A stretch of 64,000 nucleotides of DNA from Cirrosporium novae-zelandiae (GCA_026023565.1 JAPETS010000009.1:62001-126000); one strand, 5' to 3'. Positions 1 to 64,000 are shown, counted from the stretch's first letter. Notes: generated by a model not told the origin, from the letters alone. Translations and numbers: made by a program.

Positions 1-654
1 ATGGATAAACTAGGTTCTTTCTTTTTTTCTCGTCTGTTTAGGGAGAGAAAAGAAAGAGGGAAACTTGTGGATATCTCATGTATATAACTTGCAACTTAAT
101 ACCCTTATTCGAAATATAATTCCTACCTAGCTGGGTTTATACCAACTTGACTTTTCGTACATGCTTGTTCGTGTACTTCTTAGGCGTGTAAGCAAATATT
201 GGCTAGAATACTGAAGTAGTTGAGATGTCTTGGGGTTTACTGTGTCCTGTATTATCTTTGCATGTCAGGAATCTGGATGGTGTAGGACTGTAAATTTAAA
301 TTCCCGAGGATAAGAAAAATTTTACCGTCTATTAATTTTTGGTCGGTTGTTTTAGCTGCTGCTTGATTTGATAAGCTCTTGACGCTTCTGTCATCTTACT
401 TCTTTGGGATTGTCCATAAAATAATCCGTTGACGCATTTTCATTCGTTTCATATCATCATTATTAACAGTAGCCCGGAATTTTCCAAAAGGGTTGTGGAA
501 TATTCAATCTATCAGTCACGCAGTTTGGAACGCCTTATCGCGTATATCTCTTATTTCCCTTGACAAAAATCACCAACTCAGGATCATAAGTTGTAGCTGA
601 AAGTTCTTCTCGACCTGAGCATACACGCGCAATTTACTTAAATTAGTAGTATCT

Positions 655-1524
655 TCATCTCAATGCAGGAAAATAGTTTTGCTTGATGAATCCCTTCTTA
701 TTCTTCTTTGTCTTAGTTCCAGGCTTCTCACGAAGCCCAAACATGACCCATTGCCCTGGCCTATGTCCAAAACGAGCGTGAGTATCCTCAGCTGTAGGTA
801 CATGTGAAGATCGTTTGGTGAAGCGGCGGAAGAACTCATTGAGAATACTAGTCCTGGTTCTCTTGATCTCGGTGGATCCAGATGAGGTTGATGGTAAGGA
901 TTCACAAGTATTGTCGATGATTTTGGTTGAGATGGCGGATTGAATATGAAGAAGAGATTTGGCCGTAGGTTCTAATGCTGGGAGATAAAGGCTGGTCCAG
1001 GGGTTTTGATGAAGTTCGTCGTAGATGCTGCTTAGTGTAGGGAGGTTAGTGATGGTAAGCGTGGCTGTCTCGATTGAAGAGGGAGCGAGACACGTTGAAT
1101 CAGAGCTTGATGAGGTCGAGGACTCGGAAGAGATACTTTCAGTCGATGATCCAATCGTAAGATTCTTTTCCGTGACCTTTGAAGAGCAGACGGATATGGA
1201 CCTAGAAAGCATCCCTCGAATAGGCGCGCAGATATCTTGCCAGACGTCAATATCATAGAAACTTGGAGGTGCAAGTGTCTCTAGGAACGAGCACCTGTAG
1301 CCTCCTGATAGGACCTCTTTTGCATGTTCCTCGAGAGGATTATCTATTTCCTTCCAACTGCAAAGGATCAATCCGCATTTTGGACATTTGGCGCCATCGT
1401 CACATACATGAGACCAATGAATAAACCCAGCGACAGCCATAGATTCCCTGGCTGGTTCTCTGTGAGGCCATTGGGAGAAGGTTGAGAGGCGTAGTTTGTA
1501 GTGTATGAAATCGATACTTTCCAT
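655..1524 (-). CDS. Intronless single-BIR-domain (IAP-repeat) protein with Ser/Thr-rich linker and basic C-terminus
   Basis: RLSTFSQWPH...MAVAGF...CPKC-x16-H-x10-C(SFL) matches the BIR zinc-binding signature. First ATG is at 1524 (the ORF track starts at a non-ATG codon, 1542). Confidence 0.75.
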   Translation of the reverse strand: MESIDFIHYKLRLSTFSQWPHREPARESMAVAGFIHWSHVCDDGAKCPKCGLILCSWKEIDNPLEEHAKEVLSGGYRCSFLETLAPPSFYDIDVWQDICAPIRGMLSRSISVCSSKVTEKNLTIGSSTESISSESSTSSSSDSTCLAPSSIETATLTITNLPTLSSIYDELHQNPWTSLYLPALEPTAKSLLHIQSAISTKIIDNTCESLPSTSSGSTEIKRTRTSILNEFFRRFTKRSSHVPTAEDTHARFGHRPGQWVMFGLREKPGTKTKKNKKGFIKQNYFPALR

Positions 1525-2266
1525 GCCGTAACGTTGACACACGGTATATAAGGTTGGTTGGACGCGTAGAGGGTGCCTCGAGCTTGATAGTGGCTAGTTA
1601 TATAGTCAGCTTTCCTGTTGAAAATATAAGACAGGTTGAATAAATACCTTGAAAGAATTGCCAAGATCGAATAGCAGAACTGCCTATACGGTCTCATGCA
1701 GGAGTGGTGTCTTGAGCTCAAAGTTTTCTGACAGTTGATTCTTTATGGATGCCATCTGAAGGAACTTGAAGACACTTAGGTCCTGAGACTGTCGTGTCAG
1801 GTTCCCATTGACAGTGGGCCTAGTAAAGCGTATGCCGAGAGCAGTGGCCAACACAACGGTCTTTGTTCTATAGGGTCACTCATAGCCTTTGCGTTAGCTA
1901 CTAGATTAGCACAAATAACGGTTATGATTGCGATATTTTAATCTTTTACTGTCAGTTGGAGTGTTGGCAATGGTCACAATGAGCAAGCGGGCCATAGACA
2001 GAAATGTTCAACAGTGTATTGAAGGTAGAGGGCAATTAACCAAAACTGGTGCTGATATTCAACACTCATTCTGTGTGAAGATATTTCCAGCGTAGCAATA
2101 GGTAATAATAGGCATCATATGCTGAAAGCCAGCATTAATCCAGGATTCGATTACGTAGATCTCATCGTCACAAGGTTTCCCTGAGCCAGTTGTACAATGC
2201 AGTACAAGATCACGTGGTTTAGGAACATCATGCATCCCCCTGAAAATCATAAAGGTGCAGTCGCTT

Positions 2267-2468
2267 AAAAATGAAAGCAACTACGAAGTATCTAAATCTA
2301 GAAAAGTGACCTTAGGGAAGCCTTCAAACAAAATCAATTTTTAATAAAAATTCGATTTGAAGGTCTCCCCAAAGTCTAAAGAGCAAAAATCTGTTGCGGA
2401 TATGTGAAAACTGATTTTGTTTGAAGGCTCCCCAACGTCACTTTTCTGGGTCTGATCGCTTTCATTTT
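2267..2468. mobile_element. MITE-like element with long imperfect terminal inverted repeats
   Basis: 2300-2342 AGAAAAGTGACCTTAGGGAAGCCTTCAAACAAAATCAATTTT is the near reverse complement of 2407-2447 AAAACTGATTTTGTTTGAAGGCTCCCCAACGTCACTTTTCT. An outer AAAATGAAAGC / GCTTTCATTTT pair extends it, and there is an internal partial copy at ~2356-2376. No coding capacity and no clear TSD. Confidence 0.55.
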
Positions 2469-2841
2469 CCCTTTTATCGAAAGGTATAATGCATCATCAA
2501 TCAAACATGCGAACCACCCTCAGGCTGCATCTAAGCCACATACCAAGATGTTCTGTACGACATATACATCTTGAATTGAGGATTAAACTCAAGAATTACT
2601 AATCATTATTGCTGCCTTGGGGCTGTGCGTCCAAGTATCATCATAGTGTATCCTACTCAACATAAACAAGAAATTTCCACCTTTATTGCAAAGCATTGTT
2701 TACTCATTGTTTTCTAGCTTTATCTTTCAAACCCCAATCTCATACTATCTCTTGACCCTCATTGACTATTTTTTTTGGCGAAATCCATTGTCATCTTCTA
2801 ATCTAAGATTTATTAGGTGACATTCAAATCATTAGCCAACT

Positions 2842-5800
2842 ATGAATGAAGCAGATGAGGTAGGACGGGTGTTTCAAGAAGCCCATAAAAAATTTCTCGA
2901 TTCGATAGCGGAAGATGAACGTAGCAAATTTTCCAAATGTTCATCCGCAGAAGACCTTCTCGCCGACGTCTCACGATTATTAGCAATATTAAAGGAGAAA
3001 CGGCGAGGTAAGAGAATGTTGAAGCAGATCAAACACCTGAGCGACAGTCTCCAGCCATATTTTAAAGTGATCGAAATCTTTGTGCAATGCAAACCAGAAT
3101 GGATTTCCCTAGCGTGGGGGGCCTTTCGCCTTGTTCTCTTGGTATGGATATCCTTTCAATATCCTTTTCTCTGAATAAGGCATTTCTAAACGATACCTTC
3201 TTGGTACAAATTGCGTCGAATTTTATCACCTTCTTTGAGAAGTTAGTCAACTATGTCGAACGGATCTCTTTATCATTGCCTCAATGTCAGGATGCTCTTC
3301 AACTGTCACAGGGAGATACCTCCCCAAGATTAAAACAGTCTCTTGTTAGGGTATATACCGATTTGTTCGAGTTTTTCAGAATTGCTGCAGGCGTCTTTAC
3401 AAAAAAAAAAAACGGCAGTAAGTATATTCTTTGGGAGAGAGATGATTGAATATCTTTTGACTCTGTCAGAAATTAAGAGGGCACCTGCCATCATTGGAGA
3501 TCTGTTTTGGAAGCCATTCGATGTTCGTTTTGGAGAAGTCTTGCCCGGATGGAATTTAATAAAAAATTGGTCGATGACGAGTTACTGCTTGATCAGTGCC
3601 GACAATCTAACGATGCCAGAAGGGCTTCATTCGAGGAACACTGCAAGAACGAATGTGCAAGACAAAAAGCTATAGAAGCCGCCCAGGAAGGGCATGAGCT
3701 ATTAGCAGAAGTGAAGAGAGCATTCGAAGAAGAACAACTAGGTTCGTTGGACTCATGGGTACTTGATTGCACCTATGGAAAATTATTAACTGTTCAAATT
3801 TAAAATTGCAGACCGAGTATACCATCGATTGCGGTCCTGGGTTTCTCCGCCAGCTTTCATGCAAGAATTTGAACGGGCGCAGGATCTTCGTGACGAAGGT
3901 ACAGCAATGTGGCTTTTCAATACACCTAGGTTCCATTCGTGGAACTCACCCTGCAAAGATTGCAATGGCAATAGAGATAAAGAGGCTTTCCTCTGGGTCC
4001 ATGGTTCTCTCTATTTCCTCTTGAACCAGACAGAATATTTTCTGACATACAATAGGGAATCCAGGCTGTGGGGAAACAGTACTTGCAGCATCTGCAATAG
4101 AGAAATTGAGAGACTCTGGAAATCGCAAAGAAAGATCAGATCGTATGGTCTGCTACTTTTTCTTTAATCAAAATTCGTCTGAGCAATTCTCTAGCTTTGC
4201 TGCATATAGGGCCTTCCTTTCACAGATACTCCAACGCTTTCGAAAGGATGACACCATTCGTACTAGAATTTCCTTTGCTATGACCCAAGAATCTGAAGGT
4301 CAGATTACTGCATCCAGAGCAGAAACATTTGGTCTCCTTCAGCTCTGTTTGCAAGACATCCAAAATGCTTTCTTGGTTTTGGATGCGGTCGACGAATGCG
4401 AAGACAATGGTGATCTTGTCAATGATCTTAAACGATTAAGTCAGATCTCGACTGTGCATATCTTGCTCTTCAGCCGTCCAGTTGTGGAAGTCCTTCACCG
4501 AGCAATATCTACTGCGGGACGTTATGTTATTGAGAAGCACTCGGTCAATCAAGACATCAAAGTATATCTTCAAAACAGAGTACAACTACTGAAAAGCGAT
4601 CAGCTTCTACCTCAATATTGTGATATCGCCCAGCTTGTTGCTCGCCTGCTTCAAGGTGCTGATGGGATGTTTCTTTGGGCACGTCTAATGATAGCCTATC
4701 TCAACTCTCCTATTTTATCCTCGGCGGAACGAATTGATCCCACTCAGCAGATCAATTTACCAGAGGGTTTAGAGCAAATGTACTGCAAAATGGAAAGTTT
4801 GGTGGGGAGAAGCTACGTAGCAGAGCAAAATATGGCCCGACGCGCTTTCCTATGGCTCAACTATTCAGATGCTACCCTTACATGCCAGCAACTTCACCTG
4901 GCTATGGCTTCCGAGTCAAACCACGCTGAAAATAGGCCATTCAAAGAGTTCTCTCATGCCATTGTCATGGCTTGTGCCGGTCTTGTTGAAGTGTATCCTC
5001 TAATTGATGATGACATAGGATCCAAATGTGTTTTCCGTTATATCCATATCTCAGTGAAGGACTATCTCCGGACCCCGGGAAAACAGGCTGGAGACAGCCA
5101 AACACAAGAGGCACCAATATTTTTCACTAAAATTCAAGCTAACCTTCAGATCGCGAGGAGCTATCTAGCTTATTCAATATTTCAAATGCCTGCCCAGCCA
5201 CTATCGGGAATTCTAGGCAAGGAGGCTCGGCATGAAGAGTTAACTGCATCTTTTCCATTGCTTCAATTAGCTTCAACTACTTGGATCACGTACCTCTGCA
5301 GGTATCCTCGTTGGGCATATCTTTCCTCCAAAGATCGCTTAATTAGCAAGCTATTCGAAGAGTTTATGTCAATGCTTGAAAGGTTTATGTCACTGAAATT
5401 TGTGGTGATGGCATGGATTGAAGCATGGTATACGCTCTCTCTAGCTATTAACTTTCCTTCATTCGCCGAGTTGAGAGGTTGGGTGGATAGTTGCAAACAG
5501 TCAAGTACAGAACGCCAAAACGTCTACCGAGATCTTTCAGATTTCAGCGCCGATCTCGACATGATACATAATTCATGGCGGACAACTCTTTTCCAAAGAC
5601 CTCACGAGATCTGGGGAGATGTTACTGCATTTTCCCAAAGCCGGTTCTTTGCTCGAACCTCTACTCTACGTGTAACCTCATTCCCTCCGACCAAATCTAA
5701 AAAAGAACAAAGCTCGCAGCCTCTAGCGACCATATCCAAAGTTGAGCCGAATGGCAAAGAAATTGGGGTTCTTTCCGCGTGGCCGTCCTTGTAAGTCAGG

Positions 5801-7453
5801 TTTTAAGATTCATGGCTGGATTCACTGTTAACTAAACCTAGCGCATATGAACAACTTTGTCGAGACACGAGGAGCTACTCCTCGCCGTCCGAAATATATC
5901 ACGTATGCGCTTAGTGGGAACTACGATATAAGATATCGCAGACCGATAGAGAGCAAAGATTCATTGCCGCTGTAACGATCCCGCTTGAGGAATTCGAAAT
6001 ATGGCTACTTCTCTGGCAGGCATTACAACCTAAAACTTGGAAGTTAATATTTCCGATGACCATCAGCAATGATCTTTTAAAGTTTACCGCCATGAGAAAT
6101 ATCTTTATGTTGAGGCGCGAGCAGTTTGATCCAGTGCGAGAGATCAACTATACTTCTCTGACCCTGCCATTAGATTTTGATGAACATTTAAGGTCTAACT
6201 GGTCTGATGCAAGGACGGGATCTCAATTCCTCCACGAAAGATCTTTCCCGCTTTTCCCTGGACTTGTTTGCCCTGACCTTTATGAGTATGGCATTTTGAT
6301 AAGTCCTAATGGTCAATTCGTTCTCTTTTACGACGATGACCATAGCCTCCGCCCCTATAACTCTCGCTTTGAACCAGTTTTCATTAAATCATACTTTGGA
6401 GCAATTCTCGATAACCTTTCTTTTCTCGCCGTTTATCAGCTCAACACCGACACTCCGAGCTGTGGAAGCCGGCTCGTTAATAGCCTTCCAATACATTCCG
6501 AGAAAGGTTTCTGCAGACGAAAGTGTTTTTTTCACCCATTCGGTCCCGTGATTGGTTTCATCCAAAATTCAACCGTCCAATTATGGAACTTCAAAACAGG
6601 TAAGCATAGATGAATGCAACGATCTAAAGCAAACCGTCTTTATACTAACATCAGTACAGAGTTTATCTGCCAGGTTTATGAAAAATATCTCTTCGAATAC
6701 ATAATGAGCAGAGACTTTTCAGCCTGCGGAAAATATATTGTCATCAACATAACCGGGAGCAGGCCGCCCGTTACTATTCCAGTAGACCATTATATTCTAG
6801 GCGACGAAACAGAACATGTCTCAAACCTTGCTCAAACTATCTCTACAGCCTCCCAAAGCTTAGACCCCAAGCCGGAAATATCACGTTTGACCGACAGCAG
6901 TAGGTGTGATGCCCTTGCTCTGCTAGCTAGCCAAACATTGTCTACCAGAGATAACACTGTCATCCACGGACAAAATCAGGAGGTACTCATCAACAACCCC
7001 CAACTAAATAGTATCGACCTAAAACACCCAACGGACGCGATTTCCCCCCTAAGGCTTCCACGAGAAATACGAGGAGCAGATACTACAACCATAGCCCGAT
7101 TCCCAGAATCCATACATGAAAATATTAAAATCACTGTGAATGCAGCCGCAAAGCCATTTTATCAAATAACAGAACGTCCCAATTCATTGCTGCCAGCCCT
7201 CGTCGAACGGGACCCGCGAAGTCTCCTGCTTGAACAAGGGGCGGCTGGACCGGCCTCATCTTCTTTGATAAATCAGAAGGAGGAACCCCTCCAGAAACTT
7301 CTAGACAAGCTTCCGCTACTCTACGAAGACACCCTTGACCCTCTCACATCCTTGGATACTGGGCAGAAGGAATTAGAAACTGGACTTGGCTTTGAGAGAT
7401 ATCAGCTTATATCTGGGCAAGGCAATAGTCACGATACAGAGGAAGACTTCTGA
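2842..7453 (+). pseudogene. Fungal NLR-like STAND gene (N-terminal helical domain + NACHT + degenerate WD40-like C-terminus), disrupted
   Basis: Spliced reading gives PEWISLAWGAFRLVL, GTAMWLF, LWVHGNPGCGETVLAA (Walker A), VCYFFF, FLVLDAVDEC (Walker B), ILLFSRP, ADGMFLWARL, LPEGLEQMY and YIHISVKDYL. WD-like remnants follow (ISPNGQF, TVQLWNF, FSACGKY). Lesions: frameshift ~3541, Walker A K->E at 4073-4075, in-frame TAG at 5912-5914, probable dead acceptor at 3207-3209. Confidence 0.8.
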
Positions 7454-8158
7454 GAAGAGTTCTTCTCCGAGCCTACTACTATCTGACTTCCCAATCGTAG
7501 CCTTTCCCGCAAACGTACCCATGCCCACTCCTATTACCCTACACATTGATAAAATTCACAAGCGTAATATTCCGATTTTAATTTTGTTTTTTTTTGTTTC
7601 TTTCTTTCGGGATTTTTTTGAATATCAACAATATGAAATAACTACATGAACTAGGTACTTATTCGGCGTTATTAAGTTTTTTTTTCTTACCCGAAGAGGG
7701 TACCCCCTGTATAAGACAGTCGTGGTTGGGGGGCTTTTTTTCAATGTTGAATTAAATCAAACCAAAACCAAAAACACATGAATTATCCCCCATATAATCA
7801 TAATCACATAAAATTCTATTTTTCTCCATTCCAAATAATAACCTACATATGTTAGGGCATGCCAAGCACTACGTCTATGTGCTTACGAAGCGCTCGCTTG
7901 GCGCCTAAGTAATCCTAAAAAGAAGAACGCTACCCCACGTATTATGGGGGCAGCGTTCAACTTTTGCATCTACCTCGGAGGGCACTCCTAAAGCTATCAT
8001 CATTCTGGCGTCTCGAATGCGAACCCTATAGTATTCTAGTTAGTTGCCCACTACTTAGATAGTTATCCTATCACACAGCCTGAATTAGGCGCTGCCCTTA
8101 CACAGGCAAGTTTCTAAAGGCCGGTCTTAACATTCTATTTGCGGTATACAAAGGGTAA

Positions 8159-9056
8159 TCATAGAATCGGGTCACCTCTCATATCAACCATTATCTCCCT
8201 TCCCGAACCAAGACGTTTTGTGATACGCCGGTTCATAGGCCCAAACGTTGCCTCGTGCTTTCGCCCAAAATGAATACTAAACCATTCCACCACGTTCTCA
8301 TCTAGACACCCATCAACGCATGCGTTATTAATATCCAGATATCCAACCATCATAGATATCCATGCCCTTAGTTCTTCCCCCCATAGAGTGATTGCTGTAT
8401 TGTTTTCATCGTCTAAAGCAGCTTTCATGAAACTATATACTAGTATATTCTCGTGTGGATAGGATAAATTGTCGTAAACGTCATATTGGTTTATTATTGG
8501 GGATTCGCCAAATAAAGAAATTGAAGTAACAATCTTTGTTTCAGAAGATACGATAGTAACCGGTTCTATCGGTAGATGTGCAAAAGAATTTGGAATCAAA
8601 ATTAATTGCTCTTTATTTTCGTAATAGTCTGGATAGTTGAATGTTGTCGTTGACTGATCTAGCTTTTTATAATTTCTATTGATCTCGTCCAGCACAGCCT
8701 GAGGATCTGGCAAAGTTTCTAGGATCTCGGGAGGAGGGCTACGGCAAGGCGCAGTTTCCAGAAATCCTGAATTGTGTAATTTTTGGATTGACGATTCGTA
8801 GTCCTCGTTTCGAACCACAATTATGTGAATCTGAAAATTCCCGTACACGATTAGCAGGTTGCCACAAATAAACCGTCCTTCGTCGTCACCCCAAATAAGA
8901 GATGACCAAAAAAGTAGAACTTACCCCGACCACGATTGGCACGCCCAAATAATTCAGTGCCAAAGGACCCCACATCAATACAGGAAAAGGCTCCAAGATC
9001 TGAGCAAGCCGTGATGCTGCCTGACTTGGTGCGCTTTCACGTGGACGTCTGAACAT
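8159..9056 (-). CDS. Two-exon hypothetical protein (~267 aa), possibly a degenerate nucleotidyltransferase-like fold
   Basis: ATG at 9056. A GTAAGT...CTAAT...TTTCAG intron at 8831-8924 joins ...WGPLALNYLGVPIVVG to IHIIVVRNEDY... in frame, with the stop at 8159. Confidence 0.7.
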
Positions 9057-9401
9057 TTTTTTCTTTTGTTGAGATATGTGTAAGAATATTTTCCTTCTCG
9101 TCCCCAGAAATAGAATAATATGCCTGAGATTGTTTGGAGGAAATAGTTTTGTGAATGTTGCGTTGATGGCAGAGATAGAAAGGTGCTGTCGGATGAGAAG
9201 ACAGTGTTGTCGATGGACCAGACTAAATAGACGGTCTACCATAGGCGGTCTATAAACCTTAGACCGACCAGACCTTGATTATCCAAGGTCTATTTGGTCT
9301 ATATAAATGCGAATTATAAAGTAGGGGGGCATATTTTTGTGGAGGGGGTTTCCAGCGGGGAAAAAGGGCTTTTGCGGGGGGGGGAATTAATGACCCCGAG
9401 C

Positions 9402-9660
9402 TAGGCTGGCCGAAAGTGTCGGGTATTCACTAGTGTCGACCCTACACTTTTAGGGTAGTGTTGATTTTTTTCTACACTACTCTGACCCTGAAATAATTCA
9501 GGGTTTTTATTTTTTTTAATATATAATAAAATTATATAAATTCAGACCGATTTTTTTTTTTTTAAAAAAAATAGTGTCAGGGTTTTACCCTGAAAATTTG
9601 GGGTAGGGTAGTGTCGAGTGTTGAAAAAAGTCACCACTACCCGACACTACGGCCACCCTA
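9402..9660. mobile_element. Non-autonomous hAT-like MITE (259 bp)
   Basis: Left end TAGGCTGGCCGAAAGTGTCGGGTA; right end reverse complement TAGGGTGGCCGTAGTGTCGGGTA. Internal TAGTGTC / GACACTA and ACCCTGA / TCAGGGT motifs are repeated around an AT-rich core. No 8-bp TSD recognisable. Confidence 0.65.
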
Positions 9661-10107
9661 GAAGTAAGAGGGTAAGAAGGACTTTTTGTTGGGATGGATG
9701 GGGGATATGGGATGGAATGGGATGGGAGGATGGATGGACATGGGATGGATATGTGATGGGATGTGGTAGAGGATATGGCAGGGAATGGATGGATGATTGT
9801 GTTATATGATATTATCGTTATCGTTATTGTTATATATTCATCTCAAAAACTAAACTGATCCTATACATATAGATATACACACACGCCCCTCCTCTCCCAC
9901 TACTATCAACAAAAATCCTCCATGAGACTACTTAGTAGCAGCCAAACATGCCCCCACCACCAAACACCCAAACCAAACACTCAAAAAACACCTGTTTCCA
10001 TGCCCATTCATATACCACTTGAATGCGGTGTTTTGTTTTTGTTTTCTTTTTGCAAATAGATGACTATAATATCATATTATATATCGTATATCATACCATC
10101 ATCATGA

Positions 10108-11686
10108 TTAAGCCGTGGGGTAAAGAATCACCCTGCGATAAGCGGGCATGGTACCATCGGTGACAGTTAGGATGATGTGGAGGGTCTAATAAAAAGGGAA
10201 GGAGAGGAATATTAGCTTTGATGTTTTTTTTGTTGGGGGGTGGGGATGGGAATGAAGGATGAAAGGGAAAGAAAAGAAGAAGGGTATCACTTACATCGTT
10301 CATTAGCGGTATAACCTCGACCTTGCTTCCCTGATCATTAAGCGCATTAAAGGTAACGTTCTTCGAAACGGTATCCTGCTCCCCGTACGGGAATGTCGTA
10401 GTGCTAGATGGAATGACATCGCGATAATGTTCCCATTTGAACGTGAGCTCGTCATCATCCGGATCCCAGCTGCTGCTTGCATCCAGCGTTATGTTATCGC
10501 CGTATTTGTAGGTCAATTGGTATGACTTGGGGCCGCAGGTGTCGTTTAGGATGGCAACGGGCTCGTGGTTCGTGGAGGAGTAGTCGGAATTGATGGTCCA
10601 CTGCATGCGCTGGGCGAAGTCAAGCTGGAAGGCTTCCCTCCATCTCCAGATGGAAGCTTGGGGGCTCAGGTATTCGTTGCCGTCGACGCCTTCGGCGATA
10701 TCGACGACGTCTCCAAAGACTTGGGAGTTCTGGCGCGAGAGATCGTCGGGCCTGTAGCGGCCGCCCCAGCTGCCCCATTCGGGATGCTCGGGGTCGCCGA
10801 GGCCGTTGGGGATGAGGTACAGGAAGCTTGGGGTGTCGCCTTCCATGATGTACGAGTAGTTGAGGTAGTAGCTGCCGAGCTCTCCGACACGGATGTTTGT
10901 TTCTAGCCAGCTGTTGGTGACGATGGTGGTGTTGGGCCCGCCGAGGTCGAAGCGGTAGTATTCCTCCCCTGAGATGCCGGTCCAGGTTGCCGAGCGGTAT
11001 GAGTTGAATCCATGTAGGGAGACGATGTACCAGATGGATGGGAAATTGACACGGATCCAGGGGCCGGAGTTGTCTTGGTCCGAGATGGAGTAGATGCGCA
11101 TTTTTGAGACGAAGGTGGCCACCTGGGTAGTCGTGCGGTGAGATTGGACGTGGTTGAGGGCTTCAGCGATCACGTTCGCGCCTCCCCAGACGGTGATATA
11201 GAGCGGTTCGTCGGATGCATCGACGGATTTGATGAGGGCGCTTGCGGCAGAACTCAAGGTTGAGTTCTTTAGGGCCTCGAGACCGTAGACAGCCTTGCCG
11301 TGGTAGACTTTGCTGAGCAGCTCCTTTTGGGTCGGATATTGCCCGGCGCTTGGGACATTGCTGTTCAAGTTGCCCACAACCTTTCCATAAGCTTTGATGA
11401 CCTCGCGAATTGTAGGCGTGTCAACCGTGTCATTAAGCCAGACAGACGTCACGGCAGATATCCCTTCCACCTGAAACTCGTTAGAGTAGGTCAGGAAACG
11501 GACCAGTGACATCTGATCATCGGGCTCATTGCTGATATCAGTGAGGACAAAGACCCGAGGCTTCGAGGAGTATTTTGCAACCGCGCATTGTTCGGCACGT
11601 TTGGCTACCGGTGCGGCGTAGGAGGATAGAGAAAGAAGCCCAGTGACAAGTGTGGTGCAAAGCCACAAAGGCTGTAGAAGGAACAT
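10108..11686 (-). CDS. Secreted DUF1593 (Sde182-like, nucleoside-hydrolase-like) protein
   Basis: Signal peptide, then KPRVFVLTDISNEPDDQMSLVRFL, WGGANVIAEAL, ISDQDNSGPWIR, MEGDTPSFL, SWGGRY and LDASSSWDPDDDELTFKWEHY. A 3' intron (~10186-10294) gives terminal exon TLHIILTVTDGTMPAYRRVILYPTA* ending at 10108. Confidence 0.85.
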
Positions 11687-13260
11687 TTTTACTGACGCTC
11701 AACGAAGAGGAAGCAAATCAATTGAGGGCTGGAGGATGAGGATCGCAATAGACCATACCGAACAACGAAACAAAACAACGACAGGCAAAGGCAAGGTATA
11801 AATGTAGCTTGGAAATGACCCAATTGGGGGACAATTGGACGTGGTCGGCAGACATTGCGGCTGCTGGAAATTCAATCTTGCTCGACATGTTACCGTAAAA
11901 AATTATAAGCAGCATATCCGATATCTCGGGCTTTGGCGCATTTTCTTGTGGGGAAACTTAGACTTGTACTCGGTGCTGGTAACTACTTTGTACATCTCCT
12001 GTGGTGTGGAGTGCCATCTGGAGTTGCGGAGAAGGCGGGGTGATGTACTGGTAGAGCCTAGGCGAAAGTTCAGATACCGAAGTTTACCCTCAGGTTGTTG
12101 ATGGCCGGCTGAATCTTTAACTTTTGATGCCCTTCCATGATCTATTTTCTCTTGTCATTGAATGAAAAAGGTCCTGTTTATTATTATCTGTAGTCAAGTG
12201 TGTTTTGTTAGTTGATGTTCTGTTCTTGAAAGATGTTGTGTTGTTGTGTTGTTGTGTCTAAACGATGAGGAGTGTAAATAATCCAATGCACGTGAGGAAG
12301 TTCGGTGTTTTGAATTACCGACTTTACTCCGACTCCGGTCCCCAAAAGAACTTGACAGGAAAGTGTAACGTCATAATTACTGATACAAACAACTCCAGGC
12401 TAAATAAAGCAATTTAAGGGAACTTTAACCAATTTCTTCGTTTCTTCACCTGATCTCTCCGTCTCTATACGTGAACAGAACAAGTTACACGGGTTTGCAA
12501 CTCTCCACTATTTACCATTCCTCAGGTCATGCGGAGAGGCCCCCCCCCCCCATCATTCTCCTCATTTTCTCATTTTCTCATTTTCTCATTTTAGATCCAT
12601 ATAGCCAAAAAGTCATTGTCGGCAATCAACATCCGAATACCTTTCCTTGACTCAGTTGAACCTCACCAATGGAACAAATGGAACATTGAATTACTACAAT
12701 CGAAGGGACCTTCCCTACTATCTGGGGGCCGAGATTGACTTAATTTATTGAATCTCCGCTCATCTACGCTCCGCAAGCTTTGGATAGCACGTGTTCATAT
12801 ACATCTGAGAGATCCACTGTGTGCACTCACTGCATTAGGAGAAGTCAGCCGCATGTGTTTTCTCTCATCTCCTGACGTTTGTCTTTGTTATGGTGTTGAG
12901 GTTGTGTTGTTAACCACAACCTGACAAGGCCTGGATCTGCCATACGGATCCGAGGATGGAAATGGCATGGCTTGGAGAGCTTGGAGGGCTTGGAAGATCA
13001 TCATCGAAAGCTTGAGCTGAGAAATGGAATGACATAGGCTCGTGAGTTCCAGAGAATCGGCCACTCGTTATTAATTGTAATCATCACCAATCCAATTCTT
13101 TTACAAGAAAAAGGTATGCTGCTAAAGTCGGTCAATGTGAATAGCTACATCAGGTACAAAATATAATTGTGTATTGCAACAGCCATTACTAATGCCAAGC
13201 CACACAGTCGTTACTCCATATCCTTTGGCATTGATTGCATTCTGATCATGAACATGTTCA

Positions 13261-16200
13261 TTAATAATCATCCTCTTCCTCTTCTTCTTCATCATCATCA
13301 TCATATCTAGCGCTCATTGACCCATCCTTCGGTCTCCCTGCACCTTGAGGAGATGGTGAAATATACCTGATATCGTCCGTGTATTGCCTAGGGTTTTCAG
13401 CACGGAAAAATGGAGCGTCTGGACTTGGCCAGGAAGCTCCTCCATAGGTTGATCTCTGGGAATTCCGGTACGTGTTCTGATTTGCGCTATCCGATGGATT
13501 ATATTGGTCTCCCGTGGATCGCAATCCGCCCCTCTGTGAAGGTGAAGGTGAAGGAGTAGCATTGGGCACAAAATGATCATACTGAGGGGACTCCCGTTGT
13601 TGTACTGTGGGATTAGTGTCCAAATACTGGTAGGAAGCGTGTCCAGACCTAGGTTGAGGCCGTCTCTGATACGGCTGCTGTGGCATTGGCCCTCCCGATC
13701 TATAGCTGTCTATTGCCGTTGTCTCAAACACATTCGTTACTCCAACTTGGTCGGCTCTTTCTTGGCGGTGCCATGCCCGGTCGACAGCTGTATGACCGGT
13801 GGTCTTTGTTATATAATGGTCGAATTGTTGAGATGCCCTGGCGACTATCTCGAAATGCATTCTCTCTAACTTGGGCAGGATGGGGGGGATGTCTTCCGGT
13901 GCCTCTGTCTTGCTGCGTTTGATGTTCGCTTCAGCAGCATCGAATTCTGCCAATGCTGTAGCCGTCTGGAAAGCATTTCGAATTTGTCGTCCATTCCAGC
14001 GCGAGTCCTTGGTCCCGCCATTTTCATACTGCTCTCGGGCAAATTGCTTTATCATTGGCACGTCAATGATCATTCTTTGCCCTTTTCTCTGCATCAGCCG
14101 GTCCAGATTCATCGCCCATATTTTCATTGTCTGCATTCGATCGAGTGGAGGATAATAAAGACTTATATGAATTCGGGACGTGAAGGCTTCGTCAAATGCC
14201 CCAACTCTGTTTGTGGTTAGAAACAATATCCCAGTATAATACTCAAGCACTCGTAGGAACACTAGAAGCATTAGTTGGATCTCTGATGTTGGTTCCGCCT
14301 GAATGGTAAGTGCTCACCCGAAACGAGACTATTGCGCTTAATGTCTGTTCTATCCCTTTCAGCAAGAAATACATCGGCTTCGTCTAATAAGAGTACACAA
14401 TTCCATCTTTGTGCCAGATGGAATTTTTCGTCAAGCTCTCTCTCAACATGCTCAGCATCCAGACCCAGGTCGCCTGTAGTTGTTAGTGAGAGGAATCCTT
14501 TCACCTATGACAGCCGTCACATCATTTAACATACCGCAAGTAATCGGTAGAAGGAGTTTACCATTCGCGTCGGCGACACATTCTGGCAGTAAAAGATCAT
14601 CGAGTTAGCATCTGCACTCCTATTTTGGCCTATTATGACGAACCAGCTGTAGAAGTCTTGCCGACTCCAGGAGCACCATGGAGGAGAATAATAAGGCCAT
14701 TTCCTAGGAAATATTAACCAAGCTATCACCACCAGCGTTAATTAAATAATTACCTTTCCCGCGAACTAAATCAGCTTCATAGTCATCATTAGTATATTTT
14801 TCTTGAAAAGCTTTAGCCATGAAATGGCTTTTGACCAACGCCTGCACCATCCTCTTATGCCCTTTGGGCAGTTTCAAGCCATTGAATCCATCTTTTCGCG
14901 GCCTAACCTCCCGAAGGTCACTGATACTTAGCTGGGCTTCAGTATGTAAGCACTTATCCCTGGAAAGTTTTGAGTCTCTGTCTCACCGAATTTGCGAGTC
15001 CGCAGGATATATGCGAAAACGCGAGTAGGCAGCAGTATTAGATCTTCAGTTTGTAATATGCTAGCATCATTTGTACGGTTTTCCCACATATTTTTCAAGA
15101 TAGCATTCTGCTCGATGAAATCATTTGTTTGTGTTCTGTCCGTTAAATAATCATAGTCAAAGTACCAGGGTTCTTCCGAGTTATGCTCCTGTTGGTAACG
15201 GTTTTTCCAGAGTCTGGCTCCGAAATCATTAATAGTCTCCCTCGGATCCGCCCCGAGGAAGTTAAGGGAATCAAAAACTGGTATCCAGTCAGGATTGGTT
15301 TGAAAAGCCTCACTGAAATCAACAACGACGTGGCTATCAATATACTCGGAGTGCTTCGGCGCCTTTTCTCCCTCAAGTAGCGATCCACAAGGATGACGAA
15401 CAAGACTCCTTCCCACGTAATATCTAGGTTTGAAGCTTGTGAAATTCAAAAACTCTTTACCGTTTTCTATAAGGTTGGTCTTGATCTTGGATATATTCTC
15501 CGAGTACCGCAATGGATAGACTTCGAGAGAAGTTATATCTTTCTCGCCTTCAAAAGGCTGGAGTGGGAAAGTGTGTGCGACTGGACCAAACTCTCTACCA
15601 TCAAAATCCAAATGATAGCATTTGACAAAAAATGGGTTTATTCTCTCTCTTTTTTTCAAACTCTCCGGGTCATCGTCGTCGTTAGTGTTCAGAACTAGGC
15701 GCCCATTTGCCGTATGCAAAACTCGCCAAACTTCTTGATACCTCTCATTATGAATGTCCGATACTGATGGCTCAGTCGAGTTTCCTGCGGCTGTATTTCT
15801 GGATTTGGGGTCTTTATCTTGGCCGTTGTTACCCAGGGGCACATAAACGACCTCTCCTGGTTTGAAAAGATACCATAGATCTGCGAATCTCACCTTGCGG
15901 TTCTTGTTATCACGGTACTTATTTTCAATCGGCTTTAAGTACTCGTCTATAAACTCAAGGAGACAACGAATATCTTGCATGGTATCTGGACTATCTAAAA
16001 GATCTTCTGGCATGGCATCGACCTCAGTATTCACTGGGGTGGTTTTCTCATCGCTGTTAGAGGATGCTTCTCCTGACTCGGCCGACTTCGTAAGGTCACT
16101 CTCGTTGGTAGGCTCGCTTGCTTTATTTAATTCGTTATTTGCAGAACGCTCGAGGGAGCTTCCGCCTACAACTGTCGTGGTATCTCCAGTTTGGGGCTCA

Positions 16201-17171
16201 TCTGTCAAATCGTCCTGAGACGTTGAATGATTAGTGGGCCCGTCCCTTTTTTCTTCTAGTCTCTTTAAGTGGGCCCGTAGGGCATTCTCCGCAACAAAGA
16301 ACTTCTTAAAGGGCGCTACAAAAAGAGTCGGTATTGGGGCATATTTACCGATATCGGCAATTTCGAATAATTTAAAAATCCCTGGAGAATTCACAAGTAC
16401 GGCATAAGCGCTGCCTGGCTTTGTGGAATCGGATTTCATGCTTGCGTCATTTTTTTCTTCATCTTCTATATCACTATAGGACCTCGGACTTTTTGTTTTG
16501 TCTTGTTCTCTATACCCAACCGACGGTTTTTCGATAAGGATTTGGAGAGTGTAAACACGGTTCTCGTCCACCAATTTGTTCTTGAAATCAAACCATTTCA
16601 ATCGTAGAGCTTTCCTGATCCGAATCTTTTCTTTGTCTGCCTTTTTATTGGCACTTTTCAGCGAGTCATCACCCCCTTCAACCTTTAGTAGTTTAGCTTC
16701 CAAAGAAGCTACACGTTCCTCCATCAGTTGAAGGTAGTCTGCGTATTGTTTGACTTGTTGTGCTGTTTCACTTATAGAATCTTCACTGGTCTTCTCCGTT
16801 ATCTCTTGACTGTTTTCTTTTTCTGTTGCAAGGCTAGCCTTGTCCTCGCCATTGCTGGGTTGTGTTTTGCCCTTCGCCTTGTTTTGGTCAGACTGATTAT
16901 TCTTAAGCCCATCAATGTTATCTTCGTTGGGCTTGGGGTCTCCGGGTTGAGAATATCAGTATTGAAGGTTCTCTCATCTTCAAAAGATTAGCTAACCTAG
17001 ATCCTCTAGCGAAGACCTCCCCGACAAGCTACATTCGACTGAGAATTGGGGTTTCGCGGATTCCAGTAAGGAGGTTTCGTTCAGATAGGTCTGATTTCCA
17101 AGCTCCTCAAGCTCCGATCTAGTCGTCTTCTTCTCCTTGTCGTCAACAGTGTTCGGACCACTGATAGTCAT
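13261..17171 (-). CDS. Large fungal AAA+ ATPase (long N-terminal region, single AAA domain, low-complexity Q/P/S/Y tail ending in a D/E run)
   Basis: Multi-exon. Motifs: FADLWYLFKPGE, DFDGREFGP, KDITSLEVYPL, DLVRGKG-NGLIILLHGAPGVGKTSTAE (Walker A ~14651-14680), CVLLLDEADVFL (Walker B), VFLRVLEYYTGILFLTTNRVGAFDEAFTSRIH, WNGRQIRNAFQTA. The first exon boundary is approximate. Confidence 0.9.
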
Positions 17172-17897
17172 TAGTACACTTGACAAATGCTGGGCAATGA
17201 AGGTTATACGCAATCTGTATAAGCGGTTCGTCCATCATTACTGTGCAGTAATAACTAGTGAAGCCCTTTCAGAGAGGTGTTTATCTTATGGCAAGGATCG
17301 AATATATTGCAATTTATAGCCACAGCTCACAGAGTTTGTTGAGGACAATAAAGGTGAGAGTGAAGGAAATCTACTTTCATGGGTTGATATTGCGAAGGCA
17401 AGGCTGAGCAGCCAACTCATAATTATGCAAAATAGCATGCATGAACTACTGAAGCTAAGCGAGATCCTTGTACTATCGAATCAGCAATCAAGTAGAAAAG
17501 GACTAGAGCTAAATATATTTACCCAATAGCTATTTTCGACGAATGAGATGTCCGGGTGTAGAATCCTCAAAGGCCGGCTAACACTTTCTATGGACTCAAG
17601 GGTAAGCAAATGGTCAACTTATACAGGGATAAAGCATATTAGCGTAGTAATTATTCAGAATTTTCACGGCTTATCGGTTAGATATAAGACGTTGGGCTAC
17701 TCAGCCTTGCTCGATTAGTGGTTGGAGAATCCGCGAGCCACAGTTAGGGTCAAAACATTAGATCATTAAATACAGTCGTAGTCATACTATTTAAGCTTTG
17801 GCTCACGATAGAAATACAGCGGTAGGGAATCTATTTCAAAGTCTCGCGCAAATAAATGACAGCATTTCATCTTCTAGGTAATCACTGATAGCACAAA

Positions 17898-20188
17898 ATG
17901 TCGGACTTATCATATGTTCCCTCGCAACTGGGACGAAAATTAGCAAGGACTTATGTTGACGAAAACGCCGAAGACCTACATAAAGCCTTTGCTACACCAA
18001 CCCAATACGACGAGCAACGTGCCCAATATAAAGCAAAAGGGCCTATCAAGTGCGTCATATATTTCTATGCGCTAGGATCTTTCAATGGGGATCTTATCAG
18101 GCCAATTGATTCTAATAACCGGCAGTAATGACAAGCTTCGGGTTGGCACAGACCAGTTCTTCTCAGTCATGGAAGCATACCAAAAATGTACCAAAGACGA
18201 GTCTTCCGCCAGTTTCAACATCCGCAATAAGCATGGATGGGACGAAGTTATCAGAGAAGCAAGGAGGGCAGAGCAAAAGTACAATGATGCTTGTAGAGGG
18301 CGGAAACTGTTCAGATTCAGTGGTGACTACGCAGCTGCGATAAGCCCGTTCTTCAAGTTGATCCCAAGCACGGAGTATACGTCGGTTCTGTGTGGGGGAT
18401 TGGCATTGATATTTGGGGTAGGTAGGCCTCGACGACAATGTAAGATTTCATAACTGAGAATGCCACAGATCGCGGCTCGTCTCAGCCAGAAACGGCTTGA
18501 AATCCTACAAGCCCTGAAAGACGTGCCTGACACCATTGAGATGGCAGAAAAATGTCTAGAAAAATTTCCCAGTGACTTAAAACTCAGAGATATTAACATT
18601 GAGCTCTACCTTTCAATCCTCAGCGCTCTCGAAAGCATAATTGAATGGTTGGTTGACAGCCCATTTCGTAAGACCTTTGGCGAAAATATCCTTCGAACAG
18701 GACTAAACCATCACAGGTAAAACTATCAGAGCTGCATTCAAGGGGAAGTTTCAAGAAAGAGCACTGGACGAACGAATCCAGGAGATTAACTCCCAGGTTC
18801 TCACTTTGCAACACCACTACCATGACTTACTTCATAAAACAGTCATCCAGACAGAGGCCACAGCCAGGAGGACTGAATTAAAGTTGGACAATGTTAAGGA
18901 TATAACAGTATCCACTCAACATCAAATAAAATCTGTGGGAACAGATATACAATTAGGTGTTGTCAAGGTTGATTCAAAAGTTTCGAGGGTTTTGGAAGAG
19001 GCCACCTGGCTGAAAGAGTCCCATAATGCATTGACGATTCGGATTACAGATATGCAAAAGGTGATCGATGCTCAGGAGGGACAGGGAGTTGAGGCCAAGA
19101 ATTCACTTCAAGGCTTCCTCCAAGAACAAATCCGTTTTGCAGCATGTATGGACATTCCCAGTCATTAATATCTCATCGTCATATGCTAAAGAACTATAGG
19201 GAACATTAAGAAAGATATCAGTGCCGAGTTTGAACGTCGAAGTCCTATCCCTTCCTTTAGGCCCCTAATTACCCATGACCAGCTAGTCACCCTGTTGGCG
19301 GCAAACCCGGCTATAACGGATCACGACCTCCAGACCGTCATAAGGGAGGGGCATAGAATAGACCTCGATTCCCAAAACCGAGTTCAATGGCTAATGAAAT
19401 GCACAACTTTCCAGGCTTGGTTAGGTTCGAGAAACGCCCAGGTGCTTCTTGTAGATGGCAACTCAACTTCCAGGACTCTAGGACGAGAATCGGAAATGTC
19501 GTTGCTGTGCGCTATGCTAGTCCAAAGCCTGTCCGGAATACCACTTTCTATGCCAATCCTATTCTTTTGCGGTTTGCATACCGATGACGAGAGTGATGCT
19601 CTTGCTGGACCTAGTGGACTAATCAGAAGTTTGATCACCCAACTTCTCCATGTCCACACCTTCAATCTGGGTTTCATAAGCACGCGCAGGCACAGAGACC
19701 AAATAAATAGTCTGCAACTTGAACATCTTTGTGAACTTTTCTCCACCCTTGTCAGCACATTGCCCGTCGATACCGTCGTATTTTGTATGATCGATGGAAT
19801 TTCATTCTACGAGAATGATCAATGGCAAGCTGGTCTTTGCTTCATTATCCAGAAGCTCCAAGAGCTCGCTGACGACGAATCCATCAATGCCATATTTAAG
19901 CTGTTAATCACGACTCCGTTGATGAGTAGGTATGTCGAATATCAGATCGATCCGCAGGACCGGTTGACGATGCCGAGGAACATAGGTGGTCCAACATATG
20001 GTTTAACAGAGCGGAGCATGGCCATGGATACAAGACAGGCAATGGAACAAATGCCCTTAAACCTTTGGGTGGAGCAACAGGATCCCAACTTTGCAGCCGA
20101 GCGCGAGAATATTCGGTATATGGACGAAGGATATGGCGATCAGGATGTTGACGATAGACTCAGTGATGAGTCTGTAGAGATATTCTAG
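17898..20188 (+). CDS. NACHT-like protein with degenerate P-loop: helical N-terminus + coiled coil + truncated NTPase domain
   Basis: Five exons joined by GT-AG introns. Motifs: SVLCGGLALIFG, coiled coil at 18806-19145, FQAWLGSRNAQVLLVDGN (no GxxGxGKS/T), PILFFCGLH, GPSGLIRSLITQLL, VFCMIDGISFYE (Walker B-like) and FKLLITTP. Confidence 0.75.
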
Positions 20189-20599
20189 AAGGGGTGGGTT
20201 TAGTCATCAATTTATTGTGCTGACAATCTAAGTAATACTTTCTGGCATACAATTCCTAGAAACGATCCTGGTTTCATGAAGAAATGGCGTGTGCAATAGA
20301 AAATTAAATTCCGATCAGGTGATTTCGTGTAGCATAATTAGCGCTATTATTAGCCGAGGGTTTCGCATACAAAAGATCCTTCAAATTCGCATACATATAT
20401 GGCAGCAATTATAATCTGACCCTAATATTAATACTCTACCATTGAATTTAACACGTACTATACTCTATACGTAAATATAATTTCTTTGCCATGATGAGTA
20501 CACCCCTCGTACGATCTTACCGATTTTGTGAAATTTAGTTCCTTACAACGTGTGTATACATTATATATCTATACTTATAATTTATACTCAACAACGCAC

Positions 20600-22170
20600 T
20601 CAAAGTTGATACCTCCATGGCTTCTTGGCTCTTCCCTCTTCATCTTCATCTCCATCCACCACCACTCCCAAACTCTCCTCTGTTCTCCCCAACCTCCGAT
20701 TACACCACCAGTAAACCCACATAACAACCCCCACAACCCCTACACTCCCCGCATAAAGTCCCAAAATTGCCGCAAATGCCTTCGGATACTTTGGTGCATC
20801 GCTCGTCCGGAAAAGCTGTTGACCCGCTAACCCCCCCAAATTACTCCCTATAACCGCCATAGCGAGTCCCACGCTCCGTTTCTGCGGGGTACGCGCATTT
20901 ATACTGACCCACGCATCATTCAGTCCCTGCGCAAGGGCATTTCCGCTGCCCAGGCACTCAAAAATGGCATACCTTGTCCACTTGTCGGCGTTCAAGGGAA
21001 GGCTATAAAGGCCGGCAGCGAATGCGAGGGACCAGACGGAGGCGACGATGCACCAGATGCCTTTTTGGCGAGTGCGATCGCTGGCAAAGGAGATGAGGAA
21101 GCTGAAGACCACGACGGCAAAGTTGGACACCGAGTTCAGGCAATTAGCTTTTGTCGTCGAGAAACCCATTGACTTTATAATTTTGGGGCCGTAGAGCTGC
21201 AGGCCCCCTTTCGGGGCTAGAGCTACGACGTTTAGGGTCATGTGCAACCAGAGGCGGTAGTCGCTGAGGCAATCGGCGATTACTTTTGGAGTGATATCAA
21301 TGCGAGAGACGTCTTTTGAAGGGTCGTCAAGGATGACTCGCGTCTTCATTATCAGGCGCTCGCGGTCAGAGAAAAGGTCGAAGAGACCGTGGACGGGGCG
21401 CGTATGGTCGGGAGATTCAGGAAGGAAGACAATGAAAACGCAGCACATGATGAGAGTCATGATGCCTTCGATTATGAAAAGCCACTGCCAGCCGCTTAGC
21501 CCATGCTTGCCAGACAACTCCAAGATTCCGGCGGCTATCAAGGAGCCGGTAGCTGCGGCAAAATAGTTTCCGAAATAAAAGATGGCGGTCCGAGAAGCAA
21601 GTTCTGTCCTTTTATAGAAGGTAGACAGCATATACTGCGCACCAGGGATATATCCTGCCTCGAACATACCCAACAGAAACCTGGTCGCGTAGAAACTATG
21701 GATATTAGTGCACCAGGCCTGCGCGAGCGCAACGAGGCCCCAGATTCCAATCTGCCCTGTAAGCCAGATTGACGGACCCAATTTCTGGAGAATGAAATTG
21801 GAAGGGATTTCGAAGATGACGATCCCTATGAACAGGAGTTGCGCACCAAGGTTTACATCGTCGGTAGTGATATGAAGGTCTTCTGTAAGGGTACTTGTTA
21901 AGGCGTTTGAGATGTTAATTCTATCAAGCTGAAGGACGAAGAAACCAGCGACCAGAAGAGGAAGTAGAAAAAGGTCCAGTCTAATATAACGTTAATTACG
22001 ATGGAACAACGTTCAATTAATAAGATCGCTCACTTCAGCTTGACCATCCTTTCATCCGCCTCCGACCACCAATGCTGAGTAGTACTGGTTTGCTCAGCAT
22101 CTCTAATTGTCGATTTCTCAAACGACGATGCTAATCCCTTCGGGTCTGAAGAATGTAATGAAATATCCAT
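20600..22170 (-). CDS. MFS transporter, anion:cation symporter / allantoate permease (Dal5-like) family
   Basis: ATG at 22170, one intron at ~21981-22034. Motifs LDLFLLPLL, QLDRINISNA, FEIPSN, RFLLGMFEAGYIPG, GWQWLFIIEG and DAPKYPK, with many TM helices. Confidence 0.9.
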
Positions 22171-22411
22171 CGTTAGGATATTAGCCACCCGTTCGTCAAG
22201 GCCTTGTTGACTTGACCAGAAATTGGTGTTCAGCTTCTTGGAAGAGAGTGAGAGACGGAGCTTTATTTATATCCAGCTTCTTTCTTCCTTAACATGATGC
22301 TCGGCTGGCACCATTGTTCCAGATAGGATGATTGAGTCAATAGCCTAAGGTCCTATTATCTCTTAAGGATTTTAGATAAGAGCAACGCCATAGCGAATAG
22401 TTAGACGTGAT

Positions 22412-22539
22412 TCGGATGTGGCCGTAAATACAACGTAGGTATTAACTTGAGAGCGCGTTCAAATAATTCTAAAGGGCGGTGTCGGAGGTGCATCCGATAT
22501 ATGAATACGCTTTCGGACCAGAGCGACGCTCTGCTCCGA
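22412..22539. promoter_or_regulatory. Cluster of inverted CGG/CCG triplets (candidate Zn2Cys6 sites) in the MFS/sulfatase bidirectional promoter
   Basis: CGG-N6-CCG at ~22413-22424, TCGGA-N6-TCCGA at 22482-22497, and near-palindrome TCGGACCAGAGCG-A-CGCTCTGCTCCGA at 22513-22539. Confidence 0.45.
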
Positions 22540-22764
22540 CACCAAAAAATTGTATTTTGCATTCGTGATTGGGACAAAGAATAAGGTAATTGTAGCATAG
22601 AATTGCAAAGGCTTTTCCCATAAATCATTTGAATACCCGAAAATTCTTTTGTTGTGAAGTGAAGTACTTGCGCGTCTTTTACGCACTCTTGACCAGATAT
22701 TCTCTCCTCCCCGATAATATCGACTGCCCTTATTTAGACGAACAAAAAGAACTATCGAGACATC

Positions 22765-24111
22765 ATGTCGAAAGACCCAAAGAAGCCGAACGTGATTATA
22801 GTCCTTGCCGATAATCTCGGGTGGGGTGAATTGGGTTGTTACGGAGGTGGTGTTCTTCGAGGTGCAGCAACCCCACGAATCGATAAATTAGCGACCGAAG
22901 GCCTCCTACTTCATAATTTCAACGTTGAAAGTGATTGTGTCCCAACTCGATCTGCACTGATGACCGGTCGTCATCCAATCCGAACTGGTTGTCGACAATC
23001 GGTCCCCGCGGGCCTTCCCCAAGGGTTGACTCCATATGAACATACATTACCAGAGTGCTTGAAGGAAGTTGGGTATGTGACTGCACATCATGGTAAATGG
23101 CATTTGGGCGATGTGCCCGGTAGATATCCTTCAGATCGAGGATTCGATGAATGGTACGGGATTCCAAGAACGACGGACGAAACACAGTTCACTTCTGCCA
23201 TCGGGTTCGATGCTCAGGTGGCTGAGATTCCATATGTCATGAAGGGGATTGCAGGGCAACCATCAGAGAACGTATGCATATATGATTTGAAAGAGAGGCG
23301 ACTAATCGACGCGACATTGGTAGAGAAGACAAAAGACTGGTTGACACGAAAAGTTGTGGAAGGGAACCCATTCTTTTTGTATCACCCGTTAATTCATTTA
23401 CATTTTCCGACCATGCCACATCTAGACTTCGAGGGCAAAACGGGAAACGGGGAGTTTGCTGACTCGATGGCCGAAATGGATTATCGAGTTGGTCAGATCA
23501 TAGACCACGTCGAGTCATTGGGTATTGCCGAGAACACATTGTTCATCTTTGCCTCTGACAATGGTCCAGAGTTTCGTCAGCCCTATAGAGGAACTGCCGG
23601 TCCATGGCAAGGCACCTATCATACAGCCATGGAAGGAAGTCTTCGGGTTCCATGTATTATCAGATGGCCGGGAAAGATCCCAAAGAATACTACATCCAAC
23701 GAAATAGTTCACATCACAGATCTGTTCACCACGATCCTGGCAGTTACTGGAGGAACAGTGCCATCAGATCGACCAATCGATGGTGTAAATCAGTTGTCCT
23801 TCTTTGAGAATCCCCTTGAGGTCAAGTCTACCCACGAAGGATTCCCATTTTATATCAAGGAGGATCTCCGTGCCATCAAGTGGAGGGATTGGAAGTTGCA
23901 CTTCGTATGGGAACCTGAAGTTAACAAATCATCGGGAAAACTCGAGTCGCCGTATTTATTCAACCTTCTTAGGGACCCAAAAGAACAGACAGATATTCTT
24001 GCCTTCAATACATGGGTGATGCAGCCAATGCTCAAGCTTAGGGCTGCTTTCGAGAAGAGTCTTAGGAAGTATCCTGCACCACCTGACCCAATGAAGGATC
24101 TTGATGATTGA
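22765..24111 (+). CDS. Cys-type (formylglycine-dependent) arylsulfatase, intronless, no signal peptide
   Basis: PNVIIVLADNLGWGELGCYG, CVPTRSALMTGR (CxPxR), GKWHLG, SDNG, EGSLRVPCIIRWPG, DGVNQL and LFNLLRDPKE. Confidence 0.95.
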   Translation: MSKDPKKPNVIIVLADNLGWGELGCYGGGVLRGAATPRIDKLATEGLLLHNFNVESDCVPTRSALMTGRHPIRTGCRQSVPAGLPQGLTPYEHTLPECLKEVGYVTAHHGKWHLGDVPGRYPSDRGFDEWYGIPRTTDETQFTSAIGFDAQVAEIPYVMKGIAGQPSENVCIYDLKERRLIDATLVEKTKDWLTRKVVEGNPFFLYHPLIHLHFPTMPHLDFEGKTGNGEFADSMAEMDYRVGQIIDHVESLGIAENTLFIFASDNGPEFRQPYRGTAGPWQGTYHTAMEGSLRVPCIIRWPGKIPKNTTSNEIVHITDLFTTILAVTGGTVPSDRPIDGVNQLSFFENPLEVKSTHEGFPFYIKEDLRAIKWRDWKLHFVWEPEVNKSSGKLESPYLFNLLRDPKEQTDILAFNTWVMQPMLKLRAAFEKSLRKYPAPPDPMKDLDD

Positions 24112-24816
24112 GTGCTCGTCTCATAAGCTTGCGCCGACCATCTCAGTTCGTTAAATTATAACCACAACTACCAACACCCTAAAGTCATGTGTGGAAGACA
24201 TCATCTTCCATCTTTTTAGCACTGCCGTCTTTAAATTAGACGAAAAATGCCGAGTCAGATGCAGGAAGATGAAAATGCAGACAATAGGTTCAAAAAAGAA
24301 CCAGCGAATAACGAAAGATCCTTTCTGAACATTAGATTCATTAGGGAACTTTATGGAAACCAAGTCATCAAACAGATAGAACCCAAAGATCAGATTTCTT
24401 GAGTCTTTATTCGCTTATAGTAACATTTGAGCGTAATCCAAGGTAAGCTCCCAATAGTTAACTACTCCTAAGCCTTGGGATAATTTTTGGGTCAATGGAT
24501 TCACGGATACACATTCTGTATGTAAGCTCCCCGGAAGCTTTGCAGCAGAATCCTAAAAGCCAAGCTGTAGTAACGGATCAAAAGTCCTCAAATATAATTG
24601 GAATTTCAAAAAAATCTAGTCACATTCATATCCATTAGAATAAGAACGCATCCAGTATATTGTTAGGTATAAGTGAAATAGATTTAAAACTTCTCAAACT
24701 GAAGCACTGTTAGCATTGCTGCATTGACTCGGAACAAGGACCGCCGTAGCAGATCAACCTAGGCAACATCTGATATATGTCAATATTAAATAAAAGAGAT
24801 GCTATCTTCTCGTCCA

Positions 24817-26931
24817 TCATCTATATTCAGGGTCTGGCATTAACGAAGATGCGAAAGTGTCATTGACAGGATCCCACATTGATAGGGGTAAGTTGTTCGA
24901 AAAAAGCGATTCCAGGTTCATGGGAGGCCGTGGATCTCCATTTGGTGAAAGGCCGAGATTGAAATATTGTTGCTGAACGGAAGGCAATATTCCAGACTCA
25001 GATCGACCTGGGGTTTCCGAAGCGAATGTCGAGGTCTCGATGTGCTCCATAACCGCTGAAGCCATAGAGTCAAAGACATCTCTACAAGACTTTCCTCCAG
25101 GGTATTTTTCAGCCATTCCCCATAGAACTACGGAGCAAGTATTTATAGAAGATTTCAATTCTTTCATTTCCAGACAAGTTCTCACTTTAACATTTGAATA
25201 AATGCAAAAGATAAGAGTCACGCCACTCCGGAAAAGATTATGGGTGGTTCGCCAGTAGAAACGTAGTTTACCTCCGAGAAAATTGCGACGATAGGATTCA
25301 ATAGATTGACAGGCACTCTTCGCCAGGATCAGGAAATCGTCATCGGATAAGCATGGGAGGAATCGCGAGGGGGAATAAAGCTGAACCATACAGTTTTGAA
25401 ATGCCAAGTCCAACGAGTCTGAAGGTGCTAATACTGTCGGGGGGATATCAGTAGGTCTCGAGTCGTACCATTGATGAAGACGAATGTCCATGTTGCTACG
25501 CCATGCCGCATAATCAATCGACTGATAGGCTGATGGCTTGCGCTGATGCAGGATTTGGTATATTTCGGATTCCAATTGCCGATAACGCATGTTGTGTACT
25601 GCCGATGACTTCCTGGATGTGCCTTCTTGAGGCAAGATGCCTTCCGGGGTGATGTTTCTATCGTCAATGTCTAGTGGGAAATGAGCAGTTATTGCTTCAT
25701 CTGGAATCCCAAACGGTCGGCCAAGCACCGAACAGATGTTTCTATCTAGTGAATAAGTAGCCCAGAAGAGACGTCGCCGTTTGTCTAATATAAAAGGACT
25801 TATTTCATCACTATTTGGTGGATCTTCGTGAATTCCCAGGTCAATAGCAAGTCGAACAGCAAGTCCCACAACATGCCAAACTCCACGGGCGTTTGGATGT
25901 AGATTCTTGTACTGCGTTAACAACAGTAAGACCTCAAGATGATCCAAATCTCCTGTGAAAAGACAACTGGGGTCATCCATCATAATTCGGCAAGCCGTAG
26001 CAAAAAACCTCTCGGCATTGTCGGCTGGAACGGAGGAGTCTGACTTTCCAAGGAGCAGAATAGCAATGCTAAAGACCATAAAACATGTAAAATATTCCCT
26101 TCCAAGTTTCGAGAGGGGACCACTACGCTCAGAGTCTGCGTATACTATGTTGATTTTCTCCATGAATTCCAACCGATGAAGAATAGGTGAAAAGAAATCA
26201 GAATGCTCAAAATATATCGAAATAAGTTCCTCGGCTGATTTATAGGTTGGTAATCGTTGTAACGGCGTCTCCTGTGATAGGCTGTCAAGGAGAGACTGGT
26301 GTTCACCACCGTTCGAGGAAATTTCAACGGTAGTGGAAGGCTGGATTTCAGCCAGAAGCAGACGCAACAGGGGCAGCCCACTTCCTGTCCCAATATACCT
26401 TGGAAAAGATCCTGCGTAGAGCGAAACAAAAGAGGCCTGGTTAAGTATTTGTTCGGCACGTCCATCTGACAGGAACGGCGCTGCCGAGACAGACTCGCGA
26501 CTCATAGGGGAAGGATTATTCGAAGCCCACGGTGGAACAGTTTCATTCCCTTGTGGATCATCATAATCTGATATTCCATGTTGTCTCAATTGAATCTCAA
26601 GGAAAGCGATACGATCTTCGAGGCTTTGTAAGTAGCTTTGGATGTTGTTAATAGCAGCATCTCACGGGATTATGAGCAAGAATTCGGAGCATGATTACCT
26701 CCTAGGGACCGTTCGTCCAGTAGCCACATCGTATCCAACGCACTCGACCCCGGCTCGCTCGCAATTAGAGCAAGCCCTTGAATGAGGTATTTAGGATGGA
26801 TCTAAATGAAAACTAAGGACGGAGACATACGGTAATTTCTGATCGCATCTCTGTTTTCGGGCCTTACACCTCTGGCAAGCTGTAGCGTTCGATCGTCGGA
26901 CCTCAAGCCTTGGACGATGCCGACTCGCCAT
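24817..26931 (-). CDS. Zn(II)2Cys6 transcription factor with fungal-specific TF domain
   Basis: Spliced N-terminus ACQRCKARKQRCDQKLP/ACSNCERAGVEC then YLQSLEDRIAFLE. Middle region WHVVGLAVRLAIDLGIH and RRRLFWATYSLDR...LGRP. Confidence 0.92.
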
Positions 26932-27386
26932 TTTCAGCAATTACTCATGTTGCTATAATCAATTCAATTGGTGAGAGTGGAGAGCAAAATGAGATTATTC
27001 CGAACCTGATTCATCAAGTGTTAAAATGTTAACATATGAAATCCTGTACCTGCTGTCCATGTTGCGATAAGATTTACTTTAGCACAATTGACGCCAAGCC
27101 TTCTGGCCTTCGCCGGCATCGCACAACAGGTTCGGTACAGTACACCCGCAAGAAGCACAATAGAACACAAACATCCTCTCGACCATTAATCCAAGATAGC
27201 TAACTGCCTACCTATTTAAACACCTTTCTATTCAAATTTAATTTACGAGTATTGTCGCCAAGGCCTAGTTGCCTAGGGTGCTAGTTTCTAACCAAATTGT
27301 AGATCAAAACGTTGTTGGTAGGTTAGTAGCCCATTTCTCAACCGTCCATGGACTCCGTTAATGTCCAACGACATATATCCAGGACC

Positions 27387-28710
27387 TCAGCTACTAGTAC
27401 TGGCCCTGTCCGAGGTTACCACGACGTCTGTTGTCCGCTTAATCCCATTGGCTCTGTATTCGGGGCCCAGGATACTCTCATCGCTTTGGTTGTCAGTCCG
27501 AAAGCCATCCTGACCCGTCGTACTATGCTCAATCACCGTTTGGTTGCGACTTTTATGCGAAGAATGGGCGAAACCACCATTGCGGGGGACGGAGCCTAGT
27601 GGGTAGCTGTTGCTATACTTGTTTCTTTTCGAGTAAGGTCCCGAGCTAACCTCCAGACCATCTTCGGTACTACGCATCCTTAGGATATATCGTTGCCAGA
27701 AGGGACGGAGTGCGGTAAGGCAGACGCAGACAACGGAAACCATAAGTTCGGAGGAGCTCCAGAGGATGAGGCTGACGGTCCCATCTATAAATATCATTAG
27801 TCCAGGAGATTTGTTTCAAAGAACTGGTAAACCCACAAGTATAATCGTCTCTAGCATTCAGTCCCTCCAACTCGATTGTTCGGATAATTCCACAAACTCC
27901 TGCGCTATTCAATGCAATCAGTAAGGTGCCTATTATCAGCCTTTGAAAACAGAATACTCACATTGCCCCCAGACTCAGACTAAAACCAATTGTCAGCTTT
28001 TCCTTCCTTTTCATGTTCAACTTCCAAAGAATGTGCCAGGGGAAGGCGGCCAGAAAGAAATCTATGCAGACAGCGTAGGCTATTAAGATGTATCAATTAA
28101 ATGAGCAACCGAAGAGGAGTATTACGAGGGAACTCACCACCGAAGCCAATAGATATATTTGTAATGCTCATCCAGCAGGTGTGAGGTATGGTTGGATTCC
28201 AGACCGCCGCAACCGGAGAGCATTGGATGAAATCAAACAGCGCAACTAGAAAAGAAAGAATCCCCAAGGTTACGATAATAAACCAAAGAGTAATCGTTTG
28301 CCATTTGCGAACAACGATTCGCAGTAAGAATGCACAGAGAGCAGATTTGCTAGTCCATATGCCGAGGATGCAGAAGGTTTGTCCGATGATCTCGAACTTG
28401 TTCGACCTTGCTTGTTGACTAATAGTGAGATCGTATGCATGTCTCCCCATGCCATGCGTTGCTGCAGTCACACAAAGTGCCGAATAGAGTGCAAGGTTTA
28501 TCTTGGAGTTTTCAGTGTTCTGAAGTCAACATCTCAAGCAAGGTAAGAACTCACCCAACTGATTATAAGAATATGGTCATCCCAGCCTAAACCATTAACA
28601 AATTTGACTCTTGTGTATAAACGGAGACCAAGAAAAAAGAGTGTCACGGCCGTTTCTACCGTCATCACGGCGATAACGGTAGGGCCTAAGCCTCCAATAG
28701 GAGAACTCAT
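27387..28710 (-). CDS. PTH11-like (CFEM-less) rhodopsin-domain integral membrane protein
   Basis: LRLYTR...GLGWDD, HGMGRH, SKSALCAFLLRI, QCSPVAAVWNP, LWSSSELMVSVVCVCLTALRP. Four introns. Confidence 0.88.
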
Positions 28711-30908
28711 ATTGCAAAATATCCTGAAAATATCGGCTACCGACCTATTAACAATATCAAGCAGAAAAGAAACCAGAGTGGAGATTGTGGTAGAAGGCAG
28801 ACACTGCCTGTAGTCAGAATATAGACCACAAAGCCAGCAACGTTAGAGAATAGGAACTCTAGCAAAGCGAATCAAACCATAAGTCATATATAAATTCATA
28901 CTCCCAAACGAAAAGCATTGAAAATATCAAAATGAGGGCAATAGACATAGGAGCATAAACTACCCTTGCCCAGATCTCCATGATAACTTCCCTAGGGAAA
29001 TGCTGCCCCGGTAAAGCTGTTTCTCGAATTTTCAAAAACACTTCAACTGTCAAACGCCCGAACTTTGACATGATCGAACGGATTCAATCACAGTGATTTT
29101 TAGCTGACCAACTTACTTTTCTGTAGTTAGTTTAAGATAAGCCAAAGCTAGACAAGCCACGAAGATACGGTACGTATTCAATATGTACGTTCTTGGCTTC
29201 TGGTTAGATACGTTAGAGACATTAGCTTATGATTGGGTGTCCACAGCGTTACGAAATCTTTGAGCAACAACCCCAGTAGCATCTAGGCCAAAGCAAAATG
29301 GTTGTCAATGGCAGATCTGCTTCAAATTTTCTCTTTTCATCCAATTCAATAAATGGCCAAACATGGTAGGATTGTTGAATTCGTAAAATGTTGAAATTAC
29401 CGTTCTGAAGGAACGACAGGATTGATGATACTGGAATGGTTTCGTAGACGCCTAAAGATAAGCGCCGATCAGTCATGTTCCCCTAACGGGACACCGGACC
29501 GGACCATGGTCCCCGTCCTTGGCTAAAGTTTAGAAAGACATCCATTTTCACCTTTCCATATTTAGTAAATAGTATCGCACGAACTTCTTGGTATTAAACT
29601 CTAAAGATGCTTGTCCAGATAGTTTCATTCTTTGGATTATCAGCTCTGTCCAGAAGACTCTTAGTAGCCCAGCATCACAGTTTGCATCAAGTAGTAGATA
29701 TAGAAATCGATGAACTACTCCCTTCAGTGGCTGCTATACAACCCGATTTTGTTGTTAGGGAATGTCACTGGAGAGAAATTGTTTGCGGGATATTCATATA
29801 ATACCCTGGTAAGAGAGCTAACGTGGGATGCTTCCTAGGGTAGAATTTCTGCTGTTGTACTGTAAAGGTCGAACACCGGTATTCAGCGGAAGCCTTCTTT
29901 GTTATTGTCCTAATGTGGTTTTCCCCACATCTAAAGGCATGAACATTGTAAACTTTAATTTAAAAGGCCCCTATCCTTCGAAGCGAACGGCTATCCTATG
30001 ATTTTTGCTGGTAGGGTGGTTGGACTGGGGTTCTGGCAAGCCCAATCATCATTTCGGGATTAATGTTGTTCAGCAGAAAAAAACTCAATTTCTGACGCTG
30101 CCGAACATGAACGGACTAGCCTACCAGAATCCCGGTTTAGAACATTTGGAACCCCTAATGATATGAATAGCCACTTCAAAATCACAATACCGCTAAGCTG
30201 CGTCACTTCGCCTTTGGTTAGAGCTGTTTGACTTCATGCCGTAGTGATAATATATTTGTTGATGGGTTACTCGCTGTGGGGTTCGTCACAAGGAATCATG
30301 TTAATAACGGTTAGATGGTCCTTTGTAATGCAAACAAGGATTTATACTAGGGAACTGCAGGGCATAAAACCACTGGATATTTGGTTGAGGAAAAGGATCG
30401 AATCGCAAAGCAGCAACTTATCGTTAAAGACGTCGTGAATCCTGCAGATCTCACCTAGGCGAGAGTAGCTCTGTTGAAATGTCCCAAAAAAAGCATTTCA
30501 CTAGTATATTCAATTGCATGTTAAGTTCCATTCCTAAGACACAGCCAAGAGTCAATACTCCATGTAGTTTTTTAGAGCCTTTGCTGCGCTATCAGAGTCT
30601 ATTCAACGATATGCTGGACTCAAGACATTAGTTAGTTTAGTTCCGTATGATCCAGCACACCAAGCGTAGGTTGAATATGTACTTGCTGAAGAGCGGTGGA
30701 AAAGTGCTATTCGATTTTCATGATAGTGGGCCAAAAGACGATGCCATGCACTACTGTCAAATGTTCAGGAGTCAGGGCACTCAGGAGACCAAATGCCTTT
30801 AACTTAACAGTGGTCCTAGTCCATCCGAACCTGATAACATCAATATAAACCCCTCCAGTGCTCCGACTTGAATCTGATGCTGGTAGCTCCATAGAGTGTG
30901 GCAGAAAC

Positions 30909-32745
30909 ATGGCGACCCCAAATATGACAATGTCAGGTCTTCCCACACCTGGTGTGGGGATGTTGAGGAATAATGATGTCTTCATCCAAACCGTACTATA
31001 TTCACCAATTCTTTTCCTTTCCTATCTGCTTTGGACTTATCTTCGGTCACCCCTGAAGTCTATTCCTGGGCCTTTCCTCGCAAGTATGTCTCAACACTTC
31101 CATTGTGCAATTGTTTGATGCTAACAACGAGCCAGAATGGACAAATTTCTGGAGGTTGATAGACGTATGGCGCGGCCGTGCTGATATCACGACTAGACGA
31201 CTTCATGAAAAATATGGCTCTGCTGTTCGGATAGGGCCAAACTGTGTTAGCTTGAGCGATCCAAGCTTGATAAAGACAATATATTCGACCAAGGGCGATT
31301 GGCTAAAGGTTAGGATGAGCTCAGAGGTTCCAAATCATGACTAAAGCTAATTATGAGATACCAGACTGAGTTTTATCACGTAAACGCAGTCCTCCAAGGT
31401 GGACAGCTCGTCCATACAATGTTCAGCGTTTCGGATCCCAAGTTTCATCGCCTGATGCGACGACCAGTAGCTCACCTATATTCAATGACCGAAATCCTCA
31501 ATCTCGAGCCCCTTGTCGACAAAACCATCAGTAAATTCATGCGGGTACTGGAAGAGAGGTTTATGAACGGCCCAAATGCAGAAAAGACTTGTGATATTGA
31601 TAATTATCTGTTGTATTGTGAGTTATTTACTCCCGACCTGGTTCTTAGTTTCTAATGACAACTAGATGCTTGGGATGTCCTTGGGGATGTTACTTTCAGT
31701 CAGCCTATGGGTTTCTTAGAGAAAGGTGGTGATATCGACAACCTTCTTCGAACAGCGGACAAAGCACTTGACTATTTCGCAGTCGTCGGGCAAATCCCCA
31801 AGCTCGATTGGCTGTTCGACAAAAATCCGATTGTTCGTATTGGCCCGCCAAGTTTCAGTTCGGCTGCTGTCTTCTGTGTCCAGAAGGTCGTGGATCGTGT
31901 AGCTGGCAAGGACTCCGATACGCATGATCCCTCTCAGCCAGATTTCATGGACATATTCCTCGATCTTAGGAAAACGAAACCGGACATTGTGGACGATAAC
32001 CAAGTCATATCATACCTATTGATCAATGTAAGAGACTTATCGCACATTGTATTATAACATACTGACAAACACAGCAAATCGCTGGCTCGGACACCACGGC
32101 TATTACACTTCGTGCTGTCATTTACTTTATCCTCAAAAACCCGCAAGTGAAAGACAAGCTTCTACAGGAGCTTGACCAAGCAGCACTCGAGTTGCCCGCA
32201 AAATACAGGGCCGCCTCACAGTTGCCTTACCTAAGTGCTTGCATACATGAAGCCACGCGAATGCACCCAGGGGTCGGTTTGATCCTCGAACGTTATGTTC
32301 CCGCAGGCGGTCTGTCTCTTCCGGATGGCCGGTTCATCCAACCAGGTACCATTGTTGGTATCAACCCATGGGTTGTCGCAAAGGACAAGAATATATATGG
32401 CGAAGACCCTGACTCGTACGTTCCGGAGCGATGGCTTAAGGCTGATGGTGAAAGCGACAAAGAGTTTGAGCAACGATTAAGGAAAATGCAGAACGCCGAC
32501 CTAACGTTCGGCCAAGGTAGTCGTATCTGTGTCGGGAAGAATTTAGCTCTGATGGAAGTTTGGAAAGTTGTTTCGACTTTGTTTTCTGTGTATGATGTAA
32601 GTCAATGTCGAGATCAACTCCAATCAGCGACCCTTACTTACCTCTTGTGTAGATCAACCTTAAGGATCCGAAGAAGGAATGGCATATCCAGAACAGTTGG
32701 TTTGTGAGACAAGAGGGTATCGATGTCACCATACGACGCAGATAA
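30909..32745 (+). CDS. Cytochrome P450 monooxygenase
   Basis: PLKSIPGP, YGSAVRIGPN, AGSDTT (I-helix), EATR (ExxR), PERW and FGQGSRICVG (haem Cys). Five introns; last exon ends ...DVTIRRR* at 32745. Confidence 0.95.
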
Positions 32746-33367
32746 ATATCTATTTAGGGATCAGTGGAAGCTCGCCGTCTAGATTTCATTCAGAGTCCGA
32801 CATTGTGGTTATCAGCCAGGGCAAAGACAGCCGGCATAGATCACGTTGTCACAACAGCTCTACTCGAGTAGACTCGAGTAGAATATATATACGTAGGGCC
32901 ATCCATTCATAGCTTGGAAGGACAAATAGTAGTTAAGCTAGTAATTAATTATCAGGTTCAATCTATATAATTATCCGTCGAGATGTGATTCAAATCCGTA
33001 ACTTGGAGGTAGCGACAGGCAATTGATTGAAGCTTAAGCTTTCTCAAGTTTAGTATCTTGAGCCGAGGCGAAAGTGTTGGTTGTCGCCTTAGGCATCGAG
33101 CCATTATCTAATGCTGTTAATACTTACTTTCACATACTTTCAAAGTAGATGATAGATCAAGATCCAAGGTGGCAAAGTCCTCGACGAAAAAATTCATCTA
33201 TCCGTCATCAGCTCCAATCATCCCACAATTATCTTCTTTGTTCAACCCTTCTAGTAGATGCTCGATTCTCTCGAAATCAATATAAGATATTTGCTTTTCT
33301 GTTATTATTACCTCCAACATTCTTACATATCGAAATTATTCTATCTTCAAGCAGTGTATCATAAGAA

Positions 33368-34493
33368 ATGGTGAGCTCGGAGTCTAACGAGGTACTTGGT
33401 GCCATGAAGTACATTATGAAATCAGCGAAATATTCAGACCTTACCATCAGTTGTGGGGGGAAGGAGTTTCCCGTTCATCGTGCCATCGTCTGTCCACGGT
33501 CGCCCTTTTTTGCTGCAGCCTGTGATGGGGAATTTCTGGTAGGTGCTACAGGATCTCGGCCATATTTGGCTTATAGCTAACAGGTCGTAGGAAGCAAAGT
33601 TGCAGAGAATATCACTCCCAGAGGATGACCCTGAGATAGTCGAGTGTGTGATATCTTATCTCTACACCCTTGACTATTGTGATGAAGAGGAAGACACTAC
33701 AGGAAATATCATAGTCAACACCAGAGGAGGTCATAACATCTCCCCTGTAGATGATCAAGCCGCGGCGCCTGTGGACGCAACAATTGGCAACGATAGCGAT
33801 ACCGACGATACTATACCAACAAAATCCCACGAACATGAGAACCCATTTGGCCATGAAAAAAAGATAGACCCTTATTTTCGAGATGTGCGCGTGTACGCAC
33901 TTGCAGAAAAGTATGATATACCAGACTTGAAAGACGTCGCAAAAAGCAAATTCCTCAGATGGGCCGAAAACAATTGGTCTCATGAAGCTTTTCCCACCGT
34001 TGTGAGAGAAATTTATGAGTCAACTCCAGCCAGCGATTGTGGCCTTCGAGAAGTTGCCGTGCAGCTGATTTTCGACCATGTGGAAGAAGTTATAGAGCGA
34101 AAGGGGTTTCGTGAGTTATTTGAAGATGTCGGGGAGCTAGGCCTAGCTATCATCGTTCAACTTTCTAGGTTCAAAGTCAAACAACTGAGCGCTGAGCAGA
34201 AAATGAAGGAGGCTTTAGGAGCACTAGAGTCCGAAGTAGCCTCGATGAATGCAGCTTTAAAATCTGCAACAAGGACGCTGAATTCCGAAAGAACAACAAA
34301 TGATGCAGATTTAAGGAAGGCGAAGAGCGAACTAAATTCCAGGGAGGATACATTTGCAGCTCTAGTAAAGTATCTCAAAGAAATTAACAACTGTTTCATA
34401 TGTGGGCGGGGCGAATCCGTGAAGGCGGGGAAAAGATTTTGCACATGTTGCAGTGCACGCTGGAAATCTAGCATACAGCTGAGTAACATATAG
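33368..34493 (+). CDS. BTB/POZ-domain protein with C-terminal coiled coil and Cys cluster
   Basis: YSDLTISCGGKEFPVHRAIVCPRSPFFAAAC, ISLPEDDPEIVECVISYLYTLDY, VYALAEKYDIPDLK. Intron at ~33539-33590. Confidence 0.9.
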
Positions 34494-34539
34494 ACCAGAG
34501 TTCATTGCCAGCTTCGACAAACGCTCGATATCTCAGAGA

Positions 34540-36010
34540 CCCCCATCTCCCTTCCACAACAACAGCAACAGCAGCAACAGCAGCAACAGCATATCCCCCC
34601 CCAAAAAAAAATCTACACAAGCTCCAGATCCTTACCAACCAACCAACCAACAAAGCGACACCTATAGCATATATCTATATCTATATAGCCAAAACACATA
34701 TCATCACAAAAGCTAGATACCTCGGTACTCATAGAACATAGCCGCGAGGAGGAGTAAGGAGTTGGTAGACCTTGACCTTCCTCCTTGTCATATGGAACAT
34801 GGATTGATCATGCCCCTCCCCCAATAAAGTCACTAAACCCACGATTCTCTCTCTTTCTCTCTTTCCTTCTCCCGATACATGCTTACAAACCAAACACACA
34901 TAAACACACACAAACATACCCCACGCCAATCCATCCCCTTCCTAAAAAATCCTTTCATTATTCCTTATTCGTTATTTGTATTCGTTATTTGTATTTGTTT
35001 ATGGTAGTTTTAAAGATTGGGATTTAGTAGATAGAGTAGGTAGTGATGGTGGTGATGAGTTTAAGGGGTTTAAGGGGTTTGGGAATGTAAGTTGTTAATT
35101 AAGCAAAGGCGAATCAATATATGTATATATATATGTGTGTGTATGTGTATAAGTTGGGGGGGGGCTGGCTGGTTGGGTAAAATAGAGATATCTAAATAGA
35201 TAGGAGTCATCATGCCATCATCACCATCCATCATACGAATAATTAATCCATAAGATATCCAACCAAACACAAATTCTTATTCAATTTAGCAATATATAAA
35301 AAGTTCTTAAAATATAAAAAATATTTTATTTGTTTATTTGTTTATTTCTTCCCCCCTTCTAAAAAAAAAAAAAAAAAAAAAGAGAGAAAGAGAAAGAAAA
35401 TTTTTTATATATCTACGGCCCCTAACTAACTAAGATAGGATAAGGATATAGTATTAATAACTATGTAATTTTTATGAGTGTGTTGGGTTAGTTACCTAGA
35501 TACATAGGTAGGTAGGTAAGTTGGGGGGATGGAATAAGGAGTATTAATTATGTATTTATTAGAGGAGGGGGGGGGGGGTTTAGGGGTTGTTAGGTGTGAG
35601 GAGGAGGGTGGTAGGTTGGTTAGTTTGATCCAGAAGGGAGGGGGGGGGGTGTATAGATTATTTAGGATACAGTAAGAGGAGAGGAGAGGAGAGGAGAGGA
35701 GAGGGCTTAGATTTAATATGAGGGTTTAACTTTGGTGAGGGTGAGGGTGAGGGGCGATGATTCCTTTTTTTTGGGGGGGGGGGGATTGAAGTGGATAGAT
35801 GGGTTTATTGTTATTGTTATGGTGGGGGTATAGTATATAGCATGTGGTATTGTTGTTTCATTCGTACCTCGTATCTCGTACCCATTCATTCATATCGATT
35901 AACTAAATCGGCTTCTATATCTCTAACCATACCTCAGCACAATATAATATAATAGGATAGTATAGTATAGTATAGGCTACATAAACTATAATCCCCCACT
36001 CACCAACCCA
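34540..36010. repeat. Microsatellite / low-complexity intergenic region
   Basis: (CAG/CAA)n, (AACC)n, poly-A, poly-G, (GAGAG)n and (ATAGT)n tracts. Confidence 0.8.
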
Positions 36011-36018
36011 TCCACACC

Positions 36019-38118
36019 CTACCCAGTATACTCACTCTGCACGCTCCCAAACCCCTGCCTACACTCCCTCCCCAACGCTACACTCGCACTCCTAATATAA
36101 CAAATTTTCGCCTCCCAACACTTCTTCGTATCGCACAACGGACTCTCCACCGACGATTTCCCCTGCAGCGTATTAAACCTCTCTATCAAACTACTATTCC
36201 CTTCCATCGCCTCCGTGACACGGTGCCAGAAGGTTGCGTTTAGGGGAGCGGTAGAGGGCCAGGAGATTGCGGGGCCGTAGGTTTGGCGGGTGGAGTATTC
36301 GTATTGGAAGGTGGGGCCGGTGGGGATGTATGTGGTGTTGGAGTCGAGGTCGGGGAAGGAATTTACGTCTGCGTAAAAAGTGTGGGCGTCCATGATGTCG
36401 AAGGTGGAGGTGTCGACTTCGTACATGCGGAAGCCCGAGTTTAGGTTTGTGAGGGGCGTGATGCTGGGGCCGAGCCAGGCGGTTGTGAGGGCGGTGTCGG
36501 CGGCCCTAAGGGTGCCGTTGTTGGCGTAGAAGATCATGAGTTGGTCTTCGTGGGTGTGGCCGAAGAAGACGTTGGCGATGACGTGCGGCGAGTAGCGGTC
36601 GATAATTTGGTAGAAGAGGTCTGTTGGGTTTGGGAGCGGGTTGGTGCCGTCCCAGCCTGTGAGTACATGGCCTGTGATCCAGACGCGCTCCGAGGCGTCT
36701 TCGGCTGCTTGTAGTTCTTTGATTAGGAATTTGAGGATGTTGGAGTTGTCGGGGTTGGTCGTGTTGATGTAATTTAGGTAGTTGGATTTGTACCAGAAGT
36801 CTGTGTTGAGTGTGATGATGCGGAGGCCGTGTGGGGTCTTGATGCTGTAGGCGCCGTAGTGGAGACGCGCTTGTGCGGCAGCGGTGGCGTCAATCCAGCC
36901 TTCGTGTTGCCAAAGGGCGGAGACGTGATCAAAGTTCCAGGACATTTGCTGCCCGAGGGGTCCGGGGAGGCTGTGGGGGGCGTCTACAGCTTCCGGGTTG
37001 GTGTCGTGGTTTCCGAGGACCGGGAAGATCGGTCCAGAGATGTACGACTTGAGCATTGAGTAGATGCTAGTTTCTGCGTATTCTGTGTAGGCGCGTGAAA
37101 GCTGGTTTTGTTCATCGTGCGAGACGAGGTCGCCTGTATAGATGGACCACGCAAATTTTGCGCTACTGTTTCCTGTCCCTGTTAGGGGACCGATGGATTG
37201 AAGGGCTGCTAATGCTAGGTAGTATGGTGTATCGCATTGATAGGCTCCGTATAATGGTGCTGGGAATGATATGTCCCCTGAAGCCAGGTCGGAGTTCTTG
37301 TTACCTACCCTACAGCACAAGCCGCTGGAGCAATTTGCCTCTGAATGATACTCGTACCTCGGGTCCAGGTGCAGGTCCGACAAGTGTAAGACCTTGACGC
37401 GCTCACCGCTGGGTTGAGGCGCTGTTGCGTTCGCCGGTTTTGGTTTGGGAAAGAGATTCGTCGTATTGAGAGGGGTTGTGGTTGGTTCTGAGCAGAAATG
37501 GCTGCTCAAATCCCAACAGACATATTGTCCATCCAATCCGCCCATGTCGCCCAATGCCAACACTTGTGTCATAATAGCCCCAAAGTTGGTACTTTCATAG
37601 TTTTCCTTACACGAAGACTTTGACTTGAATCCCGTCTTCTCGCATAGATTGACCAACATATCAGGAACCTTGCTAGGAGCCACAAGAGCAACAGACTTGG
37701 CTTGTTCTAGTGCCGACTTACATTTAGTGCAATTGCTCTCGGTGCCATTTCCATCGATTATAGCAAGGATCTGAGCCGTAACCTTTGTGACCAGTTTATC
37801 GGCGGCTGTATCCGAGATATTGCCCACAGGTTGAGGATAGTAGACCGGGTCCTCGTCAACATCTGGTATTGTATCTGGATCTGTGAGATTGAGAGGGAAA
37901 GTAATATTTAAGATTGGGTCATAAATCGCAGGCTGGGGCTCCTCCGTGGGCGCTGGGTTGACATAGTAGGAGGAAAAGACAGATGTGGGAAATCCTCCAG
38001 AAACAACATAGGATGAAGCTCCTGGTACTGAATTTGATATCCCAGATACCTGGTTAGACAAGGATATCAATGACACGGCCACTTGAACGACGGTCCTCAG
38101 GGTTAGGTTTTGCCCCAT
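36019..38118 (-). CDS. Secreted acid sphingomyelinase-like metallophosphoesterase (saposin-like + calcineurin-like domain)
   Basis: Signal peptide, Cys-rich saposin-like segment, HLSDLHLD, TGDLVSHD, LGNHD, TGH, FFGHTHED and PSITPLTNLNSGFR. Confidence 0.92.
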   Translation of the reverse strand: MGQNLTLRTVVQVAVSLISLSNQVSGISNSVPGASSYVVSGGFPTSVFSSYYVNPAPTEEPQPAIYDPILNITFPLNLTDPDTIPDVDEDPVYYPQPVGNISDTAADKLVTKVTAQILAIIDGNGTESNCTKCKSALEQAKSVALVAPSKVPDMLVNLCEKTGFKSKSSCKENYESTNFGAIMTQVLALGDMGGLDGQYVCWDLSSHFCSEPTTTPLNTTNLFPKPKPANATAPQPSGERVKVLHLSDLHLDPRYEYHSEANCSSGLCCRVGNKNSDLASGDISFPAPLYGAYQCDTPYYLALAALQSIGPLTGTGNSSAKFAWSIYTGDLVSHDEQNQLSRAYTEYAETSIYSMLKSYISGPIFPVLGNHDTNPEAVDAPHSLPGPLGQQMSWNFDHVSALWQHEGWIDATAAAQARLHYGAYSIKTPHGLRIITLNTDFWYKSNYLNYINTTNPDNSNILKFLIKELQAAEDASERVWITGHVLTGWDGTNPLPNPTDLFYQIIDRYSPHVIANVFFGHTHEDQLMIFYANNGTLRAADTALTTAWLGPSITPLTNLNSGFRMYEVDTSTFDIMDAHTFYADVNSFPDLDSNTTYIPTGPTFQYEYSTRQTYGPAISWPSTAPLNATFWHRVTEAMEGNSSLIERFNTLQGKSSVESPLCDTKKCWEAKICYIRSASVALGRECRQGFGSVQSEYTG

Positions 38119-39239
38119 GATGGGTTATGTAATGAGATATTCAAGCGACGAAAACCCGATTATGGGAACAAAATAAAAGCAGAATCAAGTCTCCAAATCT
38201 CTCTAGAATTTCATGGGAGGGAAAGAAATTTTGAATATTTTGCCAGCTGTGGGCTACACAGTCAGATAGCAAATCGTTAAAGACTCGGATTATATTCAAA
38301 TTCTTGAGGGAAAAGTGAAGCAAGGAAAGGAAAACTTCGACCCAGCTTCTCAGATACAAAAGCCGTTAAAAGGACAAGGCCTGGGTTTATATATGTTTGG
38401 TTATAGACGGTACCTGCATGATTAGCATTACCTCGAAAAAGCCAGTTGAGAAAGGAGAGGAAGAGGAACAGAGCGAATTGGCGAATGATTTGATCAGCAC
38501 GTGGGATATGGATTTCCCTACAAGCTCAATGATTTGCTGTCAAGCTTTATCGATAATAACGGTGCGCAATTAGTCAGTGATCCCGAGGGATAAGTCGCTC
38601 TAATAGATATGAGTATGGATGTTGATCCAAATTATTGAATAAGCACTTAGCATGTTGCACAAAACAAATGTCCAAACCCAACACTCCTTGCTTGAAGTAG
38701 CACAAAAAAACAAAAAGTATAATACAGGTAGATTATAGAATTACTGCGATATTATAAGTGTTTTGTATTTCATCATCTTACCACTTTTCGAGGGGTGTAT
38801 TGTGATAGAAAGAGCTCCAATAATCTGTAAACCATTTTTGAGAGGGTTTTTGTAGATACGATTGTGGGAATAATTATTCAATTAATTATGCTTGCTCGGC
38901 AGCGGCACAACGGACATTACGCATGGCACTAAATAGAGTACGTACATAAGTCCTTAGGTACATAATTATCCGGATACTACCTACCTTCTACAACGGGATA
39001 AGATTGTCTTGTGTTCAATTTTCCATGTTTGATTGGACAATAGTTTCTCAACTCCAAGATTCCATGACATCACCATCAAGTGAAGAATGAAGCATCATGG
39101 AAATAATTCATGACATTATTTTTATCATGTCTCCTACACAATTGTTCGACTCAAGCTCAATACGTGTATCTCCAAAAGCCATTATCAATGAGTGTCAAGA
39201 TACCATACAATCATAATCTCTTGCCAAAACTCATGTCCC

Positions 39240-40195
39240 TCATCCCAAATAATCTCCATTGGTCTCCTTGTGAATCATATCAAACATCGGCTTGGCACTG
39301 AACCATCCATCCCGGGGACCGCCTATCGACTTGTAAGTATATTGGGCGTCTTCGTCTTGGATTTTGATCGTTGCCCCTCCTCGCCCACCAGCAGCCGCGT
39401 CGGCCATTAGTTGGGTATGGCAGCATCTTTCCAAGCTTACAAACCAGAAGACTGCAGCTTCTACCGATTCTCCAACTGTGAGAATGCCGTGGTTCTGGAG
39501 AAGGGCAGCCTTCTTGTCACCTAGAGCAGCTGCAATGTTTTTACCTTCCTCTTCAGCTAAAACGATACCATTGAAAGTCTCATAGACAACATGATCCTAA
39601 TTCATTTATTAGTAAATGGAGCCTTGATATCGATTAAATGTCTTACGTTGTAGAAGATACATGAATCCTGAGTAATGATATCCAATGGTCTTCCCAATGT
39701 GCAAAATGTTCGGCCATAAATGCTATGGCTATGAGCGGCACAGTTCACATCTGGTCTTGCAGCATGAATTGCGGAATGGATCATGAAAGCAGCAGTGTTG
39801 AGCAATCGAACTGGTCCTCCATCAATGATTTGCCCCCGATGATTGACTTGGATTAAATCCGACGAGGTTATCATTGAAAAAGCTACTCCAAATGGATTAA
39901 CCCAAAAGGTGGTGGGGTCAACCGGATCCCGAAGGGTTATGTGGCCAGCAACCCCTTGGTCATAACCGTATTTGCCGAAGATACGAAAAGCTGCAGCGAG
40001 CCGACCTTTGAGGTATTCACGTTCTTCGTATTTATCCTCGAATTCGGGCTGAGTAGGTTTGCTCATGTTGTGTTTCGAGGCAGCCTTGGTCTTGGATTCA
40101 CTGAGACCCGACTCAATAGCGTCCTCGCCACCAGAAGAGGCTTGTCCATCCATGTACGTTGCCGTTTCAGTCATGGTAGCTGATGGGGGAGCCAT
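39240..40195 (-). CDS. Class II aldolase/adducin-family protein
   Basis: AAAFRIFGKYGYDQGVAGHITLRDP, FMIHSAIHAARPDVNCAAHSHS and LLQNHGILTVG. One intron at ~39598-39647. Confidence 0.93.
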
Positions 40196-43135
40196 CTTAG
40201 AAGGCAAAGTTTAGTGCAGCTAATATCCTAATAAGTTGGTCAGAATACTTGGTTGAAGTGGCAAGGAAGAGAAAAGGATGTTATCTGGGATATGTACCGA
40301 TAGATATATCTGGCAAAGCACTCAGTATGAATGCCTTGGCGCCAGCTTGGTCTGGGTCTGTGAGATAAGCAGATGTAAATGCTATGCAGTACATATCTGA
40401 CCAGAAATGAAAGACGTTGAAATTGCCAAGTGGGTATGGGCAATTGTGGAGAAGTCAAGGTTCATGATGCATTACCCCGCAAGGTGTTCGGGTCAAGATG
40501 TACGAGGAGACGAATGTACCGTTAGAGAGGTCCCTCGCTGAACGGTACGAAATAACTTCAAGGGATAACAAATCCTGGTAAATCATTCATCCTGTTAGGA
40601 ATCGAAGCTGATATTGAAATGCTCTCTTAATTCTCACCTTGAAATAATACCAACATCCTATAGGTACAATACCAATATTTGGAAATATGATGGCCAGTAG
40701 TAAAGGTGGTTGATGAGTCCAGTAGCTGGTTGCGCGCCTAAGGTTCAAACTTCGCTTACGCGCAAAACAGCTCCTTCCATCACTAGGCCTAGCAGTTTCT
40801 TCTTTTGACAATAAGACATACCTCTTCAGGACTACGACTTATCATAAATAACTTGGTCAGCAAGGATATATAGATGTTATCAGGTCAACAAGGATGTATA
40901 AATATTATCAGGCTACCTCAACGACCGACCGATAGCCTTTCTGGAATCATGCAAGTTAATCGCAAATGCAGTCTTATTGCTTAGGGCATGGGAAGCACTG
41001 CAGTGCAAAGGAAATAGAATCAGGCTTATAGGCAGCAGCACTACATAGGCGATAGTTGGAGATGGTGCTGATCAAATTAATTAGTCTAATACATAAAAAG
41101 AACGAGTGTGATTGCAGGTACAAGAAACCGGAACATTTTAAGCGGTGTAATCCCACCTTGTTTCAACAAACATTCAAAACTTTTCATGATATTGAAAATA
41201 GATGCCAATTGATCTTCGAGACAGCGCGTCTTCGATACTTAAAAAACATCAATCAGTTGAGAAGATTGAAAGGTGGTCACCAGTACCAGTATGTTGGTAC
41301 AACAGCCCTATGGATGGATCATTAAGCCTTAAAAGCTCCCAGGGGATTCCTTCCTGACTCCATTCCAATGAGTTCATGGTTTCGTTAATCAGGAGATATC
41401 ATCCAGGAGGTCAAATATATCTGAAACAAAGCCTCAGCGCGGAGGTTTAAACATGTCAACTACAGTATGTGCCAGTATCAATGAATTAATATGGAACGCA
41501 ATCACTTAATTATGGAGTGTGTGATCAGGGGAAAATAAAGAAAATCTGTCGGTTTGAACATATGTTGAATGACCTTGGAAGTTCACTCTAGAGCCGGTGA
41601 GCTGAGTCTATGGAAAGGAGTCTGTTGTATTTGGTCTCTCCTTTGTTACTTTCTTCTCTCAAAAATTTAACAGAGATGACTAACCGCAAGGTCACCGACT
41701 CAATAGAATCCTCCAAACTTAGGCTGGCACCCTACCTGTAGGCTAATTAGTACCTTGGTAAATTTCGCCATTATTCGCCAAGTATTCGCCAGCGGACTTT
41801 GATAAAACATTCGGCCATGCGGAGTCTTTTCACCAACACGTGGAATTAAGCATTTTGGAACCTTCGAATCGAGGCGTACCGAACCTTTTTACGTAGCGGT
41901 CAATGGCTTCGTTGTCAAAGATGGCGGCGATGGTGTGTGGCTGTCGAGGACAATGTGACATTGGCTTTCGGGGAAGACAGTTGAAAGGTTCCTTTTCATT
42001 GATTCTTTCGCCTGTTGGGACCTCGAACTGCAAGTATTGAAACCCAATGTCAAACCCTTCCAAAGAAAGATGAGATTTGTGGCAAACGCCATTATCTGGA
42101 TTTAGCTTCCTAGGATTCACAGCTGCAGTGAGATAGAGCTCATGCTATCTGAAGAAAAGCGGGTAGTCCCACCAATCCATGGCCACCATTGTCATCCTTC
42201 ATTATATGTAAGCCATGTGTGTGTGTGTGTGTGTGTGATAGAGTTCATTATTGGAGCTCTAACCTGTCAAAACTTCAGACCATCAGAACCAATTTGTATC
42301 TGGAGCGGTCACGGTAGATAGGAAGTTTGATCATTTTGCAAAGTGAGACATTGGATGGAAGTTGGCAACCAGAATGTCACTTGTCAAGAACCGGTGAGGG
42401 TTCGTGGAGCTTCTTGAGAAAAACGGGGATGCTGTATGTAGATTTGACAAAATTACTATGTAGTTCGAGATTCAGAGATTTTAATATGTTGGAAATTACA
42501 CAGCTGTCTCCCTAGGCAGCTAAATGTATTTAGGTTCGTCAACACCATGATCAATGCCAGTTCATAATTATCATAATTGTCATAGTTGTCTCTTGTTAAT
42601 TACCTAGTCATCTGAAGTCATCCGAAGCCATCATAGTATCCGAGCAGTGAGCACTCCAGGATAAGGTCTTTGCAGCCATGCTTACAGATTCAAAATAAGT
42701 GGAACTTATATTAATGCATCTGGGATCTAGGACTTGACCATTCATAATTCCTGTTTAATGATGCTTTGCATGCTTGGGAACAATATATTCTTTTCTATTT
42801 TTTCCCCCTAGGATCTACCGACTCCGAGGATTTTAAGTATGGATGCCCAATTGTCGATCAAATTAATGAGATGGTTTAGTATCCATAGGCCATATGGTGA
42901 GCTCAGCTGTTGGAGATAGTTATTAAAGACCTTAGAATACTTGTGGGATGTGGGACGTGGGATGTGATGTGGGTAACTAAGTTCAAGTACCCAAGAGACC
43001 AAATTCCAAGGTTGTCATTTTTGTTAATTAAAGGCTGCAGGGTTTGGGGAAACACTAAGGTTCGGTACGGAGAGGTCAGTTTTCCCCGGCCATAGCCTCA
43101 ACATAATTGAAAGGCCGGTTCAAGTCAATCCGGGT

Positions 43136-43208
43136 CTACTGTAACCTACTGTAGCCTACTGTGACCTACTGTGACCTACTGTGACCGACTGTGACCTACT
43201 GTGACCTA
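43136..43208. repeat. 10-bp tandem minisatellite (GTGACCTACT) x ~7
   Basis: gtaacctact gtagcctact gtgacctact gtgacctact gtgaccgact gtgacctact gtgaccta. Confidence 0.9.
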
Positions 43209-44540
43209 AAATGACCACGCGCAATTCCCATTGTCCAATCACGGGCCTTTGTTGACGTAATGTCGACAAGTATTTCACTTTCGGGCAACAAGTCCGGTTA
43301 CCAAGATGAATGTCTGCCGGCCAACCGCGGTGGGCAAAGGAATTTGGTTGAAAATCCCCTTAAGCGAATTGGGTAATTGCTCTACTTGACTGGGTTGCCG
43401 TTGAAGACGAAGTAGACGACGACGTAAAAAAAAAGAAAAAAGAAGTAATCAACTATCAACTTCTCCTCCTCCTACTATTAGAAGTACTGTACCTTCCTTA
43501 GATCATTGCTGCCTGATACGAATTGTGATCGACAACCTATGCATTATTAGAGTGATTTGGAAAGGAAAAAAAAGAAAAACGCAAACAAAAAAAAATAAGA
43601 AACAGATTTGTTATTGTTGTAACAAGATTGTGAGGTTAAGAGATTGTGAGATTTGAGATTAGAGATTATAAGATAGAGAGATTGCGATTGTGAGGGTGGT
43701 TTGTGACTCGTGGGTAGAGAAATGACAAGAGTGACTTTGATCAACTATCGGTGACTGACCCAGAATGTCAGTGACTGTCAGTGACTGTCAGTGACCATAC
43801 ATCGGGTTCATCACATCCATCCCCCCCTCCCCCCCCCCCCAAAATCAAAAATCAGACTTAATTCATCATCCACACCTTTGTGACGTATTACCACTCCCCC
43901 CCCCCCCAGTCACTTCTAATGATACAAAGGTACTTTCCTTTCTTTTCACCAATTCGTCAATTCGTCAATCCTCGTCAGCCCTCCTTAATCGGTCATAGCC
44001 CCACACCCCTTCAATTCCAAGGATTCCAGCCATCCAAACCCCGGTTGAAAGTGCCAAAGTGCCAAAGTGCCAAAAGGCCCAGCTTTCTTGGACCTATTTG
44101 CTTGCCAAAGCAACCAAACCGTTGCCCACTGCGCTCACTCCAATCCCCGGCCCTGTTCACTACACATCTGCACTCAATTACCCAGTCACTCTCTTCTGTC
44201 TCCTGTACCTCAATCTTTTTCCACTTCGTATTTCCATTTCGCATCCCCAACTCTCCCACCTGTTGGAAACTCTTCCCTCCTTCGTCATCTGACAATCTTT
44301 TGGGCTCACAACTAGTCTGTCCTTTACCATTCGCAGCTCCCACTGGACTTTCATTAAGACATTGACATGATGCCGAGTCGCCCCGACCAACGTTCACGAC
44401 GGTCTTGATCACGAATCATCACGTAGTGGAAATTCCCCCCCCCACCCGGTCAAATTGATTATGCCAGTAGGCGCTCTTGGTGATTGTTTACGCTCATTCC
44501 ACCAGCGTCACGAAACCAATCTGTCCAACCCACGCGCATT

Positions 44541-47500
44541 ATGACTACCACTGTTGAAGGTCCACCGCCCCCCTCACCGTCGGCTCACACCTCGTTAGCT
44601 TCCCTCCCAGGCGCCAGATATATCGAAAGTCATGAACGGGATTCGCATATGAGACAATATTCAACTGCCACATCAACCTCGTCAACCGGACGCCATCGTT
44701 CTGCCTCCCCAAGGATGACCAAGGAAACTGTCGGGGGTCGGAAAAAGGAGTTTTTGCGTAACACAGCAGGAAGGATAAGGAAAAACTCGTTGCGCCACGT
44801 CAAGGATAGCACCGAAGTTTTGCGAGAGCGATCCCTACGAAGCCAGTGCACAGATACGCTGTCCGAAGGAAGTTCTGGAGGAAGAGAGGGTAGATCTTTT
44901 ACGGTCGGGAATGTGGGGAATGGCATGATATATTTGAGGTATGTGAAACATTACCCATTGTACCAACTCAATTGGTGGTCTAAGATGCGTCAATGCTCGT
45001 CATCGTGCCTGACATGTTCATGAAAGCATTCGAGATCTTTTCAGGCATGGCTAACTTGATATCCTCACAGACCAATGGTGAGACCTGCGACGCAGAGGTC
45101 TCAGCAACCGTTTACTTTCCCATCTAATGAGCCATTGTCAAATGCCCGACCAAAAACCGGAGGCCCTGGACAGGGAATACCGAAGGAGATTGCGCGAAAC
45201 AGTATTTGGTCTAGCAGTGAGATATCGGAATCAAAACCCCGGAATATATTCGAGCAACTTCATAATCATGAAGCCCGGCAAGGGAGCTCATCACACTCTC
45301 CCAAGATAAAGAATAAACGCGCGCACTCATTCTCAACCATTGGTGATGATCACAGCCTGACGGTGGATCCCAAGTCTGGCACATTAAAAATTGTAATCAA
45401 CCGCCCAACATCGAGGAGACCGTCTTCGGCAGATGAACCTACTATACCCACCATCGAGGTTCCAATACCACATTATCGTCTTGGAAGCCCCCGCTTTAGC
45501 ACTCAAGGTACGGCAATGTTGCGAAGCTCGATATATACTAGGACATCAGGCACCGACAATAATTTTCGATCATCCATGCTCTCGATGGGTGGATATGATG
45601 CGCTGTTCCCGTATTCGCCAGATCGAAATCGAAACAATGATTGCCGATATTCGTTAAATGGTCTGAATTCGTTGCGTCTCCAGCCAGGTCCTATGGAGGG
45701 TGTTCCTAGGAGGTCAACTGTATTACCCCTAGCTGTGTTTACCAGATCAAAGGAACCTATTACCCCGGAAATATTTGATGCCTTGGCTCAAGGTCTCAAC
45801 GACCCATCCGTTGCACGCTTTTCCCCCACCACAGGAGAACTCACCGCTGGAACTCCAGCTCGGATTATCGCACAGATCACGTCAGATTCAGTCATGGACT
45901 ACGAACTGGTTTCGGACTTCTTTCTTACAGTACGTTCCTACTTGTCAACCGACGACCTATTGGCCCTCCTGTTTTCCAGGCTGAAATGGGCAATAAATCG
46001 ATTTGAATCGGACGGGAGGATTGTGCGTATACGTACATTCGCTGCGATGCGACATTGGATCCTAAATTACTTCCTTGATGACTTTGTGCTCCATAGAGCG
46101 TTGCGAATCCAATTCTGTGAGAAACTAAACTCCCTGTTTAAAGAGGTTTCGCAAAGAACGGAGGGTGGGACAAGTGACTTGAAGATTCTTTTGGACCTGA
46201 AGAAATGCTGGAATGGGCGATGTGCACTATATTGGGACTCACCTTCCTTTTCTCTTGATGCGAATCCGGCAGCCGATCTTCTTCCCGGAGGTGTCGCAGG
46301 GAGCCGGAATAGTGATCTTAACAGTCTGAGTGATCTTCGGCAGCAAGTTCAGGAAGAGCCGGAGGAGATGGATGATGCCGAAAATGCTGAAGCTGCGGAC
46401 CAAATCCAAGACGGATTAGGAACATGGTTTGGTGACTTTGACAATCCCCCGATTGAGCGGTCCGGCCATGGACGGGACGCCTCTATGGATTCAACTTATA
46501 TGCCAATCTCGCCCATGAGCGAACGCAGTGTGCAGCCCTTGTCATGCTCCTTGCCCGGAAAAAACCTTAAACGAACATGGCCAAGCATATATAAGACAAG
46601 TGGTCCACGACCAGTTCCACTCTCCTCTTTCACCCCCACCTCTCTCGCAGCCGGCAGAAAACGTCCAATCCATCAACATAAACGTAGCGGGAGCTTTTCA
46701 GACTCGGTTAGAGACGATAGAGCACCCCTTCCCGCATCTAAAGTGATGACGCAAAACGTCCCAATTGTTTATGCTTTTCCTGAAGAGGGCAGCATTATTC
46801 GTGGAACCGTCTTTCCTCCAGTCGATCCTTACATCGATTTAATAGTCCCTACGAGTCCAACCTCTCCCCCCACGATTCAAGAACCTTCACGAATCCGGTC
46901 TACGCCGAATCTCGAAGCCACCGATCGGTCCGCGTCATCAAGTCCAGGAACAAAAATATTTGGCTCAATTCGTCGAGCTTTGAGTAGCAGACACAGCCCC
47001 GGCTCCAGCCATGACCGTCATGATGCAAACATGGCATCAACACCTGGAACCGCCAAAAGTCTTGCCCTTCCTTCACATGTCACCTTTAGTTTTGGAGCAC
47101 CAATCAGCCGAAAAGCGGAACCCAGCATTCAACATCAGTCTCGTCTGGATGTATTAAGTGCCGAAGTCTCTGAAGCGTACCGGAAGATACTGCAAGCCCA
47201 TAACCAGATCCAAGAAGATGAAGGGGACCTAGACAGTGCGCAAGGGCAACCTTCAGCCAGCGGAACACGCACCCCCCAGCCTCTAGCACCGATACGACGT
47301 ATTCCCAGCCAAGTTACTCAAGGGAGTCAATCTATCGTGATTGTTGATGACACCGGTTTGGATCTCCCTACCATGTCTGGAGCTCTCCAGCTGGGGCCAT
47401 CCTCGGTATCTTCACCGCAGTCCACCCTAAGTCCACGCCCAATGCATCCGTTGCGTGCATCCTGCTTGAGTAGAAGGCGATCATTTGACGGGGAACGGTC

Positions 47501-49890
47501 TTATCCACCATCAAGCTCAGGGAAACGATCTGTTTCCTTGGATCGTTTACGTCGTTCAGGAACTTTTAACAACACCATCGAACGACACTCGAAATCAACA
47601 GCGGCAAAAACATTTTCTCGCAGTGCATCGTCCCGGAACCAAGATTCATTCTCGTGGGTTGGCAAGGAAAGTTTCAGCTACAATAGCTCAAATCGTATGT
47701 CATTGCGAAAATATGCTTCGCTCCACAGCAGCCTTAACCGGCAAACCCTTGCGCGGTCGCTAAATTCGGAAACATTCTCGTCGCCCGGAGCTCTAAACCC
47801 TGAAAGCTCTACCGGACAACCGCCTGCCCGGATGCTCCGAAGACGACCAGGGGGCGACCTTCGCGGCGTACAAAATGTACATGATCTCGAGCCAAATGAA
47901 CGACCCGCTTCTGGGGCCTCTTTGACTGCCTGCTCTGAATCTATCCTTGAGAGCACAATGTATATGGCAGTAAATCGCAACGTCGGTGCTCCTCAAGGGG
48001 CTTCGCCGCAGCAATCGTTCCTGCTGGACAATGATGTAACCATGTCACTTCTCGAGACTCATTCGTCTCAACCGGCCATGCGGCCTTCCTTTGAAGCAAC
48101 CGTTGCTGGATTTGCCACAATTCCCGATGACGATGATGGTGGTGTCGAATCGGCATTGCTGAAGTTAGAGGGAAAGTATCTCCCTAAGCCTAAATCCCCT
48201 CCAATTACCAAAGATCAAGACACAGTCTCAAGATCCGATAACGGTACAACGCCTATCCCTAGGAGCAGCAACACACTCCACGCTCCATCACTACCTAATT
48301 CTTCCGGGATCGAAATTACCGAAACCGAGCTCCGAACTTCATTCTTGCTCGGTTCTGAAGATGGAGACGACCAAGGTAACGAACAGCAATTAGGACACGC
48401 CTCGTCTGTTTTTGGTTTACCAACACAATCTGTTGCCGGGTCCGAAGATTCTTATAACTCTGTTCCTTTATTAGAACGATTGAGTAATGCCTGTGCTAGT
48501 TCTCATGAACGTGTCTCCCACTGGGTTGGGACAGACGAACTTCCAAATGGCAAGGTTGAAGATGGCAGGAATGCGAACGCTCAAGAAAGCAACTCGTCAC
48601 ATCCATCCATTGATGTCGTGGTAGAGACCGCAAGTATGCGGGATATACCCCCTGGTGCGACATTTCCAAGCGCCCCATCACGAGCCCATTCGTTCCTCTT
48701 GGATGAGGACGAGAACCTGAGTGACTTGTCATCAGAAATTTCCGCGGAACTGGTCGACGCAGAAGAGGCTAATGAAGGTGAATCCAGCTTGCCTGGACCT
48801 TCACCTTTATCCGCCTTACCCGTGCCTTCTTGTCATCCTCTCCGGCATCCCCCATCACCTCCCGGCAACCTTGAAATTCCAAAGTCTGCTACACCCCCTC
48901 AAGACCCAATGATGTACCAAAACAAGCCTCCCACTCCAGAACCATCACCGACCAATAGAATGGACTCTCGTGATTTTCGTTTTCTCAACCACTCAGCTCA
49001 ACCATCTGATTCGATACATCAAATAATCGCTAATGCACCCGATCCTTTGCAAACTAATCCCCATCTTCCATTCATCCTTGCTTATGATTCAGAGCTTTTG
49101 GCTCAGCAATTTACAATTATTGAGAAGGATGCCTTGAATGAAGTCGAGTGGCGAGAACTTGTTGATATGCGCTGGCATCACACTCCTCCTTCCGCGCTCA
49201 ACTGGGTCGAGTTCCTCACGGACCATGACCCCAAAGGGGTGGGTATCGTTTCAGCTCGTTTCAACCTCATGGTCAAATGGGCCCTTTCGACAATCATGTT
49301 GACCGAAAATGCCTACGAGAGAGCCAGAACAATTGTGAAATATATCCATATAGCTTCGCAAGCTAGAAAGATGCACAACTACGCCACCATGCTTCAGATA
49401 ACAATTGCCCTTACTGCATATGACTGCGCAAGACTGAAGCAAACGTGGCAGCTGGTACCAGCAAAAGAAAAGCAGATTCTCCGGGAGATGGAGGCTCTGG
49501 CACAACCGACGCGAAATTTCTACCGATTACGGGAAGAAATGGAAACAGGGGATCTTGATGAAGGATGCATTCCTTTTGTTGGTGAGTAAATAATGCTCTC
49601 TGTTTTTATAGCCAAAGAATCGCACTAACAGACTCTTAGGATTGTATGTTCATGATCTCACATACAATGCTCAGAAGCCTGCACAGATTGCCAGTACCCG
49701 AGACGGTGAGCCTCTGGTTAATTTTGAACGATTTCGAACAACGGCCACGATTGTGAAAAGCTTGCTGCGGCTCATCGATGCAAGCGCAAAATATTCATAT
49801 CATCCTATTGATGGTGCCATCCAACGATGTCTCTGGATGGCTGCCCTCCCTGATGAGAAGATAAGAATTCTGAGCCGGCAACTCGAATAA
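44541..49890 (+). CDS. lte1: Lte1-like Ras guanine-nucleotide exchange factor (RasGEF_N + C-terminal RasGEF domain)
   Basis: DYELVSDFFLTVRSY, RIRTFAAMRHWILNYFLDDF, long S/P-rich linker, FILAYDSELLAQQFTIIEKD, RFNLMVKW, GCIPFVG/LYVHDL and VNFERF. Introns at ~44939-45070 and ~49582-49639. Confidence 0.85.
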
Positions 49891-50589
49891 ACAGGTGCTT
49901 CACCACACCACGATTACGATAATTCTGGATTCACTGTTATAGGTTTTATTTCGCCCCTCGTGGGCTTGTAGGTCATTGGGAATATTGATTCAGGGTCAGG
50001 GCCTTACGAGGTCCCTAATTACTAGCCATGTCACACTCATTGTATATTGTCGTCTTGCAATGCTGTCACGAATCTTCTTTGTTAATGGGTACTACCCGCT
50101 GGATGGCTTCAGGAGAATTGACAACCCTGCTTCTTCAGGCTTGGAGAAGGATACACGGAGTTGCCTTAGGCATGGAAGAATACCATTTGGGACAAGAAAT
50201 TGGGCAAAGAAAAACAGAACCAACTTCATCAGTAGTAGATACGTGTATATTACTAGCAAGCAGATATGACCAGACAATTTAATGTTTTATAATTGATACA
50301 TCTAGAAGTTTCATTATGTATTTAATAGTAAAACTTTGGTCTCGTGGACCTTTCGTCACAGAGCACCTGGGTAATTTGCTCGCATCGTCCAAAGTTACAG
50401 AATAGGCGAGCCGAACAATGCTAGGCGCAGTAGACATCTGGGGGGGGGGGGGCATCTTCACATTAAAGGTACCAAGACAACTGTGGTTCGAGAACATGTT
50501 TCTAAAATCAAATGCATTGTTTGGTCTCTACTAATAACGCTCAATTAATGTCAATCTCGCATCCTTGATGTTTGTAGCATACAGCAGCT

Positions 50590-53229
50590 ATGGATCTTGG
50601 AGATCCCTTTACAGGACAAGAGAATGGCCACGAATCCGATTCAGAGCGGCGACGGCCTCGCCAACTTCCAGATGATCTTCCTAAATCCCTTGATGACCGA
50701 AGACCCGTTCGGACCTTTGGAGGGGAGACGGAGATCTATGATGCATGGCAAGGTGTGCACCATGCAGTCTGTGTAACCTCGTTTCTTCTGCTTAACTTTT
50801 CTTCTGTCTAGGGCAATCGCAGATCCTCACCCCGATGCCAGCGAAACTTCTTTCCTTCAATCTCAATATAGATGAACCGAAATACGACCAAGAACCAGCC
50901 CTATCGAGAGTAGAGGATAATGACGGCAGATTAATGGAAATGTTGGCCGCGCAAGCTGCCCATCGCGAAGATGGGCTGGCTCTCGAAGACGGGGAAAAAA
51001 TAGCCACCGATCCCAAGCTATCAGACGAGAAAAAGAAGGAGGCTTTGCAGAAAGCGTTGAATATGGCGGCCAGCAATGGCGATATGGAAAAAATAGAAAA
51101 GCTACTGAAGGGCAAGGCCAAAGATTACATCGATGTTAATGCGCCGGACGAAGAAGGCACCGCGCCACTGATCTATGCTAGTTGCTTTGTAGGTCCCGGA
51201 TCGCTCATTTATGGGGTTTAAGAAGACTAATTTGTCTCTAGGGTCATCAGGATGTTGTTTCGGCTCTGCTCGATGCTGGTGCGAACCCGGACAAGCAGGA
51301 TCGGAATCAATGGAGTCCTCTCATGTGGGCCACAACCAACCGACACAAAAATATTGCAAAAATACTGTTAGATCATGGTGCATCGCCCGACGTCAAATCT
51401 TCTTCCGGGAGAACGGCCTTTGATTTTGTAGCACCTAATAGTGAATTATCAAACTACCTTCAAGACAATGGATACAGCATTGGAAATGCGGGAGTGGGGG
51501 ATGACTTTTATGATTCGGGATTTGGCAATGACAGGCTTGAAGAAGAGATGGCGGAGTTTGATATGAAAAGAAAAATGGCAATGGAAAGTGCAATCAATTT
51601 GGAGGTTGATCTGTCCAGCTTAGGCATGGATGAACAACCAGAGGTAAGAATCACACACCCAGGCTGCATTGGATTGATGCTGAGATATTGAAGTCACCAG
51701 AGGAGTTTGAGGAAGGTCAGCCAGAGTTTGTCTGGGACAAATGCCTGAATGACCAGATGTTTGTCTTTCAAGAAAGCGAACTGGATAGAATATTGGACAT
51801 TATCATCACGAATATGACACCTCAGCGTTCCCCGTCGCAAAAGCCCGTTCCCGCAAACATTCTATTCTTGAGTGCCCGCTACGTTCACTACCATTCTACT
51901 GCTCAGCTATTAGCCACCTTGCTCCTGAGCGCTATGCGTAAGATCAACGATGTGGTGGAGAAACATCAATGGGACATGACAATTCTGGCATTTTGGATCT
52001 CCAATGCCACTTTACTTTTACATTATTTGAAAAAGGATGCAGGACTGGTTGAAGCAACAACAGATTTCCAAGTAGATTTATCGGAACTCATCAATGAGAT
52101 TTACATCTTGATCATCCGAGATGCCGAAAGAAGAATGGATAAAGTTCTCGATGCAGCAATGTTGGATCATGAAACAATTCCGGGCCTTGAAGACGTACAT
52201 TTCCAGAATGAATGGAATATCTTCCGTACGAAGCATAAAGCAAAGCCCTTGGAACCAATGGAAAAGCGATTCCGACCTCCTTCTCCAAAACGGCGAGCAC
52301 AGATCTCCCCTCGAAACATTACCTCTCTATTATCTTCAACCCTATTTGTGCTTGACCTTTATGATGTGCATTCGGTGATAACAGCACAAGCACTCGGACA
52401 GCTGGTGTATTGGATAGGCGCGGAGATATTTAACCGAATAATGACTCAGCGTAAATATCTTGCCCGAACGAAGGCCATGCAAGTCAGAATGAACATTTCA
52501 GCGCTCGAGGACTGGGCGCGATCAAATAACAGGCAACCAGAGCATTATGAAAGTGGATCCACGAGTTCAACGGGGGAAAACACCGTCGAAGCCGCACGAC
52601 GGCACCTGGATCCGGTCGTTCAACTCCTTCAATGGTTACAATGCTTCTCCTCACTCGGAGAAGATTTTGAATCCTTGGTTGGCACAGTGCAACAGCTGAA
52701 AAGGCTATCCCCCCAGCAATTAATTTTCGCCGTAAAACACTACCGATTAGAAGTCGGAGAAAAAGGTCTCTCAAAAAGCGCTATGAAATACCTCGTCAGC
52801 CTCCAAGACGAAATAACCACCCGTCGCGAACGCCGTCGCCAATCTCTCCTAACCTCACCAACCTCACCCTCACCCGCCACACCCCCAAGATCCAAAAAAG
52901 ATGCCTCGCCCGCGGTAACCCCGGCCTCAATCGCCCAAAAAACCCCAGGCCTCTCCGAAATAATGTCCGAAGACGACGACGACGAAGTGTCCGAACAGCT
53001 GCTACTAGATCCAGCTCTGATGCTTCCATTCTCCCTCCCCACATCCACAGATATGCTGATCAGCTACGGGGCCGGCTTCGGGGGGTTAAATAGGGAGAGG
53101 GAACGAAAATATATCCCCACTGTGCCGCCGGAATTCTTGGCTAAGCTTGATATTGGTGGTAAAAATAGTGGAGGGGGAGGGGTGCAGCTACAATATAATT
53201 ATGAGGGCGAGGGTGAGGATTATGATTGA
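50590..53229 (+). CDS. Ankyrin-repeat and DIL (dilute) domain protein
   Basis: ALNMAASNGD, GTAPLIYASCF/GH, WSPLMWA and GRTAFD (ankyrin). FWISNATLLLHYL, FNRIMTQRKYL, QVRMNISALEDW and LSPQQL (DIL). Three introns. Confidence 0.9.
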
Positions 53230-53239
53230 TTGATTATAT

Positions 53240-54280
53240 GATTTTTTTTTTTTTTACGGAAATCCGAAAATCCGAAATCCCAAAAAAAATCACTAAAAAA
53301 CAATCCAAAATCCGACTCCTACTGAATTAATAGGATAGGAACGTGCGTAGTTTGTTTGTCAGTCCGTGTGCGTAAACTAAACTAAGCGGGAGAGAGAGGG
53401 ATATCATTTCTACATTACATGGTCTACATGGCATGGGAACATTATTAAGCATGGATAAACCGGAGTCTGGCGTTTCCTTTCCTTTCTTTTCCTTTTCATT
53501 ACCTTTTTTTTTTTTTTTTTTTTAATCAACTCTCTCACACATACACAAATGGAAACCGCATTGGCAGATGTCTATTTCTATGGCAAGGTATGGCAAGGAA
53601 AGGGGGAAAGGGGAAAGGGGATAACGCTTTTTTTTGGTTTTTTGTTTTTTTTTTGAGAGGGGGGGAAGGGGGATATAACTATCTATCTATTCTATACTAT
53701 TGTTGAGAAGTCATTGCATCGCATCACATCGCATCCTCTTTATATATATATGTGTGTGTATGTCTCGAGGGGGAGAGTGGGTGTGTGTGAAGGTGGTGGT
53801 GGTGGTGCCATATCTATCTACTGTAGAGCAGCAGCCAGTGATGCTCACCCCCCCTCCCTCCCCATCCATTACTGTAAACGCAGTACACTTCTTTCTTCCT
53901 CAATTCCTCAATCATACCACACATAATGGCAAACAAAATCCCAATCATTAATTAATATCCAAGTATCCAATATCCAGTGTCTCCAATATCTCCAGCAAAT
54001 TTGAAAACCCCCCCCCCCCCCCCCAACTTTTTCCAAGTACCTGTAACTTATTTAATGAATTGTAAATTGTTAATTGTTTTAATCTCTTTCTCTCTGTGGA
54101 AAAGGAAAGGGAAGGAAAGGAAAAGGGAAAAAACTATGGGTTTGTTGTTGTTGTTGTTGTTGTTGTTGTTGGGAGATGTGAGTTAGTGAGTTCATTGACT
54201 ATGGAATGGTATGGTATGGAATGGTATGGGAAAGGAAGGGAATGATTTGTTGGGAAAAGGGTGATAGGGAGAGTTGATTT

Positions 54281-54320
<40 letters not shown>

Positions 54321-57300
54321 TTTTCTTTTTTTTTTTTTGCTGTTCTAGGGAATCAAAGAACAAAGCTAAAGATTCGGGGAGTTGTGGTAATGGTTTTGTT
54401 TTTGGGTTTTTTTTTCTAAAGTTTAGGGGGGAAGAAGGAAAGTAGGTAAGGTAGTCTAATAGATAAATATACATATAAACAAACAAGACAAGACAAGACA
54501 CCTTTTTTTTTTTTAATTATTTAATTGGGTTAGGATGGAAGGGAAGGGGAAAAGGAGATGTGGGATGTGGGATGTGGGATGTGGGGATTGATAGATGGAT
54601 ATATATATATATTTCAGTGTGTGTTGGGTGTGTGTTGGGTGTTGGAGGATATATATGGATATGTATAACCCTGGTTGCTAATATTAATACTAATGCTAAA
54701 CACCAACCGTTTAATAATAATGATATAATGATTATATATACACGTAAGGTATCCCACATCCAATATCTATGGCTAACCATCTAACCACCTAGGTGTATAT
54801 TTTCTATATCTTCCATATCTTCGTATCCTACCTATCCTACCCTACTTAAACAACAACAACAACAACAACACCAAAGACCCGATCCAATCCAATCCGATCC
54901 GATTATCATAGTATCCATCATATCCACCCCATATATACCTACCTGCCTTACTAAGAACAAAAGCGAAGTAAAGGGGAGGGAAGGGAAGGGAAGGGAAGTA
55001 AAGCACACATACCTAGGTACAGTACTTATACATTTAAAACTAAATCAATGTGTTGCGGAGTAGATAAGAATAGATAAGAGTAGATAAGGGTGGGGGTTTT
55101 TTTGGTATATTGAAATGTACTGAGATTGAGATTGAGGATTGAGGGTGTAGAAAGGGTGTATATGGGTATATGTGTGATAGTTATCATCGAGAGAGAGAGA
55201 GAGAGAGAGAGAAATAGGGATGGAGTGTTGTGTGTGTTTTGTGTTTGTCTCTGTCTCCTCGTTAGAAGGAAGGGCAAGTCAACGAACGGACAAAGACTTT
55301 TACATACCTATGTAACTAAGGGAAAAGGGCAAAGGGATTGGGATATGGGATATATAACACCAGCTACGGCTACGTCGTCATTACACATTCTCCTATCTCG
55401 ATCTCTATCTCTATTTCTATATGTTTGCCCCCGTGGGTATATATCTATATCTATGTCTATATCTATCTACCTAGAGTGATTTAGTTATAATTGGGAGGGT
55501 TCGGAGGTAGATAGATGGATGGATGGATGGATGGATAGATCCTTCTTAAGCCCAAGGCGATGGTTAATCAATCAATCAGCCTAATAATAACTAACCAATA
55601 AACCAAACCTGTCTTTCTTTCTTTTTTTCTTTTAAATTCCTTTAATGAATGAATGAAACGGGACGGTAGAGGGCAGAACTAACACTGGATACTCGCTGAT
55701 TCTTGACTCTGACTCTGAGTTCTGAATTTTGGCAGAGGAGGTAGATAGATAGAGAACGAAACCTAACATAATATAATATAGTATAATATAAGAGTTGGTT
55801 GGTAGATGGGTAGTGTCGGATGCCATAAATATTAGGTTGGGTTCGATTCCCAAGAGCGCTAGTGATTGGTCACACTGGTATCAGTGTTCTTCTGGGAGAT
55901 GGGTAGGTAGGTAGGTTGGTTGGTCAGGAGGTAAGTAGGTATAACATCCACCTCCTTTAGGTAGATACTTGGCTAGGTTTAGGTGGTTAACCGTGTACGT
56001 GTACGTGTATGTGTATAATATATGTCCTTGGTGTTGGCGTTGACGTTGGTTTGGTTTGGTTGGTTTGTGGTATCGTAGTTTTGTGATTGACTTGTTTGTT
56101 TGCTTTTTTTGGGTGGATAATCTGAGAGATACCTAGGTACCTAGATAGATATCCGATCATATTATTAAGAGTAAGTAGGGCACTGTAGGTAGGTATATTA
56201 ATATATAAGATACGTATATATTTTTATCTTTCTCTTGAAAAACCAAAAAAAAACCGAAAAAACAAAAAGACATTTCAGATAACAAATCCAACCCTTCCTA
56301 TTGGTTGGTTGGTTGGAGGGATCTCTATCCCTATCTCCATCTCCAATCTCATCTTGATTAGAGTTAATTAGAGTTGTGAGATGTGAGATATGAGATGCAC
56401 ATTTCGGGACTTTTTTGGTTCTTTCTTTTTTTCGGTTTTTTGGTATGGATTTGTTTAGTTCAGTGAGGTATGTTTAGAGATGAGAGATTGTAGATGTAGA
56501 TGAGGTTGGGGGTTGAGGTTACTTGTAACTTATACCCTTTCCCCTCTGCCATGGGTGGTAGAAGAAAAAGAAGAACAAAAAGAGCTCTCCTCTTTCCATT
56601 CCCCATGTGTTGTTGTTTTTCGTGTTTTTATTAATTATTGGTTATACAGCATGTAGCATCTAGTATTTATGTAGTACGTAGTTATATCAATTGAGGGCGG
56701 GGTAGACTAGCTCAGATCAGGTCAGACTGGGGTGGTATAGAGCTGTGGGGATGTATTATTATGAATTGCGAATTGTGAACTGCGGATTGCGAATTACGAA
56801 TCTGAGACTGGAGGGTTGGGTCGGATTGGAATCGGACTGGGGGAGTCGAGGATTTTGTAGTTGGTTGGTGTTATCTATGTACCGAGGCAGTGTGTAGTAT
56901 GTACTCGAGTACTTATTTTGTTTTGGTTTTAGTTTTGTTTTTGTCGCCTTGCTGATAAATCCAGAGGAGGGGACTTGAGTTTGGGGTCCAGGTTTTGTGT
57001 GTATTATTGAATTGGAAATTTTAGGGATTGGATTGGATTGAATGAAATGTTGAGATTCTCTTTTTTTGGGTTTTCTGAGTTACGTGGGTGGATGGTAAGT
57101 AGATGGATATATTTGATTGAGTGAGTGAATGAGGGCAGAAGTTGTTGCCTACGACGCTGTATTACACAGTACACGCTACCGGGGCGTGATAGGTAATGTA
57201 ATGTAAGCAAGCTGTCTTGGGTCCGAGGTTCTGAGCTTCGAGGCTTAGAGCTGAAAGGTTGGAGAAGCTGCTTTACATACTTTCAACAATCTGCATCCTT

Positions 57301-57420
57301 CCATCCACCCTATCCACCTATCTATCCTTGTATTGGGAAATAACATCCTACACTTAACGCCAACGTCAACGTCAATCCTATCCTTTCATCTTTCTTTTTT
57401 CTTATTCATCTATCCATCTA
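53240..57420. repeat. 4-kb microsatellite-rich intergenic region
   Basis: (TTG)n, (TTTC)n, (GA)n, (GATG)n, (CAA)n, (GGGAA)n, (ATGTGGG)n and homopolymer runs. The ORFs here are compositionally trivial. Confidence 0.85.
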
Positions 57421-57431
57421 TCCATCTATCC

Positions 57432-58511
57432 ATGGCATCAGCTACCGGAGTCCCAGGTCAAGTTCCTGGTATGAATGTTAACGGGAACGGGTTGAGTAGG
57501 AGAGAGGCGGATGAAGAGGAGGAAGCAAGAGAACAAGAGCAAGATCAAGAGCAGGAACCGTTGTTGGGGAGACCTGGAGATGCGAGTCAGAAGGTTGGGA
57601 AGGGGGTTCAGTTTAATTTGTTTATCGGTATGCTTTTTTTTCTTGGTGGGTGGTTTGGTGGGGAAGAGGGGCTTTTTTGAGAGGGTACGAAAGGGCTGAT
57701 TTCTCGGGAGATTGGATTACTGAAGGGCTTTTTATAGGTACGGCGGTTTTGGCTCAGGCGGGAGTTTGGATTGTAAGTGTTCTCCTCTCATTTCGCTTTT
57801 TGGTATGGATATTGGGTCCTGGGGGATGTGGGGATTGGGTTGGATTGGGATTGGCTGACTGGGTTGTATAGCTTTTTGCAATCGTCTGGGCTGCCGTATT
57901 TAATGCGAATTGGATCTATATGCTGCAACATCCGGTATGACTTGATTCCTGGGTGTTTTCTCTTGTACTTGACTGACCAGATTTTTGCCATTCAGCTCGG
58001 AAATTCCCTTGGCCTCGCTCTCCTCACTCAAGCTACCCTAATCCTTCAACCCACCCACACTGGCAAGCAAAAATTCTGGGGGGCCATAATACATGGAGTG
58101 CTGCATACTCTCGGTCTTGCATCATTCCTTTGGGCTTTTGCGATTATTGAAATAAATAAAGGTCCCATGTCCAATGATCACCACTGGAAATCTACACATG
58201 CATATCTCGGGTTCCTTACCTACAATCTCCTCTTCATACAATTTGTTGTTGGGGTGGCGCAATTCTGGATCCCAATGTTTAGCAAGGAGCAAATGTGGAT
58301 GAAGAAGATTTGGAAGTGGCATCGGGTTAGCGGATATATTTTGCTGGTCTTGGTGCTGGTGACGGTTTGCGCAGCGACAAAGACGGATTATAACAAGGGC
58401 GTGTTGCAGATTCAGCTATGGGCTGCCATTGTTTGCAGCGTGCTGATTCTAGCAGGGACACTGCCTCGAATTAAGAAGCAGAAAATGCCTGGACCAGGAA
58501 GATGGTGGTAA
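57432..58511 (+). CDS. Cytochrome b561 domain membrane protein
   Basis: EPLLGRPGDA, QATLILQPT, conserved His motifs IHGVLH, KSTHAYLG and WKWHRVSGY, with several TM helices. Three introns. Confidence 0.85.
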
Positions 58512-59684
58512 GATTATATGGAAATGGTGAGTTTTATCCGGGAGGAGGAGCGCTAGCAGCGGAAAGGCTCAATAATAGTTTCCTAGCTTTGGGCGGAACG
58601 TGGAACCAACGGAGGTACAATGGACAAAGAACAAAGCGCCAAAAGGTTGGAGGCGGCCTATGCTTCAGTTGTATTGGGGGTTTTTGCTACTTAGGTGTTT
58701 GTTAGGTAATGAACAGGCGAACAAACTAGGGAATCAGTAATCTCATACGTGTAACAAGTCTATCAGGAGGTGGACACATTGGGGAGACGTCCCATATTGA
58801 GGAGGTTCCATAATATAAAGCTAGTTTTTTTTTAAATGTGGAGTTTTGGCTTGGAACGAAAAGCAGAGAAGGGAAACAAAAAAGGGCGAATGACTTTATT
58901 GTTATAACGGTGGGACAGAGTAATTAATATATTATCATTATCGATTAATCTTTGAATGTTTAATAAATGCGCAGTAATCAATAATCAATAATCTTGGCTT
59001 TTGTTTTTTTTTCAAGGGAACCAAAAGTCCAACGGTTCTTTTTTGGTGGTTGTTTTGTGTGGCGCCATTGAACAATGGAACTATAGGCCTTAATGGGGGG
59101 GGTTCTTTAAGCCTAGGTGGGTATGCTGGACCCTTTTCGGGGGGGGGTAAGTCGGGTAACTCCTGGGTCTCCTGGGCCTCCTGGGTCTCCTGGGCCTCCT
59201 GATGATCTACTCTCGCTTCCTTTTCGCTTCCTTCTCAGACTTTCTTCTTTGAGGCTCCCTTCAAAATTGTGGAACTTTCAACGTCTAATTTGGTCTCACC
59301 TGGACTCAGCTCTTCCATTTCCCTAAGAGTTTAAGACAATTATCGTCAAAAATCTTTGTTCTAATCATTCACTAGATTATGGCCCCTTTCTCTCACTTTT
59401 CTAGAACAGTTTCCTCGATTCACTCACACCATTTTCTGTTGCGATATCGCTTGAGAGTATGAAAAAAAACCTTCCCTGACACCATGCCAGTCTAGCTATT
59501 ACGTACCCCTAGCGAAAACCAACCCCAAGCAAAAAACTGATCCACCAATCCAAAACACATCCAACCAATATTCCATCGAATCCCCCCCCCCCCCCCCCCC
59601 CAAAACCTGACACTTTCTCTCAATTGAGTTACACCATACACCAGCTCTCTACGTCAGAGGTTAACCCAATAAATATAATACTGG

Positions 59685-62600
59685 ATGACCGACGACGAGG
59701 ACGCTGCAGATTATTACCAAATAACTGACATACTTAATATGTATGGCGACAACGACGGTGCGGCCTCATCGTATACGGGCTCTCCTGCTAGATCCTCGGA
59801 GCTTAGGGCTATCGCATACGAAGATACGGAGGCGGCTCACCCGCCCATTCGCGTCTCCAACGACAAACGTGCTGTAAACTCCTTACGCGCCCCCGATGCT
59901 GCGATTTCTGCCCTGCGACCGAGAACCGCTCCTGATCAACGAAGTATCTCCGCTCCCCTTCCATCTCCCTCTGAGCGACGGCACGGCTTGAGGAAAGCAA
60001 GATTCGCGGATGAGGACCCGAGAGGAGATTCTGGCTTGGCCCCTTCGAGTTCAACTCCAAGAGGTGGCGAGACCACGTTTGCGACAGAGGGTGCAGATGG
60101 CTCGGTAAAACATATTCGACGTTCGCCTAGCCTTCCTCGAGTTGCGGTTGATGAAGATGGGACTCCCCTACAAACACAAACACTGAGTGGATCCGCAAAA
60201 ATGGTAAAGGAGATACCGAGTGTGCAGAAGCCTTTTACAGGACTAGCATGTGATATACCGACTGGGGGATTCGACGAAATTTCCAATCCGGAGAGGTTAC
60301 TTTTTTCAAAGAGGGGGAGTTTTCTCACTGGCAAAAGAGGGGTTAAACCTCCACCGGGGTATTTGAATGGCACTGCAAATAGAAATCGGGGTGAAGATGC
60401 GATCCGCAATAGAGCGCAGGGAAATGGAAACGCGCCGGGCTATAGAACACAAGGAAATGGAAATATGCCTATGAATCGAAATGTACCTGGTAATAGAACC
60501 GCTCCTGGTAATAGAACCATGCACGACAACAGAATCCCGCCCGACAACAGAATCACACCCGGTGACAGAATTCCGCCCGGCGATAGAATTCCGCCCGGTG
60601 ACAGATCCATGCCTAACCATAGGACCACGCCCGACAACAGAAACATGCCCGACAACAAAAACATGCCCGACAACAGAAATATGCCTCGCAATAGAACTAC
60701 ACCCGATCATAAAAACATGTCTGGCAATAGAACTACACCCGATAATATACCCACATTTGACAATAGAACCACACCCGATAAAGGAACCACGCCCGACAAC
60801 AGAACCCCGTCCGCCGATAGAAACATGCCTAGCAATAGAACTACGCCCGATAATATAACACCCGACAAAGGAACTACGCCTGACAAAGGCGCCATGCCTG
60901 ATAATGGGACTACGCCTGATAATGGGACTACGCCTGATAATAAAAACACGCCTAGCAATAGAACTACGCCCGATCATAAAAACATACCTGGCAATAGAAC
61001 TACACCCGACCATGGAAATACATCTGACAATGGAAATGCTAACAATGGACGCGCTAGCAATGGAAGCACTAGCAATAGAAGCACTGGTAACGAAAGCACT
61101 GGCAATGGAACCCCTGGAAATGGAAGCACAAATGATGACGGGAGCGCAAATGGCGATGAAAATATAACTGGAAATGCGAATATAACTGGACATGCAAACC
61201 CAAGTGGCAATGAAGGTATACATGGAAATCAAAACACTGACAATGGAAGCGCAATTGGCAATACGAGAAATTCTCATCCTCTTTCCCCTGCTTCTCCTAT
61301 TGTACATCGCCCACCGCCTACCATCGTGAGAGCTGTTAGCCGACACAAAAAAACTAACCGGAAACCAAGCATATCTATGGTCTCAAAAATTTCAAGGAGG
61401 ATGATCTCGGCGGATGAGGATATGCTATCGCGAAAAGTGAGGGCCATGTATGAAGTTGGATATGATGATACAGAAACAGAAATTTCGAGCGCTGTTACAT
61501 CTACAATCGAAGATGAAGATAATAATTTACTTTCTCCTGATGGGGAGCGGACTGGGAGGACGTTGCGCAGGCCGTCAACGAAATATATGCCACCGCTAAG
61601 TCGGAGTGCAAGTGCAGCCAAAAGAGAAAATGAACTTGCGGGTGGAATCGAGGACTGGGAAAATCTTAGCGGCTCAGACGTCGATCGATATGGTTTCATC
61701 GTCCCCAAACCACGACCACCACAACCAAAAAATGATGACCCTGCAAACCCTTCGCAAGAACCGCCAAGAATCCAACGTGTCGCTACCCTACTTGAACTGG
61801 CTTCGGAAGCTCCTAGGAGGAAACGAACGCTCAGACGAACACCATCTATTGCTAAGAGCATGCATTCGGCCCGGACAGAATCTCCTCCTCGAAAGTATTC
61901 TCTAAGACGCCCTGGTTCCTCACAAAGCGCACGCCATCCTGGTAGCATTAGCGGCAACTCCATTATACGGCAAGCAGCCAACCGGCTACCACACAACAAA
62001 GATCGACGCTTTAAAGATGAAGCTGCAGATATGCTCACACTACCTCCAGGCATGGCGGATCTTGCTGCTGCAAAGAAAACCAAAGCAGCCATCGAACTCA
62101 AGAAAAAGGAATGGGAGAGGGAAGAGAAATGGAGGAGAATGGCAAGGATCGTGAAAAGGAGGAAAGATGGCAGTGGCATGACGTTTGAATTTGATACTAA
62201 AAGCCCTAAACTTGTCGAACGAACATGGAAGGGAATACCAGATCGATGGCGGAGTACTGCCTGGCATGCTTTCTTGACCACGAGTGCAAAACGGGACCCC
62301 AGCAGTGCCAGTGACGAGGAATTGATAGCCACGTATCGAGACTTTCAAGAGGAAAGTTCCCCGGATGACGTACAGATTGATATCGATGTTCCTCGAACCA
62401 TCAACCAACATATCATGTTTAGACGGCGTTACCGAGGTGGCCAGCGTCTGCTTTTCCGTGTTCTTCATGCAATGTCATTGTTCTTTCCAGACACAGGATA
62501 TGTTCAGGGAATGGCATCTTTAACAGCAACATTACTATGTTATTACGAAGAAGATATGTCGTTTGTAATGATGGTACGCATATGGCAATTGAGAGGACTA

Positions 62601-63220
62601 GAGCGCCTGTACAAGGCTGGCTTTGAGGGTTTAATGGAGGCATTGGAAGACTTTGAGAAAAACTGGTTGGAGGGTGGTGAGGTGGCTGTCAAACTTGTAA
62701 GTTGACGGATTTTCTTTGCAGAAGACGACAAATTGCAATTTATCCATGTATGAGGCTCGATGTGATAAGTTTGGAAATGCTAATAAGATGGTGCTTGCAG
62801 GAAGAGCTAGGGATCGGTCCAACCGCTTACGGCACTCGATGGTATCTAACTCTTTTCAACTATTCGATTCCCTTTCCAGCTCAACTCCGGGTCTGGGATG
62901 TCTTCCTCCTTCTCGGTGACAGCGATCTCCCCGCCTCTCGTGCAGCACCTACTCCCACCCTCAATCCTTCTGCCACCTCCCTCGCTGTACCCGCTGCCAA
63001 CCCAACACAAATACCCAAGGTCTCTCCTTTCGGCAGAAGCTTAGATATTCTCCATGCAACCAGTGCGGCTCTCATTGATGGGACTCGAGAAATTTTATTG
63101 GAGTCGGATTTTGAGAATGCGATGAAAGTTCTTACGAGTTGGATACCGGTCCGAGACGAGGATTTGTTAATGAGGGTAGCCAAGGCCGAATGGAAATTTC
63201 ACCGTAAGAAGTATGGCTAA
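59685..63220 (+). CDS. TBC-domain Rab GTPase-activating protein with internal hexapeptide repeat
   Basis: DVDRYGF, WKGIPDRWR, QIDIDVPRT (Arg finger), GYVQGM (Gln finger), YGTRWYLTLF and LRVWDVFLL. Intron at 62697-62800. Confidence 0.92.
60480..61130 (+). repeat. Coding 18-bp minisatellite encoding (N-R-T-T-P-D)-like hexapeptides
   Basis: Units such as AATAGAACTACACCCGAT, AACAGAAACATGCCCGAC and AATGGGACTACGCCTGAT, roughly 30 copies. Confidence 0.9.
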
Positions 63221-64000
63221 GAGGAATAATGGTGAAGAAGCTCCAAAGGAATTATCTCAAAACAGTGTTAGGAAACCTTATAACGATGATGTTGGGACTG
63301 GTGGCGTTCCTGATAAGTGGCCCCTGATTTGGAAAGATGGGTGAGAAAAACAGCATACACAGGTTCAAAAGTGGAAGACTATGAAGAGAATTGGCGTTAG
63401 GTTGGTTGAAGAACTTCATGCAGGTCATGAAGTTGGAAGCTTCAACTTTTGATCAGATTCATATTTCTTTATTCAGATGCTCAAGATGGCAAAAGGCCAT
63501 AGAAAGTCTAAGCATCAACAGGTGTCGATTCGGGCTCAAGACTACAATACCCCTTTTTTTCATTACTGCATTGCGTGGGTGGACTTGATCATGTTTGATG
63601 TATAGTCGGATTGTTTAAATCGTTCAAGGTCTGCAAAAGGAAAGCAGATGGCACCACATCTTGGAGCAAGCAGGGTGTGTAAGAGTGCATGGAGAAGATG
63701 GTTCAACACAGGATGGAGCTGTGTTATACGCCTTGTTATGTGATACCTTAATTAATTATTAATACAAATAATCTTCTGGATCTTGCAATATATGTTGTGC
63801 TGTACTGTACTGTGTGTACATATCTAGATAATTATTTAGTTTCACCCTTGGCCTTCGTCACGTAATTGAATCTAATCGTTATCGATAAGAACATGCCCCA
63901 CCTTATCTGAGATTCTAAGATCTAGGAAGTATCCCTGTCTCGAAGCACACAACTCAATTGACGCTCTCCTCCCATCCCCACCTTTGTATCTCTTTCTTTA

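Follow-up and report, generated by a model that had tools for sequence, protein, structure and literature searches.

A conserved head-to-head pair of a DUF7025 AAA+ ATPase and an NLR-like protein with a degenerate P-loop in Pezizomycotina

In the 64,000-nucleotide stretch of Cirrosporium novae-zelandiae DNA analyzed here (the window), an AAA+ ATPase gene and the gene for a short NLR-like partner diverge head to head where a sequence-only reading had placed them, and both correspond to deposited models (P0020 and P0001, respectively). Conserved linkage and congruent gene trees define the AAA+/partner pair as a conserved, co-inherited two-gene module of Pezizomycotina. The best explanation of this divergent module, which we judge probable by a modest degree, is that the AAA+ protein supplies an ATP-driven step for its NLR-like partner. 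We found no description of such an AAA+/pseudo-NACHT pair in the literature, and a full-text search returned no papers on DUF7025, DUF7708 or AAA_lid_13, Pfam entries for which the pair now supplies context.

The partner gene (17898..20188, plus strand) comprises five exons (17898-18049, 18126-18417, 18469-18667, 18717-19145 and 19200-20188, all plus strand) that splice in frame without stops and yield a 686-aa protein identical to P0001 in length and junction residues. Few N-terminal domains are commoner in fungal NLRs than the Goodbye-like ones, and the partner begins with a helical domain that appears to be of this kind (Goodbye-like/DUF7708, approximately residues 1-230; 17898..18760, plus strand), as suggested by PF24809, Atlas clusters and the family HMM. 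DUF7708 (PF24809) matches residues 133-248 with 24.7 bits, just under the cutoff of 25 (E 2.4e-5), and is assigned to P0001 by the precomputed Pfam annotation; in the Atlas, the clusters lying closest are those of DUF7708, Goodbye and NACHT_N (score 0.93-0.94, 195-203 common features). Seven of 19 family members match the PF24809 or PF17109 profile at E<=0.01, the family HMM detects the domain in every linked locus, and the database name of the relatives is "Fungal STAND N-terminal Goodbye domain-containing protein". A long coiled-coil region follows (approximately residues 231-370, with helices 231-295, 303-333 and 338-370; 18761..19240, plus strand), to which the PDB profile search of the partner adds only weak coiled-coil matches. 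Next comes a STAND/NACHT-type nucleotide-binding fold (NPHP3_N, residues 419-595; 19382..19912, plus strand) with a degenerate P-loop. NPHP3_N (PF24883) scores 34.4 bits against a cutoff of 24.8 and is matched by 15/19 family members. Foldseek with the whole partner model gave only weak matches to ORC/Cdc6, MalT and ZAR1; clearer was a wide VIA-align search, whose matches extend over residues 383-625, led by Avs3 (8dgc; Z 12.7, rmsd 3.5, 193 aligned) and followed by ORC/Cdc6 (Z ~12), ZAR1 (10.9), CED-4 (9.6) and Apaf-1 (9.1). Pfam finds neither a winged helix nor repeats in P0001, which ends 91 residues past the NPHP3_N match, and no WD40, ANK, TPR or HEAT repeats in 19 family members. The scaffold motifs quoted earlier are all present, and the proposed lack of Walker A, winged helix and repeat sensor is borne out by motif reading and Pfam alike. 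In outline, the partner resembles a fungal NLR without its last third, and its Goodbye-like domain is related to the membrane-attacking HeLo/MLKL bundle. Rejected as candidate features were a common amyloid-like motif between the AAA+ protein and the partner, which neither BLASTP nor hhalign found, and a family-wide degron in the acidic C-terminal tail, which occurs in only 24/127 full-length family members.

The P-loop vestige of the partner, VLLVDGNSTSRTLGRESEMS (19439..19501, plus strand), consists of a strand, a 12-residue loop and a helix, with Arg at the Walker-lysine position; GxxxxGK[ST] is absent from this place, which reads VLLVDGNSTSRTLGRESEMS / VDGNSTSRTLGRESEMS. A canonical Walker A occurs there in none of the first 19 homologues and in a single one of the 163 family members read. 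By a rough regular expression that matched 104/163 members, the lysine-equivalent place holds Arg in 51 and Lys in 29. A minority retain GK[ST] within a lengthened loop, so some members may still bind nucleotide. NACHT proteins typically carry a Walker B in which hhhhD precedes acidic residues, in the form DGxDE, and, past strand 4, a sensor-1 Arg in the form TSRP. By position in the model, D556, which closes strand 550-556, is invariant (CxIDGIS) and the next acidic pair is changed to S..E, and strand 589-596, placed by the model rather than by alignment to a solved NACHT, finishes in TTP/TSP without Arg. Comparing the pseudo-NOD with the neighboring NLR ORF (BLASTP, hhalign) and by PDB profile search gave no usable alignment to a canonical NACHT. 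The partner is probably no longer able to switch itself with nucleotide. Since the degeneration runs through the whole family, the P-loop loss is selected rather than a product of decay, as had been suspected.

The family is large, its profile collecting 4294, 2551 and 1215 representative clusters at E<=1e-3, 1e-10 and 1e-30, respectively. All of the first 19 homologues measure 609-758 aa and the best 150 profile matches are all <=791 aa. The short architecture is therefore the normal form of a large family, and the earlier label "truncated" misleads if it is taken to mean damage. In the three partner pairs with most substitutions, dN/dS was 0.205 (L008/L011, dS 0.41), 0.071 (L010/L012, dS 0.60) and 0.214 (L023/L032, dS 0.31), and for the AAA+ gene it was 0.204 (L008/L011). 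Hence, the partner does not evolve neutrally and is under purifying selection. A decayed NLR lies elsewhere in the window, ~10 kb from the pair.

The AAA+ gene (13261..17235, minus strand) has several introns and encodes the 1196-aa P0020. Its stop codon occupies 13261-13263 and, read from the window sequence, its start ATG 17235-17233; the earlier model began at an alternative ATG (17171-17169), and tblastn places P0020 on 17174-13264. A disordered N-terminus and a short coiled coil precede the DUF7025 N-domain, a classical AAA module, the lid and a disordered acidic tail, and Pfam reports DUF7025 (PF22942), AAA (PF00004) and AAA_lid_13 (PF23232) in that order. DUF7025 lies at 15501..15917 (minus strand; E 3.4e-25, residues 347-485 of ORF 14928-16955), and the AAA core (Walker A, Walker B, sensor 1, Arg) with the lid (E 1.2e-20) at 13795..14703 (minus strand), interrupted by short introns. 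Motif reading locates the full catalytic set in P0020, intact as first described: GAPGVGKT at 785, LLLDEAD at 839, LTTN at 878 and TSRI at 891. Walker A, Walker B, TTN, SR[IV] and WNGRQI[RK]N are kept in all 17 readable linked AAA+ genes. Among solved structures, the fold of the AAA+ protein comes closest to p97, Rix7, ATAD1 and Pex1/6 (Z 8-9.8; matches in the wide fold search cover mainly residues 712-1015), and PDB sequence matches reach down to E 1.6e-8; the DUF7025 N-domain has no usable Atlas match. In threading AAA+ unfoldases, a pore-1 loop of the form aromatic-hydrophobic-Gly lies between Walker A and Walker B. The site that we take to be its counterpart, placed by position between the two motifs rather than by alignment or superposition, has no aromatic residue: GDLG or GDIG occurs there in the window gene as well as in 16/17 readable linked copies, and L023 has ANIG.

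Linkage in other genomes had been named beforehand as a test of the pairing, and we looked for it in 35 metagenome loci that carry a homologue of the partner. A P0020-like DUF7025 AAA+ gene lies directly upstream in 18 of them, on the opposite strand in all 18, and such matches occur nowhere downstream or elsewhere in the 35 loci; every linked locus is a metagenome contig. Pfam recognizes DUF7025, AAA and the lid in the upstream gene of 9/9 linked loci scanned. Grouped by sequence and counted only where the upstream flank reaches 3 kb or more, the sample comes to 11 distinct loci, 10 of which are linked. The unlinked one (L001/L002/L027) carries a 5'-truncated partner without the first half of its N-terminal domain. 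Adjacency persists at 30-43% identity to the window's partner and 36-44% to its AAA+ protein, the remaining flanking genes vary from locus to locus, and none of the eight other ORFs flanking the window pair matches any of the metagenome loci. At L026, the partner allele is 99.2% identical to that of L024 and the upstream DNA is unrelated, with a 454-aa ORF and no AAA+ gene within the available 1.4 kb, where L024 has an AAA+ fragment. Nemania sp. FL0916, the sole named genome in both match lists, has its partner and AAA+ matches on separate contigs (614,899 and 161,220 bp); these matches are weak, at the level of paralogues. The partner's closest homologues from named genomes (Trizodia, Circinaria and Sarea) are not among the AAA+ matches listed by the word-index-limited search.

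The two gene trees, whose comparison had also been proposed, are congruent: they have 6/8 splits in common, a number reached in 0/10,000 label permutations, and the mirror-tree/Mantel correlation between the genes is r = 0.82 (0/10,000 permutations). Congruent trees are equally expected from plain vertical co-descent of two neighbors. The pair displays the features by which a conserved cluster is recognized, namely, adjacency and orientation kept over distant lineages, changing neighbors and congruent trees. Of the four conditions named beforehand as able to overturn the sequence-only reading, three were put to the test here (linkage, tree congruence and non-neutral evolution of the partner), and each result favored that reading. 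To chance adjacency, with a member of an abundant fungal DUF7025 AAA+ family lying beside a decaying NLR fragment, we attach next to no credence. The NLR ~10 kb away shows that such decay does happen here, yet the linkage counts, the dN/dS values of 0.07-0.21 and the tree congruence refute this explanation, and the partner's reading frame is uninterrupted and agrees exactly with the deposited model. The window and 11 representative loci, which amount to ~235 kb without redundancy, contain no further DUF7025 match.

Between the deposited start codons lies a divergent intergenic region of 662 bp (17236..17897, unstranded), presumably a bidirectional promoter; the ~730 bp given earlier holds for the start codon chosen then (726 bp) and not for the deposited AAA+ model. 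Spacers span ~0.4-1.2 kb across pairs, and no conserved promoter k-mer was found in 11 of them, the best 7-mers and 8-mers not exceeding shuffles. The short spacer and the head-to-head orientation in 18/18 linked loci would suit genes that are merely co-regulated, perhaps for one pathway or condition such as stress or defense, with products that do not act on each other and a linkage kept because splitting a common promoter is costly. The two proteins likewise have no motif in common (BLASTP best E 0.59; hhalign of the family profiles, probability 0.1%). We nonetheless consider this account unlikely, if worth keeping in view: adjacency outlasts divergence to 30-43% protein identity while all other neighbors change, the sole distinct copy without the AAA+ gene is also 5'-truncated, and the losses are complementary, in that the partner's NTPase motifs have gone and those of the AAA+ protein are all kept in 17/17 readable copies.

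In the explanation that we prefer, the AAA+ protein would provide an ATP-driven step in place of the partner's own nucleotide switch, because the partner probably cannot operate one. It would bind the partner, with DUF7025 as the probable contact, and remodel or unfold it in part; this remodeling may set whether the partner oligomerizes through its coiled coil and pseudo-NOD as well as the exposure of its Goodbye-like domain, most likely with a regulated cell-death or defense response as the outcome. The missing aromatic residue at the presumed pore-1 place weakens the "unfoldase" detail. We infer that the AAA+ protein is an ATP-driven switch or remodeler of a nucleotide-dead executioner; domain kinship suggests the adaptor or substrate role envisaged for the partner, and it is also kinship that points to the module probably serving controlled cell death or defense. 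Analogy with fungal gasdermins and their neighboring proteases makes us lean toward control by triggering rather than by restraint. Among 1,884 fungal gasdermin genes, 80% are reported to have a protease gene, the proposed activator, within 10 kb (Clave et al. 2022, PMC8851545). The reverse logic would have a dangerous, oligomerizing, membrane-active partner continuously disassembled or extracted by the AAA+ protein, with loss or inhibition of the ATPase freeing cell death, as in guard or toxin-antidote systems. Extractases and segregases (Msp1/ATAD1, p97, Pex1/6 and Rix7) are indeed among the closest relatives of the AAA+ protein with solved structures, tight linkage and co-inheritance are requirements of a poison-antidote pair, and the only solo partner copy is truncated. 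However, the L026 allele looks intact with no AAA+ gene in its available 1.4 kb, and no drive-like or mobile-element signature is seen near the pair, which leaves this arrangement improbable in our assessment.

A more specific form of the preferred explanation, which we advance tentatively and with less than even confidence, is a split NLR, in which, throughout a large Pezizomycotina family, the nucleotide switch of a Goodbye-like cell-death executioner would have passed to a dedicated AAA+ protein encoded next door, with DUF7025 as sensor or adaptor. What is known of regulated cell death and immunity in fungi comes down to few two-gene logics, i.e., an NLR with an amyloid-templated HeLo protein or a gasdermin with a protease. 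If true, the split-NLR reading would place a new, "AAA+-gated" kind of immune or cell-death module in fungi next to those gated by amyloid (HET-S/NWD2) and by protease (gasdermin/HET-Q2), and a function would be on record for DUF7025 AAA+ ATPases for the first time. Goodbye-like domains and HeLo/MLKL have been described as having a common four-helix-bundle core, with non-amyloid control a speculation and the activation mode of Goodbye-like domains an open question (Wojciechowski et al. 2022, PMC9815663). With an executioner-like partner devoid of switch and sensor tied to an intact ATPase, the pair is a directly testable candidate for that activation.

Compared with known systems, the partner is closest to the fungal Goodbye/NACHT NLRs, having what appears to be the same N-terminal superfamily (DUF7708/Goodbye/NACHT_N) as described for them (Dyrka et al. 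2014, PMC4986451; PMC9815663; PMC12258605), the same NPHP3_N-type fold and the same domain order. Unlike them, it has no canonical Walker A, no winged-helix/helical NOD extension and no WD40/ANK/TPR sensor, and a ~140-residue coiled coil separates its N-terminal domain from the nucleotide-binding fold. Because NLR surveys, as exemplified by that of Sordariales (PMC12258605), demand an NB domain plus C-terminal repeats, the partner family falls outside them; censuses requiring repeats and a P-loop thus overlook a family of >1000 sequence clusters. As reported for HET-S/NWD2 (PMC4344463), adjacent genes divide sensing or control from execution, but there the two proteins have a short amyloid motif in common, carried by the NLR at its N-terminus and by the effector at its C-terminus, whereas here none was found and the controller is not an NLR. 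The het-Q1/het-Q2 system (PMC8851545) likewise sets a putative membrane-attacking executioner beside an enzyme gene, in a two-gene cluster kept in many fungi and co-evolving by clade; its enzyme is an S8/CHAT protease and its executioner a gasdermin, in contrast to an AAA+ ATPase and a Goodbye-like protein with a pseudo-NOD, and activation by the neighbor, which we infer here, is reported as shown there. With Rix7/NVL, Msp1/ATAD1, p97 and Pex1/Pex6, the AAA+ protein has in common the fold, Walker A, Walker B, sensor 1, Arg finger and a sensor-2-like motif; it differs from these classical-clade remodelers in its single AAA module, the fungal-specific DUF7025, AAA_lid_13 and the non-aromatic GD[LI]G at the presumed pore-loop place. 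Head-to-head NLR pairs are rare in the Sordariales survey (13 among 225 two-NLR clusters), which also describes the plant sensor/helper pairs that the present module resembles in divergent arrangement, presumed common promoter and probable division of labor (PMC12258605). In the plant pairs, however, both genes are NLRs, whereas the present pair has a single NLR-like member, which is nucleotide-dead.

The AAA+ ATPase of the window and its NLR-like partner form a divergently arranged gene pair that is conserved and inherited together across fungal loci. The ATPase gene (13261-17235, minus strand) encodes the deposited 1196-aa protein P0020, and the partner gene (17898-20188, plus strand) encodes the 686-aa P0001 in five exons, with a splice reading that reproduces the deposited protein. 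Their start codons lie 662 bp apart on the deposited models; the spacer of ~730 bp given in the sequence-only reading holds with the AAA+ start chosen there (726 bp) and not with the deposited one.

Linkage is the decisive result for this pair. A family-motif scan of metagenome contigs yielded 53 pattern matches and 35 confirmed loci carrying a partner homologue (L001-L035). tblastn located a P0020 homologue in 18 of these 35, always immediately upstream of the partner, in opposite orientation, and at no other site; all linked loci are metagenome contigs. In 14 of the 17 loci without an AAA+ match, the sequence ahead of the partner gene runs to about 1.5 kb at most. The other three (L001, L002 and L027) extend more than 5 kb upstream and form a single locus type: the partner copy (L001:9228-10846; L027:6146-7747) starts directly after a GMC oxidoreductase gene and lacks the first half of its Goodbye-like N-terminal domain. 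When near-identical contigs were grouped by sequence and distinct loci counted if their upstream flank reached at least 3 kb, 10 of 11 were linked (L004, L005, L008, L010, L011, the L015 group, L018, L023, the L029 group and L035), the sole exception being the L001/L002/L027 type. The adjacency of a divergent AAA+ gene to partner homologues, anticipated from the sequence alone, is therefore borne out by this count. L024, whose contig ends in an AAA+ fragment, is a partial case.

Pfam scans found DUF7025, AAA and lid domains in the upstream gene of all nine linked loci scanned, and the family HMM placed a Goodbye-like domain ahead of the C-terminal pseudo-NOD fold of the partner in every linked locus. 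Linked copies share 30-43% (pseudo-NOD) and 36-44% (AAA+) identity with those of the window. As a synteny control, none of the eight other ORFs flanking the window pair matched any locus at E<=1e-5; the remaining neighbors vary by locus (ABC transporter, permease, P450, GH16, cellobiose dehydrogenase and others). No DUF7025 gene beyond the paired ones occurs in about 235 kb of nonredundant sequence from 11 representative loci and the window.

Some results limit this linkage. Partner and AAA+ matches in Nemania sp. FL0916 lie on contigs of different size, and the closest named partner homologues were absent from the matches of a word-limited AAA+ search. The partner allele of L026 is 99.2% identical to that of L024, and yet the upstream DNA of the two is unrelated (L024 1-1012, with the AAA+ fragment; L026 1-1418). 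The 1.4 kb upstream of the L026 partner contains no AAA+ gene, and holds instead a 454-aa ORF (139-1503, plus strand) with no Pfam match. Contig chimerism, an insertion or a genuine presence/absence polymorphism may explain the difference.

Maximum-likelihood trees of 11 pairs share six of eight internal splits between AAA+ and partner, a number reached in 0 of 10,000 label permutations, and the pairwise distances of the two genes correlate (r = 0.82; Mantel, 0/10,000). Each split on which they disagree has weak support in one tree or both. The gene trees, whose comparison had been put forward alongside the original proposal, are thus congruent, and the AAA+ gene is therefore not swapped among partner loci. 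Congruence alone is no proof of interaction, since neighbors descending together give the same pattern. We hold it very probable that selection maintains the pair as a two-gene unit. In a broader AAA+ phylogeny, the linked copies fall interspersed among named proteins of Glonium, Arthrobotrys, Orbilia, Nemania and others. Contigs with a shared name prefix (JAABUP: L020, L031) hold two diverged pairs, those of the L015 and L029 groups, which group as sisters in both trees; this suggests either duplication of the pair as a unit or two related fungi sampled together.

P0020 is a fully equipped AAA+ ATPase. It combines DUF7025, AAA and AAA_lid_13 (Pfam), and its catalytic motifs are intact, as had been claimed: Walker A at residue 785 (GAPGVGKT), Walker B at 839 (LLLDEAD), the sensor 1 TTN and the SRI arginine. 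These motifs are kept in all 17 readable linked AAA+ genes. Among solved structures, Rix7, Msp1/ATAD1 and VCP-like ATPases come closest to P0020 in sequence (E 1.6e-8 and weaker), and p97, Pex1/6, ATAD1 and Rix7 come closest to its predicted model in fold (Z 8-9.8). In that model (mean pLDDT 57), a disordered N terminus precedes a folded N-region (375-765), the AAA module (780-1030) and a disordered tail. Threading AAA+ unfoldases typically carry an aromatic pore loop between Walker A and Walker B. In contrast, residues 806-822 of P0020 (window ~14560-14600, minus strand), which we take to include the pore-loop place, read GDLG or GDIG without an aromatic, as do 16 of 17 readable linked copies (ANIG in L023).

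The partner joins an executioner-type N terminus to a nucleotide-binding fold that lacks a canonical Walker A and a sensor. The AlphaFold model of P0001 (mean pLDDT 72) starts with a helical N-terminal domain that reaches to about residue 230, followed by a long coiled coil (231-370) and an alpha/beta domain (383-640, pLDDT mostly 80-94). The N-terminal domain scores 24.7 bits against DUF7708, just below the cut-off of 25, and its closest Atlas clusters are DUF7708, Goodbye and NACHT_N (score 0.93-0.94), all N-terminal domains of fungal STAND proteins. Goodbye-like domains have a four-helix-bundle core in common with HeLo and MLKL, and how they are activated has yet to be explained (PMC9815663). 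The C-terminal domain matches NPHP3_N (34.4 bits), and its predicted fold resembles the nucleotide-binding domain of Avs3 (Z 12.7, rmsd 3.5, 193 residues), followed by ORC/Cdc6 (Z about 12) and ZAR1, NRC2, CED-4 and Apaf-1 (Z 9-11). In the P-loop place, after strand 438-443, lies a 12-residue loop, GNSTSRTLGRES, without GxxxxGK[ST]; the chain stops shortly beyond the fifth strand and has neither winged helix nor repeats, in agreement with the Walker-A-less, sensor-less protein described from the sequence. Fungal NLRs are related to P0001 by domains but carry Walker A, repeats and a NOD extension; because all three are missing, the partner is an NLR derivative, not an NLR.

A first search retrieved 19 homologues (609-758 aa), whose source names place them in lichen-forming and other ascomycetes, among them Alternaria, Aspergillus, Penicillium, Nemania, Diaporthe and Orbilia. 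All 19 carry LLVDG[NH]...S.MS..CA, FFCGLHT, GPSGLIRSLI.QLL, C[IV]IDGIS.[YF]E and FKLL.TSP, and in every one the P-loop place lacks a Walker A. Searching 1.84 billion representatives with the family profile gave 4294 clusters at E<=1e-3, 2551 at 1e-10 and 1215 at 1e-30; the best 150 matches span 258-791 aa, most of the longer ones aligning nearly end to end. Only P0075, among 163 family members read, has a canonical Walker A there. In the 104 of these 163 caught by a rough regex, the lysine-equivalent position is Arg in 51 and Lys in 29. P-loop loss seems graded across the family, since a minority (P0014, P0016, P0050, P0075, P0137 and others) retains GK[ST] within a longer loop, and the Walker A of P0075 is fully canonical. 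Partner dN/dS was 0.205 (L008/L011, dS 0.41), 0.071 (L010/L012, dS 0.60) and 0.214 (L023/L032, dS 0.31), and that of the AAA+ gene 0.204 (L008/L011, dS 0.59); pairs in which substitutions were few or dS was saturated were less informative. The short Walker-A-less form is thus family-wide and constrained, and the partner is a family rather than a product of decay, as the sequence-only reading had argued. A second member, P0052 (M1834_003629, 694 aa), is encoded on another contig (560,349 bp) of the C. novae-zelandiae genome. Family members are also named from Aspergillus aculeatus, Purpureocillium takamizusanense, Orbilia oligospora and Penicillium vulpinum.

Elsewhere in the window, an NLR-like gene (4046-7453, plus strand; NPHP3_N, E 1.3e-21) has several in-frame stop codons in one frame and GNPGCGET, with Glu where lysine is expected, in the Walker A place; it looks like the decayed NLR noticed earlier near the pair. 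A BIR domain (inhibitor of apoptosis; E 1.1e-13) is encoded by another ORF of the window (655-1593, minus strand). Positions 54001-58000 differ from the remaining window in low G+C (0.38-0.42) and strongly positive GC skew (+0.27 to +0.32).

How the two proteins might work together can be proposed from their architectures. The AAA+ ATPase would supply the energy-dependent switch missing from the pseudo-NOD, a putative coupling that we consider somewhat favored. It would bind the partner, probably via the DUF7025 region, and remodel it, and remodeling could control both oligomerization of coiled coil and pseudo-NOD and exposure of the Goodbye-like bundle. Alternatively, the two could act as poison and keeper, the AAA+ ATPase restraining the partner rather than triggering it. 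The full reading of the pair as a split NLR with AAA+-gated cell death is tentative and rather less likely than not.

Full-text searches of the main text of openly accessible articles found no description of an AAA+/NLR-like pairing, and no paper on DUF7025, DUF7708 or AAA_lid_13. NLR censuses that require a nucleotide-binding domain plus repeats would skip the partner family; in Sordariales, head-to-head NLR-NLR pairs are reported as uncommon, with 13 among 225 two-NLR clusters, and the consulted part of the same source does not mention an AAA+/NLR-like pair (PMC12258605). The closest working analogy is the fungal gasdermin/protease cluster, in which a protease gene lies within 10 kb of 80% of 1,884 gasdermin genes and the neighboring protease is proposed to activate the gasdermin pore former (PMC8851545). 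Here an AAA+ ATPase would take the place of the neighboring protease, and we rate the pair as belonging with such fungal two-gene executioner/controller clusters.
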